A DNA stretch of 64,000 nt, from the NCBI GenBank assembly GCA_963676565.1, contig OY781089.1:1600001-1664000 (forward strand), given 5' to 3'. The DNA is from Halarcobacter sp. GTDB lineage: Bacteria; Campylobacterota; Campylobacteria; Campylobacterales; Arcobacteraceae. Positions 1 through 64,000 of this stretch are shown here, in pieces (position 1 is the first letter of the stretch; every line of letters starts with the position of its first letter). A program made the position numbers and the translations under genes. The notes beneath the pieces were generated by a model. It searched no databases. It was not told the origin of the DNA and worked only from the letters and a program-made list of their open reading frames with translations.

Positions 1-1322
1 ACTCTTCTTCATATCAAGATATGGAAGCTTATGAGAAAAAAACATTATTAACAAAAGCTATAATTAATATTGATGATAGTTCAGAATTTAATTTATCATT
101 AAATTTAAATAGAAGTGATAATGTCTTATATCCAAATACTCCAATGGATGCTGCTTATGATGATTCGGATATTTATACTATTTCATATACAAAGAGAAAT
201 CTAGGGAGCTATTCTAAAGAATTAAATGTTGAGTATTACTACTCAAAAGTTGATCACCCAATGGATACTGCTTTTAGAGTTGCAGCAAATGGTGGAACTG
301 TTGTAACTAACCATATGAACTCTTCAATTTGGGGTTCTAGAATTAAAAATTCAATGGATATTGCAGATTCTGTTTTAACTTACGGTTTAGATACTAGTGT
401 AAGAAATTGGAAAGGGCAGATGTTATCTACAACAGGAGGTGTTACAACAGTAACAAGTACTTCTTTAGATTCTACAGATACTAAAAATAAAGCATTATTT
501 ACAACATTGGAAAAAAGCTTTGGTGCATTAGATATAGAAGCTGGAATCAGATATGATGATACTAATATTGATAATGTAAATAGTGCAAAAACTAATAGAA
601 AATATAATGCATTAAATGGAAATATTTTCGCAGTTTATAATTTAGATAATGAAACAAAAATATTTGCAGGTATAGGTAAATCATCAAGAGTTCCAGATGC
701 TAGAGAGTTATATTATGGAGCAACAAATAATAATCTTGAGGATACAAAAAACTATGAGATTGATTTAGGTTTTGAAAAAAGCTTTGGTGATCTATTTATA
801 AAAACAAAATTTTTCTATTCAAAATTAGAAGATTATATTTACAATGCAAGTGGATTTGAAAACATTGATGCATCTATTTATGGTGCAGAAGTTTCTGGAT
901 TTTATTTAATAACTGAAGATATGATATTAGACTATGGTTTATCTTATTTAAAAGGTAAAAAAGATGGTAATTATGCAGATAAAGATTTGGCTGAAATCCC
1001 TCCATTAAAAGCGAACCTGTCGTTGAGTTATGATTTTGGACCAAGTGTATTAACAACTCAATTAATTGCATCAAAAGGGTGGAATTCTTATGATTCAACA
1101 GCTGGTGAGCAAGATTTAGGTGGTTATGCAGTTTTAAATACTAAATATAACCACAATATAAGTAGAAATTTTGATGTAACATTGGGGATTGATAATATAT
1201 TAGATAAAACATATACATCAACAAATACGTATAATGATATTACATATATTGGAAGTGGTGATACTGAACTTTTAAATGACCCAGGAAGATATTTTTATAT
1301 AAATTTAAAATATAGTTTTTAG
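1..1322 (+). CDS. TonB-dependent outer-membrane receptor, 5'-truncated by the window edge (possibly OprC/NosA-like copper receptor)
   Basis: Frame is open upstream of the ATG at 21; beta-barrel pattern, SRVPDARELY, GIDNILDKTY and C-terminal PGRYFYINLKYSF; DHPMD motif. Confidence 0.9.
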   Translation, partial: SSSYQDMEAYEKKTLLTKAIINIDDSSEFNLSLNLNRSDNVLYPNTPMDAAYDDSDIYTISYTKRNLGSYSKELNVEYYYSKVDHPMDTAFRVAANGGTVVTNHMNSSIWGSRIKNSMDIADSVLTYGLDTSVRNWKGQMLSTTGGVTTVTSTSLDSTDTKNKALFTTLEKSFGALDIEAGIRYDDTNIDNVNSAKTNRKYNALNGNIFAVYNLDNETKIFAGIGKSSRVPDARELYYGATNNNLEDTKNYEIDLGFEKSFGDLFIKTKFFYSKLEDYIYNASGFENIDASIYGAEVSGFYLITEDMILDYGLSYLKGKKDGNYADKDLAEIPPLKANLSLSYDFGPSVLTTQLIASKGWNSYDSTAGEQDLGGYAVLNTKYNHNISRNFDVTLGIDNILDKTYTSTNTYNDITYIGSGDTELLNDPGRYFYINLKYSF

Positions 1323-1346
1323 TCAAAATTGATTTGAAATAGTTTT

Positions 1347-1367
1347 AAGGGAGTATAAAACTCCCTT
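1347..1367 (+). terminator. Probable intrinsic terminator after the TonB receptor
   Basis: AAGGGAGT-ataaa-ACTCCCTT 8-bp stem; weak U tract. Confidence 0.55.
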
Positions 1368-1555
1368 GAGAAATATGTACACTAGAGGGCTAAAACTTAT
1401 ATTAAAAAATCTAAGTTGTAATGAAATATTATTAAAACTTGGAAACATAATGATTACACTTCAGACAAATAGATTATTTACAAAATTAGATTAAAAATTT
1501 ATAAATACTATAAGATTACTAATAGTAATATATTATAGATAAAAGGAGGTTTGTT

Positions 1556-1777
1556 ATGACTAGTGAACATTTAGAACCTGTAAAAAAAGATGATATTAAA
1601 GAATTGTCTAAATATGATGAAGATATTCATGTTATAGATTATGATGAGGGGAATTTTCATTGTGCAGAAGTGTTTTCCCATGAAGGTGCTTTTAGAGGCT
1701 GTGCTAAAACAAAGGAAGAGGCAGTGAAAAAAGCAGTAAATCTCTATGAAAAAGAGCATAAGGAAACTCAAAATTAG
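1556..1777 (+). CDS. Small hypothetical protein (73 aa), possible HicB-like fold
   Basis: Strong SD AAGGAGG; GCAKTKEEAVKKA resembles the GxTxEEA motif. Confidence 0.7.
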   Translation: MTSEHLEPVKKDDIKELSKYDEDIHVIDYDEGNFHCAEVFSHEGAFRGCAKTKEEAVKKAVNLYEKEHKETQN

Positions 1778-1786
1778 AATGGAGTT

Positions 1787-3016
1787 TTAATCAAAATCCA
1801 TTCTAACTTGAGTTTGGCCAGTGGTACAAAACTCTTCATCAATTTTTTTTGCTATTGCATGAAAGTTGATACCATTTATCTCTTTTAGACCTTTCATAAT
1901 TTGCTTTTTCCCATTTACTAACTCTTTTGATTTAATTCCATGGGAAATAGATAAAGATGCTTCTACAAATGCAGATAATTTATCACATTGTTTTAAAGCC
2001 TCTCCATCAATTGCATTGAATTTATCCATATTATATTTTGAAGCGTCATCTACTAATGTAATCTCTCCATTTTGATAAATTCTATTTGCAAATTCATCCT
2101 TTGAGTCTTCATACATCCCTAAAATATAACAAAATTCATCGTGCATAAACTCTGGAATATTTGGTAAGATTGCATCTTGTATCTTTTTGATTTCATATTC
2201 GGCAATAATATCAGATAAATCATCAACTGAATATTTTACAGGGGTTATAATATCTCTTGTTAAAGCTTCAGGTAAATCATGAAAAAGTGAAGTGAAGAAG
2301 TTGTTTTCAATTCTTTTTGGACAAGCATTAACTTCTATTGAATAAAAATAAGCAAAAATAGCAACAGTAAGCATGTGTCCTAAAACTGAAGTTTCTGGGA
2401 TTCTTGGTGTTTGTGCCCATCTTTTTTGAAACCTTAATCTGCCACTTAAATCAACAACCTTAGCAAGTTTTTTATTAAGTGCAATTTTTCTTACACCAAT
2501 TAGCTCATAATAATCTTCAATCTCTTCTTCAACACTTTTTTTAACCTCTTCAATATCTGAAAGAAAGGTTGAAGTTTGGTAAACTATTGAAAACTCCCAT
2601 CTTGTTGATAGATATGAAGCTGCTTTTAAAATAAATCTTTCTTTTTTGTAGATATTAGGATTATTTAAATACTCTTCAAATTTTTGTAAAAAAATACCAT
2701 TGTTTATTTCACCTAAAGATTTTTCTAAATTAGCAACTACCCAAGAGTTAATCTCTTTAGCTCTTTTTTGTAAAGCATTTCTAAATACATCAGGTCTAAT
2801 ATCTGTTACAACTACACGTCTTAAAAACTCAAAGATTGCAGCTTCAATTAAGTAATTATAATCAACATCTTTTTCAAATTTTGCAATAAAATATGCAATA
2901 ATTAATTTATGGGCTTGTTTATCAAGTTCAACCAATTCAACCATTCTTGGATAATCATTCCATCTTTGAATAGATGCTGATGAAAAAATATAGTCTATAA
3001 TTTTAGGATTTATCAT
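1787..3016 (-). CDS. HD-domain phosphohydrolase with internally duplicated YfbR-like domains
   Basis: QKRW..SVLGH..FHDLPEALTRDI..CDKL in the C-half; degenerate copy IQRW..QAH..FEFLRRVVVTDI in the N-half. Confidence 0.85.
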   Translation of the reverse strand: MINPKIIDYIFSSASIQRWNDYPRMVELVELDKQAHKLIIAYFIAKFEKDVDYNYLIEAAIFEFLRRVVVTDIRPDVFRNALQKRAKEINSWVVANLEKSLGEINNGIFLQKFEEYLNNPNIYKKERFILKAASYLSTRWEFSIVYQTSTFLSDIEEVKKSVEEEIEDYYELIGVRKIALNKKLAKVVDLSGRLRFQKRWAQTPRIPETSVLGHMLTVAIFAYFYSIEVNACPKRIENNFFTSLFHDLPEALTRDIITPVKYSVDDLSDIIAEYEIKKIQDAILPNIPEFMHDEFCYILGMYEDSKDEFANRIYQNGEITLVDDASKYNMDKFNAIDGEALKQCDKLSAFVEASLSISHGIKSKELVNGKKQIMKGLKEINGINFHAIAKKIDEEFCTTGQTQVRMDFD

Positions 3017-3018
3017 TT

Positions 3019-3120
3019 TTAATTCTTTTTATCGTCAGAAAAAAACATAAGTTTTTTACCAAGTAGCATAAATGCTACAACTACAAGCGTTACTGTATAT
3101 GCTACCCAATCTTCATGCAT
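3019..3120 (-). CDS. Small single-TM protein, 33 aa (not in ORF track)
   Basis: Manual translation MHEDWVAYTVTLVVVAFMLLGKKLMFFSDDKKN*; AAGAGA upstream; stop 2 nt before the HD gene start. Confidence 0.65.
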   Translation of the reverse strand: MHEDWVAYTVTLVVVAFMLLGKKLMFFSDDKKN

Positions 3121-3254
3121 TTTGTCTCTTTTTTTGTTTTAGAGATTATCCCATAATAATGATAAATTGGTACTTAGGATTTTTTTATTAAAAGTTTGAT
3201 GCAAATTGAAAAATTAGATGTATAATTCCAAAAATTAATATAAGGAATACTCAA

Positions 3255-4235
3255 ATGTCAATACTAACAATTGGCAACTATACATTAAAACATTTTGAAT
3301 TGAATGCAAAAGAGATTATGGATAATTACTTAAAAGAGATTAGTGTAGATTTAAGTGATTATACTTTTGCTGGAAATTATATTTGGCTTTCAACAGCAAC
3401 AGGTTTTTATTCAATTGTAAATGATACTTTTTGTCTTTTTATTTTAAATTCAGGTGAACTTACAATGCTTTTACCTCCAATAGGAAAAAAAGAAAAAACA
3501 TATGATGCTATATTAAAATGTTTTGAGATTATGAATGTTCATAATAGCAATAGAAACTATTCAAAAATAGAGTATGTTCATGAAGATATATTAGAGGGAT
3601 TTGTTGATTATTTAGAGGAGGGCACTTTAATATATGAGATGTTAAAAGATTTCCTTATAGAAAAAAAACTTGTGGATTATATTTATAAAGCTAATGATTT
3701 AATTGATTTAAAAGGTGATTCATATAAATCAAAAAGAAATGAGATTAATAAGTTTATAAAGATTTATCCAAATCATAGAATAGAAGTTTTAGAAAAGTCA
3801 AAACATGGTGAAGCTGTTATTCAACTTTTCAATAAATGGGTTAAAGATAGAACAACTTATATGCCAAAAGAGGAGGTTGAAGTTTTCCTTGATGGTATCT
3901 ATTTTGAAAGATTTGCAATAAAAAGGTTGTTTAATAATTATGAAAACCTAGATGTAGTTGGACTTGTAATTTATATAGATGATGAGATAAAAGGTTTTAC
4001 TGTTGGTGAAAAAATTAATGACACAACAGCAAGTGTAATTATTGAAAAAACAGATTTTGAAATATTAGGATGTGCACAATTTATTTTTAGAGAATTTACA
4101 AAAATATTAAAAGATAAATACGCAATAGAGTATGTGAATGTTGGTGATGATATGGGATTTGAAAACTTGAAAAAAGTAAAAATGTCTTATAGACCAAATA
4201 AACTTGTTCCAAAATACACAATCTATCAAAAATGA
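3255..4235 (+). CDS. Stand-alone DUF2156 (aminoacyl-PG synthase C-terminal-like) protein
   Basis: LLPPIG, DYIY..DLIDLKG..YKSKRN, IEKTD, YVNVGDDMGFENLKKVKMSYRP; no TM domain. Confidence 0.8.
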   Translation: MSILTIGNYTLKHFELNAKEIMDNYLKEISVDLSDYTFAGNYIWLSTATGFYSIVNDTFCLFILNSGELTMLLPPIGKKEKTYDAILKCFEIMNVHNSNRNYSKIEYVHEDILEGFVDYLEEGTLIYEMLKDFLIEKKLVDYIYKANDLIDLKGDSYKSKRNEINKFIKIYPNHRIEVLEKSKHGEAVIQLFNKWVKDRTTYMPKEEVEVFLDGIYFERFAIKRLFNNYENLDVVGLVIYIDDEIKGFTVGEKINDTTASVIIEKTDFEILGCAQFIFREFTKILKDKYAIEYVNVGDDMGFENLKKVKMSYRPNKLVPKYTIYQK

Positions 4236-4654
4236 AAATATCAAAAGCAACTAAAAAAGATGTAAAAAAACTTTTTATTTTAGAAAATGAAGTTTTTAAA
4301 AGTGATAGTATGGCTATCTCTTTAAGTAGTTTTTATTATCATTTAAAAAACAACACAATATTTATAGTTGAAGATGATGAATCAATTTTAGGTTACATAC
4401 TTTGGTTAGAAAGAAATAACTACTTTAGGCTTTATTCTTTATGTATTTCTACGAATTTTCAAGGGAATGGTTTTGGAAAAAAACTTTTAGAATATAGTTT
4501 TGAAAAAATGCCCAAAAAAGCAATGCAACTAGAAGTTAGATTATCAAATCAAAAAGCTATAAAATTATATGAAAAGTTTGAATTTAAAAAAGTAAAAATT
4601 TTAAAAGATTTTTATGAGAATGAAGATGGAGTTTTAATGAGAATAGAAAGATAA
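4232..4654 (+). CDS. GNAT N-acetyltransferase (RimI-like)
   Basis: FQGNGFGKKLL acetyl-CoA loop; LEVRLSNQKAIKLYEKFEF; ATGA overlap with DUF2156 gene. Confidence 0.85.
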   Translation: MKISKATKKDVKKLFILENEVFKSDSMAISLSSFYYHLKNNTIFIVEDDESILGYILWLERNNYFRLYSLCISTNFQGNGFGKKLLEYSFEKMPKKAMQLEVRLSNQKAIKLYEKFEFKKVKILKDFYENEDGVLMRIER

Positions 4655-4666
4655 ACTTTCTATTCT

Positions 4667-5116
4667 TTATACTCTACAGCTTCCAAAAAGATTATTGATT
4701 TTTTCAACTCTACCTTCATGTCTTCCACCTTCAAAAGATGAATTACACCAAGCATCAACTATTGCTTCAACCATTCCATATCCAGAAACTCTTTCTCCCA
4801 TACAAATTACATTTGCATCGTTGTGTTCTCTAGCCATTTTTGCACTATATTCATTGTGACAAAGTGCTGCTCTAATTCCATCAAATTTGTTTGCAGCCAT
4901 ACTCATCCCAATACCAGAACCACAAATTAAAATACCTTTGCTTCCTTCATTTGCTAAAACTTCTTTACAAACTTTTGCTGCAAAATCTGGATAATCAACT
5001 CTATCTTTTGAATAAGGTCCTAAATCCTCAACTTCATGACCTCTTGCTTCAAATAACTCTTTTACATAAGCTTTAATATCGATACCTGCATGGTCTGCTG
5101 CTATATAATATTTCAT
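4667..5116 (-). CDS. rpiB: Ribose-5-phosphate isomerase B
   Basis: ADHAG, DYPD, CGSGIG, HNDAN, FEGGRH. Confidence 0.97.
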   Translation of the reverse strand: MKYYIAADHAGIDIKAYVKELFEARGHEVEDLGPYSKDRVDYPDFAAKVCKEVLANEGSKGILICGSGIGMSMAANKFDGIRAALCHNEYSAKMAREHNDANVICMGERVSGYGMVEAIVDAWCNSSFEGGRHEGRVEKINNLFGSCRV

Positions 5117-5901
5117 TAGTAAATTCCCTCTTTATGATTTATTTCTATCTCTTTCCCCATGATTTCTTGTTCTATTGATTCAGGTGTTCTAAAAACTCTA
5201 TCCCATCTAATCTCTTTATTTTCATCCCAAGAAAAATAGATAAACCAAGGCTTACCTACAATAAATTTATATGGAACTGTTCCCCAAAATCTAGAGTCAT
5301 TAGAGTGATCTCTATTATCACCCATCATGAAAAATTCACCTTCAGGAATAAGAACTGGCATCATATCAAATAGTTGATATGGGTTTAAACCATTTTTTGT
5401 AACTGATGGGTCATTGTGAATACCTGGATGATCTTTTCTATATGGGTCTACAACAAATAGTTTTCCATCAGCTTCTACTGTCTGGTATCCTTTGTAGTTT
5501 TCTTTTACATAATCATTACCTTCATTTGGGTGAAGTAATAAATGTTTATCTTTTAATAAAACAATATCTCCACCTACAGCTACACATCTTTTTACATAAT
5601 GAATAACTTCGTTTCCTGGATATCTAAATACAACTATATCACCTCTTTGAGGCTTATCCCCTTCAATTAGGTGTCCATTATCATTAAAGTCTGGTAAAAC
5701 TTTTACTTCAAGCCATGGAATTCTTGGGGTTGGAACTCCATAAGAAAATTTCTTTACAAAAAGCATATCACCAATTAGTAAAGTATTTTTCATACTTCCA
5801 CTAGGAATTACAAAAGCTTGAGCTACAAAGAATATAATTGCTAGAACAATTACAACTGTTCCTGTCCAAGAGCTAGACCATTTGTAGATTTTGCCTAACA
5901 T
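5116..5901 (-). CDS. lepB: Signal peptidase I
   Basis: IPSGSM, YVKR, GDNRDHSNDSRFWG. Confidence 0.97.
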   Translation of the reverse strand: MLGKIYKWSSSWTGTVVIVLAIIFFVAQAFVIPSGSMKNTLLIGDMLFVKKFSYGVPTPRIPWLEVKVLPDFNDNGHLIEGDKPQRGDIVVFRYPGNEVIHYVKRCVAVGGDIVLLKDKHLLLHPNEGNDYVKENYKGYQTVEADGKLFVVDPYRKDHPGIHNDPSVTKNGLNPYQLFDMMPVLIPEGEFFMMGDNRDHSNDSRFWGTVPYKFIVGKPWFIYFSWDENKEIRWDRVFRTPESIEQEIMGKEIEINHKEGIY

Positions 5902-6762
5902 CTACTTACTTTCTCTATCATCTCTTAGTTTAGCAGCTTTAACTGTATTTTTTAGAAGCATTGCAATTGTCATTGGTCCAACTCCACCTGGAACTGGTGT
6001 GATATAAGAACATTTATCCTTACATCCTTCAAAATCAACATCCCCAACTAATTTTCCAGTTTCTAATCTGTTTATTCCAACATCAACTACGATTGCACCC
6101 TCTTTTACCATATCTTCTGTAACAAGGTTAACTCTACCTGCTGCTACAATTAGGATATCTGCATTTAAAGTATGAGCTTTTAAATCTCTTGTTTTTGAAT
6201 TACAAACTTCAACTGTTGCTTTTGCATTTATCATAAGTGCTGCCATTGGTTTACCAACAATGTCAGATGCACCAATAATACAAACATTTTTCCCAACTAA
6301 ATCGATATTGTATTCTTCTAACATTCTCATAACACCAAATGGAGTTGCAGGTAAAAATGCATCAAGATTTGAAACCATTCTTCCTACATTGTATGGGTGG
6401 AAACCATCAACATCTTTTTGAGGGTCAATTGCTTCAAGAATTGTTGTAGTATCAACTTGCGGTGGCAATGGAAGTTGTACTAAAATACCATCAAGGTTTG
6501 GGTTTTCGTTCATTCTATCAATAATATCTAATATCTCATTTTGTGAAATTGTATCTGGCATTTCGTGAACTACCGAATAAATACCTGCATTTTTACAAGC
6601 TTTTGCTTTCATACCTACATAAGTAGCACTTGCTGCATCATTTCCAACTAAAATTACAGCTAAACCAGGAGTTACATGTTTCTGTTTTTGAAGTTCTTCA
6701 ACTTCAACTTTTACTTCTTCTTTAATTTTGTCCGATAATGCTTTACCATCTAATATAGTCAT
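5902..6762 (-). CDS. folD: Methylenetetrahydrofolate dehydrogenase/cyclohydrolase
   Basis: GILVQLPLP, KDVDGFHP, TPVPGGVGPMT. Confidence 0.98.
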   Translation of the reverse strand: MTILDGKALSDKIKEEVKVEVEELQKQKHVTPGLAVILVGNDAASATYVGMKAKACKNAGIYSVVHEMPDTISQNEILDIIDRMNENPNLDGILVQLPLPPQVDTTTILEAIDPQKDVDGFHPYNVGRMVSNLDAFLPATPFGVMRMLEEYNIDLVGKNVCIIGASDIVGKPMAALMINAKATVEVCNSKTRDLKAHTLNADILIVAAGRVNLVTEDMVKEGAIVVDVGINRLETGKLVGDVDFEGCKDKCSYITPVPGGVGPMTIAMLLKNTVKAAKLRDDRESK

Positions 6763-6849
6763 ACTTTTATAGCCTCATATGTATTTAAATTTAGGTTGAT
6801 ATAATATCCAAAAAATTTTTAATATAGCATTACATCTTAGAGGTTACAA

Positions 6850-7230
6850 TTGAGACTTATTTTATCAGTTCTATTTTTATCAAGTTTATTATTTTCTGCT
6901 ACTAAAAATAGCCTTGATAATTCATTTATTACACGATTCGAATATGGAGCTATGCTTTATGAAAATCCAAGGGGAGTAGGGTGTATCTCTTGTCATAAAA
7001 AAGGTGATAAACCAGTTATAATTGCAAAATATAAAGAAAAAGATAGAAAAACAAAAAAATTAGTAGAAAAATCAATAATTGCTCCAGCAATAAATGAAGT
7101 AAGTTATGAAGCATTTATCGATAAAATGACTGCTGATAAAACAGATTCAAAGGTTATGCCAACATATTTTTTGACAAAAGAGGAACTAGATTCTTTGTAT
7201 TTTTATATAAAAAGATTAAATAAAAAATAA
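6850..7230 (+). CDS. Periplasmic monoheme cytochrome c
   Basis: Signal peptide, CISCH heme motif, distal VMP Met. Confidence 0.85.
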   Translation: MRLILSVLFLSSLLFSATKNSLDNSFITRFEYGAMLYENPRGVGCISCHKKGDKPVIIAKYKEKDRKTKKLVEKSIIAPAINEVSYEAFIDKMTADKTDSKVMPTYFLTKEELDSLYFYIKRLNKK

Positions 7231-7308
7231 AACTTATACTTTCATTAAACTAACTTTTATAAAACTTTTAGTAAAATCGCAGTCCAAAATTTAAAACAAA
7301 GGAATGTT

Positions 7309-7845
7309 ATGTTAGAGGGTATCGTAAGAAATAGTATAACAAAACAAGAAACTAAATCTTTAAGAAGAGATGGTTACTTAATTGCAAATATCTATGGTAA
7401 AGGTTTAGAAAATATTAATGCTGCATTCAAAAAGAATGAATTCATTAAATTTTTAAGAAATAAAACAACTATTGCATTTGATGTAAAAGTTGGTGACAAT
7501 ACAGTTAAAGTTGTAGTACAAGAGTATCAAAAATGTCCAATTACTTCTGATTTATTACATGTTGACTTAATGATTGCTCAACCAGGTGTTAGAACTTCTT
7601 ATAAAGTTCCAGTAACAGTTGAAGGTACTCCAAAAGGTCTTAAAAACAAAGGTCTTTTTGTATTCCATAAAAAAAGAGTTCCAGTTAAATGTACAATTGA
7701 AAACTTACCAGAGTCTTTCCATTTACAAATTGCTGATCTTGATACTGGTGACAATATCTTAGTTAGAGACTTAACTATGCCAGAAGGTGTTGAGTGTTTC
7801 TTAGACCCAAGAGTTCCAGTTGTAGGTGTTATTAAAGCTAAGTAA
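7309..7845 (+). CDS. rplY: 50S ribosomal protein L25 / Ctc
   Basis: [18 protein letters not shown]; adjacent to pth. Confidence 0.95.
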
Positions 7846-7857
7846 TTAGGTTTTCTA

Positions 7858-8409
7858 ATGCACTTAATTGTAGGTCTTGGTAATATTGGTGATAAGTATC
7901 AATTAACTAGACACAATATAGGTTTTTTAGTTATCGATGAGATAACTAAAAACCTAAATACTTCAAACATAAATAAATCAAACTTCAAATCAGATCTTTT
8001 TAAATCAGGTTATGACCTTTATTCAAAACCTAAAACTTATATGAATCTCTCAGGTGAGGCTGTTCATGCAATCAAAGAATATTATAAATTAGAAAACGAA
8101 AATATAATTGTTATTCATGATGATTTAGATTTACCTTTTGGAAGCGTTAAATTTAAAATTGGTGGAGGTCATGGTGGTCACAACGGTTTAAAATCAATAG
8201 ATTCATATATTGGTAAAGATTATATAAGAGTTAGAATTGGGATTGGCAAGCCACAAGATAAGACACAAGTAGCAAATTATGTATTATCCAACTTTTCAAA
8301 AGAAGAATTAAATAAATTAGAAGATATAATCTCTCATACTATAAAAGCAATTGACGCACTTAAAGTTGAAGATATTGATGTAGTAAAATCAAAATTTACA
8401 CTAAAATAA
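7858..8409 (+). CDS. pth: Peptidyl-tRNA hydrolase
   Basis: LIVGLGN, TRHNIG, KPKTYMNLSG, HDDLD, GGHNGLKS. Confidence 0.98.
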   Translation: MHLIVGLGNIGDKYQLTRHNIGFLVIDEITKNLNTSNINKSNFKSDLFKSGYDLYSKPKTYMNLSGEAVHAIKEYYKLENENIIVIHDDLDLPFGSVKFKIGGGHGGHNGLKSIDSYIGKDYIRVRIGIGKPQDKTQVANYVLSNFSKEELNKLEDIISHTIKAIDALKVEDIDVVKSKFTLK

Positions 8410-8410
8410 T

Positions 8411-9484
8411 ATGAGCATATTAACAAAATATATTTTAAAAAAATACCTATTACACTTTTTTATTGTTTTAATTTCCCTAGAACTATTTTTTGTAGGAATG
8501 GATTTTTTACAAAACTCAAAAAATCTTCCAGCTTCTGCAAACTTGCAGTTTTTATATTTGATGTATAACACTTTATTTTCACTGTTTTTAACACTTCCTT
8601 TATCCTTAGTTTTTGCATGGGTTGTAACTTTAGTTATTTTTATTAGAAATAATGAATTAGTAGCCTTTAGTTCACTTGGAGCTAAGAGACTTAAAATTTA
8701 TATTCCAGTAATATTAAGTGCTTTTGCATTAATTCTAATGCAAATACTACTTCAAATGACACCTATTGCATATTCTTATGAACAAAAAAATAAAATTTTA
8801 GATGGAAATTACTTTAGTAGTATGAAATCAGATATCTTTTTAAAATATAATGACAACTTTATATATTTTGAAAATCTATATCCTTTAAGAAAAGAAGCTG
8901 AAAATATTCATATTTATAAAGTTGTTGAAGATGATATAGTAGAAACAATAATCGCTAAAAAAGCTATTTTTCAAAATGATAAATGGTATATTATAGATGC
9001 AAAAATTGTAAAAAAACCAAAAGATTTGGATTTTCAAACATCTAAATTAGAGGTTAGATATGAGAAGTTTTTAAATACACTAGACGGGTTTAAGCCAAAA
9101 ATTTTAGATAATGTATATGAATCAAAATCAAATTTTTCTATTCTTGATGCTATTTCAGCATTAAGTTTATTAAATGAACAAGGTGTCAATACTGATAAAA
9201 TAAGAGCTGCAATATATTATGAAACTTTTATTCCTTTTTTTATTATACCTTTAATGATGATGATTTTTGCTTTTAGTTCTTTAAATAGAAGATTTTTTAA
9301 TTTAGGAACCTTTACCTCTTTTTCGGTATTTGGAACCTTGGTTATTTGGGGAATATTTTTTATGTTGCACAAGTTTTCAAATAGTGGAGTTATAAAACCA
9401 GAAGTTTCTTTGCTGTTACCATTATTATTGTGGTTTTTAATCTCTTTTTTTATTTACAGAAAAAAAGTTGGAATAGATGCCTAA
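8411..9484 (+). CDS. LptF/LptG family LPS export permease
   Basis: 3 TM + periplasmic + 3 TM layout; RNNELVAFSSLG. Confidence 0.88.
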   Translation: MSILTKYILKKYLLHFFIVLISLELFFVGMDFLQNSKNLPASANLQFLYLMYNTLFSLFLTLPLSLVFAWVVTLVIFIRNNELVAFSSLGAKRLKIYIPVILSAFALILMQILLQMTPIAYSYEQKNKILDGNYFSSMKSDIFLKYNDNFIYFENLYPLRKEAENIHIYKVVEDDIVETIIAKKAIFQNDKWYIIDAKIVKKPKDLDFQTSKLEVRYEKFLNTLDGFKPKILDNVYESKSNFSILDAISALSLLNEQGVNTDKIRAAIYYETFIPFFIIPLMMMIFAFSSLNRRFFNLGTFTSFSVFGTLVIWGIFFMLHKFSNSGVIKPEVSLLLPLLLWFLISFFIYRKKVGIDA

Positions 9485-9920
9485 AGAGTATGCTTATGGT
9501 GTAATCCCTTATAAATTAGAAGATAGGAAAATCAAAATCTTACTTTGTAAGTCTGTAAAAAGTTTCGATAAATGGGGCTGTTTAAAAGGTGTTCAAGATA
9601 AAAATGAGACAGCAAAACAGTGTGCTAAAAGGGAGTTCTTTGAAGAATCATCTATAAAAGTAAATATTGATGATTTTGAAGAGTATTTTTCACAAGAGAA
9701 TGAATCAAAAGATATTGGAATTTGGCTTATTAACTCAAAAAATGTTCTAAATATAAATAGTTTCTTTTACAATGATACATTATATAAATATCTCTTATCT
9801 TGGGAAAATTCAAAGGTGAAATTTTTTGATATTGATGATTTACCTAGAATTAAAAAGAAACAAAAAAAATTAATTAAAGAGGTTAAGGATTTTTTGCGAA
9901 ATAAGCATCGATCCCATTAG
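9477..9920 (+). CDS. NUDIX hydrolase
   Basis: KGVQDKNETAKQCAKREFFEESS Nudix box. Confidence 0.85.
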   Translation: MPKEYAYGVIPYKLEDRKIKILLCKSVKSFDKWGCLKGVQDKNETAKQCAKREFFEESSIKVNIDDFEEYFSQENESKDIGIWLINSKNVLNINSFFYNDTLYKYLLSWENSKVKFFDIDDLPRIKKKQKKLIKEVKDFLRNKHRSH

Positions 9921-11289
9921 CAATACCTAAAGCTAAACCTTTTTGATATTTAGAATAAAATAATCTTTTCCCCTCTTTTGGGTGAGTTATATATCCAACT
10001 TCGATTAAAACTGATGGCATTTGAGCTCCAACAAGTACCCAAAATGGACCTTCTCTAACACCACTATCAACAACATCTTTATATATTTTTCTAGCACTAT
10101 AAAGCATGTTTCTTTGAATATCAATTGAAAGTTTATGGGATGCTGTTATTCTTGGTCTATTTAATGATTCCAAGAAAGCTTGTTTTGTAGAACCACTCAT
10201 ATTTCTTACATCTGATTTATTTTCAAGTGCTGCGACTCTTTTAGCTCTTTCACTTCTTGCCGGACTTAAGAAAAATGTTTCAACACCTTCCATCTCTCGT
10301 GCTTTTGATTTTGGAACAGCATTAGCATGAATTGAGATAAAAATATCAGCTTTCTTTTTATTGGCTAGTATTGTTCTATTATTTACTTTAATGAATCTAT
10401 CAGAATTTCTAGTTAAATAAACTTTATATCCTCTTTGTTTTAAATATGATTCTAAATATTTTGTTATTTTAAAAACAGCTACTTTTTCATATCTATTTTT
10501 TCCACCTACTGCACCAGAGTCTTTCCCTCCATGTCCAGCATCTAAAACAACAGTTTTTCCTTTTCCTGGAAGATATATCTTTTTCTCTTTTGATATTTTT
10601 GCTATTGTTTTTTTAGGGGTAGTTTTATTTAAACCAAGTACAGTTATTTTGACTGTATCTTTATTTACATGATAAACAGTTTTTAAATTTCTAGTATCTT
10701 CAAAAAGAATTTTTAAAGTGTTTTTATCTTCTTGTTTAATAACTATTTCTTTTACACCATCTATTTTTAATTTAGTTGGAAATGCATCTTTAAAATTACC
10801 CTTTAACTCATAAATATCTTGCGTAGTGTTTTTGAATTTTTTTTCATAAAACTTCACATAATCTTTTGTAACATTTGTATTAAAAGTTATGATAATTTGA
10901 TTGTTTTCATCAACAACAGATTTAATAGTATATTTTGAATTATTAATATTATGTTTTGATATTTTCACTTCTTTAATAGGTTTTATTTTATCAATTTTAA
11001 TAGGCTCAATTTTTTTAGATTTTTCAATTTTAATAGGTTCTATTCTTACACTTTTTACTAAAGAACCATTATATTTTTTTAATTCTTTTTCGTATTTACT
11101 TATATTTAGATTTAATTTTTTTCCTCTATCTATGAGAATTTGTAAACTTTGTATCTCTTTGTCTTGATTGTTATTAAGAACAGCTTTTAAATAAGCTATT
11201 CTTGCTGAGTTATACTCTTCTCTTAGATTATCAGAAGCGTATATTAATGAAGTAATAAAAAGTGATAGAAGAATAAATTTTTTAAAAAT
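9883..11289 (-). CDS. amiA: N-acetylmuramoyl-L-alanine amidase (Amidase_3); probable ATT start at 11289 rather than GTG at 10968
   Basis: VVLDAGHGG, EK, SIHANA, VLIEVGY; in-frame upstream extension encodes a signal peptide behind an AGGAG SD. Confidence 0.92.
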   Translation of the reverse strand: MFKKFILLSLFITSLIYASDNLREEYNSARIAYLKAVLNNNQDKEIQSLQILIDRGKKLNLNISKYEKELKKYNGSLVKSVRIEPIKIEKSKKIEPIKIDKIKPIKEVKISKHNINNSKYTIKSVVDENNQIIITFNTNVTKDYVKFYEKKFKNTTQDIYELKGNFKDAFPTKLKIDGVKEIVIKQEDKNTLKILFEDTRNLKTVYHVNKDTVKITVLGLNKTTPKKTIAKISKEKKIYLPGKGKTVVLDAGHGGKDSGAVGGKNRYEKVAVFKITKYLESYLKQRGYKVYLTRNSDRFIKVNNRTILANKKKADIFISIHANAVPKSKAREMEGVETFFLSPARSERAKRVAALENKSDVRNMSGSTKQAFLESLNRPRITASHKLSIDIQRNMLYSARKIYKDVVDSGVREGPFWVLVGAQMPSVLIEVGYITHPKEGKRLFYSKYQKGLALGIANGIDAYFAKNP

Positions 11290-11290
11290 T

Positions 11291-12370
11291 TTATTCTCCT
11301 TTAGTTAGTTTTTCCATTAATTCATGTACCGAAATAATTTTGTCAATTTTGTATCCGTTTGAACCTGAAAAGAATAATCCAGTATCTTCATCTCCAAGAT
11401 AAGCTGCTCCAAGTCTATCTGCAATACAATATCCAACTGCTTTTGCTTCAACACCTCTATTACATGGAGCAACACAGTTTGAGATACATTGAACTTTTGG
11501 GGCAGAATTGTTTTCAATTGAGAATTGAAGATTTGTTCTAACTCCCCTTGCTGGTAATCCAACCGGAGACTTCATAAGTTTGATATCTTCATCTTTTGCA
11601 TTTAGAAGAACATTTTTAAATTTTTGATCTGCATCACATTCAAAGGTACCAATAAATCTAGTAGCCATTTGAACACCTGCACATCCCATATTCATAAATT
11701 TATCAATATCTTTTTTGTCCCATACTCCACCTGCTGCAATGATTGGAATATCTCCCCATTTCTTTGATTCTTCTATAACTGGAGGAATAATATTTTCTAA
11801 TTGGAATTCTTCTTTAAAACAATCTTCATATTTAAAACCTTGGTGTCCACCACTTAAAGGTCCTTCAACAATAATTGCATCAGGAATTTTGTTATATCTT
11901 TGCCATTTTTTACAAATAAGTTTAAGAGCTCTTGCCGATGATACAATAGGAACTAAAGCAACATCTGGGAAATCTTTTGTAAATTCAGGCATATTTGTAG
12001 GTAAACCAGCACCTGTAATTATAATATTTGCTCCTGCTTCACATGCATCATGAACAACTCTACCATAATCATTAATTGCATAAAGTACATTACATGCTAA
12101 AGGGGCATCACCACATAGTTTTCTTGCATTTGTGAATATCTCTTTTAATGCATCTTTACTATAAAAGTTTGCTACATCTTTAGGTTTATCTTTTTTAGTT
12201 ACTATATTTACGTTTTCACTTAAGTTTTTGTAATAACCAGTCCCAACTCCAGAGATAACTCCTAGGCCACCCTCTTTACTAACACTACCTGCTAATTGAT
12301 CCCAGCTAATTCCTACACCCATACCACCTTGAATGATTGGGTGCTTGATTTCATATTTTCCTATTTTCAA
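11291..12370 (-). CDS. fabX: FMN/4Fe-4S protein of the nitronate monooxygenase family, probable FabX
   Basis: PIIQGGMGVGISW, GGHQG, CISNCVAPC..YC Cys cluster; next to tyrS and amiA. Confidence 0.75.
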   Translation of the reverse strand: MKIGKYEIKHPIIQGGMGVGISWDQLAGSVSKEGGLGVISGVGTGYYKNLSENVNIVTKKDKPKDVANFYSKDALKEIFTNARKLCGDAPLACNVLYAINDYGRVVHDACEAGANIIITGAGLPTNMPEFTKDFPDVALVPIVSSARALKLICKKWQRYNKIPDAIIVEGPLSGGHQGFKYEDCFKEEFQLENIIPPVIEESKKWGDIPIIAAGGVWDKKDIDKFMNMGCAGVQMATRFIGTFECDADQKFKNVLLNAKDEDIKLMKSPVGLPARGVRTNLQFSIENNSAPKVQCISNCVAPCNRGVEAKAVGYCIADRLGAAYLGDEDTGLFFSGSNGYKIDKIISVHELMEKLTKGE

Positions 12371-12386
12371 AATTATTGGCCTTATC

Positions 12387-13595
12387 TTATTTTATTATTA
12401 TCTTAGCGAAACTTTTTTTACCCTTTTGTAAAATATACTCTCCAACTTCCAAATTTAATTTTTCATCTGTTACTTTTTGTTGGTCAATACTTACTGCATT
12501 TGCTTTAACATCACGTCTTGCTTGTGAAGTTGAATTAACTAAATTAGCATCAACCAGTGCTTGACAAATCCAAATTCCTGCTTCCATTTTATATTCAGGC
12601 ATATCTGTAGGAATATCTTTTTTAGCAAATATTTTTTCAAATTCGGCTTTTGCAATTTCCCCTTGCCCCTCACCATGAAATCTTTCAACAAGCTCCATTG
12701 CTAGTTCTTCTTTAACTTTTTTAGGGTGTAGTGAACCATTTTCTACACCAGTTTTTAAATCCTCAATCTCTTTTAATGATTTAGAAGATAAAAGTTCATA
12801 GTATCTCCACATTAAATCATCTGAAATTGATAATGTTTTTCCAAACATATCATTTGGATTATCTGTTACACCAATATAGTTTCCTAATGATTTAGACATC
12901 TTTTGAACACCATCCAAACCTTCTAAAATTGGCATCATTAATACAGCTTGTTGTTTACCTGTATTATAAGCTTTTTGTAAAGTTCTTCCCATAAGTAGGT
13001 TAAATTTTTGGTCTGTTCCACCAAGTTCTATATCTGTACCCATTGCAACAGAATCATAACCTTGAAGTAAAGGATAAGTAAATTCACTTACTGCAATTGG
13101 TGTATTACTTGCATATCTTTTAGAAAAATCATCTCTTTCAAGCATTCTTGCAACTGTTAAGTTTGATGCAAGTGATATTAATCCTCCAGTTCCTAACTCT
13201 TTTAACCATTTTGAGTTAAATTTTACTTCTGTTTTTTCTGGGTCTAAGATTTTAAATACTTGATCTTTATAAGACTGGGCATTTTTTAGTACATCCTCTT
13301 CACTTAAAACTTTTCTGGTTTCACTTTTCCCTGTAGGATCACCAATTGTTGCCGTAAAATCTCCAATTAAGAATTGAACAATCCCTCCAAATTTTTGAAA
13401 TGTTGCCATTTTTTGAATAAGTACAGTATGTCCTAAGTGTAAGTCTGGTGCAGTAGGGTCAAATCCTGCTTTAACATAGAAGTTCTCACCTTTTTCATAA
13501 TAGTTTTTTAGTAGTTTTTCAATACCTTCTATATCAATTATTTCAGCTGTTCCTCTTTGAATTTCAGCTAGGGCTTCTTTAATCTTCTCTTCCAT
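12387..13595 (-). CDS. tyrS: Tyrosine--tRNA ligase
   Basis: [27 protein letters not shown]4-like C-terminus. Confidence 0.98.
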
Positions 13596-13606
13596 TTTTC
13601 CTCTTT

Positions 13607-15745
13607 TTATGATTTATATGCATCGTTTTTAGAAAAAAATTCAATCACTTTTGCTTTTTTCTCTATAATTTTTCTAACATCATCAACATTAGAATTGTTC
13701 ATTTCAAATTCAATATCACAATATTGTCTATATGAATGTTTTTCTCTACCATACTCTATTTTTAAAATATAACCCTCATATTGACTCATATGCATTAATA
13801 ATTTTGCTAATTCACCTTTTGTATTTGGTAGGCTAACAACCATTTTATATTGATACAATGTATCTTTTGTCCAGTGACAATAAAGCATTTCCTCATTACT
13901 CATGATTTTTTTATAAGCTTTATCACACATTTTATGGTGTATCACAGCTTTGTTACCCTCTTTAAAAGCAACAATTTCATCATTGAACTTTGGATGACAG
14001 CAGTGGTCAAATGATACAGAATTAATACTAAAATTTGAGTATATAATCATATTATCAAATTTTAATTTTTTTATTTTACTAGTGTAGATTTTAAATCTTG
14101 CTACAAAACCTTGTCCACTTATGATATTTTTTTCAATTTCATGTTTTACATGTTTGAAATAATCAAGAATATGAGGTATTTTATGTAATGAGTCTACTTT
14201 GTATCTACTTACAACATCAGGAATTATAGTCTTAAAAACAGAATTTATAATATTTCTTCCTGTTAATTCATCAATCTCTTTTAATCTTTGTGAACATAAG
14301 GCTCTTATTTGTTTTTTTGCTCTATTAGTTTTAACTAAATCAATCCAAGAGCATCTTGGAATTGCATAATCTACAGTTTTAATAGAAACTATATCAGAAC
14401 TATGTAGTTCAGTTAAAAGTGGCTTTTTAATTTTATTGATATTACATTCAACTGCATTTTTACCAACATCAGTGTGAACAGCATATGCAAAATCATAAGC
14501 TGTTGCACCCCTTGGTAAATTAAAAGTATCCCCTTGTGGAGAATAAACTGTTATTTCTTCAGAATAAAGGTCTGCTTTTGTATCGTGATAAAACTCTTCA
14601 ATATTATCATTTGAGTATTCTAATGATTCAAGCCAATTTAAATTTGGTTGTTGAGCTTCACCAATTTTGTATTTCCAGTGGGCTGCAACTCCATATTCAG
14701 CAACTTTATTCATTTCATAGGTTCTAATTTGAACTTCGTATATTTTTGAATTATAAAAAACTGTAGTATGAATAGTTCTATAACCATTCTCTTTAGGAGT
14801 TGCTACATAATCTTTAAATCTTGAAATTAAAGGTTTATATTCCATATGTAAATGACCTAAAACCTTATAACAGTCAATATCATCTTCAACTAAAATTCTT
14901 ATTGCAAGTAAATCTAAAACTTCATCAATAGTTACACCTTTTCTTTGCATCTTTAGGTATATTGAGTAATAGTGTTTAATTCTACTATTGATTTGGATTT
15001 TGCTTAAATCAAAGCCATTTTTTTCCAAAAGCTTCTTAGTTGAAGAGATAAATTTATTGAAAGTTAATTGAATAGCATGTTCATGCTCTTTTATAAAGTT
15101 ATCAATTTTAGTGAACTCGTTTGGATAAATATATGTAAAAGCTAAATCTTCTAAGGTGTTCTTTATTGTAGAGATACCAAGTCTATGGGCAATTGGTACA
15201 TAAACAACCATAGTTTCTTCAGCAATTCTAAGTTGCTTGTTTTGTGGTAAAGAGCCAAGCGTAAGCATATTATGAAGTCTATCACATAGTTTTACAACTA
15301 AAACTCTAACATCATCAATTGAAGCAATAAGCATTTTTCTAAAAGTTAATGCTGATGATATCAATTTTGTATTTGAGTTTGAAGGAACAAGTTCATGTTC
15401 TCTAATCTCATCAATTTTAGTAAGTCCATCAACCATATGGGCAATATCTTCACCCCATCTATCTTTGATGAATTCAAGATTGAATTTTGTATCTTCAACA
15501 ACATCATGTAATAATGCAGTTGCTATGATATCTTCTTCATTTGAAAAACGTGCAGCAACACAAGCAACTAAAATAGGATGAGTTACATAAGGCTCTCCAC
15601 TTTTTCTAAATTGGCCCTCATGGGCTTCAATAGAAAAGTCAAGAATCTCTTGTAACTTTTGAGTTATTTTGGTTTCTGAATAAAGTAGTTCAATAGCATC
15701 TTTTAAATTATTGATACTTTGAATTTTTAGAATAAATGGATCCAT
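13607..15745 (-). CDS. spoT: Bifunctional (p)ppGpp synthetase/hydrolase
   Basis: RKSGEPY..HP, LHDVVED, DRLHNM, EVQIRT, HWKYK, TGS domain. Confidence 0.97.
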
Positions 15746-15789
15746 AAATTATTGTAAATCAAAAAATTATAAAAGATTAACTTCTATAA

Positions 15790-16005
15790 CTATTCTTTAT
15801 CTACAAGCCCTTCTATTATTAAAAGTCCACTTGCAATCTCATCAATCGCAATATCAGTATATTTCATATTCTGAGTATTTTTATCTAAAAGTGGTTTTGC
15901 ACCTTTACTTAATTCATCAGCTCTTTGTCCTACAGCAATTGATAAAATATATCTATCGTTGTTAACTCTTTTTAAAGCTTGTGACATTCTTTCTTCTAAT
16001 CTCAT
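15790..16005 (-). CDS. rpoZ: RNA polymerase omega subunit
   Basis: DRYILS..QRA..L, AIDEI; between pyrH and spoT. Confidence 0.93.
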   Translation of the reverse strand: MRLEERMSQALKRVNNDRYILSIAVGQRADELSKGAKPLLDKNTQNMKYTDIAIDEIASGLLIIEGLVDKE

Positions 16006-16023
16006 TTAATATTTCCTTTTATT

Positions 16024-16043
16024 GGTTCCCAAAATAGGGAACC
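16024..16043 (-). terminator. Hairpin between pyrH and rpoZ (terminator or mRNA-stabilising stem)
   Basis: GGTTCCC-aaaata-GGGAACC. Confidence 0.45.
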
Positions 16044-16053
16044 TTAATTATAT

Positions 16054-16806
<753 letters not shown>

Positions 16807-16866
16807 TTAACTACTATAAATTGTGCGATTTTATCTAAAACATCCTAAAAAAATCGTTAAACTAAA

Positions 16867-17934
16867 TTAGCTTAATGCCCATTCATAAAAAGGCAAGACA
16901 TTTACCTCTAAATTTTGTATAAAAAAATGTTCATTATTTGATACACTAATAACGTACAATTCTTTTATATCATATTCATTTGCAACTCTTTTTATTCTTT
17001 TTAATTGACTTTGCATCATTGTTGAATTAAAAAAAGGAATAGAAACAATTGCAATATTTTCATCTGGTATATAAAAGTCTATATAATCTAGATAATAAAG
17101 CTCTTTATATCGATTTAGTAGTTCTAAAAAGATTAAATTTGTTAGTTCATTTTTAAATTTTTTTTTATGGGTAATACTTGAGAATAGGGCACAGTTATAG
17201 GTATATATCTTTTTTACAGCCTTTTCTTGCATGAATTTTGGTAGAAAATATATAATTTTTTCATTTTCTAATCTTTTACACTCTTCATAAAATTTATCTT
17301 TTGAGATTTTAATTTTTTCTTTTAAAGTTAAAAAAATCTGATTTAAGGATTTTTTTTCATCTATATTAAATATCAAAATTTTTAAAATCTCTTCACATGT
17401 TTCATCTTTGTTTATTAGTTTTATTAAATCTTGTAAAGATTCATAGATTTTATAATCAGGTGTTTGAAGAGTTTCTGGTAGGTTTCCATATCTTAAAAAA
17501 TTGTTGAACAAGTGTGTGATATTTTGATTTTTTTTGTCATGAAGTAAGTACTCCTCGAAATCTAAAGGGTTTAAAAAAAGGTTTTTAAACCCTTTTTCTT
17601 TTCTTAATTGTTTAGTTGTAATAATTACACTATCACAATACGGAACTTTAAATTGGAAATCAAAATTTTCTAAAACTATAACTTTTATATTGTTTCTTAT
17701 TACAAACTCTTGAAGATTTTCTTCAATCTCTTCATAAGTATTTCTTATATCATTAAAATCAATATAAATATATTCTTTTGAATCAAAATTTGATAAATAA
17801 TCGAAAATTAAAAAGCTTTTTCCAGATTTAGGAGGGCCAGAAAGGATAGTTTTTGGGTGAGTAATCCTTATTTTTCTTTCAATAAAATTTATTTTTGAAA
17901 ATTCTAATTCATGACAAAACTCAAGGCTTGTCAT
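16867..17934 (-). CDS. AAA-family ATP-binding protein
   Basis: Walker A GPPKSGKS; PLDFEEY, YGNLPE. Confidence 0.75.
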   Translation of the reverse strand: MTSLEFCHELEFSKINFIERKIRITHPKTILSGPPKSGKSFLIFDYLSNFDSKEYIYIDFNDIRNTYEEIEENLQEFVIRNNIKVIVLENFDFQFKVPYCDSVIITTKQLRKEKGFKNLFLNPLDFEEYLLHDKKNQNITHLFNNFLRYGNLPETLQTPDYKIYESLQDLIKLINKDETCEEILKILIFNIDEKKSLNQIFLTLKEKIKISKDKFYEECKRLENEKIIYFLPKFMQEKAVKKIYTYNCALFSSITHKKKFKNELTNLIFLELLNRYKELYYLDYIDFYIPDENIAIVSIPFFNSTMMQSQLKRIKRVANEYDIKELYVISVSNNEHFFIQNLEVNVLPFYEWALS

Positions 17935-18881
17935 GATAGTTTATTTTCCTGTAGATTAACAGCTTCTTTAATTGCATTAATATAACTTTTATAGTTTAGT
18001 TTTCTATCATCTTTGTATGCAATATCAAAAGCTGTCCCGTGGTCAACAGATGTTCTAATAATTGGAAGATTTAGACTTACATTTATACTTTGATCAAAAT
18101 ACAATGCTTTTAAAGGTGCTAATCCTTGGTCGTGATACATAGCTACAAAATATTTAAAGTTTTTCCTTGACATTGGAGAAAATGCAGTATCTGGAACTAA
18201 TGGTCCTTTAAATATTTTTTTATCTAAAGCTTTATTTGCATTTTTAATTGCTTTGAAAATTTCCACCTCTTCATTTCCTAAAACCCCATTATCACTTGCG
18301 TGTGGATTTAAGGCTAAAACACCGATATTTGAAGAGTTTACATTATTATAAAAGTCAATTAAAAAATTCGTTAGTTTCTTTTCTTCAATTGATTTTGCTA
18401 CTTTTTTTAAAGGAATATGTTCAGTAAAAAGTCCTACAAATAATTTTTTACAACCTAACATCATAATGGCATCTTCACCAAAAAAGTCTCTTAATACTTC
18501 TGTATGACCTTTATATTTGATATCTGCTTTATTCCAAGATTCTTTGTTGATAGGAAGAGTTACTATTGCTTTAACTTTATTCTTATTTGCTAAGTTTATA
18601 GCTTCTGTAAAAGAATCGTATGAAAACTTACCACTTTTTTTAGATACTTGTCCTGGTTTAATCTCAAATTCACCTTTTACATTAACGGTATCAAAATCAT
18701 CAGGAATTTCTAGTTTTAAAAGTTTAGCAGCCTCTTTTAGCATCTTTTTATTTATGCAATATAGAGGTTTACAGTATTTAGAGATTTTTTCATGGGCTTT
18801 TAAAGCAATTTCAATACCTATCCCGTTTAAATCACCAATTGAAACTGCTATTAAAGGTTTCTCTTCTATTTTTTTGCTCAT
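17931..18881 (-). CDS. pdxA: 4-hydroxythreonine-4-phosphate dehydrogenase
   Basis: GHTE, LNPHA, MYHDQGL, RTSVDHGTAFDIA. Confidence 0.97.
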   Translation of the reverse strand: MSKKIEEKPLIAVSIGDLNGIGIEIALKAHEKISKYCKPLYCINKKMLKEAAKLLKLEIPDDFDTVNVKGEFEIKPGQVSKKSGKFSYDSFTEAINLANKNKVKAIVTLPINKESWNKADIKYKGHTEVLRDFFGEDAIMMLGCKKLFVGLFTEHIPLKKVAKSIEEKKLTNFLIDFYNNVNSSNIGVLALNPHASDNGVLGNEEVEIFKAIKNANKALDKKIFKGPLVPDTAFSPMSRKNFKYFVAMYHDQGLAPLKALYFDQSINVSLNLPIIRTSVDHGTAFDIAYKDDRKLNYKSYINAIKEAVNLQENKLS

Positions 18882-19654
18882 AATAGTTCTTTCATATCTT
18901 TTATAGCTTTTTCAAGTCCAGTAAAAACTGATCTTGCAATGATACTTTGACCTATATTTAATTCACTTATTGTTTTTAATTTTGAGATTTCTGTAACATT
19001 TTGATAGTTTAATCCATGTCCTGCAGCTACTTTTAAACCTAAATCAACAGCTTTTGAAGCAGATTTCTTAATCTCTTTTTTGCTATTTAAAAGAAGTTCT
19101 TTTAACTCTTCTCTACTTATTTCTAACTCTTTAATACTATGTTGTGAGTTTGAAAGGTTTCCATAAAGCATTGCATATAAATTTGCAAAAGTTCCTGTGT
19201 GAAGTTCTACCCATTCAACTTCTAAATCATGGGATAACTCAATCATTTTTTTATCTGGGTCAATAAATAAAGATACTTCTATATCATTATCATGAAGTTT
19301 TTTTACAGCTTTTTTTATTTTTGAATATCCTGATTCTAAATCAAGTCCACCTTCAGTAGTTACTTCTTCTCTTTTCTCTGGAACAAGTGTAGCTCTATGG
19401 GGTTTTAATTCACAAACAATATCAATAATATCTTCATCTATTGCACACTCTAAATTTACAGGTAAAGTAGAAAGTTTACAGATATTTTTTGCATCGTCAT
19501 CATTAATATGACGTCTATCTTCTCTTAGATGTATTGTTATTTGATCTGCACCAGCTATTTTACAAATTCCCAAGGCATCTATAGGATTTGGGTCATTGAT
19601 TTTTCTAGCCTCTCTTAATACTGCGATATGGTCAATATTTACTCCAAGTAACAA
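18878..19654 (-). CDS. pdxJ: Pyridoxine 5'-phosphate synthase
   Basis: LGVNIDH, HLREDRRHI, TTEGGL, AGHGLNY. Confidence 0.98.
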   Translation of the reverse strand: MLLGVNIDHIAVLREARKINDPNPIDALGICKIAGADQITIHLREDRRHINDDDAKNICKLSTLPVNLECAIDEDIIDIVCELKPHRATLVPEKREEVTTEGGLDLESGYSKIKKAVKKLHDNDIEVSLFIDPDKKMIELSHDLEVEWVELHTGTFANLYAMLYGNLSNSQHSIKELEISREELKELLLNSKKEIKKSASKAVDLGLKVAAGHGLNYQNVTEISKLKTISELNIGQSIIARSVFTGLEKAIKDMKELL

Positions 19655-19663
19655 ATTAATCCT

Positions 19664-21073
19664 TTATGATAAATCTTTTAGTGTTGAGATATTTGCGGCA
19701 AGTTTATTTTGAACTTCTAAGTATTCAAGTTCAGGAATAGAATCTGCAACAACTCCAGCTCCTGCTTGGAAAATAATCTCATCTTCTTTTATTAATGATG
19801 TTCTAATTGTAATTGCAGAGTCCATATTTCCATCAAAACCGAAATAAGCAATACTTCCAGAATAAAAATTTCTTTTTATTCCTTCAAATTGAGCAATTAA
19901 TTCCATTGCTCTAATTTTTGGTGCTCCTGTCATTGTTCCTGCTGTAAAAGTAGCAGCAAAAAGATCAAACATATCGTATTTGTCATCAATTATTGCTTCT
20001 ACATCAGAAACCATATGCATTACATGTGAGTACTTTTCTACTCTCATTAAATCAGTTACTTTTACAGTTCCTGGTCGTGCAACTCTACCTACATCATTTC
20101 TACCAAGGTCAACTAACATTAGATGTTCTGCTTTTTCTTTTACATCAGATAACATCTCTTCTTCAAGTTCTAAATCTCGGTCAATGTTTTTTCCTCTTTT
20201 TCTAGTACCTGCAATAGGTCTTAAAAGTAGGTGTCCATCAACAAGTTTAATCATAACCTCTGGAGAACTTCCAGCAATTGTAAAGTCTTCATATTCAAGT
20301 AAAAATAGATAAGGACTAGGGTTTTTACTTCTTAATGCCCTATAAAAACTAAGATGGTCAACCTTTGCTTTTTGGATAAATCTATTTGACATTAAAATCT
20401 GAAAAACATCTCCAGATCTAATCATCTTTTTAGATTCTTCTACCATTTCAAAGAATTTTTCTTTTGAATAGTTAAATTTACCCTCGTCAATAATTTTTGC
20501 TTTTTTAAGTGGCGTAAATTCATAGGGTTTAAAAAGCTCTTCTTCAATTTTTTCTAGGTCATTTTTAAATGATTCAACTGAAGTAACCATAATCAATTTT
20601 GATGTTTTATGTGAAAATCCTAAGATGATGTTTGGTCTAATTAAATCTAAATCAGGCATATTTAATTGGTCTTCTAAATTGTTCATTGATTCTTTTAATT
20701 TTGGTTCAAACTCTTTACCTATGTCATAGCCAACATTACCTATAAAACCATCAACTAAACCAATTCCTAACTCTAAAGCTTTTTGTTTATAAAACTCTTT
20801 ATCAAAATTTTTATAATATTTTTGTAGAAACTTTAAAGGGTTTGATTCAACCTCTGAAACTTCACCTTTTTCATTCTTATAAAAACAGGTGTTGTTTTCA
20901 TACCAAACTCGTTCTCTATCTCCAATTACTATAAAAGAGTAGTTTCCATCACTTGAGTTTATTGTACTTTCAAAAAGAAAAGTAATTTCATCTTTGTATA
21001 AATTTTTAACTTTTTCATAGATCGAAACTGGTGTGAATTGATCTAGAAAAAGTTCTTTTGAATAAAATTGCAT
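19664..21073 (-). CDS. trpE: Anthranilate synthase component I
   Basis: NPSPY, GSSPE, RPIAGT, EHLMLVDLGRND, GAPKIRAM, QAGAG. Confidence 0.9.
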   Translation of the reverse strand: MQFYSKELFLDQFTPVSIYEKVKNLYKDEITFLFESTINSSDGNYSFIVIGDRERVWYENNTCFYKNEKGEVSEVESNPLKFLQKYYKNFDKEFYKQKALELGIGLVDGFIGNVGYDIGKEFEPKLKESMNNLEDQLNMPDLDLIRPNIILGFSHKTSKLIMVTSVESFKNDLEKIEEELFKPYEFTPLKKAKIIDEGKFNYSKEKFFEMVEESKKMIRSGDVFQILMSNRFIQKAKVDHLSFYRALRSKNPSPYLFLLEYEDFTIAGSSPEVMIKLVDGHLLLRPIAGTRKRGKNIDRDLELEEEMLSDVKEKAEHLMLVDLGRNDVGRVARPGTVKVTDLMRVEKYSHVMHMVSDVEAIIDDKYDMFDLFAATFTAGTMTGAPKIRAMELIAQFEGIKRNFYSGSIAYFGFDGNMDSAITIRTSLIKEDEIIFQAGAGVVADSIPELEYLEVQNKLAANISTLKDLS

Positions 21074-21089
21074 TAAATTAAATACCTTA

Positions 21090-22037
21090 TTAGAATGTCA
21101 AAATAAATGCCCCTGAAACATTAAGTTTTTTCTTAATATCATCAGTTGCTAATCTTGCTTGTCCTCTACTATTATATGGTCCAATTAAAACTTTATGGAA
21201 CATTTTTCCATTTATAGAGACTTTGTAAATTTTGTATGAGTAACCTTTTGATTTAATATTATTTAAATATTTTACACTTGGCATTTTTGAAAATGCTCCA
21301 ATTTGGACAAATGTTCCTTTTGGTTTAGTTGTAATTGTTGAAGATGTTTTAGTCGCAGTTGATTTTACAACTTTTTTAGGTTCTTCTTTTTTTACTATAG
21401 GTTTTGGTTCAGGTTGTTTTTTTTCTGGAACTACAACAGCTTCCTCTTTTTTAACTTCAAAAACATCTGGTTTAGTTTCCGTTTCAGTTGGTTCAACTAC
21501 TAACTCTTTTTCTTCAATCTTTTTTAGGTCTAAGTTCTCTTCAACTTTTTCATCAATAGCCTGTGCTTTTTGATTTTCTTCTTTTATATTTTTTAGTTTT
21601 TCATTTATGATTTTTTGGTATTGTTCTTCAATATTTTCACTTTGAACAGATTCTTGTGCATCTTGCTTAGACTCTTTTGTAAAACTATCATTTTCATTTG
21701 GTGAGTCATTTGTTAAAAGACGAATTATTATAACAGTCAATAAAAATAAAATTACTAGAACAAGTCCTAAAATAAGGTATTTTTTCTTATTTTGCTCATT
21801 AGATTTTCCTTGACCTAACATAATATCTGAATATTCTTTCTCTTCTTGAATTTCAATCTCTCTGTCAAGTCTTGAAGTATTCATTTGACCTGGTTGATGA
21901 GGTTCTTGTCTTGGAGTATCATTATTGTTTTCATAAACAGACTCCGCATCATTTATCTCATTTAACCTTTGTTCAATCTCATTTTTTTCTTGTTGTAATT
22001 GAACTTTTTTTATAAAATCTTCGCCTTTTATTTCCAT
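21090..22037 (-). CDS. SPOR-domain membrane protein
   Basis: One TM, charged linker, C-terminal VQIGAF..VLIGPY. Confidence 0.88.
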   Translation of the reverse strand: MEIKGEDFIKKVQLQQEKNEIEQRLNEINDAESVYENNNDTPRQEPHQPGQMNTSRLDREIEIQEEKEYSDIMLGQGKSNEQNKKKYLILGLVLVILFLLTVIIIRLLTNDSPNENDSFTKESKQDAQESVQSENIEEQYQKIINEKLKNIKEENQKAQAIDEKVEENLDLKKIEEKELVVEPTETETKPDVFEVKKEEAVVVPEKKQPEPKPIVKKEEPKKVVKSTATKTSSTITTKPKGTFVQIGAFSKMPSVKYLNNIKSKGYSYKIYKVSINGKMFHKVLIGPYNSRGQARLATDDIKKKLNVSGAFILTF

Positions 22038-22056
22038 AACTTATACCCTTTTTACT

Positions 22057-22075
22057 AGCTCCTTAAAAAGGAGCT
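22057..22075 (-). terminator. Hairpin between glyA and the SPOR gene
   Basis: AGCTCCTT-aaa-AAGGAGCT. Confidence 0.45.
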
Positions 22076-22151
22076 TAGAATTATAAAATCCTACGAAAAG
22101 CAAAATGCTTTAAAAGATTATCCTTATTATAAAGGAAACTAAACTAAAATC

Positions 22152-23414
22152 TTAATAAGTAGATTGATTGTAAATTACAAAATCTCTTGCTAATTCTTTT
22201 AATTCTTGTTTGATTTGAGCTTGTAAGTCTGTATTGTTGATATCATCTAATACATCACAAATTTTATTTGCAATAAATGTAAACTCTTCCTCTTTCATAC
22301 CTCTAGCTGTAAGTGCAGGAGAACCAATTCTAATACCTGAAGTTACAAAAGGACTTCTTGTTTCACCTGGAACAGTATTTTTATTTACAGTAATTCCTGC
22401 ATTCCCTAAAGCGGCATCTGCATCTTTACCTGAAAAATCTTTATTTAAAAATGATACTAATACTAAGTGGTTATCTGTACCATCACTTACAATATCATAT
22501 CCTCTTGCCATTAAAACTTCACCTAATACTTTTGCATTAGCTTTAACTTGTTTTGCATAATCTTTCCATGATGGGTCAAGTATCTCTTTAAATGCTACAG
22601 CTTTTGCAGCCATAACGTGAACTAGAGGTCCACCTTGAATACCTGGGAAAATAGCTGAATTAATTTTTTTAGCAATCTCTTCATCATCTGTTAAAATAAG
22701 TCCACCTCTTGGTCCTCTTAATGTTTTATGTGTAGTTGTAGTTACAACATCTGCATGAGGGAATGGAGATGGATGTTCACCTGCAGCTACTAATCCTGCA
22801 ATATGAGCAATATCAGCAAAAAGATAAGCACCTACAGCATCAGCAATTTCTCTAAATTTTGCAAAATCAATCTCTCTTGCGTATGCAGATGCACCACAAA
22901 CAATAATTTTTGGTTGAGTAATTTTTGCTATTTCCATAACTTTATCATAGTTGATTCTACCATCTAGTTCTACACCATAATAAAATGCTTGGTAGTTTTT
23001 CCCAGAAAATGATGGTTTTGAACCATGTGTTAAGTGTCCACCATGAGATAAATCCATACCTAAGATTCTTTCACCAGCTTTTATTAATGCTGCATAAACT
23101 GCACCATTTGCTTGACTTCCTGAGTGTGGTTGTACATTTGCAAATTTACATCCAAAAATTTCACAAGCTCTATCAATAGCTAATTGTTCAGCTTTATCAG
23201 CAAATTCACATCCACCATAATATCTTTTATATGGATATCCTTCTGCATATTTATTTGTAAATACAGAACCCATAGTTTGCATAACTGCTGGACTTGTAAA
23301 GTTTTCACTAGCAATCATCTCTAAGTGATCAGTTTGTCTTACTAGTTCTGCCTCAACTAAATCAAAAATCTCTTTATCTGCCTGCTCTAAATTAGCATTT
23401 GAAATATAACTCAT
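22152..23414 (-). CDS. glyA: Serine hydroxymethyltransferase
   Basis: [26 protein letters not shown]. Confidence 0.99.
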
Positions 23415-23472
23415 ATAATTGTCTCTCCTATGTTTTGTTTATTTAATTTTTATTTTTTTACAAGAAATGAAA

Positions 23473-24996
23473 TTATTCATTTCCCTCTTCATCTTCAAGC
23501 AAATCAATCTCTTGTTTGATTGGCTTCATAGCAGGGAAAAGAAGTACATCTCTAATACTATGTTGATTTGTTAACATCATAACCAATCTATCTATACCAA
23601 TACCTTGACCTGCTGTTGGAGCCATACCATAAGATAAAGCATTAACAAAATCTTCATCCATCTCATGTGCCTCATCATCGCCACTATCTTTTGCTGCCAT
23701 TTGACCTTCAAATCGCTCAAGTTGATCAAGAGGGTCATTTAGCTCACTAAAAGCATTTGCAATCTCTTTCCCTGCGATAAATAACTCAAATCTATCTGTT
23801 AGATGTGGTTTTTCATCATTTCTTCTTGCAAGTGGTGAAATTTCAACTGGGTATTCAGTTATAAATGTTGGGTTAATTAATTTAGCTTCAACATATTCAT
23901 CAAATAATTCACCTTGTAACTGACCTAAATTCATAGCCTCATTTACTTCAAGATTTTTCTCTTTCATAAAGGCAATAATTTTATCTTTGTCTTCTGTAAT
24001 ATCAGCTGGAACACCACCAATAGTTGTTAAAGATTCAATTAATGGAACTTCAGAAAACTTAGAGAAATCTATCTCTAACTCACCATATGGTAATTTTGTT
24101 GGTAAGTCTAAGTGCTCAAATAAAAACTCAAAATACTCTTTTGTAAGTTCGATTAAATCTTTATATGTTTTATAAGCCCAATAAAACTCAATAGAAGTAA
24201 ATTCAGGATTATGGGTTGCATCCATACCTTCGTTTCTAAAGTTTCTATTGATTTCAAATACTGCTTCAAAACCACCAACTATAAGTCTTTTTAAATATAA
24301 TTCTGGTGCAATTCTTAAATATCTATCAACACCAAGTGCATTATGATGTGTAACAAAAGGTTTAGCATTTGCTCCACCTGCAATTGGGTGCATCATAGGT
24401 GTTTCAACTTCAAGAAAGCCTTTGTTTTCAAAAAATCTTCTAGTTAAACTAATAACTCTAGATCTGATATGAAAAGTTTTTCTAACTTGAGAGTTCATAA
24501 TTAAATCTAAATATCTTTGTCTATATCTTAATTCTTTATCAGTAATTCCATGGAATTTTTCTGGAAGAGGAGAGATGGCTTTTGTTAAAATTTTTAAACT
24601 ATCAACATGTAAAGATAACTCACCTTTTCCAGTAATAAAAGGGTAGCCCCCAACTTCAATTATGTCACCAACTTCAATATTCTTTTTAAAAGTTTCATTG
24701 TAAAAACCTTCAGGTAAATTATCTCTAGCTACATAAATTTGTAAAATTCCACTTTCATCTTCAATCTTTAGAAAACTAGCTTTACCCATCAGTCTAAAAA
24801 ATTTAATTCTACCAGCTACTATATAATGTCTATTTTCATCTCTTTTTTCTTCAGTTTGAAATAGGTCTGTATTTACATTCAAATATTTTGCAATTGTAGT
24901 ATTTCTTGAACTATCATTTGCATAAGGGTTAATCCCTTTTTCTTTTAAAGTGTTTGCTTTTTCTATTCTTTGTTGTATATATTTGTTTTCAAACAA
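23473..24996 (-). CDS. lysS: Lysine--tRNA ligase (class II)
   Basis: [29 protein letters not shown]. Confidence 0.99.
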
Positions 24997-25016
24997 TCTT
25001 AATTTCCTTTTTTCTT

Positions 25017-25775
25017 TTATTCTGATTTTTCTGTGTTTGTTGCTTCTTGTGTTGATTGGGGCATCGGATCATTTTTAATCTCTTCTGCTATTTCGTCAAC
25101 TTTTTTATTTACAGTTTTTTTAACTGCATCAACAACCTCTGTAGAAGATTTAATTGTAGCTTCTTTCATACCTTTTACAGTATCGCTTAGTTCTTCTTTA
25201 ATAGATTTTTGTTTTAATAAATCGTCATCTTCTTCAATTACTTGATCTTCTTTTGGAGTAATTTTTTCTTCTACTTTTTTCATAAAATCACTAGCATCTA
25301 ATTTAACAATAAATCCACCAGTGCTAAGTAAAAATGGGAAAGTAGCTGATTTTGCAACTTTTGTATTCATTAAGTCTTTAAATGAATTAACTTGATATAA
25401 AGCATAAATAATTACTGAAAAAATTAAAAATATTTTTGCACTACCAAAGAAAAATCCTAAGATTCTATCAAATAAACCTAATCCACTTGCTTGGAATATT
25501 TTACTTAAAATAATTCCTGCAACATAAACAATTGCCCAAAATCCTACAAGTCCTATAATAAAACCAATAAGTTTAATCGTTGCTTGATTTTCTAAAGCTA
25601 AAAGTGGAGCAATTGCTTGTCCAATATCTCCAGCTAATCTTGAAGCAATAAAAATACCACCAATAATTCCTACTAAACCAAATATTTCTTTAATAAAGCC
25701 TCTTAAAAGACCTTTTAGTCCAAGTAATACTGTAATACTAACGATAACTATGTCAAAAACTGTAAAATTTTGCAT
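25017..25775 (-). CDS. cvpA: CvpA family membrane protein
   Basis: [18 protein letters not shown], four TMs. Confidence 0.88.
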
Positions 25776-25842
25776 ACATACCCTTCTTTATAATATGGCG
25801 CAATTATAACTAAGATTTTCCAAATAAAAGTTTAATAGCATT

Positions 25843-27936
25843 TTACGAAGTTTTTAATGTCTCTAAATCAAATGATATATAAAAGGTCAAACCTTTTACT
25901 TTTTTATCTTCATATATGAAAATATCATTATATATTGATAATTTACAATTCATATGTTTCACTAAAATTTCTTGGGTCATATAAAGGCCAATACCCGTTC
26001 CTTGTGATTGATGTTTCGTTGTAAAGTATGGTTCAAAGATTTTTTCAATAATTTTATTGTCAACCCCACCAGCAGTATCTTTTATAATTAAAGTATCTTT
26101 AGAAAATTTGATAAAGATAGTTTTTTCTTCTGATTTATTTTTTATAAAGGCATCAATTGAGTTATTGATTATATTTAAGACTGCTTGTTGAAATTCATTT
26201 TTAAAACTATAAAGTTTTATATTTTCATTAATTTTAATTTCTGTATTTATATTTGAGGCTTTTAATCTATCTTTCAAAAGATTTAAACTCTCACTAATAG
26301 CTTTTTTTAATTCAAATTCTTCTTTTTGTTTTTTCTCTTTAAAAAAGTTTCTAAAATCTTCTATTGTTTGAGATAAATAATTTGTATTATCCAGAATTTT
26401 TTCACAAGTATAATCAATGTCATCGTCATCTACAAGTTTTAGTTCTTTTTTTATCTTCAATCCACTTGCTAAACTTGAGATTGAACTTAATGGTTGTCTC
26501 CATTGGTGTGCGATATTATTTAACATTTCTCCCATTGACGCCATTTTATTTTGTTGGAATAATATCCTATCTTTTTCGATTAATATTTGATTATTTTCTA
26601 TTTCATTTGTTATATCAGTTAAAGTTACAATAATATAAGGTACTTTTTCTTCAATATCTGCAAGGTTTACATTTAAAGTAAAGTGGTGGATTTTATCAGC
26701 TTTTTTTATTGCTGCTTTAAATTTTCTTTTATTATTATTATTAAGAATATGTTCTGCCCAGTTTTTACCATTATAATTTTTATCAATCAAATAATTCTCA
26801 TCATTCATCTCAATAAATCTATCACAAATACAATCATATTTTTCTTTAAATTCATCAAGTGATTTAAATTCATCAAAGAATTCAATTAATTGTGCATTTG
26901 CATTTTGTATTTTTACTCCATCTGTGATAACAATAATATTTTTTTGAGAATCTAAAATAGTTTGTGCCCTTTTTTTCTCTATTTGAATCTCTTTTAAGTA
27001 AAAATAATAGTTTATAGCTAAAAACAATATACCTATTAGAATAATAAATAAAATTAAGTTTCTAATTGAACTTTTTTTTGCAGCTAAAATAGAACTAACA
27101 TCTATATCTTTTAGATTTTTTGCTAGTATTATGTAACCTACTATTTCATTTTCAAACTCAATTGGTTGCTGAGTTAAAAGAAATTTTTTATTAATTATTT
27201 TGTGATCATTTATATTAAGTATTTTTTCAATACCCTCATTTTTTACTAAATCTATTAGATATTCTTTTGCATTAAAATTTGCAATATAATAATCACCCAT
27301 AAAATTTTTTGTAAATGGATAAGTTATTTTATCTTTGTATTTTTTATCAGCTAAAATCAAAGTATCAATTTTTTGTTTTTCAAGCATCCTTGAAATAGAA
27401 TTAAAGTGAGTTATTACTTCAAAAATACCTATTAATTCATTGTTTATTAATATTGGAACCATTGATTTAAAAGACATATCATATCTTCCAACACTAATTG
27501 AAGTTTGTATTTTTTTTGTTTCTAAAATCTTTTTAACATCAGGTCGAAATTTAACTGAATCATTTCTGTGATCACTCCAACTTCTGTAAAAGCTATTCCC
27601 CTCTCTATCTATAATCTGAAACCAAACATTTTTAAATTTTGTATATTTTCTTAATTGTAAAGAGTATTTATTTAAATCTATATTTGAACTATTTTTTGTA
27701 AGTATTGAATTAATAAATTCTTTATTTTCAACAAAAGATAACGCTATAGATAAAGTTGCATTTTTTTTATCTGATATTAAAGTTAAAAGATTTTTTTTAA
27801 TATATTCAGAATTTGTATAATATTTTTGAAGTAGTTTATTATTTTGCTCTTTTTGAATATAAAAATTAGTAATTAAATATATTAATAAAGATACTAATAT
27901 AAAAGAAAATAATTGAATAAGTGTTTTTACGTTCAT
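25843..27936 (-). CDS. Sensor histidine kinase (Cache-like periplasmic, PAS-like, HisKA, HATPase); no adjacent regulator
   Basis: Two TMs; IAHQWRQPL, DTAGG, FTTK, GTGIGL. Confidence 0.93.
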   Translation of the reverse strand: MNVKTLIQLFSFILVSLLIYLITNFYIQKEQNNKLLQKYYTNSEYIKKNLLTLISDKKNATLSIALSFVENKEFINSILTKNSSNIDLNKYSLQLRKYTKFKNVWFQIIDREGNSFYRSWSDHRNDSVKFRPDVKKILETKKIQTSISVGRYDMSFKSMVPILINNELIGIFEVITHFNSISRMLEKQKIDTLILADKKYKDKITYPFTKNFMGDYYIANFNAKEYLIDLVKNEGIEKILNINDHKIINKKFLLTQQPIEFENEIVGYIILAKNLKDIDVSSILAAKKSSIRNLILFIILIGILFLAINYYFYLKEIQIEKKRAQTILDSQKNIIVITDGVKIQNANAQLIEFFDEFKSLDEFKEKYDCICDRFIEMNDENYLIDKNYNGKNWAEHILNNNNKRKFKAAIKKADKIHHFTLNVNLADIEEKVPYIIVTLTDITNEIENNQILIEKDRILFQQNKMASMGEMLNNIAHQWRQPLSSISSLASGLKIKKELKLVDDDDIDYTCEKILDNTNYLSQTIEDFRNFFKEKKQKEEFELKKAISESLNLLKDRLKASNINTEIKINENIKLYSFKNEFQQAVLNIINNSIDAFIKNKSEEKTIFIKFSKDTLIIKDTAGGVDNKIIEKIFEPYFTTKHQSQGTGIGLYMTQEILVKHMNCKLSIYNDIFIYEDKKVKGLTFYISFDLETLKTS

Positions 27937-28093
27937 ACCAATTAACCCATCTCCCTCAAGTAACTAATTATAGGGTAAGTTATGTAATTTTTAAATAAAA
28001 TAACTTTTAATTACTTGCATAAAAATTTTAGTAACAAATTAATTGCAAAAACTTTACTAATAATTAATGTTTTTTTGCTAAAATTCGCACATT

Positions 28094-29161
28094 ATGAATA
28101 ATGTAAAAAGATATCCAACAAAAAAAATATTCGTAGGTGATGTAGCAATTGGTGGAGATGCACCAATTTCAGTACAATCTATGACTTATAGTAAAACATC
28201 AGATATAGAAGCTACAGTAGAGCAAATTAGAAAATTGCATTTTGCTGGAGCTGATATTGTTAGAGTTGCAGTTCCTGACCAAGAGGCAGCAAATGCATTA
28301 AAATCAATTAAAGAACAAACTTCATTACCTTTAGTAGCAGATATACACTTCAATCACAAATTAGCACTTATTGCTGCCGAAGTTGTTGATTGTATTAGAA
28401 TTAATCCAGGAAATATAGGAAATAAACAAAGGGTAGCAGAAGTAGTTCGTGCTTGTAAAGAAAGAAATCTTCCTATTAGAATTGGTGTAAATTGTGGTTC
28501 CCTTGAAGCTCAGTTTGAAAATAAATATGGACAAACTCCAAAAGGTATGGTTGAAAGCGCTGATTATAATATCAAATATCTTGAAGATTTAGGTTTTGAT
28601 GATATAAAAGTTTCATTGAAAGCTAGTGATGTTCAAAGAACAGTTGAAGCTTATAGAATGTTAAGACCAATGAATAATTATCCTTTCCATTTAGGTGTTA
28701 CTGAAGCTGGGACTATTTTTCACTCAACTATAAAATCATCAATTGCCTTAGGAAGTTTACTTCTTGATGGTATTGGGGATACAATGAGAATCTCAATTAC
28801 TGGAGAACTTGAAAAAGAGATTGAAGTAGGCCGAGCTATATTAAAAGATGCTGGGCTTACAAAAGAGGGACTTAATATTATATCTTGTCCAACTTGTGGG
28901 AGAATTGAAGCTGATTTAGTAACTGCAGTTGCCGAAGTTGAAGAGAAAACGAAACATATTAAAAAACCTTTAAATGTATCAGTTATGGGATGTGTTGTAA
29001 ATGCCTTAGGTGAAGCAAAAGCTGCCGATGTTGCTATTGCTTACGGAAAAGGTGTTGGTCTTATTATTAAAAAAGGTGAGACAATAGCAAAGCTTCCAAC
29101 AGATCAACTTCTTAATAGATTTTTAGAAGAGGTTGAGGCAGAAGCTAAAAAAGAGGATTAA
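28094..29161 (+). CDS. ispG: (E)-4-hydroxy-3-methylbut-2-enyl-diphosphate synthase
   Basis: [33 protein letters not shown]. Confidence 0.98.
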
Positions 29162-30267
29162 TTTTTAAAAAGATATTTAAAAAGTTTTAAAGTAGCTTGA
29201 CCTTTAGTTAAAGGTTTAGCTGTCCCCTCCCAATATGCTAATCCTCTTCTTTGCAGTTTTTCATTTTGAAAAAATTTAATTAATTTATTCGTCATAAAAT
29301 CGAAACTTAAAAATATTTTTTGCATTATTTTAAAAAAATCAAACCTTTTACGAAATTTTTTATTCCATTCTTTTTCATAAAAATAAGGATCTTCTTTTAT
29401 TATGGCATCGGCTAAAATGTCAGCAGATTTTATTGCATAATATATACCTTCATAGGTAAATGGTAAAACTTGTCCAGCAGCATCACCAACGAAAAAAACG
29501 TTATTTTTGAAAAATATATCATCTTTTTTCCAAATTGGTATAAAAAAGCCATTTACTTTTGTTTCATCATTTTTAATAATCTTTTTTTTGAATATTGGGA
29601 AAAGTTTTTTTGCATTTGTTCCTTCTTTTAATCCTGCACCAATAGAGAGTTTATTACCATGGGGGAATACCCAAGCGTATTCATTTGGGGCATAGTTTTT
29701 ACCAAAATAAAATTCACAAAAATCAATATTCTTATTTGGGATATTACAGTAGTTTGTTAATATTGAATCTACTGTAGAATTAAATAAATCCTTTCTTACA
29801 CTTGATTTTACACCGTCTGCCCCTATTAAATATTTTGTTTTTATAATTAGAGTTTTATTTTTTGTTTCTATTTTAACTAGGTAATAGTTTTCTTTCTTTT
29901 CTGCTTTTTTATATCTTCCTTCTATTAAAATAGTTCCAGCTTCTTTTGCTAATTCTCTATTTTTTTTGTCAAACTCTTGTCTTAATACAATAGAGATTGG
30001 TGTTTTTGAAATATCAACTTCAACACTATAATTTGGTGAATAAAGTTTACATACATTGATTTTTTTATTTTCATACTCTTTTGGTAAATCAAACTCATCA
30101 AATACAATTGATTTTACTCCACCTCCACAAGGTTTGTCATAATTGAGATTTTTTTCTACTAGAATATTATCAATACTATTTTTTGATAACTTTCTAGCTA
30201 AAGTTGAGCCAGAAGGTCCACCTCCTATTATTAGACATTTCGTAGAAAGCTCATATTGGTTTTTCAT
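29158..30267 (-). CDS. Geranylgeranyl reductase family FAD oxidoreductase
   Basis: GGGPSG, KPCGGG, GADG, YAWVFP, VGDAAG..P..YEGIY. Confidence 0.88.
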
Positions 30268-30375
30268 TTTTCACCTTATAAATTAAGTTTTTTATTCTAA
30301 GGCAAAGCATCTAAAATTAACTTGAAGATAATCACTCTTTAGCTATAATTTTTAGCTTATAAAAATGGAGATTTA

Positions 30376-31815
30376 ATGGATAGTGTATATAGTATAAATA
30401 TTGAAAGAGCAGTTTTAAGTTCAATTCTTTTTAATCCTGAAGAGTTAGAAGATGTATTAGGTGTTTTAAAACCAAAAGATTTTTATCTGCCTGCTCACCA
30501 AAAGATTTTTGCAGTGATGATAAAACTACATGATTTGGCAATGCCAATTGATGAAGAGTTTATTAGAAAAAGAGTTAATCCAAAAGAAGTTGATGATTCA
30601 ATTTTATTAGAAATTTTATCTGCAAATCCAATAACTAATACGCTAGCATATGTAAGAGAGATTAAAGATGGTTCTGTAAAAAGAGAACTTACAACTTTAG
30701 CAACCACAATAAAAAAAGTTTCACTTGAAGAAGAAACCTCTGCAAATGATGCTTTAGATGTTGTACAAAGTGAACTTTATAAAATATCAACTGATAGTGC
30801 AACTTCTGAATTAAAACATATGGAGACAATCACTTCTGATACTCTTTCATATATTGAAAAAATGAAAAAACTTGGAAATCAACACCTTACAGGTAGACCA
30901 ACAGGTTTTTATGATTTAGATAAAAGAACAACAGGATTTAATGAAGGTGACTTAATTATCTTAGCAGCTAGACCAGCTATGGGTAAAACAGCCCTTGTAT
31001 TAAATATGGCATTAGCAAATGTCGAAGCTGGTAATGGTGTTATATTTTTCTCACTAGAGATGCCAGCAGAACAATTGATGTTAAGGATGCTTGCTGCTAA
31101 AACATCAATTCCTTTACAAAACTTAAGAAAAGGTGATTTAGATGATAAGCAATGGACAGATTTAACAAATGCCTTTGAAGATTTAAATACAAAAAAACTA
31201 TTTGTTGATGATGGTGGTAGTGTTAATATTAATCAATTAAGAGCAAGGGTTAGAAAATTAGCTCAAAATGAAGCCAATAATATCTCAATGGTAGTTATCG
31301 ATTACCTTCAACTTATGCAAGGGACAGGTAATAAAGATAGACACCAAGAAGTTTCTGATATCTCAAGGGGACTTAAGATGTTGGCAAGGGAGATGAAAAT
31401 CCCAATTATTGCACTTTCACAGCTTAATAGGGGACTTGAAAATAGACCTGATAAAAGACCAATGTTAAGTGACCTTCGAGAATCTGGTGCTATTGAACAG
31501 GATGCGGATATTATTATGTTCGTATATAGAGATGATGTTTATAAAGAAAGGGAAGAAGCAAGAAAAGAAAAAGAAGCTAAAGATAAAGGTGAAGAGTATA
31601 AGTCTAAGTTTGTAAATAAGCCAGTTGAAGAAGCAGAAATAATAATTGGAAAACAAAGAAATGGTCCAATTGGAACTGTAAAACTTGATTTCCAAAAACA
31701 ATATACAAGATTTGTTAATAAAGATAATCCAAATGAAGCACCAATAGAGGTGGTTTTTGAATCAATTTCAGATACAGGAAAAGAAACACAAATAGATGTA
31801 CCAGACATATTATAA
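30376..31815 (+). CDS. dnaB: Replicative DNA helicase
   Basis: AARPAMGKT, FSLEM, IDYLQ, DLRESGAIEQDAD, KQRNGP. Confidence 0.99.
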   Translation: MDSVYSINIERAVLSSILFNPEELEDVLGVLKPKDFYLPAHQKIFAVMIKLHDLAMPIDEEFIRKRVNPKEVDDSILLEILSANPITNTLAYVREIKDGSVKRELTTLATTIKKVSLEEETSANDALDVVQSELYKISTDSATSELKHMETITSDTLSYIEKMKKLGNQHLTGRPTGFYDLDKRTTGFNEGDLIILAARPAMGKTALVLNMALANVEAGNGVIFFSLEMPAEQLMLRMLAAKTSIPLQNLRKGDLDDKQWTDLTNAFEDLNTKKLFVDDGGSVNINQLRARVRKLAQNEANNISMVVIDYLQLMQGTGNKDRHQEVSDISRGLKMLAREMKIPIIALSQLNRGLENRPDKRPMLSDLRESGAIEQDADIIMFVYRDDVYKEREEARKEKEAKDKGEEYKSKFVNKPVEEAEIIIGKQRNGPIGTVKLDFQKQYTRFVNKDNPNEAPIEVVFESISDTGKETQIDVPDIL

Positions 31816-31897
31816 AATATAAAAATATATTATTTTATTATCTTTATTTAAGAAACCTAAATATATAATTTAAAAATTTACTTTTAAAGGATATATT

Positions 31898-32290
31898 ATG
31901 AAAAAAGGTTTCTCTCTTTTGGAACTAATCTTCGCCATTGTTGTTATTGGAATAATCGCATCTTTTGCAATACCAAAATATCTAGACACAAGAGATGAAG
32001 CAGTTGCTTCAACTATTCAAAGGGATTTAGCAACAGCTACCACTTCTATTCAAACTTATTACTTGACTAAAAGAAGTATTTCTGATATTTCAGAGGCTGT
32101 TCAATTAAATACTAAAAATTGGGCTTTAGATAATAATAAGTTAAAAATCACTTCAACAAATGCAAATGATTGTGCTTCTTTGGAAGTAAAAGATTCGCAA
32201 ATTGTAATTACTATCTCAAAAGATGCTGATGATATTTGTGAAAAATTAAATGAATTAGGTATTGAAAGTACTACAATAAAACTAATCTAA
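31898..32290 (+). CDS. Prepilin-type (type II secretion/competence) pseudopilin
   Basis: MKKG|FSLLE class III signal. Confidence 0.88.
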   Translation: MKKGFSLLELIFAIVVIGIIASFAIPKYLDTRDEAVASTIQRDLATATTSIQTYYLTKRSISDISEAVQLNTKNWALDNNKLKITSTNANDCASLEVKDSQIVITISKDADDICEKLNELGIESTTIKLI

Positions 32291-32295
32291 ACTAT

Positions 32296-32321
32296 AAGAG
32301 TATAGTTTTGACTATACTCTT
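32296..32321 (+). terminator. Intrinsic terminator
   Basis: AAGAGTATAGT-tttg-ACTATACTCTT. Confidence 0.7.
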
Positions 32322-32423
32322 TACTTAAAAACCATTCTAAAGACAAATCTATTATACAAACATAATAATTTATTCGATAAAATATTCAACCTTACAGAAT
32401 ATTACAAAGAAAAGAGATATAGT

Positions 32424-32966
32424 ATGATTTTAAGTCAAGCTGATAAAGAACTAATTAACAACTCAATTAGAGATGTTAAAGATTTCCCAAAAGAAGGGAT
32501 TGTATTTAAAGATATAACTACTTTATTAAATAATAAAGTTGCCTTCCAAACCTTAATGAACCACTTAGAAGAAAGATATAAAACTTATGATTTAGATTAT
32601 GTTGCAGGTATTGATTCAAGAGGTTTTATATTTGGAGCTGCTTTAGCTGATAGACTTAATATTGGTTTTGTTCCAGTTAGGAAGAAGGGGAAATTACCTT
32701 CTACAACAGTTTGCGAAAAGTATGAATTAGAATATGGTTTTGATGAGGTTGAAATTCATTTAGATGCATTTCCAATTGATAATGCAAATGTATTATTAAT
32801 AGATGATTTAATAGCAACAGGTGGGACTGCAAATGCTTCTGCAAAATTAATTAAAGATGTAAAAGCGAATTTGGTTGAAACTTGTTTCTTAATTAACCTT
32901 ACATTTTTGGATGGTGTTAAAAGATTAGAACAACATGCGCCAGTATATACAATATTAGATATTTAA
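32424..32966 (+). CDS. apt: Adenine phosphoribosyltransferase
   Basis: [30 protein letters not shown]. Confidence 0.97.
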
Positions 32967-32979
32967 AAAGAGATTATAA

Positions 32980-34194
32980 ATGAAAAAAGATTTTTACATA
33001 CCAAAAACATCAATCTTTGATCCAGATAGTAATGGTCATTTTGGGATTTTTGGAGGAAGGTACGTTCCTGAAACATTGATGCCAATTTTAAAAGAACTAG
33101 AAGATGAATATAAAAAATATAGACATGATGAAGAGTTTTGGAAAGAGGTTGATGGATATTTAAAAGATTATGTTGGAAGAGAAAATCCACTTTATCTTGC
33201 AAAAAATATAAGTGAAGAGATTGGCGCAAAAGTTTATTTAAAAAGAGAAGATTTAAACCATACAGGAGCTCACAAAGTAAATAACGTAATTGCTCAAGGA
33301 TTACTTGCAAAGAAACTTGGGAAGAAAAAAGTAATTGCTGAAACAGGAGCAGGTCAACATGGTGTTGCAAGTGCTACTATTGCAGCACTTCTTGGTCTTG
33401 AATGTACAGTTTTTATGGGAGCAAAGGATGTAGCTAGACAAGAGCTAAATGTATTTAGAATGAAACTACTTGGAGCAAAGGTGGTTGCAGTTGAATCTGG
33501 TAGTAAAACATTAAAAGATGCTATGAATGATGCAATTAGATATTGGGTTACAAATGCTAGAGATACTTTTTATATAATTGGAACAGTTGCAGGACCACAC
33601 CCTTATCCCGTTATGGTTAGAGATTTCCAAGCAATTATTGGTTATGAAGCAAGGGCTCAAATTCTAAAAAAAGAGGGTAGATTACCAGACTATGTTGTTG
33701 CTTGTATTGGTGGTGGATCTAATGCAATTGGTATGTTCTCTCATTTCCTAGAAGATAAAGAAACAACTTGCGTAGGGATTGAAGCTGGAGGATTAGGACT
33801 TAATACAGACAAACATGGTTGTTCTTTAGAAAAAGGAAGTCCTGGAGTTTTACATGGTCAATGTTCATATCTACTACAAGATGAAAATGGTCAAGTTTTA
33901 GAAGCACACTCTATTAGTGCTGGGCTTGATTATCCAGGAATTGGACCAGAACACTCTTTTCATAAAGACAATAAAACTGTTCAATACGATTCTATTACAG
34001 ATAAAGAAGCTTTAGATGCCTTTGTATGGTTATCTCAAAAAGAGGGAATTATTCCAGCTTTTGAAAGTGCCCATGCAATTGCATATTTAAAAAAGGCAAA
34101 AGAGAAATTAAAAGATAAAATAATAATTATAAATCTTTCTGGACGTGGTGATAAAGATATGGTTCAAGCAAAAGAACTATTAGATTTTGATTAA
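32980..34194 (+). CDS. trpB: Tryptophan synthase beta chain
   Basis: [33 protein letters not shown]. Confidence 0.98.
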
Positions 34195-34202
34195 GAGTTT
34201 TA

Positions 34203-34889
34203 ATGTTAGAAAAATTACAAAATAATTCAGGGAAAATACTCTTTTTAGTTGTTTTACTTTTTGTAATCTTTTTAGGTTACAATTTGTATCAAGCTCCTGT
34301 AGAAGGTTTAGAAAATAAATTTTTATATTTACTAAAAACTTATGGTTATATTATACTTTTTGCATGGAGTATATTAGAGGGTGAAGCAGGTCTTATAATG
34401 GCTGGACTGTTATCTCATACTGGTGATATGAACCTTTATTTTGCAGTTTTTGTTGCAGGGCTTGGTGGTTTCGCAGGGGATCAGATATACTTTTATACAG
34501 GAAGATTTAATAAATCTTATGTTCATAAAAAGTTTAAAGGGCAAAGAAGAAAATTTGCCTTAGCACACTTACTTTTAGTAAAATATGGTTGGCCAATTAT
34601 TTTTATTCAAAGATATATGTATGGTATGAGAACAATTATTCCTATTTCAATTGGTCTTACAAGATATAGTGCAAAAATGTTTGCTTTTATAAATTTAATT
34701 AGTGCTTGGTGTTGGGCTGCAATTACTATTGTACCTGCATGGTATTTTGGTGAAGAGATTTTAGTAGTATTAAAATGGGTAAAAGATCATTGGTATTACG
34801 CAGCACCATTTGGAATATTTATTGGTGGAAGTATAATTTATTATTTCCATAGTGTAACTAAGAAAAAGGAGAAAAACTTTGAAGGTTAA
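34203..34889 (+). CDS. DedA family membrane protein
   Basis: LEGE, GDQIYF..GR, QRYMYGMR. Confidence 0.9.
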   Translation: MLEKLQNNSGKILFLVVLLFVIFLGYNLYQAPVEGLENKFLYLLKTYGYIILFAWSILEGEAGLIMAGLLSHTGDMNLYFAVFVAGLGGFAGDQIYFYTGRFNKSYVHKKFKGQRRKFALAHLLLVKYGWPIIFIQRYMYGMRTIIPISIGLTRYSAKMFAFINLISAWCWAAITIVPAWYFGEEILVVLKWVKDHWYYAAPFGIFIGGSIIYYFHSVTKKKEKNFEG

Positions 34890-36285
34890 TTTAGTAGAAA
34901 ATAGTTTTGAAAAAGAAGAATCTGAAATTGAAATATATATAACTGATGATATTGAAAATACAAAAGATAAAGAACTTTTAGACCTTTTAGGGTTTGAAGA
35001 AAAAGATGAAAGTGTTATCTTACTTCCTGAAGTTGGAAGAATTTATGTAGGGTGTGAAGATAATGATTATGATAGTATTGCAATTGCAATTTCATGTGCT
35101 ATTAAAAAATTCCAATCTACAAAATTTGAAAGTGCAAAAATAAAATTAGATGATTTAAATTTAAAAGCTCTAGTTGAAGGTGCTATTTTAGGTTCATATA
35201 AATTTTGTGAATATAAATCAGAAAAGAAAAAAGTAAAAAAACAAGAATTAAATATTTGTGTACCTAAAATCACAAAAGAGCTGCAAAAAGAATTCGATGA
35301 TTCAAAAATTATTGCAAAATCTGTTAATAAAACTAGAAATATTGTAAATACTCCACCAGCAGATTATTATCCAAAAGTTATGGCTGAGACAGCAAAAAAG
35401 ATTGCAAAAGAGAACAATCTTGATTGTAGAATTGAGGGTGAAGAATATTTAGAAAAAAATGGAATGTTTGCGATGCTTTCAGTTGGTCGTGCTTCAATTC
35501 ATGAGTCAAAATTAATACATTTAACTTATAAACCAGAAAATGCTAAGAAAAAAATTGTTTTAGTTGGTAAGGGTTTAACCTATGATTCAGGTGGATTATC
35601 ACTTAAATCTGCAGATTTTATGGTTACTATGAAATCTGATAAAAGTGGTGGAAGTGCTGTTTTAGGTATAATGAATGCTGTTGCAAAATTAGGACTTGAT
35701 GTTGAAGTTCATGGTATTATTGGTGCAGTAGAAAATATGATTGGTGGAGATGCCTATAAGCCAGATGATGTGTTAGTTGCTAAAAATGGTAAAACTATTG
35801 AAGTAAGAAACACTGATGCTGAAGGTAGACTAGTTCTTGCTGATTGTTTATGTTATGCACAAGATGAGATTGATGATATAGATTATATATTTGACTATGC
35901 TACATTAACAGGCGCATGTGTTGTTGGTGTTGGTGAATATACATCTGGAATAATGGGAAGAAATATTGAACTAAAAAGATCAATTGTTGCAAATGCTTTA
36001 GCAGCTGGCGAATATGCGACTACTTTACCTTTTAACAGATTTTTAAGAAAAACTTTAAAATCTGAAATTGCAGATATTTCAAATATTGCAAACACTAGAT
36101 ATGGTGGAGCAATAACAGCTGGATTATTTTTAGATAATTTCATATATGAAGAAAATAAAGAAAAATGGATTCACCATGATATTGCGGGACCTGCATTTGT
36201 AGAAAAAGCATGGGGTTATAATCCACATGGCGCAAGTGGAGCTGGAGTTAGAATGACTCTAGAATTTTTGAAAAATATTGACTAA
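34879..36285 (+). CDS. pepA: Leucyl aminopeptidase (M17)
   Basis: VGKGLTYDSGG, MKSDKSG, NTDAEGRL, HDIAG. Confidence 0.96.
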   Translation: MKVNLVENSFEKEESEIEIYITDDIENTKDKELLDLLGFEEKDESVILLPEVGRIYVGCEDNDYDSIAIAISCAIKKFQSTKFESAKIKLDDLNLKALVEGAILGSYKFCEYKSEKKKVKKQELNICVPKITKELQKEFDDSKIIAKSVNKTRNIVNTPPADYYPKVMAETAKKIAKENNLDCRIEGEEYLEKNGMFAMLSVGRASIHESKLIHLTYKPENAKKKIVLVGKGLTYDSGGLSLKSADFMVTMKSDKSGGSAVLGIMNAVAKLGLDVEVHGIIGAVENMIGGDAYKPDDVLVAKNGKTIEVRNTDAEGRLVLADCLCYAQDEIDDIDYIFDYATLTGACVVGVGEYTSGIMGRNIELKRSIVANALAAGEYATTLPFNRFLRKTLKSEIADISNIANTRYGGAITAGLFLDNFIYEENKEKWIHHDIAGPAFVEKAWGYNPHGASGAGVRMTLEFLKNID

Positions 36286-36308
36286 AAAATTTATTTATAG
36301 GAAAAGAT

Positions 36309-37304
36309 ATGATTAAAACTGATGTAAAACCAAAAATTTTAGTAATTGGTGACTTGATGATAGATGCTTATTTAATTGGTAGTTGTGATAGAATTGCTTT
36401 AGATGCACCTGTTCCTGTTCTTGATATTAAAGAGGAGCTTGATGTTCTAGGTGGAGCTGGAAATGTTGTTAGAAATTTAGCTTCATTAGGTGCAAAAGTT
36501 TCAGTTATGTCAGTAACTGGTGATGGTCAAAATGGTAAAGAATTAAAACATTTACTAGATCAACTTGAAACAAAATCATTTATTTTAGAGCAAAAGGGAA
36601 GAAAGACTTCTAGAAAAACTAGAATTATGTCAAATGGTAAACAAATTTTTAGATTTGATCATGAAAGTAAAAACAACATATCTTTTGACAATGTAAAAAA
36701 ATTATACTCTAAACTTCAAGAGAAAATTAAAGCATATGATGCTATTTTATTGGCAGATTATGGTAAAGGTGTATTAACAAGAGACTTTACACAAAAGATT
36801 ATTCAATATGCAAATAAACATGATGTAAAAACTATTGTTGATCCATATGGAGATGATTATTCAAAATATCAAGGGGCATATTTAATTATTCCTAATAAAG
36901 AAGAAGCTTCAAAGGTTACTGGAATTGATATTGAAAATGATGATAGACTTTTAGATGCTTTAAAAGAGATGAAAAATAAATTTGAAACAAAAGAAGCAGT
37001 AGTTACACTAGCAGAAGAGGGTGTAGCAGTTTTAAATGAAAACAATAAGTTATCTGTTCTTCCAACAGTTCCTTTAGAGGTTTTTGATGTAACAGGTTCA
37101 GGAGATACACTATTAGCTTCAATGGGTTATGCACTTGCAGGAAGCAATGATATTATTAGCTCAGTAGAGTTTGCTAACTTAGCAACTGGAGTTGTTTTAA
37201 GAAAAGCTGGTACTTCTACAGTTTCAATTGAAGAGATACAATCTGATCAAACTTATCTTGATAGAAAAATTATTGAAAAAAATTTAAGTTGTAAACTTAA
37301 CTAA
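36309..37304 (+). CDS. Heptose-7-phosphate kinase (PfkB family; HldE kinase domain only)
   Basis: GDLMID.Y, LGGAGNV, DYGKG, DVTGSGDT; no adenylyltransferase domain. Confidence 0.85.
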   Translation: MIKTDVKPKILVIGDLMIDAYLIGSCDRIALDAPVPVLDIKEELDVLGGAGNVVRNLASLGAKVSVMSVTGDGQNGKELKHLLDQLETKSFILEQKGRKTSRKTRIMSNGKQIFRFDHESKNNISFDNVKKLYSKLQEKIKAYDAILLADYGKGVLTRDFTQKIIQYANKHDVKTIVDPYGDDYSKYQGAYLIIPNKEEASKVTGIDIENDDRLLDALKEMKNKFETKEAVVTLAEEGVAVLNENNKLSVLPTVPLEVFDVTGSGDTLLASMGYALAGSNDIISSVEFANLATGVVLRKAGTSTVSIEEIQSDQTYLDRKIIEKNLSCKLN

Positions 37305-37326
37305 AAAGTAGGGAAATCCCTACTTT
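37305..37326 (+). terminator. Intrinsic terminator
   Basis: AAAGTAGGG-aaat-CCCTACTTT. Confidence 0.75.
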
Positions 37327-37385
37327 AAGTAAAGTTATTAAATAAGAAATTTTTTTATTAAATTATTTATGATATAATATATGCA

Positions 37386-39902
37386 ATGAAGTATATAGTT
37401 ATATTATTAGTTTTTACAACTTTATCATTTTCTCAAAATTTAGATAAGGTAAATCTTTACTTAAAATGGAAACATCAATTTCAATTTGCAGGTTTTTATA
37501 TAGCAAAAGAAAAAGGTTTTTTTGAAGAAGAGGGCCTTGATGTAAATATTATTGAACCAACTTCAAATAATGCTATTTATATTAATAAAATTTTAGAAGA
37601 AGAAAACTCTTTTGGTATATATGATTCATCGTTGATTAATTCAGTTATGCATGGTGAAAAACTATCTTTAATAATGCCAATCCTACAAGAAACACCCTTT
37701 GCCTTTTTATTTTTAAAAAGCTCAAATATAAAATCTATCGATGACTTTGAGAATAAAAAAATAATGTTAGATTTGAATAATCAAGAGAATGCTTTTGTTA
37801 AATTGTTTTTAAATAAATTTAATATAAATAAAAAAAACATAAAAGTAATTCCAAGCTCTTATAATATCAATGATTTAATAAAAAATAGAGTTGATGTCAT
37901 TACTTCTTATTTAACAAATGAAACCTATTTATTAGAAGAAAAAGGGATTAAATATGATTATTTAAAAGCTTCATCTTTTGGAATGAATTTTTATGGAGAT
38001 ATACTTTTTACGTCACTAAAAAATGAAAGAGATAATCTAAAAAGAGTTAAAGCTTTTTTTAATGCCACAATGAAAGGTTGGCAATTTGCTTTTGATAATA
38101 TTGATGAAACAATAAAGTTGATTTTAGAAAAATACAACACTCAGGGATTTGATTACAGTAAATATTTATTTGAGGCAAATGGATTAAAAAAGTTATCTGG
38201 TATTAATAATGGAACTTTTGGAAAATTTAAACTTAGTAAGATAAATCAAATTATTAGTAGCTATTTTTTAATTGATAAAAACCTTACTCTAGAAGATATA
38301 AATAATCTTGATATAGATTCCTTATCAAATGAAAGATTTTTTATTAATGATAAATCAATAGTTTTTAATAAAAAAGAATTAGAATATCTAGAAAAAAAAG
38401 ATAAGATTACTTTTTGTGTAAGTGAAGGTATAGAACCTATAGTTTTTTATAAAAATGGTGAATACAAAGGTATTGCTGTAGATTTTTTTAAGATGATTGA
38501 GAAAAAAATTAATAAAAAAATACAAGGGCTACTTGCTATAACTCCAGAAAAATGTGATGCTTTATTAAAAGAGAAAAAAGTAGACTTGAAACCTTTAATC
38601 TTAACTAATTCAAAGGATTATGATTTTTTAAAACCAACTTTACCATATTACGATGGATACTTGGTATTAGCTACAAAGATTAGTCAACCATATTTATTAG
38701 ATATCTCACAATTAGAAGATAAACAATTAGGCTTATTGAAAAGTACAGGAATGATTAATGATCTTATAAAAAAAAGATTTCCAAATTTAAATTTTATTGA
38801 GATTAATGGAACAGTTGAAAATGCACTGGAATTAATAAGAAAAGATGAAATATATGGCTTCGTGGGTATTTCAGATATCATCTCATATAATATTCAAAAA
38901 TACTTCACCCATGAATTAAAAATAATGAAAAGATTAAGTGACTTAAAAAATGTAAGTATTGGAGTAGTAAAAGATGATGATATCTTACATTCAATCTTAA
39001 ACAAAGCAATTTTAAGTTTTGATGATAAAGAAAAGAGAGATATTAAAAATAAATGGGCATATGTTAAAGAAGAAACAATAATAAAAAAAGAGTATTTAAT
39101 TAATATACTTTTTATAATTACTATAATCACTTTAGCTTTTTTATATAAACAATATATTTTAAATAAATCAAATAAACAACTTAAAATAAAAGTTGATGAG
39201 GAAGTACAAAAAAATAGAGAAAAAGATAAAATTCTTTTTCAGCAAATAAAACTTGCTAGTATGGGAGAGATGTTAAATAATGTCGCCCATCAATGGAGAC
39301 AACCCTTAAATGTAATCAATTCAAATGTTGCAGTGATTGACTCAGTATTTTTGAAGCATAAGATTCAAGACAAAAAATTAGAAAATACTCTTACCCAAAT
39401 TGAATCACAAACAAAATATATGTCTGATACTATTGATAGTTTTAGAACATTTTTCTATCCTTCAAAAGAAAAAGCTGAGTTTGTATTATCTAAAACTATA
39501 GATCACGTATTAAGAATAGTGAAATTTGATTATGAAAAATCTAATATTAAAATAAATACAAAAGTTCTAAACGATAAGAAAATCATAGGTTACAAAGGTG
39601 AATATATCCAAACAGTAATAGCTATATTAAATAATTCAAGGGATGCTTTTATCTTAAATGGGATTGAAAATCCTAAGATAGAGATTTGTATCGATAATAT
39701 GCTTACAGTTGAGGATAATGCTGGAGGAATAGATGATAAGTTAATCGATAGAATTTTTGAACCTTATTTTACTACAAAATACAAAAATAAAGGAACTGGT
39801 ACAGGTCTTTATATGGCTAAAATGATTATAGAAAATTCTATGAATGGTACATTAAGTGTGGAACAAATAAAAAATGGAACAAGATTTAAGATTGTAATTT
39901 AA
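37386..39902 (+). CDS. Sensor histidine kinase with NMT1/THI5-like and PBPb periplasmic domains
   Basis: LKWKHQFQFAGFYIAKEKG, second binding domain, TM, VAHQWRQPL, GTGTGL. Confidence 0.92.
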   Translation: MKYIVILLVFTTLSFSQNLDKVNLYLKWKHQFQFAGFYIAKEKGFFEEEGLDVNIIEPTSNNAIYINKILEEENSFGIYDSSLINSVMHGEKLSLIMPILQETPFAFLFLKSSNIKSIDDFENKKIMLDLNNQENAFVKLFLNKFNINKKNIKVIPSSYNINDLIKNRVDVITSYLTNETYLLEEKGIKYDYLKASSFGMNFYGDILFTSLKNERDNLKRVKAFFNATMKGWQFAFDNIDETIKLILEKYNTQGFDYSKYLFEANGLKKLSGINNGTFGKFKLSKINQIISSYFLIDKNLTLEDINNLDIDSLSNERFFINDKSIVFNKKELEYLEKKDKITFCVSEGIEPIVFYKNGEYKGIAVDFFKMIEKKINKKIQGLLAITPEKCDALLKEKKVDLKPLILTNSKDYDFLKPTLPYYDGYLVLATKISQPYLLDISQLEDKQLGLLKSTGMINDLIKKRFPNLNFIEINGTVENALELIRKDEIYGFVGISDIISYNIQKYFTHELKIMKRLSDLKNVSIGVVKDDDILHSILNKAILSFDDKEKRDIKNKWAYVKEETIIKKEYLINILFIITIITLAFLYKQYILNKSNKQLKIKVDEEVQKNREKDKILFQQIKLASMGEMLNNVAHQWRQPLNVINSNVAVIDSVFLKHKIQDKKLENTLTQIESQTKYMSDTIDSFRTFFYPSKEKAEFVLSKTIDHVLRIVKFDYEKSNIKINTKVLNDKKIIGYKGEYIQTVIAILNNSRDAFILNGIENPKIEICIDNMLTVEDNAGGIDDKLIDRIFEPYFTTKYKNKGTGTGLYMAKMIIENSMNGTLSVEQIKNGTRFKIVI

Positions 39903-39913
39903 ATGGAGATAAA

Positions 39914-40591
39914 ATGGACAAAAATTATTCTATTCTATATGCAGAAGATAATAAAAATGTTAGAGAAAACTATGTAGTATATTTAGAGAACTACTTTGAT
40001 TTTATATACGAAGCTAATGATGGCGTAGAGGCATTTGATATTTATAGAGATAAAAAACCAAATGTACTTTTAATTGATATAAATATGCCAAATATGAACG
40101 GATTAGAGTTTGTAAAGAAAGTTAGGGAAAATGACGAAAAGATACCTATAATTATACTTAGTGCTTATTCTGACAAAGAGTTTTTATTTGAGGCAATAAA
40201 ATTAAATTTGATTGAATATTTAGTTAAACCAGTTGATAGAAATGAATTTAAAAGTGTATTGGAAAATTCTATTAATAAAGTTAAAGAAAATTTTTCCGAA
40301 AACCAATTAATTAATTTTACTAAAATAGCTTATTGGGATAGCTCAAAAAGATTGTTTTTTTATAAAAATAAAATGGTTGATTTAACAAAAAATGAAAGAA
40401 TGCTTTTTGAACTTTTATTAAATAATAAAAATCAAATTATAAATCCAAATGAAATCTCAAAGTATGTATGGGACAATAAAGCTGAAGTTAATGATGCTAG
40501 TATTAGGAATTTAGTAAAAAGATTAAGAAAAAAATTACCTGTTGATATTATTCAAAGCATATATGGAAGTGGATATACTTTAAGTTATTAG
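39914..40591 (+). CDS. OmpR-family response regulator
   Basis: AED, DINMP, YLVKP, winged helix IYGSGY. Confidence 0.95.
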   Translation: MDKNYSILYAEDNKNVRENYVVYLENYFDFIYEANDGVEAFDIYRDKKPNVLLIDINMPNMNGLEFVKKVRENDEKIPIIILSAYSDKEFLFEAIKLNLIEYLVKPVDRNEFKSVLENSINKVKENFSENQLINFTKIAYWDSSKRLFFYKNKMVDLTKNERMLFELLLNNKNQIINPNEISKYVWDNKAEVNDASIRNLVKRLRKKLPVDIIQSIYGSGYTLSY

Positions 40592-40650
40592 GGTGTATTT
40601 AAATCAATTTTGAGTATAATCGCGAATTAAAATATAAATAAAGGTCATAA

Positions 40651-41754
40651 ATGGGTTTAGGTGTAGGAATCGTAGGATTACCAAACGTAGGAAAATCAAC
40701 AACTTTTAATGCTTTAACAAAAGCACAAAATGCAGAGGCACAAAACTATCCTTTTTGTACTATTGAACCAAACAAAGCTGTTGTTCCTGTTCCTGATAAA
40801 AGGTTAGATGAATTAGCAAAAATTGTTATTCCTAATAAAATTCAACACTCTACAATTGATTTCGTTGATATTGCAGGATTAGTAAGAGGTGCTTCAAAGG
40901 GTGAAGGCCTAGGAAATCAATTCTTATCTAATATCAGAGAAGTAGAAGTGATTTTACATATGGTTAGATGTTTTGAAGATGGTAATATTACTCACGTAGA
41001 AGGTGATGTTGATCCAATTAGAGATATTGAAATTATTGAAACAGAATTAATTTATGCAGATATAACTCAATGTGAAAAGAAAATTGAAAAACTAAAAAAG
41101 CAATCTAAAGGTTCAAAAGAAGCAGCAGCTATGTTAGTTGTCGCAGAAGCGTTAATGAAACATTTAGAAGATTTACAACCAGTTAAAACATTTGAGGATA
41201 AAGAGAATGAACTTTTCTTACAAATGGACAAAGAGTTAAGATTCTTATCAAATAAAGATGTAATTTATGGTGCAAACATGGATGAAGATTCTTTGATGGA
41301 TGGGACAAATGACTTTGTTGAAAGACTTAAAGAGCATGCAGCAACTGTAAATGCAGATGTAATTACACTTTGTGCAAAAATTGAAGAAGAATTAGTTGGT
41401 ATGGATGATGATGAAGCAAAAGAGCTATTAACTGATTTAGGTGTAGAGGAGTCTGGACTTGAACAAATTATTCATAAAGCTTTTGATAAACTAGGATTAC
41501 AATCATATTTTACTGCTGGAAAAGTTGAAGTTAGAGCATGGACAATTAGAAAAAATACTAAAGCCCCTCAAGCAGCTGCTGTTATTCATAACGATTTTGA
41601 AAAAGGCTTTATTAAAGCAGAAGTTATCTCTTATGAAGATTTCGTTACTCTTGGTGGAGAAGCTAAGTGTAAAGAAGCTGGTAAGCTAAGACTTGAAGGA
41701 AAAGATTACGTTGTTCAGGATGGAGATGTAATGCATTTTAGGTTTAACACTTAA
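40651..41754 (+). CDS. ychF: Ribosome-binding ATPase YchF
   Basis: GLPNVGKST, NYPFCTIEPN, DIAGLV, TGS C-terminus. Confidence 0.98.
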   Translation: MGLGVGIVGLPNVGKSTTFNALTKAQNAEAQNYPFCTIEPNKAVVPVPDKRLDELAKIVIPNKIQHSTIDFVDIAGLVRGASKGEGLGNQFLSNIREVEVILHMVRCFEDGNITHVEGDVDPIRDIEIIETELIYADITQCEKKIEKLKKQSKGSKEAAAMLVVAEALMKHLEDLQPVKTFEDKENELFLQMDKELRFLSNKDVIYGANMDEDSLMDGTNDFVERLKEHAATVNADVITLCAKIEEELVGMDDDEAKELLTDLGVEESGLEQIIHKAFDKLGLQSYFTAGKVEVRAWTIRKNTKAPQAAAVIHNDFEKGFIKAEVISYEDFVTLGGEAKCKEAGKLRLEGKDYVVQDGDVMHFRFNT

Positions 41755-41799
41755 TAAAAATTTTGTTATAATTTATATAATTTCATAGAGGAGTATATT

Positions 41800-42618
41800 G
41801 TGAGTGATTATATTATTGAAAAAATTGAGTCTTTACCTCCATTACCTAAGACAATAATTGAGATTGAAGAATTTAGACAAAAATCTGATAAAGAATCTTT
41901 TGAATTACTAAAAATTGTAGAAAAAGATGCACTTATTGTTTCTACTTTATTAAAGGTTTCAAATTCAGCTATGTTTGGATTTAGAAGCAAAGTTGAAACG
42001 GCAAGTAAGGCTATCAATCTTTTAGGAATTAATTTTACTATTTCTATTGCAATTGGTGGTACAGTTCAAAATCTTTTAAAAACAAATTTATCAGCATATG
42101 GAATTAATAGTGATGACTTTATGAGAGCCTCAAATCTTGCAACTACTCTTACTTCTAACTGGCTTTCTAAAGTATCGTTTGATCTAAAAGAAGAATTAAT
42201 TTTGCCATCTTTATTACAAGAAGCTGGTAAATTTATTTTAGCTGACCTTATTGAAAATGAAGGAAAAACTGAAGAGTTTAATCTGGCAATAAATAGTGGT
42301 AAAGATGTTACTTCTCTAGAAAAAGAACTTATAGGTATGACAACTTCTGAAATTACTGCTAGAATATTTAAACATTGGAAATTAAGTGAAAACTTGATCA
42401 ATGTAATTGAATATGTTGATGATATTGAAAAATGTCCAGCTGAATATTTAGAAAGAACTCAAATCCTTGAAGTAGTTAAAACAATTTGTGATGTAACGGA
42501 TGCCTTTAGTGATAAGAATATTGAAAAAGGTATTGAAAAAGCAAAAGAATATAATCTTGATATTAAAAGTTTAGAAAAAGCTATTGAAAAAATTCAAGAT
42601 AGATTATTAGATGAATAA
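41800..42618 (+). CDS. HDOD-domain protein
   Basis: LPPLP, LLKVSNSAMFG, AINLLG, HWKL. Confidence 0.9.
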   Translation: MSDYIIEKIESLPPLPKTIIEIEEFRQKSDKESFELLKIVEKDALIVSTLLKVSNSAMFGFRSKVETASKAINLLGINFTISIAIGGTVQNLLKTNLSAYGINSDDFMRASNLATTLTSNWLSKVSFDLKEELILPSLLQEAGKFILADLIENEGKTEEFNLAINSGKDVTSLEKELIGMTTSEITARIFKHWKLSENLINVIEYVDDIEKCPAEYLERTQILEVVKTICDVTDAFSDKNIEKGIEKAKEYNLDIKSLEKAIEKIQDRLLDE

Positions 42619-42638
42619 TTAAGACAAAATAGTCTTAA

Positions 42639-45044
42639 TTATTTAAATTCATTATATTTATCTTCATTAGTCATTGCAAGTCCTAGAGAGTGTAATGATT
42701 TCTCTATAATATTATCTTTATAACCCCATGATACAGATATTGTCAAATTTGGTTTAATCTCTTCATCTTTAGTAATAAAATTTAACTCTTTTATCTTTTC
42801 TATGTATTGTCTGTAGTCTTCATTTTTATTTAAAATAAAAGCAATTCTAGGACCATAAAATCTATATAGAGGAATAAAATTATTTATTTTCAATACATAA
42901 TCTTTAAAGAATTCATTGACTTTTTTATAATGGAATTTATTGTTTAACTCTATAAAATCATTGATATAAATCTCTACTAAAATAAACTCTTCTGTTTCAT
43001 CTTTTTGTAAAAGCTCTGCTTGTAGCTTATTTTTGTTATAAAGTGTTGTGACAGTATCTTGATAAATAGGGATACTTTTTATGTAACTAATTATTAAATT
43101 TATAATATTTTGTTTAATATATTCTTTGTTTTTTTGATAAATATTTTCAAAAATATGTTTATATACCTTTGAATAAGCTATTTTTAGTTTATACCCATCT
43201 ATTAATGGAATATCTATACGTTCATAACCTAGGTCTATTAGTATACAATCTTCTTCACATAAACCTTCTACTGCAACAAATGTAAGTCCATAAAAGATAT
43301 CTTCTGAGATAAAATGCTCAATATATTTATTTAAAAGTTGATTATTTAAACCCTCATCATTAAAAATCTTAGTAACTATATTTGATAGATCTTGATTTAT
43401 TTGATATTTTAAATTAACTTCCTCTTGCTCAAAATATTCATTCATCAATTTTTGACCTATTTCAACATACTTTGAATCTGATATTAAAACACCTTCCAGA
43501 TTCATTTTTTGGATATTTGATTTCCCATGATTATAAAGAATATCTTTGTTTAATTTTGCATATTCATTTTCCAATAAATCTTTTCCATTTATACTTACAT
43601 AATAAAAATAGTATAAAGATGATTTTTTGATAGAATCATAATCAAAATAATAAGAAAAATATAATGATAAAGATAAATATAATTTTGAATAAATTGACAT
43701 AAGATGTGATGCAATTTTATTTTCTTCAATATAATCAATTATTTTTTTAATGATGTTAGAATCTAATTTGTCTGATTTATTATAGATGAATTTATTTATA
43801 ATGACGTCACAAATATTTAATTTATAAAATTCATGATAGTCATTTTTAAACTTTTCAAAATTAAGAAGAATTTCCAAAATTTTAGACATTTTCTCATCAT
43901 CGATATTTGGTGCATAAAGTATTAAAGAATAAATAATATGCATATTTGAGCTGTTAAAGTCGCAATTATCTATAAACTCATTTATAATATCTTCATATTT
44001 TTTTGTTTCATAATCTTTATAATAGATATAAGAATAGTTTGATAAAAGTTCTTCTTTTAAACTATCTAGACTATTAAATACAGGTACATTTTTATGGGTG
44101 ATTATTTGTTTATACAAGTTGATAATATCTTTAAATTTTTCAATACTATGATAATCTTCTTCTTCATAAGTTAATTCAAGTTTATATAAAAGGTTCAATA
44201 ATAGTGTAGTTGAAGAGTTTAGAAAAATATAATAGTATTCATGGCTGTCATTGTCATTTGCAAAGTTTGTATTTTTTGATAAGTCATAACCTTCATAAAT
44301 CTTTTCAAAATTAAAAGTAAATTCTTCTATTAAGTATTCACAGTTTTTATTTGAAGCATCAATGTAAGGGATATGAGAGTAATAAAATAAAAGTTTTCCT
44401 AGAATGTTGTTCAAAGTATTTATTTTATCTACATCAAGTTCAAGGCTAAATTTAACAATATTAATTGTTTCACTAATTACATTAACTAAAGGGTTAATGG
44501 TCTTTTTTCTTAGAATATCAATTGAATTTATAGTACATAGTTCATTTATAACTTCTATTAAAATAGTATATAACTCAAATGTTAAATCAAAGTTTTCTTG
44601 ATCTTTATCTTTTAAATTTTGTAGCTCTTTTTCATATTCTCTAAATAGATTTCCTAGGATTTCCATATTATAAAAATTGTAACTCTCAAAAATATCAAAT
44701 TTTTTTCCCATTGATAATAAATTTACAATGATTATAATCTCTTTAAAAACTACTGTTGTAGAATCATCAAGAATATTTTTCATCTTATTTTGAATATATG
44801 AGAGCAGATATCTTTTAAAATTGATATTTGAAGTTATTTCATGTGCAATATCATCGGGAATATTCTTATTATCAATATATAATTCACTAATATAATTTAT
44901 TAAAGCATTATAGTCATCATTTAGATTATCTAAAAAGGAAGTATTAGTTTTTATATTGTACTTTGAAAGTAAGTTTGTAACAACAAAATCTTCTAAGTCT
45001 ACATCCAAAAATTCAGAGGCAGTGCTTTTTTTTATTATAAACAT
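42639..45044 (-). CDS. Large helical protein with a degenerate C-terminal GGDEF-like domain
   Basis: DTVTTLYN..INDFIELNN..LYRFYGPRIAFIL..LTISVS. Confidence 0.6.
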   Translation of the reverse strand: MFIIKKSTASEFLDVDLEDFVVTNLLSKYNIKTNTSFLDNLNDDYNALINYISELYIDNKNIPDDIAHEITSNINFKRYLLSYIQNKMKNILDDSTTVVFKEIIIIVNLLSMGKKFDIFESYNFYNMEILGNLFREYEKELQNLKDKDQENFDLTFELYTILIEVINELCTINSIDILRKKTINPLVNVISETINIVKFSLELDVDKINTLNNILGKLLFYYSHIPYIDASNKNCEYLIEEFTFNFEKIYEGYDLSKNTNFANDNDSHEYYYIFLNSSTTLLLNLLYKLELTYEEEDYHSIEKFKDIINLYKQIITHKNVPVFNSLDSLKEELLSNYSYIYYKDYETKKYEDIINEFIDNCDFNSSNMHIIYSLILYAPNIDDEKMSKILEILLNFEKFKNDYHEFYKLNICDVIINKFIYNKSDKLDSNIIKKIIDYIEENKIASHLMSIYSKLYLSLSLYFSYYFDYDSIKKSSLYYFYYVSINGKDLLENEYAKLNKDILYNHGKSNIQKMNLEGVLISDSKYVEIGQKLMNEYFEQEEVNLKYQINQDLSNIVTKIFNDEGLNNQLLNKYIEHFISEDIFYGLTFVAVEGLCEEDCILIDLGYERIDIPLIDGYKLKIAYSKVYKHIFENIYQKNKEYIKQNIINLIISYIKSIPIYQDTVTTLYNKNKLQAELLQKDETEEFILVEIYINDFIELNNKFHYKKVNEFFKDYVLKINNFIPLYRFYGPRIAFILNKNEDYRQYIEKIKELNFITKDEEIKPNLTISVSWGYKDNIIEKSLHSLGLAMTNEDKYNEFK

Positions 45045-45088
45045 AGTGAATCCTAAAAAGAAGATAATCTATTATATAACTTTAAAAC

Positions 45089-45706
45089 TTACAAACCTTG
45101 AAGTATTATATTCCATAAATAGTCAATCTCTTCATCTTCAAAGGAGATTGTATTCATATCATCAAAAAGTTCTCTTATTTTTTTTATTTTAAATTTTCTA
45201 CTATAAGCACATGAAGGATGGACTGGCATAAAGCTTCTGACTAGTGAAACATCTTTTTTTATATCCTCTTCACACAAAAAACAGTTTAGTTCATTATGTA
45301 GTCTGCCCTCATATTCTAAAAGTTTTAAATAGTTTTTACAAATGGCTCTTTTAGGGTTTTGTTTTATCATTTGATGGGACAATTTATCTAATAGTTCAAA
45401 ATAAAAAGTGTCAATATCTTCCACATCTTTTAGATGTGGATAGAAAAGTTTTATAAATCTTTGCCAACAATATAGTTTCTCATTGTCAAATATCCATTCA
45501 AATCCTAATTGAATCACATCTTTTAGTCTTGGGATAGTACTTTTTAAGTTAGATTCTAGTTCAAAATCAATCTTATACCCAACATTTATATTTGAGTGTC
45601 TTGCTCCATAAAATCTATAAGTTGTGAATATATGATTTTCACTTAAAATTGAAACGATCAAATCATCATCTTTAACCGATTTTATGTCTATAATGTAGCC
45701 TTGCAT
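45089..45706 (-). CDS. recO: DNA repair protein RecO (Campylobacterota type)
   Basis: MQGYII, YRFYGARHS, EGRLH, CFLC..HPSC Zn site. Confidence 0.9.
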   Translation of the reverse strand: MQGYIIDIKSVKDDDLIVSILSENHIFTTYRFYGARHSNINVGYKIDFELESNLKSTIPRLKDVIQLGFEWIFDNEKLYCWQRFIKLFYPHLKDVEDIDTFYFELLDKLSHQMIKQNPKRAICKNYLKLLEYEGRLHNELNCFLCEEDIKKDVSLVRSFMPVHPSCAYSRKFKIKKIRELFDDMNTISFEDEEIDYLWNIILQGL

Positions 45707-45814
45707 AACACTTTCTATAAATAATTTAAAAAAATTATATCAAATCTAAAATAGAAATTTGCTTCAAATAAAATTTATGCTAAAATATTTCAAACATTTT
45801 AAAAGGGAAAATAA

Positions 45815-46144
45815 ATGGATTTTAGTAACGTTAATATTGCCAAGGAAGCTAGTATTCTTTATAACGGAAATATCACGAGTAGAGGTATAACTTTTGAAGA
45901 TGGAAGTAAAAAAACATTAGGAATTATGTTACCTGGTGAGTACGAGTTAAATACAGTTAATAAAGCTACAATAGATATCAATTCTGGTTCGCTTGAAGTT
46001 ATGTTACCTGCTGAAGATTGGGTTGAGTATACTGCACCTGCTAGTATTGAAATTTCTCAAAACTCAAAGTACAAATTAAAAGTTACATCATTAGTTGATT
46101 ATTGTTGTTCTTTTGAAAAGGTATCATACAATAAGAATAAGTAG
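45815..46144 (+). CDS. ppnP: Pyrimidine/purine nucleoside phosphorylase (DUF1255)
   Basis: GNITSR, DGSKKTLGIMLPGEY, VDYCCSF. Confidence 0.85.
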   Translation: MDFSNVNIAKEASILYNGNITSRGITFEDGSKKTLGIMLPGEYELNTVNKATIDINSGSLEVMLPAEDWVEYTAPASIEISQNSKYKLKVTSLVDYCCSFEKVSYNKNK

Positions 46145-46213
46145 GAGATAAAGTATTTACTTTATCTTTTATTAAGAATAAGTAGGAGATAAAGTATTTA
46201 CTTTATCTTTTAT
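46132..46213. repeat. Perfect 41-bp tandem duplication containing a terminator hairpin
   Basis: TAAGAATAAGTAGGAGATAAAGTATTTACTTTATCTTTTAT at 46132-46172 and 46173-46213. Confidence 0.95.
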
Positions 46214-46217
46214 TTTT

Positions 46218-46364
46218 CTACATCAAAATTTTTTCACTCTTTCTATTACAATAAATTTCGATTAATATTAATGAAACTACTATAGACGTTATCATCCAAA
46301 AATATGGAATGTAAAAAGCTAAAATCAATAAAACAAAAATCATTGTTATTAATAGATATTTCAT
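46218..46364 (-). CDS. Small hydrophobic membrane protein, 48 aa (not in ORF track)
   Basis: Manual translation MKYLLITMIFVLLILAFYIPYFWMITSIVVSLILIEIYCNRKSEKILM*; AAGG upstream. Confidence 0.5.
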   Translation of the reverse strand: MKYLLITMIFVLLILAFYIPYFWMITSIVVSLILIEIYCNRKSEKILM

Positions 46365-46450
46365 ACCTGAAACCTTAAAATAAATTAATAATATAATAAT
46401 ATATAAAAGTAAATAAAAAGTAAATTATAAAATAGTTTTAGTTGATAAAA

Positions 46451-46479
46451 AAAGCTCTAAAAATTAATTTTAGAGCTTT
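46451..46479 (-). terminator. Intrinsic terminator of the SOR gene
   Basis: AAAGCTCTAAAA..TTTTAGAGCTTT with a T tract on the minus strand. Confidence 0.7.
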
Positions 46480-46514
46480 GTATAAGTTATTTGTTTATTT
46501 TAGAACTTTGAAGA

Positions 46515-46901
46515 TTATTCAGCTACAGAAACTTCTACAGGTGTAGATTCCCAAATACCGTGTTTTGTACAGTATCCGTGTGCAACAAGGTTTAATTTTT
46601 TACCAGTTGGAATAATTGTAAATGTTGTAGTATTATGAGCTTTAACATTTCCTAATGTTCCTGGAACATAAGATGCCTTTGCTAATTGAGTATCCCCATT
46701 AAATAGTGTTACTGACTCAATATAGTGATCAAAATCATCAGGGTGAGTATATTCGTTACCCATTTTTACAGTTACTTCAAATGGTTCACCTTTTTTTGCA
46801 GTTTCAGCACAGTGGATAAATGGTGAGTGTCTATCAATTAAGTCTCTTTTTGCTTCTCTCTCAACAGTATCGATGTCAACATATTTGTTAATTTTTGGCA
46901 T
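46515..46901 (-). CDS. 1Fe superoxide reductase-like protein (neelaredoxin/desulfoferrodoxin catalytic domain)
   Basis: DRHSP, HPDDFDHYI, YCTKHGIW (4His-1Cys). Confidence 0.9.
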   Translation of the reverse strand: MPKINKYVDIDTVEREAKRDLIDRHSPFIHCAETAKKGEPFEVTVKMGNEYTHPDDFDHYIESVTLFNGDTQLAKASYVPGTLGNVKAHNTTTFTIIPTGKKLNLVAHGYCTKHGIWESTPVEVSVAE

Positions 46902-46951
46902 ATTATTTCTCCTTAATAAAATTGGTGTGCATTATATCGAAAAATCTTGAA

Positions 46952-46975
46952 TTAATAAGATAATTATTTTATTAA
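46952..46975. promoter_or_regulatory. Fur/PerR-like inverted repeat upstream of the SOR gene
   Basis: TTAATAAGATAATTATTTTATTAA, palindrome with one mismatched pair; minus-strand TATAAT at 46931-46936. Confidence 0.5.
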
Positions 46976-47028
46976 AATTGTTTTTAAGAAAAATATCAGA
47001 AATAAAAGCTTCATTATGATAACATTCT

Positions 47029-47856
47029 TTGATGAATAAAGAAGATTATTTTATAAAACAATTTGATAAGAACTCATCTTTTATAGGAGATGATGGTGCT
47101 TTAGTTGATAATATTGTATACAGTAATGATGCTTTTTTTGAAGATGTTCATTTCAAAAAAGATTGGTTTAGTTTAAAACAGATTGCAAGAAAAGCAATGT
47201 TGGTAAATATCTCTGATGCAATTGCTATGAATGCAGTTCCTAAATATGCACTACTTACAGTTGCCATTCCTAAAGAATATACAAAAAAAGATATTAAAAA
47301 ATTGGCACAAGGTTTTTTAGAAGTTGCTAAAGAGTATGGAATTGAGATAATTGGTGGAGATACCATCTCTAATATAAAACTTGATATTAGCGTTACTATT
47401 ATTTCAAAAACAAATGATGCAAAATTAAGAAATGGAATCAAAAAAGATGATTTGATTTGCTATACAGGAGATTTAGGTACTTGTAAAAAAGATCTGGAAA
47501 AACTTTTGGCAGGGAAGAAAATCTTAAAAACATCAAAATTTTATGAGCCTAAATTAAAAGCAGAATTTTTTTATGAAGTTTCAAAGTATGTAAATGCAGC
47601 AATGGATATCTCAGATGGTTTATTTTTTGAACTTGAAAGAATGTCTAAACAAAGTAAGGTTGGTTTTAAGTTTTTTGATAATATTTCAAAAGAAATAGCT
47701 TGTTCAGGTGAAGAGTATGAACTTTTATTCTCTTTTTCACCAAAGCATATTAACAAAATAGAAGAGATAGCAAAAAAGCATAATGTAATTTTAAACATTT
47801 TTGCAAAAGCCAATAAAGGCAAATTTAGATGTGATTGTAAAAATCACCATTTTTAA
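47029..47856 (+). CDS. thiL: Thiamine-monophosphate kinase
   Basis: IGDDGA, NISDAIAM, IGGDT, MDISDGL, GEEYEL. Confidence 0.95.
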   Translation: MMNKEDYFIKQFDKNSSFIGDDGALVDNIVYSNDAFFEDVHFKKDWFSLKQIARKAMLVNISDAIAMNAVPKYALLTVAIPKEYTKKDIKKLAQGFLEVAKEYGIEIIGGDTISNIKLDISVTIISKTNDAKLRNGIKKDDLICYTGDLGTCKKDLEKLLAGKKILKTSKFYEPKLKAEFFYEVSKYVNAAMDISDGLFFELERMSKQSKVGFKFFDNISKEIACSGEEYELLFSFSPKHINKIEEIAKKHNVILNIFAKANKGKFRCDCKNHHF

Positions 47857-47872
47857 AAAGGAAAAATATAAT

Positions 47873-48937
47873 TTGAAAAATCTACAAAGGTATTTAAACC
47901 ATTCAAAAATTGATGTTCACTTTAAACAAAGTAAGGAAGACTTTGTTGTTACAGAAGTTCCATTATATGAATTCTCAGGTGAGGGTGAACATATAATCAT
48001 AAAGTTTAGAAAAAAAGATTTGACAACATGGGATGCTGTTCAAATTTTTTCAGAACAACTTGGATGTAAAAGTAGAGATATAGGATATGCAGGATTAAAA
48101 GATAAAAATGCTATGACAGTTCAGCATATATCAGTTCCAAAACAATGTGAAGCAAATATAGAAAAATTTGCCCATGATAATATTAAGATTTTAGAGAAAA
48201 CTTATCATAATAATAAAGTTAGAGTAGGGCATTTAAAAGGAAATAAATTTTTTATTAGACTTAAAAGAGTTACACCTTTAGATGCAAAAAAAATTGAAGA
48301 GGCTGTTTCAAGTATTTCTAAATATGGTATGCCAAATTATTTCGGGTTTCAAAGGTTTGGAATAGAAGGGGATAATTATAAAAAGGGTGAAGCTATTATA
48401 AATGGTGAATTAAAAGAAAAAAATAGAAAACTAAAGCAGATGTATATAAATGCTTATCAAAGTTATCTTTTTAACTCTTGGTTATCAAAGAGAATTGAAA
48501 TTTCAAAACTAATTGAGGCCTTTGAACCAAAAGAGATTTATGAAAAACTACAATTACCTTTAGATGTTGTAAAACTTATGAAATCCCAAGAACATCCATT
48601 TAAAATTGTTTCAGGTGATTTAATGAGCCATTATCCCTATGGAAGAATCTTTTATGTTGAAAACATGGAAGAGGAAGCTAATAAATTTTCTAAGTTTGAT
48701 AGAGTTCCAACTGGTTTACTTTGTGGTAGAAGAGTAAAAAAATCAGAAGATTTAGCTCAAACAATAGAAAAAGAGTTTGATAAAGAGATGAAAGAGGATG
48801 GAGCAAGAAGATTTGCTTGGATTTTTCCAACTGAGATAGAATCAAACTATAAAGAAGATAAAAATTGGATGGAATTGCAGTTTTATTTACCTAAGGGTTC
48901 ATATGCAACTGAATTTATTGCAGAAATTATTCATTAG
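47873..48937 (+). CDS. truD: tRNA pseudouridine(13) synthase; TTG start at 47873 preferred over 47801
   Basis: EDFVVTE, GYAGLKDKNAMTVQ, PNYFGFQRFG, LPKGSYAT; AAGGA before the TTG. Confidence 0.96.
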   Translation: MKNLQRYLNHSKIDVHFKQSKEDFVVTEVPLYEFSGEGEHIIIKFRKKDLTTWDAVQIFSEQLGCKSRDIGYAGLKDKNAMTVQHISVPKQCEANIEKFAHDNIKILEKTYHNNKVRVGHLKGNKFFIRLKRVTPLDAKKIEEAVSSISKYGMPNYFGFQRFGIEGDNYKKGEAIINGELKEKNRKLKQMYINAYQSYLFNSWLSKRIEISKLIEAFEPKEIYEKLQLPLDVVKLMKSQEHPFKIVSGDLMSHYPYGRIFYVENMEEEANKFSKFDRVPTGLLCGRRVKKSEDLAQTIEKEFDKEMKEDGARRFAWIFPTEIESNYKEDKNWMELQFYLPKGSYATEFIAEIIH

Positions 48938-49026
48938 CTAAAGAAACTATAAGTACATATTTTACTTTATTATTTTTAAGTTAATTTAGGTTAAACTTTT
49001 TTTAATGAATGAAAAAGGGCCAAATA

Positions 49027-49386
49027 ATGACTTATGAAGAATTGATAAAAGAGTTATGTGATGTTATAAAAGAATCTGAAGTAAATTCAGTTTCAATCTA
49101 TGAAAATTTAGAAGACTTAAATTCAAAAATTGAAAACTTTGATATTCCTGCACACGATAAAAGTAAAATTCAAGATAATATTTCAAGTTCTTTAGGTCTT
49201 CTTCAACATCAAGATTTACACAGACAAAAAATAGAAAGAGTTGTAAATTATGTTTGTGAAAAGAATAATATTGATTCTAGTGAGTATAATATTTCAAATT
49301 CTGCTAAAACAATATCAAGTGAAGATAGTGAAGATTTTATGTCACAAGATGAACTTGATGCTTTAATAAAAAGTATGAATCCTTAA
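49027..49386 (+). CDS. Short CheZ-like protein
   Basis: LQHQDLHRQKIERV (DxxxQ) and C-terminal SQDELDALI; AAGGG before ATG 49027. Confidence 0.75.
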   Translation: MTYEELIKELCDVIKESEVNSVSIYENLEDLNSKIENFDIPAHDKSKIQDNISSSLGLLQHQDLHRQKIERVVNYVCEKNNIDSSEYNISNSAKTISSEDSEDFMSQDELDALIKSMNP

Positions 49387-49415
49387 AGATAAAAAGGGAT
49401 TTCCTTTTTATCTTT
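49385..49415. terminator. Bidirectional terminator between convergent genes
   Basis: AAAGATAAAAAGG-gattt-CCTTTTTATCTTT. Confidence 0.7.
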
Positions 49416-51609
49416 TACATACATCTTTTTTAAGACGGTTAAGGTTTCCAAAGATTCTTAGTGATTCTATTTCAACCTCTTTAGCTTTTTCGTTGATTAT
49501 TGAATTATTTTGTTTTTCTGAGTTTACATCAACAAGGTTTTGTAGTTTTTTTGTTAAGTTCTCATTTAACTTTTTTAATTCTTCAATTGATTGATGGTTT
49601 GCATCTGGATTGATTTTTATATAGTTTTCAATCCATGTTCCTATTGAATTTTTTCTTTCAACTTGATATTGTGAATATGAACCAAGATTAGAATATACTT
49701 TATCTTTTAAAGAAAGTATTCCAACTTTTAAACTAGCTGTATCATACACTAAATCAATATTACAAACTTCATCTCTAGATTCTTGTAAGAATTCTGCTCT
49801 TGAAGCTGCTGTTACTAAAGAAGTAGACATATGTGCAATCTCTGCAGACATTTTAGAGATTCTATCAGCTACTTGTGCATTTTGTTGTGTAGCTTGGTCA
49901 AGCATAGTAACTGCATCATTAATTTGAGTAATTCCTCTCTCTTGTTCTTTAGACGAAGTTGCTACAAAGTCAATTTTTTCAATGGTTGAACTAATATTGT
50001 CATTTAATACTGTATATCCAGAAATCATATTATCAGAGATTTTTTTACCATCTTGAGCTTTTTGTGTTGCTTTTTCAACTATTTCTTTAATCTCTTTTGC
50101 AGCCTCTGCACTTCTACTAGCTAGATTTCTAACCTCTTGTGCAACAACTGCAAAACCTTTACCTGCTTCACCAGCTGTAGCAGCTTCAACTGCAGCATTT
50201 AGTGATAAAATATTAGTTTGGAATGAGATTTGATCAATCACTTCAATTGCTTCATTTATTGAGCTAACTTGAGTATTAATGTCATCCATTGCATTTGCAG
50301 TTCTATTAGCTAAGTTTTGACCATCTTCTGCTGATTTAGTAACTTTTTGAGCTAACTCTGCCATTTCAATAGAAGCTCTTGTGTTACCTTGTATATTTGC
50401 TGTAATTTGTTCTAATGCTGCAGCTGTTTCTTCTAAAGATGCCGCTTGTTGGTTTGACGCTTGAGACAAGTCATTAGATGCTTTAGATAATGTGTGGGTA
50501 TTTTTATCTAAAGAATCACCCGTATTCATAATCATTGCTAGTATTTCTGAAGTGTTATTTCCTACAAGTTTTATACCAGCAGTTAATGAACCTAAATCTC
50601 CATAAATTCCTCTATCATCAATTTTATGATCAAATTTTGATTTTGAATATTCTCTAAGTGTTGCATTTATTTTATCTAATGTCTCTTTTGTATTTGAGAT
50701 CATGATATTTAATTTATTTTTTAAATCCTCAACATATGGGTTAGAAGCTTTTGACTCAACTTTATAAACAAAGAAACCATTTCCAGTTTTTTCTAAAATA
50801 TCATTTGCTTCTTCTATTACTTTTTCATCTTGTTTTAAACCTTCTCTAACTTTATCCATATATGAGTTGAATAAATCTGCTACCTCTCCAACTTCATCTT
50901 TAGATACAACATCTAGTTTTATATTTGCATCATTTGAGTCAAGCAGGTTTTGGAATCCCTCTTTTAGTTTATTAATAGGATTTGTAGTTCTTTTTACAAT
51001 TATAAAAATCAATCCAATTGTTATCCACCCAAATATTGTAGATAAAATTAAAATTTCAACAACTAAATCAGCTATTCGGTCATCTGATTCGTCAAGTGAA
51101 AATGTTAAGTCCATTACACCAATAACATCACCTTCTTGTTGATTAGCATGACACATCAAACACTCTTGTGTAGCAACCATTGGTTTAATCATTCTTAAAT
51201 CGTGTACACCATTTTCAGTTGTTTCAATTAGTTGATTCTCTTTTGTTTTAAATGATTTTAAGATATCTTTATCTTTTGTATACTCTGTCCCTGGCGCATA
51301 CATCTCAATTAAACCTTGACTTTTTGCAATATTTAAGATTTTTACACCTTTAATAGTTCTTGCTTCATCTTCTGCTTTTTGAATTTGTGCAGGATCACCT
51401 GTATTCATTGCATTTCTTAAACTTTGAAACATCGCAGTGTTTAACATTTCAAGATTTTCTTTTGTTACTACAATAGAATCTTTTTTTACTTGTTCGGTTG
51501 TAAAATAAGTAACAATCAAACTTGAAAGTGTCATTAATATAAGTAACGAAAATATAATTTTATTACTTATTTTTTTTGTTATTAATTCTAGCATTATTCT
51601 CATCCCCAT
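49408..51609 (-). CDS. Methyl-accepting chemotaxis protein with a periplasmic c-type heme motif
   Basis: Two TMs, [40 protein letters not shown]. Confidence 0.95.
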
Positions 51610-51691
51610 GAATTAAGCTTATATACTGTATAATGTACTATTATAATTATTAATAAAATATTAAATTTAGTTAAAAGATGTAGAGAATTAT

Positions 51692-52252
51692 ATGATTGTA
51701 GGTATTGAAGGAACAATTGAAAGAAAAGAACCAACATTATTAAATGTAAATGTTGGTGGAATAATTTACGAAGTTTTTGTTTCAGTTAACTGTAGTTCAA
51801 AAATTATTGATACAAAAATAAAGCTTTTTATTACTCATATTATTAGAGAAGATTCACAAACTTTATATGGTTTCTTAGACCCCAATGAAAAAAAACTTTT
51901 TGATACTGTAATAAAAATAAATGGTGTTGGTCCAAAGGTAGCATTAGCTATTTGTTCAACTTTTACCCCTAGTTCTTTTGCAAATATTGTTAGTTCAAAT
52001 GATATCTCAATGTTAAAAAGAGTACCTGGTATTGGTCCTAAGGGTGCAAGTAGAATTTTAGTAGAGTTGTCAGGATTTATTATTGATGGTGAAGAAGATG
52101 GTAACACTGATTCAAATCATAATATTGAAGCAGCACTTGCTTTAGAGTCTTTAGGGTTTAAAAAAGATATAGTATCAAAAGTACTTAAAAACTGTAAATC
52201 TACAAGTACAAGTGATTTAGTAAGAGAAGCACTTAAATTTCTACAAAAATAA
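51692..52252 (+). CDS. ruvA: Holliday junction branch migration protein RuvA
   Basis: IRED..LYGF, GVGPK, VPGIGPK, ALESLGF. Confidence 0.97.
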
Positions 52253-52273
52253 TAAAACTATAGGAGACATAGA

Positions 52274-53308
52274 TTGAAATTAGCTATCATTTTTGGAGGA
52301 AAATCTTATGAACATGAGATTTCAATAGTATCTGCAATTGCAATGAAAGATGTTTTAAAACACGAATTAACATATATTTTTTTAGATACAAATAGAGAAT
52401 TCTATCATATCCCAACAGATACAATAAAATCAAAACTTTTTAGTAGTGGTGAATATAAAAAATGTGATAAACTTCTTCTAAAAAATGGAGCATTTACAAA
52501 AAAAGCAATGTTTGGTGAAAAAACATTAGATTTTGATGTTGCTTTAAATATTATTCATGGTGGAGATGGAGAAGATGGTCTAGTTACATCACTTTTAGAA
52601 TTTAATAATATTCAATATCTTGGACCTAGAAAAGGTGCTTGCTCAGTATCTTTTAATAAGTTTTTAACAAAAGGTTATGCATCAAGTGTTGGTGTTAAAA
52701 CTATTCAATATAAATATTATACTAATAAATCGCAAATTTCAGTTGTTCAATATCCAGTTATCATAAAACCAGTAACACTTGGAAGTTCAATTGGTGTTTC
52801 TATTGTAAAAAATCAAGATGAATTAGATTATGCTTTAGATGTTGCTTTTGAGTTTGATGATGCAGTTATCATTGAGCCATTTATTCAAGGTATAAAAGAG
52901 TATAACCTTGCAGGTTGTAAGGTTAATGGGGAGTTTGTATTCTCTATAATTGAAGAACCACAAAAAGCCGAGTTTTTAGATTTCGATAAAAAATATTTAG
53001 ATTTTGCAAGAACTTCAAAAGCTATTGAAGCCAACTTAGATGATAAGATGGCTGAAAAAGTAAAAGAAACATTTAAAAAAATTTATAATAATACTTTTGA
53101 GGGCGCTTTAATTAGATGTGACCTTTTCATCAATGAAGATGAAGTTTATTTAAATGAGATAAATCCTATTCCTGGTTCTATGGCAAACTATTTGTTTGAA
53201 GATTTTAATGCAGTTTTCACATCTTTAGCTTCTTCTTTACCAAAACAAAGAAACATTACAATTAACTATGAGTATGTAAATAAAATACAAGCATCAAAGG
53301 GAAAATAA
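52274..53308 (+). CDS. ddl: D-alanine--D-alanine ligase
   Basis: FGGKSYEHEIS, HGGDGEDG, GSSIG, NEINPIPG. Confidence 0.96.
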   Translation: MKLAIIFGGKSYEHEISIVSAIAMKDVLKHELTYIFLDTNREFYHIPTDTIKSKLFSSGEYKKCDKLLLKNGAFTKKAMFGEKTLDFDVALNIIHGGDGEDGLVTSLLEFNNIQYLGPRKGACSVSFNKFLTKGYASSVGVKTIQYKYYTNKSQISVVQYPVIIKPVTLGSSIGVSIVKNQDELDYALDVAFEFDDAVIIEPFIQGIKEYNLAGCKVNGEFVFSIIEEPQKAEFLDFDKKYLDFARTSKAIEANLDDKMAEKVKETFKKIYNNTFEGALIRCDLFINEDEVYLNEINPIPGSMANYLFEDFNAVFTSLASSLPKQRNITINYEYVNKIQASKGK

Positions 53309-54028
53309 TTGGCTCAAAAGAGTATAAATATTGATAATAAAAAATTTGATATCTCTTATGATTTAGTAAACCCCTCTTTAAAAAACGATTTTGTTGTTTT
53401 ACATGGTTGGGGTTCAAATAAAGAGATAATGAAGCAAGCCTTTAGTTCTTATTTAAAAGATTTTAGACATATTTATATTGATATGCCAGGCTTTGGTAAA
53501 AGTTCAAATGATTATACTCTTACTACAAATGATTATGCAAAAATAGTTAATAGTTTTTTAGAAGAGTTAAATTCAGATAAAAAGATTATTGCTGGACACT
53601 CTTTTGGTGGGAAGGTAGCAACTTTAATAAACCCTGATAATCTTGTTTTATTAAGTACGGCTGGAATTTTAGAAGAGAAGCCATTAGATATTAAACTAAA
53701 AATAAAATTCTCAAAAATCTTAAATACTTTAGGTTTAAAAGGTATAACTAAAGCTTTTAGAAGTAAAGATGTTAATCAAATGAGTGAAGCTATGTACTCA
53801 ACTTTTAAAAATGTTGTTGATGAAGACTTTACAAACTCTTTTAAATCTTATAAAAAAAATGGTATGATTTTTTGGGGTGAAGAAGATAGTGCAACAACAC
53901 TTCCTTCTGGGAAAAAGATTCATTCATTGATTGAAAATAGTAGTTTTACTTCATATAAAGGTGACCACTACTTTTTCTTGAAACATGCAAATGATATTTC
54001 ACAAAAAATAGAAAATGGAATTATTTAA
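53309..54028 (+). CDS. Alpha/beta hydrolase
   Basis: LHGWG, DMPGFGKS, GHSFG, WGEED, GDH. Confidence 0.9.
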   Translation: MAQKSINIDNKKFDISYDLVNPSLKNDFVVLHGWGSNKEIMKQAFSSYLKDFRHIYIDMPGFGKSSNDYTLTTNDYAKIVNSFLEELNSDKKIIAGHSFGGKVATLINPDNLVLLSTAGILEEKPLDIKLKIKFSKILNTLGLKGITKAFRSKDVNQMSEAMYSTFKNVVDEDFTNSFKSYKKNGMIFWGEEDSATTLPSGKKIHSLIENSSFTSYKGDHYFFLKHANDISQKIENGII

Positions 54029-55464
54029 TGGAATACTTATATATTTTTACACATATAATTTTAATTATGGCATTAGGTTGGTACCTAATAACTAATCTTC
54101 AATGGTATAACTATAAAATTGAAAGAGTTGTTTTAAAACACCATAAATGGCAATGGCATATCACTTATTTTGTTGCACCAATTGTTTTATTTCATCTTTT
54201 ACCGGAACTTTATTTTACAATCTATTTTTACTTAATATTTATGACAAGTTTTATTTTATGGAATAAAAAACTTGACAAGTCTTTAGTTTTAACTGGTCGT
54301 GTAAAAAGATTTTTAGCAATACTATTATTTACAACTTTTGCAATAACTTCATTATGTTTAGCAAGTGAAGCTTGTCACTCAACAGCTGTATTTATTCCTT
54401 TATTTTTAGCATATGGTATCTCAACACTTTTAGAAAAGATGTTTTTTATATCTTTTAAACATAAAGCAAAAGAAAGACTTGAAACTATTCCTGGTTTAAA
54501 AACAGTTGCAATTACTGCTTCATATGGAAAAACATCAATTAAAAACTATTTATATCAAGTATTAAAAAATAAATATAAGGTTTATAAAACACCAAGGTCA
54601 GTAAATACTATAGGTGGAATTGTTTTAGATGTAAATAGAGATTTACCTTTAGATACTCAAATTTATATTGCTGAAGCTGGCGCAAGACAGATGGGTGATA
54701 TTGCAGAGATTACACTTTTTTTAGAACCAGAATATTGTGTGTTAGGTTCAGTTGGGGAACAACATATTGAGTATTTTAAAACTTTAGATAATATTATTCA
54801 TACAAAAATGGAGATTTTACAAAGTCCAAAGATGAAAAGAGGTTTTGTACATGAATCAGTTCCAATTAAAGAGTATGATACTATCACAAAATTTCCAGAT
54901 AATCTAAATGTTACAATGTCAAACTTAGATGGTATTTGGTTTGATATTTTAATCAATGGTGAACAACAACATTTCCATGCTCCTATACTTGGAAGTTTTA
55001 ATGCAATCAATTTAACAGCAGTAATTTTAGTTGCCCATGAACTTGGAATGAGTATTGATGAGATAAAAATGGCAATAAAAGATTTACCTCAAGTTGAACA
55101 TAGACTTCAAAAAATAGAAGCAGGTGGTAAAGTTATTATAGATGACAGTTTCAATGGTAACCTAGAAGGTATGCTTGAGGCAATTAATATTTGTACACAC
55201 CATGAAGGAAGAAAAGTTATTGTAACTCCTGGACTTGTTGAATCAACTTCTGAAGCAAATATTTTATTGGCAAATGAGATTAATGAAAAGTTTGATTTTG
55301 CAATTATTACGGGTTCTTTAAATACTCATTTATTAAGTGCAAATATTGATGATAAAAAACTATTTATATTAAAAGATAAAGAGCAATTACAAGATACACT
55401 TGCCCAAAAAACAAAAGCAGGGGATTTAATACTTTTTGCAAATGATGCACCAAACTTTATATAG
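54028..55464 (+). CDS. murF: Mur ligase, probable MurF with N-terminal membrane domain
   Basis: ITASYGKTS, EAGA, IDDSFN; follows ddl. Confidence 0.85.
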   Translation: MEYLYIFTHIILIMALGWYLITNLQWYNYKIERVVLKHHKWQWHITYFVAPIVLFHLLPELYFTIYFYLIFMTSFILWNKKLDKSLVLTGRVKRFLAILLFTTFAITSLCLASEACHSTAVFIPLFLAYGISTLLEKMFFISFKHKAKERLETIPGLKTVAITASYGKTSIKNYLYQVLKNKYKVYKTPRSVNTIGGIVLDVNRDLPLDTQIYIAEAGARQMGDIAEITLFLEPEYCVLGSVGEQHIEYFKTLDNIIHTKMEILQSPKMKRGFVHESVPIKEYDTITKFPDNLNVTMSNLDGIWFDILINGEQQHFHAPILGSFNAINLTAVILVAHELGMSIDEIKMAIKDLPQVEHRLQKIEAGGKVIIDDSFNGNLEGMLEAINICTHHEGRKVIVTPGLVESTSEANILLANEINEKFDFAIITGSLNTHLLSANIDDKKLFILKDKEQLQDTLAQKTKAGDLILFANDAPNFI

Positions 55465-55475
55465 GAAAACTTATA

Positions 55476-55967
55476 ATGGATAGACTTTATGCACCTTGGA
55501 GATTTGAATACGTAACAGAGGAAAAAATTGAAGGGTGTGTATTTTGTCATATACATAAAAATGTTGACAAAGATGAAAAACTTGGAGTTTTATTTAGAGA
55601 TAAAAACTGTTATGTTGTGATGAATAAATATCCATATTCTCCTGGTCATATGATGATAATACCTAATTTTCATACCGATAAAATTGAAGACTTAGATGAA
55701 CAAACATGGATTGATATGTCTATTAGAGTTAGACAAGCTACAAAAATGCTCAAAGAAGTTTTAAATGCCCAAGGTGTCAATATAGGAATGAACCTTAGTA
55801 AAGCTGCAGGAGCAGGAATTGCTGAACATGTTCATTACCATGTCTTACCAAGATGGTTAGGTGATACAAACTTTATTTCATCTATAGGAAATACAAGGGT
55901 ATACCCAGTTGACTTTGATAAGATATATTTGGATCTTAAAGTACAGGCTTCTAAGTATTTTTTATAA
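55476..55967 (+). CDS. HIT-family hydrolase
   Basis: CVFC, NKYPYSPGH, HVHYHV. Confidence 0.93.
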   Translation: MDRLYAPWRFEYVTEEKIEGCVFCHIHKNVDKDEKLGVLFRDKNCYVVMNKYPYSPGHMMIIPNFHTDKIEDLDEQTWIDMSIRVRQATKMLKEVLNAQGVNIGMNLSKAAGAGIAEHVHYHVLPRWLGDTNFISSIGNTRVYPVDFDKIYLDLKVQASKYFL

Positions 55968-55983
55968 TTAAATTGGATTGTAA

Positions 55984-57111
55984 ATGGAACCTAAAAAAAT
56001 TATTGAATTTGTTAGACAAAAAGACTTTAAATTTATAAAAGAAATTGGTAGAGGTTCTTTTGGCGAAACAGTATTATTAGAAGATGAATATATTGATTAT
56101 GAATTTGTTTGCAAAAAATATTCACCTTTTGAATTTATAGATAAAGAAGCTTTTTATAAAAATTTCATTAATGAAATTAAAACTTTACACCTTCTTTACA
56201 ATAGAAATATTGTAAGAGTATTTAATTATTATTTATACCCAAAATTGCATCTAGGTTATTTGATGATGGAATATATCAATGGTGAAACAATTTCTGATTA
56301 TTTAGAAAAGTATCCAGAAAATTTGAATGATATATTTAAACAAGTAATTGAAGGGTTTTCATATTTAGAATCGCATAAAATATTACATAGAGACATTAGA
56401 GATAATAATATTCTTGTTGATGATAAAGGAATAGTAAAAATTATAGATTTTGGATTTTCGAAGAAAATAAATTTCGATGGTGATAATCAAAAGAGTATAT
56501 CAATTAATTGGATAAGCAGTGTACTACCTGATGATTTTAAAATGGAAATTTATGACCATACTACAGAAATTTTCTTTGTTGGTAAGTTGTTCGAAGACAT
56601 AATGAGCCAAATAAACAGTTCATTTAAATATAAAACTATATTAAAAAAAATGATTGAAGTAAATCCTAAACATAGAATTTCTTCTTTTAAACTAATTCTG
56701 AAAGAAATTAATGAAAAATCTTTTACTTTAAATTTGTTTAATAAAGATGAAAAAAGTATTTACAAAAATTTAGCAGAATCTTTTTCTACTGGAATAGTAA
56801 AAAGAGAAGAATCTTCTAATATAATTAGTGATATTGATAAAATCATTAAAAATCTTGATACATTGCATCAAAAGACAATGCTTGAAGATTTTGTTAATTC
56901 TAAACATTTATTAAGAGTATTTATAGATGGTGAATATCAGTTTTCAAATACGCTAGTTGAAGTTGAAAGTATTCAAAATTTTACTTCTTTCTTTAAAAGT
57001 ATTTCTAGAGAAAAACAAAATATAATTTTATATCATTTATCGACAAGGTTTGATGATGTTTTTAAATATTCAAATAATGTATATATTGATGATGAAGAAA
57101 TACCTTTCTAG
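55984..57111 (+). CDS. Hanks-type Ser/Thr protein kinase with an unknown C-terminal domain and acidic IPF tail
   Basis: GRGSFG, VCKK, helix-C Glu (NEI), HRDIRDNN, DFG; no TM; ends IDDEEIPF. Confidence 0.92.
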   Translation: MEPKKIIEFVRQKDFKFIKEIGRGSFGETVLLEDEYIDYEFVCKKYSPFEFIDKEAFYKNFINEIKTLHLLYNRNIVRVFNYYLYPKLHLGYLMMEYINGETISDYLEKYPENLNDIFKQVIEGFSYLESHKILHRDIRDNNILVDDKGIVKIIDFGFSKKINFDGDNQKSISINWISSVLPDDFKMEIYDHTTEIFFVGKLFEDIMSQINSSFKYKTILKKMIEVNPKHRISSFKLILKEINEKSFTLNLFNKDEKSIYKNLAESFSTGIVKREESSNIISDIDKIIKNLDTLHQKTMLEDFVNSKHLLRVFIDGEYQFSNTLVEVESIQNFTSFFKSISREKQNIILYHLSTRFDDVFKYSNNVYIDDEEIPF

Positions 57112-57177
57112 GTAAAGTAGTTATATATTTAGCATTATTATAAATTAAGTTATACTCAAAAACTATTTTTATGCTTT

Positions 57178-57300
57178 GTGTTATTTATCTCTTTTGCGTG
57201 ACTAAAAACTTGCTAAAACATTTTGTAAGAACGTTTCTTTACGCTTCAAACAGTTTACTCACTTGTTTTTATAAGAGATAAATAACGCTCGGCTTCAAAA
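57178..57300 (-). other. Structured non-coding element, copy 1 (ncRNA, MITE-like or ssDNA hairpin; class unknown)
   Basis: Perfect 14-bp inverted repeat 57180-57193/57273-57286 enclosing nested stems. Confidence 0.55.
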
Positions 57301-57402
57301 ATGTAGAGAGGTTGGATAAGGACATTTGGTTTATTTGTTACCATTTTATTTGAGTTTGTGTCGTATTAAATCTAGGTATGAAAGTTTACAGCTTTTTTCA
57401 GT

Positions 57403-57623
57403 CCAGACTTTGTTGAAGCCGGAAGGTTTTTAATTCTTTTCGAAAAAGCCTGAGAATGTTTGAGATAAAAAGGTGACTAAATGTCACGTTTTTATTGAGT
57501 TTCGCAAGGCAAAAAATAAGTACAAACATGTAGGGAAGCTCTGCCTTCAACAATGTGTCTGGTTGCTTTTTGCCATACTTTTTTCAACAAAAAAGTGTGA
57601 AAGCGTACTCACCTCATGAGTAC
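57403..57623 (+). other. Structured non-coding element, copy 2, plus two 3' hairpins
   Basis: Stems 57403-57418/57545-57562, 57465-57477/57483-57495, 57574-57584/57589-57599, 57605-57611/57617-57623. Confidence 0.55.
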
Positions 57624-57655
57624 AAGACCAAGAGAAGTATTTAACTCCTCAAAAT

Positions 57656-57925
57656 CTACTTATGGGAATGACTTTCTGCAATCAAGCCTTGAATTTTTTC
57701 ATAAACTTCATTAGCTTGTTCATCCTCAATTTTTCCTTCATTTACAGCATAAATAATATTTTGTAACTCTACAAGAAAAGACTCCATATCTCTTACTTCT
57801 TCCATATTCTCATCTGTTTGTTCTTTTTTTTCAATAATTGTATGTAAATCATATAGATATGCTTCTACCTCTGGTATCATTGTCTTTTCTATAACTTCTA
57901 ATAAATCTTTTTTAATCTGTGTCAT
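57656..57925 (-). CDS. Hypothetical acidic helical protein; start at 57925 preferred
   Basis: AAGGA upstream of MTQIKKDLL. Confidence 0.7.
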   Translation of the reverse strand: MTQIKKDLLEVIEKTMIPEVEAYLYDLHTIIEKKEQTDENMEEVRDMESFLVELQNIIYAVNEGKIEDEQANEVYEKIQGLIAESHSHK

Positions 57926-58166
57926 AATTTTATATATCCTTATATTTTTTATATTATATCTTATCAATCCCCTTATTTATATTTTTTTATAGCTTTAAAA
58001 TATGAAAATATAATTTTTCAATTCAAGTAAAATATTAAGTTACAAATTCTCTAATATATTTTATTTAAAATAAACATTAACTATATAAACTATATACAAT
58101 TTCTCTTCCAATTTACAAAAAAATTTAGTATATTATTCTTTGGGAAAAGTACAAGAAGGATAATAT

Positions 58167-59411
58167 ATGAAAAAAGACATAATTATTATTGGTGGTGGTA
58201 TTGTTGGATTAACTTGCGCTTACTTTTTAAATAAAGCAGGACGAGAAGTAACAATTATTGATGAAGGGAATATTACTAATTCTACATCATTTGGAAATGC
58301 TGGCTTACTTTCAGCTTTTGACAAATCCCCATTAAGTTATCCTGGCGTTGTTACAAATACTTTAAAACTGATGCTTAAAAATCAATCCCCTGCAATAGTC
58401 CATCCTACAACAGATTTAAATGTATATAAATGGTTATTGAAATTTGTAGTAAATGCAAATGAAAAAAGAACAAATAAAACTATGATGTTATTTGAAAAAT
58501 ATGGTGAGATTTCAAATAGACTTTATAAAAAAATGCAAAAAGATGACAACTTAGATTTTGATTTTCACCATGATGGGATGTTATCTATTTTCACAGAAGA
58601 AAAAACATACCAAGAAAAATTAAAAAAATACAATTATGTCGATGAAAAAAGATTTAAGATTTTAGATAAAGAAGAGATTAGTGAGTATTTGCCAAGTGGT
58701 ACTGAAAAGATTAAAGGTGGAATTTTATTTAAAAAAAATGCAAGATTTGATCCTAAAAGAGCAATGCATGAATTAAAAAGGCACTTGGAAGAATCAGGTG
58801 TAGAGTTTATATTAAATGAAAAAATTGACAATATAAGTTTTAAAGATAGTAAAGTAAGTTATATACACTCTAAAAATGGTGAATTTTACGAAGCAGAACA
58901 TTTTATTATGTCAACTGGATATCAAACGCTTTTAGCTGATATTAGAAAAAAACCATTGATGATGACACCTGCAAAAGGTTATAGTATAACTTTTAATATG
59001 CCAGAAGAGTTAATGCCAAAAGTATCAACCTTATTTAATGACTTGTTTATTGTTATGACTCCAAGACGGGATAATGTAAGATTAACCTCTAAACTTGAAA
59101 TAGGTAGTGATGACCCAAAAGTTGTTAAAAAACAAATTGACAGTATCAAGAAAAACTTTTTTGAATATAATAAAAATTTTGAGATGCTTAATGAAGAGTT
59201 TTGGAGTGGCTTTAGACCTTTAACACCAAATGATATTCCACTTATTGGAAGAGATGATGAGATTAAAAACTTAACGTATGCTATGGGACTAGGTTGGCTT
59301 GGTATGACATTTGCTCCAGCTGTTGGTAAAATTATTACAGAACTAGTAGTTAAAGATAAATCAAATGCCAAATCTGACGATATATTATTGTTTTCTGGAT
59401 TTTATCAGTAA
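58167..59411 (+). CDS. D-amino acid dehydrogenase (DadA-like)
   Basis: GGGIVG, TSFGNAG, PAKGYS, WSGFRPLTP..IPLIG. Confidence 0.88.
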   Translation: MKKDIIIIGGGIVGLTCAYFLNKAGREVTIIDEGNITNSTSFGNAGLLSAFDKSPLSYPGVVTNTLKLMLKNQSPAIVHPTTDLNVYKWLLKFVVNANEKRTNKTMMLFEKYGEISNRLYKKMQKDDNLDFDFHHDGMLSIFTEEKTYQEKLKKYNYVDEKRFKILDKEEISEYLPSGTEKIKGGILFKKNARFDPKRAMHELKRHLEESGVEFILNEKIDNISFKDSKVSYIHSKNGEFYEAEHFIMSTGYQTLLADIRKKPLMMTPAKGYSITFNMPEELMPKVSTLFNDLFIVMTPRRDNVRLTSKLEIGSDDPKVVKKQIDSIKKNFFEYNKNFEMLNEEFWSGFRPLTPNDIPLIGRDDEIKNLTYAMGLGWLGMTFAPAVGKIITELVVKDKSNAKSDDILLFSGFYQ

Positions 59412-59425
59412 GTAAAAAATTTAAA

Positions 59426-59932
59426 TTAGTTTCTTAAATTTTGAGTATAAGCTTGTAACTGTTCGTTTACTTTTGGTGTTTGTATTTCTTTATTCACAAT
59501 ATCCATAATAGAAGCATATGCTGATAATTCAACTTCACCAGTACCTTGGTTGTTTCCTTTTAAGGATTCAATCAAGCTTGAAGTTAAATCTGTAATATTT
59601 TGATTATTTTGTTCATCTACAGAAAAATTTTGAGGTTTAACCCCTAATTCTTCTAAAGTATTTGTAAAATCTTCATTTGAAATTTTACCCTCTTTTAAAT
59701 CATTAAAAGAAGAGACTATATTATCTTGTAATTCTTGAAACTCAATACTCTCTTGAGATATAGGATTTATTGCAACAGCAGTTGCAGGCAATTCTAAACC
59801 ACTTACTCTATTTGTAGCTAGTGATTCCTCATTGGAAGGACTATTAACAACAGCAATATTTTCAGCAGAAACTTCAGATACATCAAATGGATCATAAGCT
59901 GAATAGATTGGATCTACAGGTGCAATTTGCAT
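59426..59932 (-). CDS. Hypothetical protein
   Basis: 168-aa ORF with AAGGAGG SD; no motif recognised. Confidence 0.7.
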   Translation of the reverse strand: MQIAPVDPIYSAYDPFDVSEVSAENIAVVNSPSNEESLATNRVSGLELPATAVAINPISQESIEFQELQDNIVSSFNDLKEGKISNEDFTNTLEELGVKPQNFSVDEQNNQNITDLTSSLIESLKGNNQGTGEVELSAYASIMDIVNKEIQTPKVNEQLQAYTQNLRN

Positions 59933-59999
59933 AATAACCTCCTTTTTCTTAGATAATTATACCATAATCAGTCAAAAAAAAGAAATATTATCAATAATA

Positions 60000-60629
60000 T
60001 TATTCTATTACATTTAATAGATTTTTACCCTTTGTAGTTAGATAGGGTAAAATCATAAATTCAAAAAAAATCTCTTTTGCTTCTTTTATTGATTCTCTTG
60101 TAACATCACCTGTTATTGAAGCAAATGCTTGCCAGTATGAAGTTATAAACCAATGAAGTTTTGCTCTTTTTTCTAAATTATCATTTATGGAAGAAACTAA
60201 AATATCCTCATTTATAAAGAACTCTAAATTATCTTGAATTTGTAGTATTCTTTTTTGTTGATTTTTTACAAATAGTTCTTTTAAGCTAGGATTTAATGCC
60301 ATGATAACCATTGAGTCTCTTAATAAAAAACGATATTCATAAAAAAGTTCTCCCATTTTGTCAAAGTTTACTTGTAGTTGTTTTAAAGGATTAGATGAAA
60401 TTTTTATTAGTTCAAAACTTTTTTGTGAAGAGTAAACTTGTGATAAATCCATATATAAAGATAAAATAATCTCTTCTTTGTTTTTAAAATGATAATAAAG
60501 ATTACCAGGAGAAATATCTGCTTCTTTTGCTATATGGTTTGTAGTTATACTTAAAGTGTCGTTTTCATTAAACAATTTTAGTGCAGCATTTTTTATTTTG
60601 TCAATTGTTGATATCTTCTTTTTTTTCAT
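60000..60629 (-). CDS. TetR/AcrR family transcriptional regulator
   Basis: [32 protein letters not shown] 60629 preferred. Confidence 0.95.
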
Positions 60630-60645
60630 GGGATATTTTAACATA

Positions 60646-60684
60646 TTAGAGCTTTTACTTTAAAAATTAGAGTAATTACTCTAA
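60646..60684. promoter_or_regulatory. Probable tandem TetR operators
   Basis: Perfect palindrome TTAGAGTAATTACTCTAA (60667-60684) and degenerate copy TTAGAGCTTTTACTTTAA (60646-60663). Confidence 0.75.
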
Positions 60685-60760
60685 AATTAAGTTTATCTAG
60701 TTTATACTGTCGTTATATGTTAATTTATTTACATTTTATTTTAAATATAAAGGAGTTTTT

Positions 60761-61327
60761 ATGTCAGAGCCAAAGCCAGGAGCAGGGTTACCTTTCTGTG
60801 AAAGAATTTTTATAAAATATATTGGTGTAACATGTGCAAGAGTTTTTTTATCTTGGGATAATTCATTGAAATTATTTCAAAAAGAATCACTAAAAATAAA
60901 AGAACTTATAAAAGATATACCTCAAGAAAAACTTCAACAAAGAGTAAAAATAGATAGAGTATTTGGTATTGAAGATCATAGTTGCAATTATTCTATAAAT
61001 ATGACATTAGAGCATTTATCAATTGTCATTACAGCAATGATTTTTCTAATTGATTCTTTATCAAAAGAGAATGTGATAGAAAAAGAGGTAAAAATTGAAG
61101 AGGTAAAACCAAGTCAAAATGGAAATGATGAAGATAAAAAGTTTTTTCAAAGTGTTGACAAATATGTATCGTTCATTGAAAAGCATCCTAAAAATATATC
61201 TAAAGCAACTAAGTCACACCCTTGGTTTGTAGAATTCAATAATAAAGATTGGGCAACATTTTGTTTCATTCATACAGCAGTTCATCGAAGACAAATTGAA
61301 GCTATTATAAAAAAATTGAATTCTTAG
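60761..61327 (+). CDS. DinB-superfamily protein
   Basis: YS..MTLEHL, HPWF, HTAVHRRQI. Confidence 0.7.
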   Translation: MSEPKPGAGLPFCERIFIKYIGVTCARVFLSWDNSLKLFQKESLKIKELIKDIPQEKLQQRVKIDRVFGIEDHSCNYSINMTLEHLSIVITAMIFLIDSLSKENVIEKEVKIEEVKPSQNGNDEDKKFFQSVDKYVSFIEKHPKNISKATKSHPWFVEFNNKDWATFCFIHTAVHRRQIEAIIKKLNS

Positions 61328-61393
61328 ACTTTTAAAATATTTTCTTTGTTTATGATGTTATACTTTCTTTTATAATTTAGATAAAGGATTAGA

Positions 61394-61744
61394 ATGATTA
61401 CTAGAAAAATTGTAAATGAGAAAATGAGTAGAATAGTTGAGCATAATGGTACAATTTATCTAGCGGGTATTGTTTCAGATGACAAAGAATTAGATATAAA
61501 AGTTCAAGCAAAAAGAGCTTTAGAAATAGTTGATGAAAGATTAAAACAAGCAGGAAGTAATAAACATAATATCCTAAGAACAGAAATATTTTTAAAAGAT
61601 ATTTATAGGGATTTTAATGATTTCAATGATGTTTGGAAAGCTTGGATTCCCCAAGATGATAAACCAGCGAGATCTTGTGTTCAAGCAAATATGGCAAGCC
61701 ATAATACTTTAGTAGAATTGGTTATAACAGCAGCAAAGATTTAA
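61394..61744 (+). CDS. RidA/YjgF family protein (YoaB-like)
   Basis: IYLAG, FNDVW..W, PARSCV, VELVITA. Confidence 0.93.
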   Translation: MITRKIVNEKMSRIVEHNGTIYLAGIVSDDKELDIKVQAKRALEIVDERLKQAGSNKHNILRTEIFLKDIYRDFNDFNDVWKAWIPQDDKPARSCVQANMASHNTLVELVITAAKI

Positions 61745-61757
61745 ATAAGAGTTTAAA

Positions 61758-63035
61758 TTAACTCTTATTTAAAATATCATTGGCAGCTCTAATTCCAGAT
61801 GCCCAAGCAGCAGTAATACCCCTAGAAGTTCCAGCCCCATCACCTATAATATAATATCCTTCTTTTACACAAAAGTTCTTATTTATAAATTGAGGTCTAT
61901 TTGAGTAGGTTTTTATTTCAGGATAATAAAGTATTGTAGAAGGGTGTAATACCCCTGGAACAATTGAATCAAGTTTTTTAAGTGCACTCCAGATATCTCT
62001 TAATATCTTTGCAGGCATACTAAGAGATAAATCTCCTGCAACTGCATTTGATAAAGAGGGTTTAAAGTCATATAAATCATTGTTAAAACTCTCTTTTTTA
62101 CTTCTTGAACCTAATCTAAAGTCACCAACTCTTTGCATAATAACAGAACCACCAGAAAGTTGCATAACCATTTCACCAAGTATTTTACCAAACTGTTGAC
62201 CACTTACAACAGGTTCTGTTAATCTAATAGTTTTAAGCATTGCAAAATTTACAAGTTTGTTAGGTTTTTTGTCCCTTGACATAGAGTGTCCATTTACAGA
62301 GTAATAACCTTTGTATTTTTCCCTAACTATATGAGCACAACCAGAATTTGTACAGAAAGTTCTTACCTTATTTGGAAATAAAATTTTAGGGTCATAATAC
62401 TCTTTTACTATTGGATAGTTTTCCTCTTTTAATTCAACTCTTATTCCAATATCTACAATATTATCTTTGTATTCAACGCCTATTCTATCCATCTGCTTTT
62501 GCATCCAGTCATAATCAGCTCTACCTGGGCCAAGTATGATATTATCAAAAGTAATAATCTCTCCAGTAGCAAGGGTTAACTCTTTTTTATTTTCATTTAA
62601 TTGTTCTACTTGAGTTTCTAAAGCAACACTTACACCAAGCACTTTTAATTTATCAATTAAAGAGTTAATCAAAGCGGATGATTTATCAGTTCCAACATGG
62701 GCTTGGTCTATTGCTAAAATATTAACATCAAGTTTTTTAGCCCTTTGGATATATTTTTCAATATCAAGTCTAGTTTCCATTTTAGGATTTAAATGCTGTT
62801 TTACCTCTTCAAGTAATTCATCCGCATCTTCTTTTTCCCAATGTTCAAAGGGGAAACCAACTGGATATGTGTAGTTTTGTTTACAATCATTTCGTAAACC
62901 ACCAGAGCTTATTTTTTTCTTTTCTATTAAAAGAATAGATTGATTAGAGTTTTCAGCTAATTTAAAAGCAGCTCCTAGTCCAGATGGCCCAGAACCTACA
63001 ATTATTGAGTTATAGTGTGTATTAAATTTTTCCAT
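61758..63035 (-). CDS. FAD-dependent oxidoreductase, uncharacterised family
   Basis: GSGPSG, DIGIRVE, VRTFCTN, VNGHS, GDGAGTSRG. Confidence 0.85.
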   Translation of the reverse strand: MEKFNTHYNSIIVGSGPSGLGAAFKLAENSNQSILLIEKKKISSGGLRNDCKQNYTYPVGFPFEHWEKEDADELLEEVKQHLNPKMETRLDIEKYIQRAKKLDVNILAIDQAHVGTDKSSALINSLIDKLKVLGVSVALETQVEQLNENKKELTLATGEIITFDNIILGPGRADYDWMQKQMDRIGVEYKDNIVDIGIRVELKEENYPIVKEYYDPKILFPNKVRTFCTNSGCAHIVREKYKGYYSVNGHSMSRDKKPNKLVNFAMLKTIRLTEPVVSGQQFGKILGEMVMQLSGGSVIMQRVGDFRLGSRSKKESFNNDLYDFKPSLSNAVAGDLSLSMPAKILRDIWSALKKLDSIVPGVLHPSTILYYPEIKTYSNRPQFINKNFCVKEGYYIIGDGAGTSRGITAAWASGIRAANDILNKS

Positions 63036-63097
63036 AAAAATATTATAACTAAAATTGATTACTATAAAGAATCATTTTTATACAATTATGATACAGA

Positions 63098-63514
63098 CTA
63101 AAATACAAACGATATGTCAATTATACTTATATGATAAATTTGAACCTTTACTCCAGAAGAATCTAAAATAGAATATTTAATTAATAAATCATTTGGATTT
63201 TCCAACTCACTGTTTTTATTTACAAAGTTAGTATACTTATCTTTATCTATAATAGAGTAAACAAATTGAGCTTTTTTCTTAAATTCTTCATTATTAATAT
63301 ATAAATCAAAAACTTCTTTTTGTGTAACTTCGTCATATTTATCTATGAAATTTGTTTTATATAATTCTTCTACTAAATCAGTTTTTTTAAATTCATTACT
63401 ATTATATAAATAATACTCTTCATCTAATATCTCTTCTAATCCTTTAGATATTTCAAAGTGGTTATATTTTTTATAACCATTGTCATCTTCTATTAAATGT
63501 GTTTTTTGAATCAC
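63098..63514 (-). CDS. Hypothetical protein
   Basis: GTG start with AAGGAG SD. Confidence 0.7.
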   Translation of the reverse strand: MIQKTHLIEDDNGYKKYNHFEISKGLEEILDEEYYLYNSNEFKKTDLVEELYKTNFIDKYDEVTQKEVFDLYINNEEFKKKAQFVYSIIDKDKYTNFVNKNSELENPNDLLIKYSILDSSGVKVQIYHISIIDISFVF

Positions 63515-63666
63515 ATTGTCTCCTTTTTAAAAATATAACTTTATATAAATTGTCATAAAAATAGGGTTAAACTTTTAAAACGCTTAAAAGATACCATAAT
63601 CAATACTAGTTATCCTTTTAAAAAGGAAAAAAATATTAGAAAATATTCACAGAAACACCATAACTC

Positions 63667-63695
63667 TTGACATTTAATACAAATTTTATTATAAT
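63667..63695 (+). promoter_or_regulatory. Consensus sigma70 promoter of the S10 operon
   Basis: TTGACA-17 bp-TATAAT followed by GC-rich ACGCGCCC. Confidence 0.9.
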
Positions 63696-63763
63696 ACGCG
63701 CCCACTAAAAGTGGTTAGAGTGCTTTTTTCGGCACGTCTAACGAGTTCTTTAAAGGAAAAAAC

Positions 63764-64000
63764 ATGGAAAAAATTAGATTAAAGCTTAAAGCTTATGATC
63801 ATAGAGTTTTAGACAGAAGTGTTGCTTCAATCGTTGAAGCTGTTAAAAGAACTGGTGCTGAGTTGAGAGGTCCTATTCCTCTTCCAACAAAGATCAGAAA
63901 ATATACAGTTCTTAAAGGTCCTCACGTAAACAAAGACGCTAGAGAACAATTCGAAATTAGAGTTCACACAAGAATGATTGATATCATCGCTGCAACTCCA
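63764..64000 (+). CDS. rpsJ: 30S ribosomal protein S10, 3'-truncated by the window edge
   Basis: Manual translation [38 protein letters not shown]. Confidence 0.99.

Follow-up and report, generated by a model that had tools for sequence, protein, structure and literature searches.

A mobile Ser/Thr kinase of Halarcobacter with a C-terminal tail resembling the SSB tip of its host

The window, i.e. the whole stretch of 64,000 nucleotides of Halarcobacter DNA that was analysed, carries a gene for a 375-aa Ser/Thr kinase within an insertion bordered by a HIT-family gene and a 103-aa ORF. In window coordinates, the features of the locus are the following.

55476..55967, + strand: HIT-family gene, left border of the insertion (kept in 25 of 25 genus genomes searched; Pfam HIT on the orthologue of locus L003)
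55975..57629: insertion of ~1.65 kb, the kinase gene plus 518 nt downstream (blastn and tblastn against the loci of 24 genus genomes)
55984..57111, + strand: whole gene, 375-aa Ser/Thr kinase with C-terminal domain and SSB-like tail (ORF list, Pfam, homologues)
56029..56688, + strand: Hanks-type protein kinase domain, residues ~16-235 (Pfam PF00069/PF07714, invariant residues, Foldseek)
56047-56064, + strand: Gly loop GRGSFG, residues 22-27
56113-56118, + strand: Lys44/45 of the kinase
56386-56409, + strand: HRDIRDNN of the kinase
56446-56454, + strand: DFG of the kinase
56491-56499, + strand: near-invariant KSI of the activation segment
56731..57069, + strand: C-terminal alpha/beta domain of ~115 residues, residues ~250-362 (pLDDT >90)
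57073..57108, + strand: acidic disordered tail NNVYIDDEEIPF, putative mimic of the SSB C-terminal tip, SSB-Ct (sequence, pLDDT, tail profile, host SSB match, predicted PriA docking)
57109-57111, + strand: TAG stop codon of the kinase gene
57656..57967, - strand: 103-aa ORF, right border of the insertion (directly after the HIT gene in the kinase-less genome G010)

Kinase domain, C-terminal domain and tail

The initial annotation called the product a kinase, and Pfam agrees: Pkinase (PF00069) matches residues 16-178 with E 9.1e-30 (104.4 bits vs a cut-off of 31.7). Residues K44, K45, R136, D137, N142, D155 and G157 are invariant in an alignment of 118 homologues, DFG being replaced by DLG or DYG in some relatives. 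Foldseek recovers the bilobal kinase fold, its best matches being of the PknB type (S. aureus PknB 4eqm, E 2.2e-13; M. tuberculosis PknB 3orm, 3.8e-13). The protein is a Hanks-type Ser/Thr kinase with its catalytic residues intact. Fold and catalytic motifs are common to it and to PknB/Stk1-type kinases, from which it differs in having neither PASTA nor membrane part (NCBIfam PknB_PASTA_kin 81.4 bits vs a cut-off of 450) and in its C-terminal module. The N-terminal extension holds two near-invariant basic residues, R11 and K13. No Rfam match was obtained at the locus, where promoter-like sites stand at shuffle level (20 vs 19.8). Three oligo-dT RNA runs carrying the same species label gave 0 reads, a result that does not bear on expression.

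The C-terminal domain, modelled with a pLDDT above 90, gave no match to any family in Pfam, PADLOC or PHROG, a best E of 0.46 in Foldseek against the PDB, a best Z of 4.7 (none reaching 5) in the wide VIA-align search, a best E of 0.23 among the viral models of BFVD, and no usable match in the ESM Atlas. It would seem to be a novel alpha/beta domain with no recognisable relative, failed matching being no proof of a new fold. A basic, nucleic-acid-binding nature was also considered for this domain and found unsupported, its net charge being about neutral (median 0). The domain was retrieved in 134 proteins and is regularly followed by the tail, [ILVM]PF ending 124 of the 133 proteins retrieved by the domain alone. 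The pair is also found behind PIN_12 nucleases (4 proteins) and behind a DnaG CHC2 zinc ribbon plus kinase (2 proteins), which makes it a portable module.

That the kinase ends in an acidic IPF tail, as the initial annotation had it, is borne out by the ORF at 55984..57111 (+), which finishes with the twelve residues of the feature list followed by a stop; the DNA at 57073-57111 reads ...aat aat gta tat att gat gat gaa gaa ata cct ttc tag, and the span first assigned to the tail, 57076-57111, is correct to within one codon (NVYIDDEEIPF plus stop). The tail comes directly after the last strand of the C-terminal domain, on a short tether of ~10 residues, and residues 366-375 have a pLDDT below 50 in the full-length model, pointing to a disordered, undocked tail. 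In SSB, the C-terminal tip (E. coli ...DFDDDIPF) is a docking peptide for PriA, RecO, RecG, chi, DnaG and others, and the linker before it is long. The kinase tail has the make-up of such a docking peptide, an extreme C-terminus in which a [DE]-rich run leads into [ILV]-P-F and a free carboxylate. The likeness thus described differs from the original in its carrier, a kinase or PIN nuclease instead of an OB-fold DNA-binding protein (no Pfam match to SSB, PF00436, at E up to 1, both SSB matches of the genome being at other places), and in its tether of ~10 residues as against the long linker of SSB.

Conservation of the terminal D/E-IPF, proposed at the outset as a check, is found in the family: 118 of the 120 best homologues listed end in [ILV]PF (76 IPF, 33 LPF, 9 VPF), P374 and F375 are invariant in all 118 aligned, and positions -4, -5 and -6 are acidic in 115, 98 and 75 of these, respectively. 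At the genomic level, in the best 80 of 340 genomes, 78 loci hold an intact gene ending in [ILV]PF and 2 a broken one. The tail is not a product of chance, since 118/120 listed homologues and 78/80 loci end in this way with invariant P and F. Both homologues with another ending are short (353 and 340 aa).

Match between the tail and the SSB of the same genome

The whole 3.34-Mb genome has 5270 stop-to-stop frames of 80 aa or more. Of these, 8 close with [ILVM]PF, and an acidic run precedes IPF in only 3, namely the kinase and two SSBs (…IDIDDDEIPF and …IDIKDEDIPF). The comparison with the genome's own Ssb tails, also suggested beforehand, hence bears out the resemblance. The tail-versus-host comparison took in the best 80 of the 340 genomes. 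In 75 of 78, the kinase residue at -3 is that of the tailed host SSB (I-I 41, L-L 33, V-V 1); it differs in three genomes (L044, L045 and L069), and a tailed SSB was not found in two further ones (L041 and L065). Over the last 10 residues, the mean identity of kinase and host SSB is 5.85, as against 4.59 with shuffled hosts, a value reached by 0 of 5000 shuffles; the excess persists within one xPF class at positions -10 to -4 (2.90 vs 2.25 shuffled, 0/5000). Identity sometimes extends over 10-12 residues: FDDMDDDIPF is common to kinase and SSB in L063 and L079, as is DDDVPF in L039.

A coincidental acidic-IPF end unconnected with SSB, for instance a degradation or localisation tag, is very improbable in view of the rarity of such ends in the proteome outside the SSBs and of the 75/78 host matches, with up to 10-12 identical residues.

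Copying of the ssb 3' end by recent gene conversion was entertained as a source of the match and rejected for L063 and L079, whose identical tails are spelled with different synonymous codons (32/48 and 37/48 nt alike) and so are not recent copies. The last 27 nt of the Halarcobacter kinase gene are alike with ssb at 26 of 27 positions, and recent gene conversion from ssb may have taken place at L028 and in the Halarcobacter gene itself.

The host match stems for the most part from a few deep splits, Bacteroidota kinases being close to a single LPF clade. The kinase tree offers only 2 independent contrasts with good branch support (4 if all branches count), none opposite in direction, where random pairings of contrasts give ~1.7 in the same direction and 0.3 with no difference; the sign test on I/L contrasts has a median p of 0.5, so few contrasts being unable to reach significance. 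At position -7 the association is loose (12 both, 8 kinase only, 4 host only, 53 neither), and contrasts are again too few. Taken as a pattern of sequences, the tail is a look-alike of the SSB C-terminal tip that follows the host SSB tail from phylum to phylum.

An SSB-like tail may serve its own carrier. The acidic tails of SSB, T7 gp2.5 and T4 gp32 fold back on their own basic surface, and the kinase tail could likewise fold onto a basic surface of the kinase or of the C-terminal domain, holding the enzyme inactive as long as no ligand, for instance single-stranded DNA, displaces the tail; the resemblance to SSB would then reflect a shared physical trick and not shared partners. Such regulation in cis accords with the short tether right after the last strand of the C-terminal domain, with the basic R11 and K13, and with the minority of relatives that bear an N-terminal zinc ribbon of the DnaG type, a domain that reads single-stranded DNA. 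It is nevertheless improbable: the tail is undocked in the full-length model, the C-terminal domain has a net charge of about zero and the kinase domain a negative one (median -4.5 in the family), and self-binding leaves the host-following I/L/V and the further positions unexplained.

Distribution, mobility and genomic neighbourhood

The kinase family is present in 340 species genomes from many phyla, yet in only 3 of 41 related genomes, the Halarcobacter genome included. The insertion is seen against the nearest kinase-less relative, whose gene order is murF-HIT-orf103-oxidoreductase; in G006, a kinase copy of 96% identity lies behind a HIT gene of 70% identity. Read depth drops over 55964-57586 in the public run X2. 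The kinase gene is accessory and horizontally mobile. Searches by tblastn for phage-borne and plasmid-borne copies returned kinase-domain likenesses only (29 and 132 records, respectively), none covering 80% of the query.

A conserved partner gene was not found among 667 ORFs within 4 kb at 79 loci, which fall into 620 clusters, the largest spanning 4 loci. Defence- or mobile-type Pfam families, as classed by the author's reading of Pfam names, are found in 30 of the 148 nearest neighbours. Among ORFs lying 5 kb or more from the gene, 7 of 101 carry them (odds ratio 3.4 and p 0.0035 in Fisher's test, related loci not being independent). In the Halarcobacter window itself, the kinase sits among housekeeping genes and not in a defence island.

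These features bear on a decoy sensor of the abortive-infection type, in which phage proteins that seize the SSB tip would bind the kinase instead, candidate binders being RecT-like annealases, helicases, primases and polymerases; binding or clustering would switch the effector on and shut down the infected cell or the phage replisome. The module is patchy, horizontally moved and encoded by a single gene, its defence or mobile neighbours are ~3 times more frequent next to the gene than at 5 kb or beyond, and its effector swaps between kinase and PIN_12, the PIN forms matching the PADLOC candidate PDC-S34 (E 2e-9 to 5e-14). In PADLOC, the kinase domain matches defence kinases best (mad6 5.2e-36, PD-T4-6 6e-27). 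The single-gene defence kinases of the PD-T4-6 models and MADS MAD6 are the nearest known systems on this side, the points of likeness being the Hanks domain and the solitary gene. These matches differ from full-length membership: they cover residues ~12-208 only, the C-terminal domain and tail matching no PADLOC model, and NCBIfam NF047741 (MAD6) scores 66.6 bits vs a cut-off of 460 at loci lacking MADS-type conserved neighbours.

Along the same line, phage RecT annealases are reported to recognise the 7 C-terminal residues of the host SSB (10.1101/2020.04.14.041095); this would account for a tail in step with its host. There the exact host tip is a specificity determinant for proteins of mobile elements, and RecTs may be the type of partner that a host-matched tail meets, with the difference that RecTs bind the tip and the kinase carries it. 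Against the decoy stand the housekeeping neighbours in the Halarcobacter window and at many loci, and data that also fit a kinase directed at host proteins. The decoy is viewed as a rather unlikely candidate. It is likewise rather unlikely that the C-terminal domain and host-matched tip form the portable decoy of an undescribed family of single-gene anti-phage sensors, with kinase or PIN as effector and a tip kept in step with each host lineage.

Predicted docking into PriA and the proposed role

Complex prediction, another check named in advance, was run three times with the genome's own PriA and the C-terminal domain plus tail of the kinase, alongside 3 controls. The tail is placed in the SSB-Ct pocket of PriA with a score of 0.73 (runs 0.72, 0.73 and 0.74), vs 0.42 for the best control. 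Of 157 solved complexes, 116 attain this mark, as do 2 of 215 mismatched pairs. An unrelated protein in place of PriA still gives 0.42. At least 68% of contacts are common to the runs, the partner pLDDT is 77 or higher, and in the prediction PriA is touched only by the tail, through kinase residues 364-370 and 372-375. The PriA residues contacted are 77, 80-81, 274-278 and 591-600. For KpPriA, PMC5531588 places W82, Y86, K370, R697 and Q701 in the SSB-Ct site, and the predicted contacts coincide with or adjoin the residues aligned to these, the N-terminal part of the mapping resting on a weak alignment stretch (-3.9 bits). The score may reflect solved PriA-SSB-Ct structures, e.g. PDB 4NL8, memorised by the predictor. 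Among other SSB partners, the queries used detected no RecO_C, ExoI C-terminal or chi Pfam family in the genome; PriA was found.

The tail shares with SSB-Ct its position at the extreme C-terminus, its disorder, its acidic run, its hydrophobic-Pro-Phe end, the lineage-specific I/L/V of the host and, as far as the model goes, a PriA site matching the one solved with SSB-Ct. The reading that is somewhat favoured is that the tail is an SSB-tip mimic which aims the kinase at the partner proteins of SSB, probably in a conflict or defence role. The gene product is a solitary, mobile Hanks-type Ser/Thr kinase with a novel domain of ~115 residues and a disordered tail of ~12 residues, in which the mimicked host tip has the form [DE][DE][DE]-[ILV]-P-F-COOH; in sister proteins a PIN nuclease takes the place of the kinase. 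Most likely, the tail plugs the sites, made of a hydrophobic pocket and a basic lip, by which SSB-interacting proteins hold SSB. The owners of such pockets would be PriA and similar proteins, from the host or from an invading replicon, and docking would let the kinase reach them, or factors co-bound at single-stranded DNA; the enzyme is probably delivered in this way to the machinery of DNA replication and repair. What we infer here is the docking, which proteins are the substrates, and the conflict or defence role.

A competitive blocker, which would mainly fill SSB-tip pockets and displace SSB, kinase activity being secondary, accords with the structure model that treats the tail as an SSB tip and with the match to the host tip. 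It is highly unlikely, for the catalytic residues are invariant in all 118 sequences, which argues for phosphotransfer as the selected activity, and a single short-tethered tail per monomer would presumably compete poorly with tetrameric SSB.

A precedent for a kinase aimed at partners of this kind is YabT of Bacillus subtilis, a DNA-activated Hanks kinase that phosphorylates RecA and is said to bind DNA itself. Both would be bacterial Ser/Thr kinases directed at the single-strand-DNA and recombination machinery, as proposed here for the SSB-tailed kinase, the difference being that the link of the latter would be a peptide mimic of the SSB tip. In the literature searched, most subscription journals being outside its scope, no earlier description of an SSB-tailed kinase was found, nor were SSB-Ct-like tails, and nothing related came up for SSB-Ct together with a protein kinase.

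The initial annotation was right about the likeness to the SSB tip and missed the pairing with the C-terminal domain, the PIN fusions, the mobility and the defence or mobile neighbours; of the two uses that it offered for the tail, the data do not separate substrates among SSB partners from bait for phage proteins.

Bacterial genome maintenance has its central docking peptide in the SSB tip, which is also a target for drugs and recombineering. To judge from the sequences, a widespread kinase family and its PIN-nuclease sister carry a host-tuned copy of this tip. If the proposed reading is true, this would be a natural case of short-linear-motif mimicry that directs an enzyme to the hub of replication and repair, with the copy tuned to each host, and it would explain the recurrent triggering of defence by phage proteins that read the SSB tip. 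Should host proteins be the targets, the family would bring phospho-regulation to bacterial replication restart and repair; should they be phage proteins, it would represent a new decoy-type immune sensor.

The kinase end and the SSB tails of its genome

The DNA at 57073-57111 reads AAT AAT GTA TAT ATT GAT GAT GAA GAA ATA CCT TTC TAG, in agreement with the initial annotation, according to which the kinase ends in a mimic of the acidic-IPF tail of SSB. The gene, and the two SSB genes that a family search detects in the window's own genome (G000), are as follows.

55984-57111, + strand: kinase ORF of 375 codons, product ending NNVYIDDEEIPF
L001: main SSB, 182 aa, adjoining an rpsF-like gene, tail EIDIDDDEIPF
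L002 (G000:C1:2898672-2901980): second, shorter SSB, 144 aa, ending IEIDIKDEDIPF, tail ...IDIKDEDIPF

G000 is a single contig of 3.34 Mb, and its stop-to-stop frames of 80 aa or more, 5270 in all, were scanned for their C-terminal endings. Eight of them end in [ILVM]PF, and an acidic run followed by IPF occurs in only three, namely the two SSBs and the kinase, which is also the outcome of the proposed comparison with the genome's own Ssb tails. The acidic-IPF end of the kinase is not chance, and a coincidental resemblance to the SSB tip is among the less likely readings. Over their last 27 nt the kinase gene (57085-57111) and the main ssb are alike at 26 positions, both with a TAG stop, and an old exchange of the tail-coding end between them is possible, judging from these sequences. 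The shared end includes an unusual TTC codon for Phe as well as the TAG, in a genome of 28% G+C. The neighbours of the 144-aa SSB are a 258-aa gene and two short ORFs, and this SSB may be part of an island or mobile element.

By its Pfam matches (Pkinase, E 9.1e-30, residues 16-178; PK_Tyr_Ser-Thr, E 3.1e-23, residues 16-235), the protein is assigned to the Hanks-type kinases, within the Hanks kinase superfamily, and no Pfam family covers residues ~240-375. That the kinase is itself an SSB was rejected, as it has no OB fold.

Conservation of the tail and its match to the host

A search over 5.8 billion proteins returned 1038 relatives at E <=0.001, the best 120 of which show 45-100% identity and are nearly all 369-398 aa long. 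The terminal D/E-IPF, whose conservation was to be checked by aligning homologues, is kept as [ILV]PF in 118 of these best 120 (76 IPF, 33 LPF, 9 VPF), the other two being short proteins of 353 and 340 aa. Across these 118 aligned sequences neither P374 and F375 nor the catalytic K44/K45, R136, D137, N142, D155 and G157 vary; all 118 carry I, L or V at -3, and acidic residues number 115 at position -4, 98 at -5 and 75 at -6. When each species is represented by a single genome, a relative is encoded in 340 of them. Locus-level analysis covered the best 80 of the 340 loci, which span Campylobacterota, Bacteroidota, Pseudomonadota, Acidobacteriota, Planctomycetota, Spirochaetota, Actinomycetota, Melainabacteria and others; apart from L011 and L051, which carry a stop, all of them (78) have an intact gene with an [ILV]PF end.

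These 78 loci, the window and the near relative G006 gave 80 intact kinase genes for comparison with their hosts, the SSB family being searched in each kinase-holding genome, further SSB copies added and every tail read. No tailed SSB was found in two of the genomes (L041, L065), both bins. In 75 of the other 78, the kinase shares its -3 residue with a tailed SSB from its own genome (I-I 41, L-L 33, V-V 1); L044 (on a 1.7-kb bin contig), L045 and L069 mismatch.

Kinase tails and host SSB tails in individual loci
L063, L079: kinase FDDMDDDIPF; host SSB FDDMDDDIPF
L015: kinase FANFDDDIPF; host SSB FDNFDDDIPF
L019: kinase EDNFTDDIPF; host SSB VDEFTDDIPF
L028: kinase DEYDFVDIPF; host SSB EQYDFDDIPF
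L039: kinase ...DDDVPF; host SSB ...DDDVPF
L010: kinase PVDDLPF; host SSB PVDDLPF (second of two SSBs)

Over the last ten residues, identity between kinase and host averages 5.85, against 4.59 with shuffled hosts (0 of 5000 shuffles reach 5.85), and over positions -10 to -4, with shuffling inside one class of final tripeptide (IPF, LPF or VPF), it is 2.90 against 2.25 (0 of 5000). Since such shuffles ignore kinship, a tree of the 80 kinases was built with their last 12 residues omitted (quick IQ-TREE, LG+G4). This tree has 6 changes of tail state and 8 of host state, and on it the Bacteroidota kinases come close to being a single LPF clade. Independent contrasts number 2 on well-supported branches and 4 on all branches, none of them opposite in direction; random pairings give ~1.7 in the same direction and 0.3 without difference, and the sign test (median p 0.5) has too few contrasts to reach significance. 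The telling cases for host matching lie in the clade that is mainly IPF: L040 (Chlorobiota) and L073 (Zixibacteria) are LPF like their hosts, and L039 is VPF like its host. A looser link is seen at position -7 (F or M in both, 12; kinase only, 8; host only, 4; neither, 53).

The identical tails of L063 and L079 did not arise by recent copying of the ssb 3' end, because synonymous codons differ (32 and 37 of 48 nt alike, respectively); for L028, the tails are compatible with a possible old exchange with the ssb end. Many Bacteroidota hosts (e.g. SSB loci L097, L099, L102, L105, L107) have, beside a tailed ...DDLPF SSB, at least one short SSB paralogue (105-115 aa) that lacks the acidic tail and ends in ...ELL(M/L)LGK.

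The C-domain and the SSB-tip pocket of PriA

The AlphaFold model of the full-length kinase (mean pLDDT 87, pTM 0.64) comprises the kinase domain, a confident alpha/beta domain at ~250-362 (the C-domain) and a disordered end (pLDDT <50 over 366-375); as a whole it matches PknB-type kinases in a structure search. Modelled alone, the C-domain reaches pLDDT 91.4, and its fold found nothing convincing with Foldseek against PDB (best E 0.46), in a wide VIA-align search (best Z 4.7) or in BFVD (best E 0.23), no usable match in the ESM Atlas, and no PHROG or PADLOC family. Over 118 sequences the domain is close to neutral (median net charge 0).

With the C-domain and tail alone as query, HMMER retrieved 134 proteins at E <=0.001 from 1.84 billion representatives, and 124 of the 133 new ones end in [ILVM]PF, many being kinase fragments. 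Four (P0203, P0214, P0223, P0247) carry an N-terminal PIN_12 nuclease in place of the kinase, and two (P0176, P0209) a DnaG-type CHC2 zinc ribbon ahead of it. The PIN_12 proteins share the C-domain, and their [DE]-rich tail ends in PF, but in QF in P0247; through their middle region they also match the PADLOC candidate PDC-S34. With the same C-domain behind kinase, PIN_12 and CHC2-kinase forms, C-domain and tail are the constant unit and the enzyme in front is exchangeable. Inhibition of the kinase by its own tail is a less likely role.

Four SSB partners were sought by Pfam family in G000 (99.97% complete), and only PriA was found; these queries gave no match for RecO_C, the ExoI C-terminal domain or DNA polymerase III chi, and the SSB-partner set may differ from that of E. 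coli. A complex of PriA (615 aa, 52-row alignment) with C-domain and tail (59-row alignment) was predicted with a score of 0.73 (runs 0.72, 0.73, 0.74); the best of three controls, with PriA swapped for an unrelated protein, gave 0.42 and the other two 0.00. The score mark is reached by 116 of 157 solved complexes versus 2 of 215 mismatched pairs. Agreement between the runs is 68% of contacts or more, and partner pLDDT is 77 or higher. Predicted contacts come from the tail only (chain residues 125-131 and 133-136, i.e. kinase 364-370 and 372-375), the folded C-domain not touching PriA, and involve PriA residues 77, 80-81, 131, 248-258, 274-278 and 591-600. In the crystal structure of Klebsiella PriA (PDB 4NL8), the SSB-Ct site comprises W82, Y86, K370, R697 and Q701 (PMC5531588). 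These align (HMMER versus 4nl4_H, index offset 16, confirmed by letters at the site positions) to F77, Y81, R283, A592 and L599 of the G000 protein, the mapping of F77 and Y81 resting on a weak alignment stretch. The model thus places the tail in the canonical SSB-tip pocket. As a similar complex has already been solved, the prediction shows that the model takes the tail for an SSB tip, but not that the tail binds. Pure competition with SSB is a less likely reading.

Mobility, gene neighbourhoods and possible roles

The kinase is patchily distributed, being found in 3 of 41 related genomes (its own included) and in none of 16 other families sampled in the order, and no full-length family member was found in phage or plasmid collections. 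The upstream HIT gene is present in all 25 genomes of the genus that were searched. In the nearest relative, G010 (L218), with flanks 95-98% identical, the order is murF-HIT-orf103-oxidoreductase without a kinase, which therefore defines an insertion:

55975-57629: 1.65-kb insertion replacing 22 nt of G010, between HIT and the 103-aa ORF; kinase gene plus 518 nt

This HIT site is occupied by a kinase in three genomes of the genus: the window's, G006 (L230; kinase 96% identical to the window's, HIT gene only 70%) and G003 (L222; 57% and 81%). This discordance points to exchange at a hot spot. In the public run X2, word depth falls from ~70-120 over HIT to ~4.8 over 55964-57586, so that the form with the insertion is apparently in the minority there, summed contig depth being a rough measure.

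No neighbour is conserved (667 ORFs within 4 kb at 79 loci fall into 620 clusters, the largest of 4 loci). Defence or mobile Pfam families, a class based on the analyst's own reading and with related, non-independent loci counted, make up 30 of 148 nearest neighbours (78 loci) versus 7 of 101 ORFs at least 5 kb away (Fisher odds ratio 3.4, p 0.0035). Shedu SduA_C accounts for 4 loci and Schlafen AlbA_2 together with a DUF4011 helicase for 3; the others are Eco57I/MmeI-type enzymes, AbiJ, PIN, HicB, Fic, AAA_15/21, YhcG, methylases, transposases, an integrase and a resolvase; many neighbours, the window's own among them, are housekeeping genes. The SduA_C gene lies directly after the kinase in four proteobacterial loci (~9110-9990 in each), on the opposite strand in L055, L074 and L076 and on the same strand in L075; no other neighbour recurs, and the pair could be a local two-gene arrangement. 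In Bacteroidales L043, L046 and L047 the kinase directly follows a Schlafen AlbA_2/HATPase_c_4 protein, and in L043 and L046 a DUF4011-AAA_11 helicase comes next; this group looks like a defence islet.

On the best-supported reading, the tail functionally mimics the SSB tip of the host and would deliver an active kinase (or PIN nuclease) to proteins with SSB-tip pockets. In one version these proteins would be the kinase's substrates. In the other, the tail would be a bait whose capture by phage proteins switches on the attached enzyme; this fits the mobility, the effector swap and the gene neighbourhoods, as well as the reported recognition of the last 7 residues of host SSB by phage RecTs (10.1101/2020.04.14.041095). 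Over its full length the kinase belongs to neither PD-T4-6 nor MAD6, and nothing relevant on an SSB tip combined with a kinase or defence protein was found in the literature covered, most subscription journals lying outside it. The kinase-tail family is widespread and tuned to each host.
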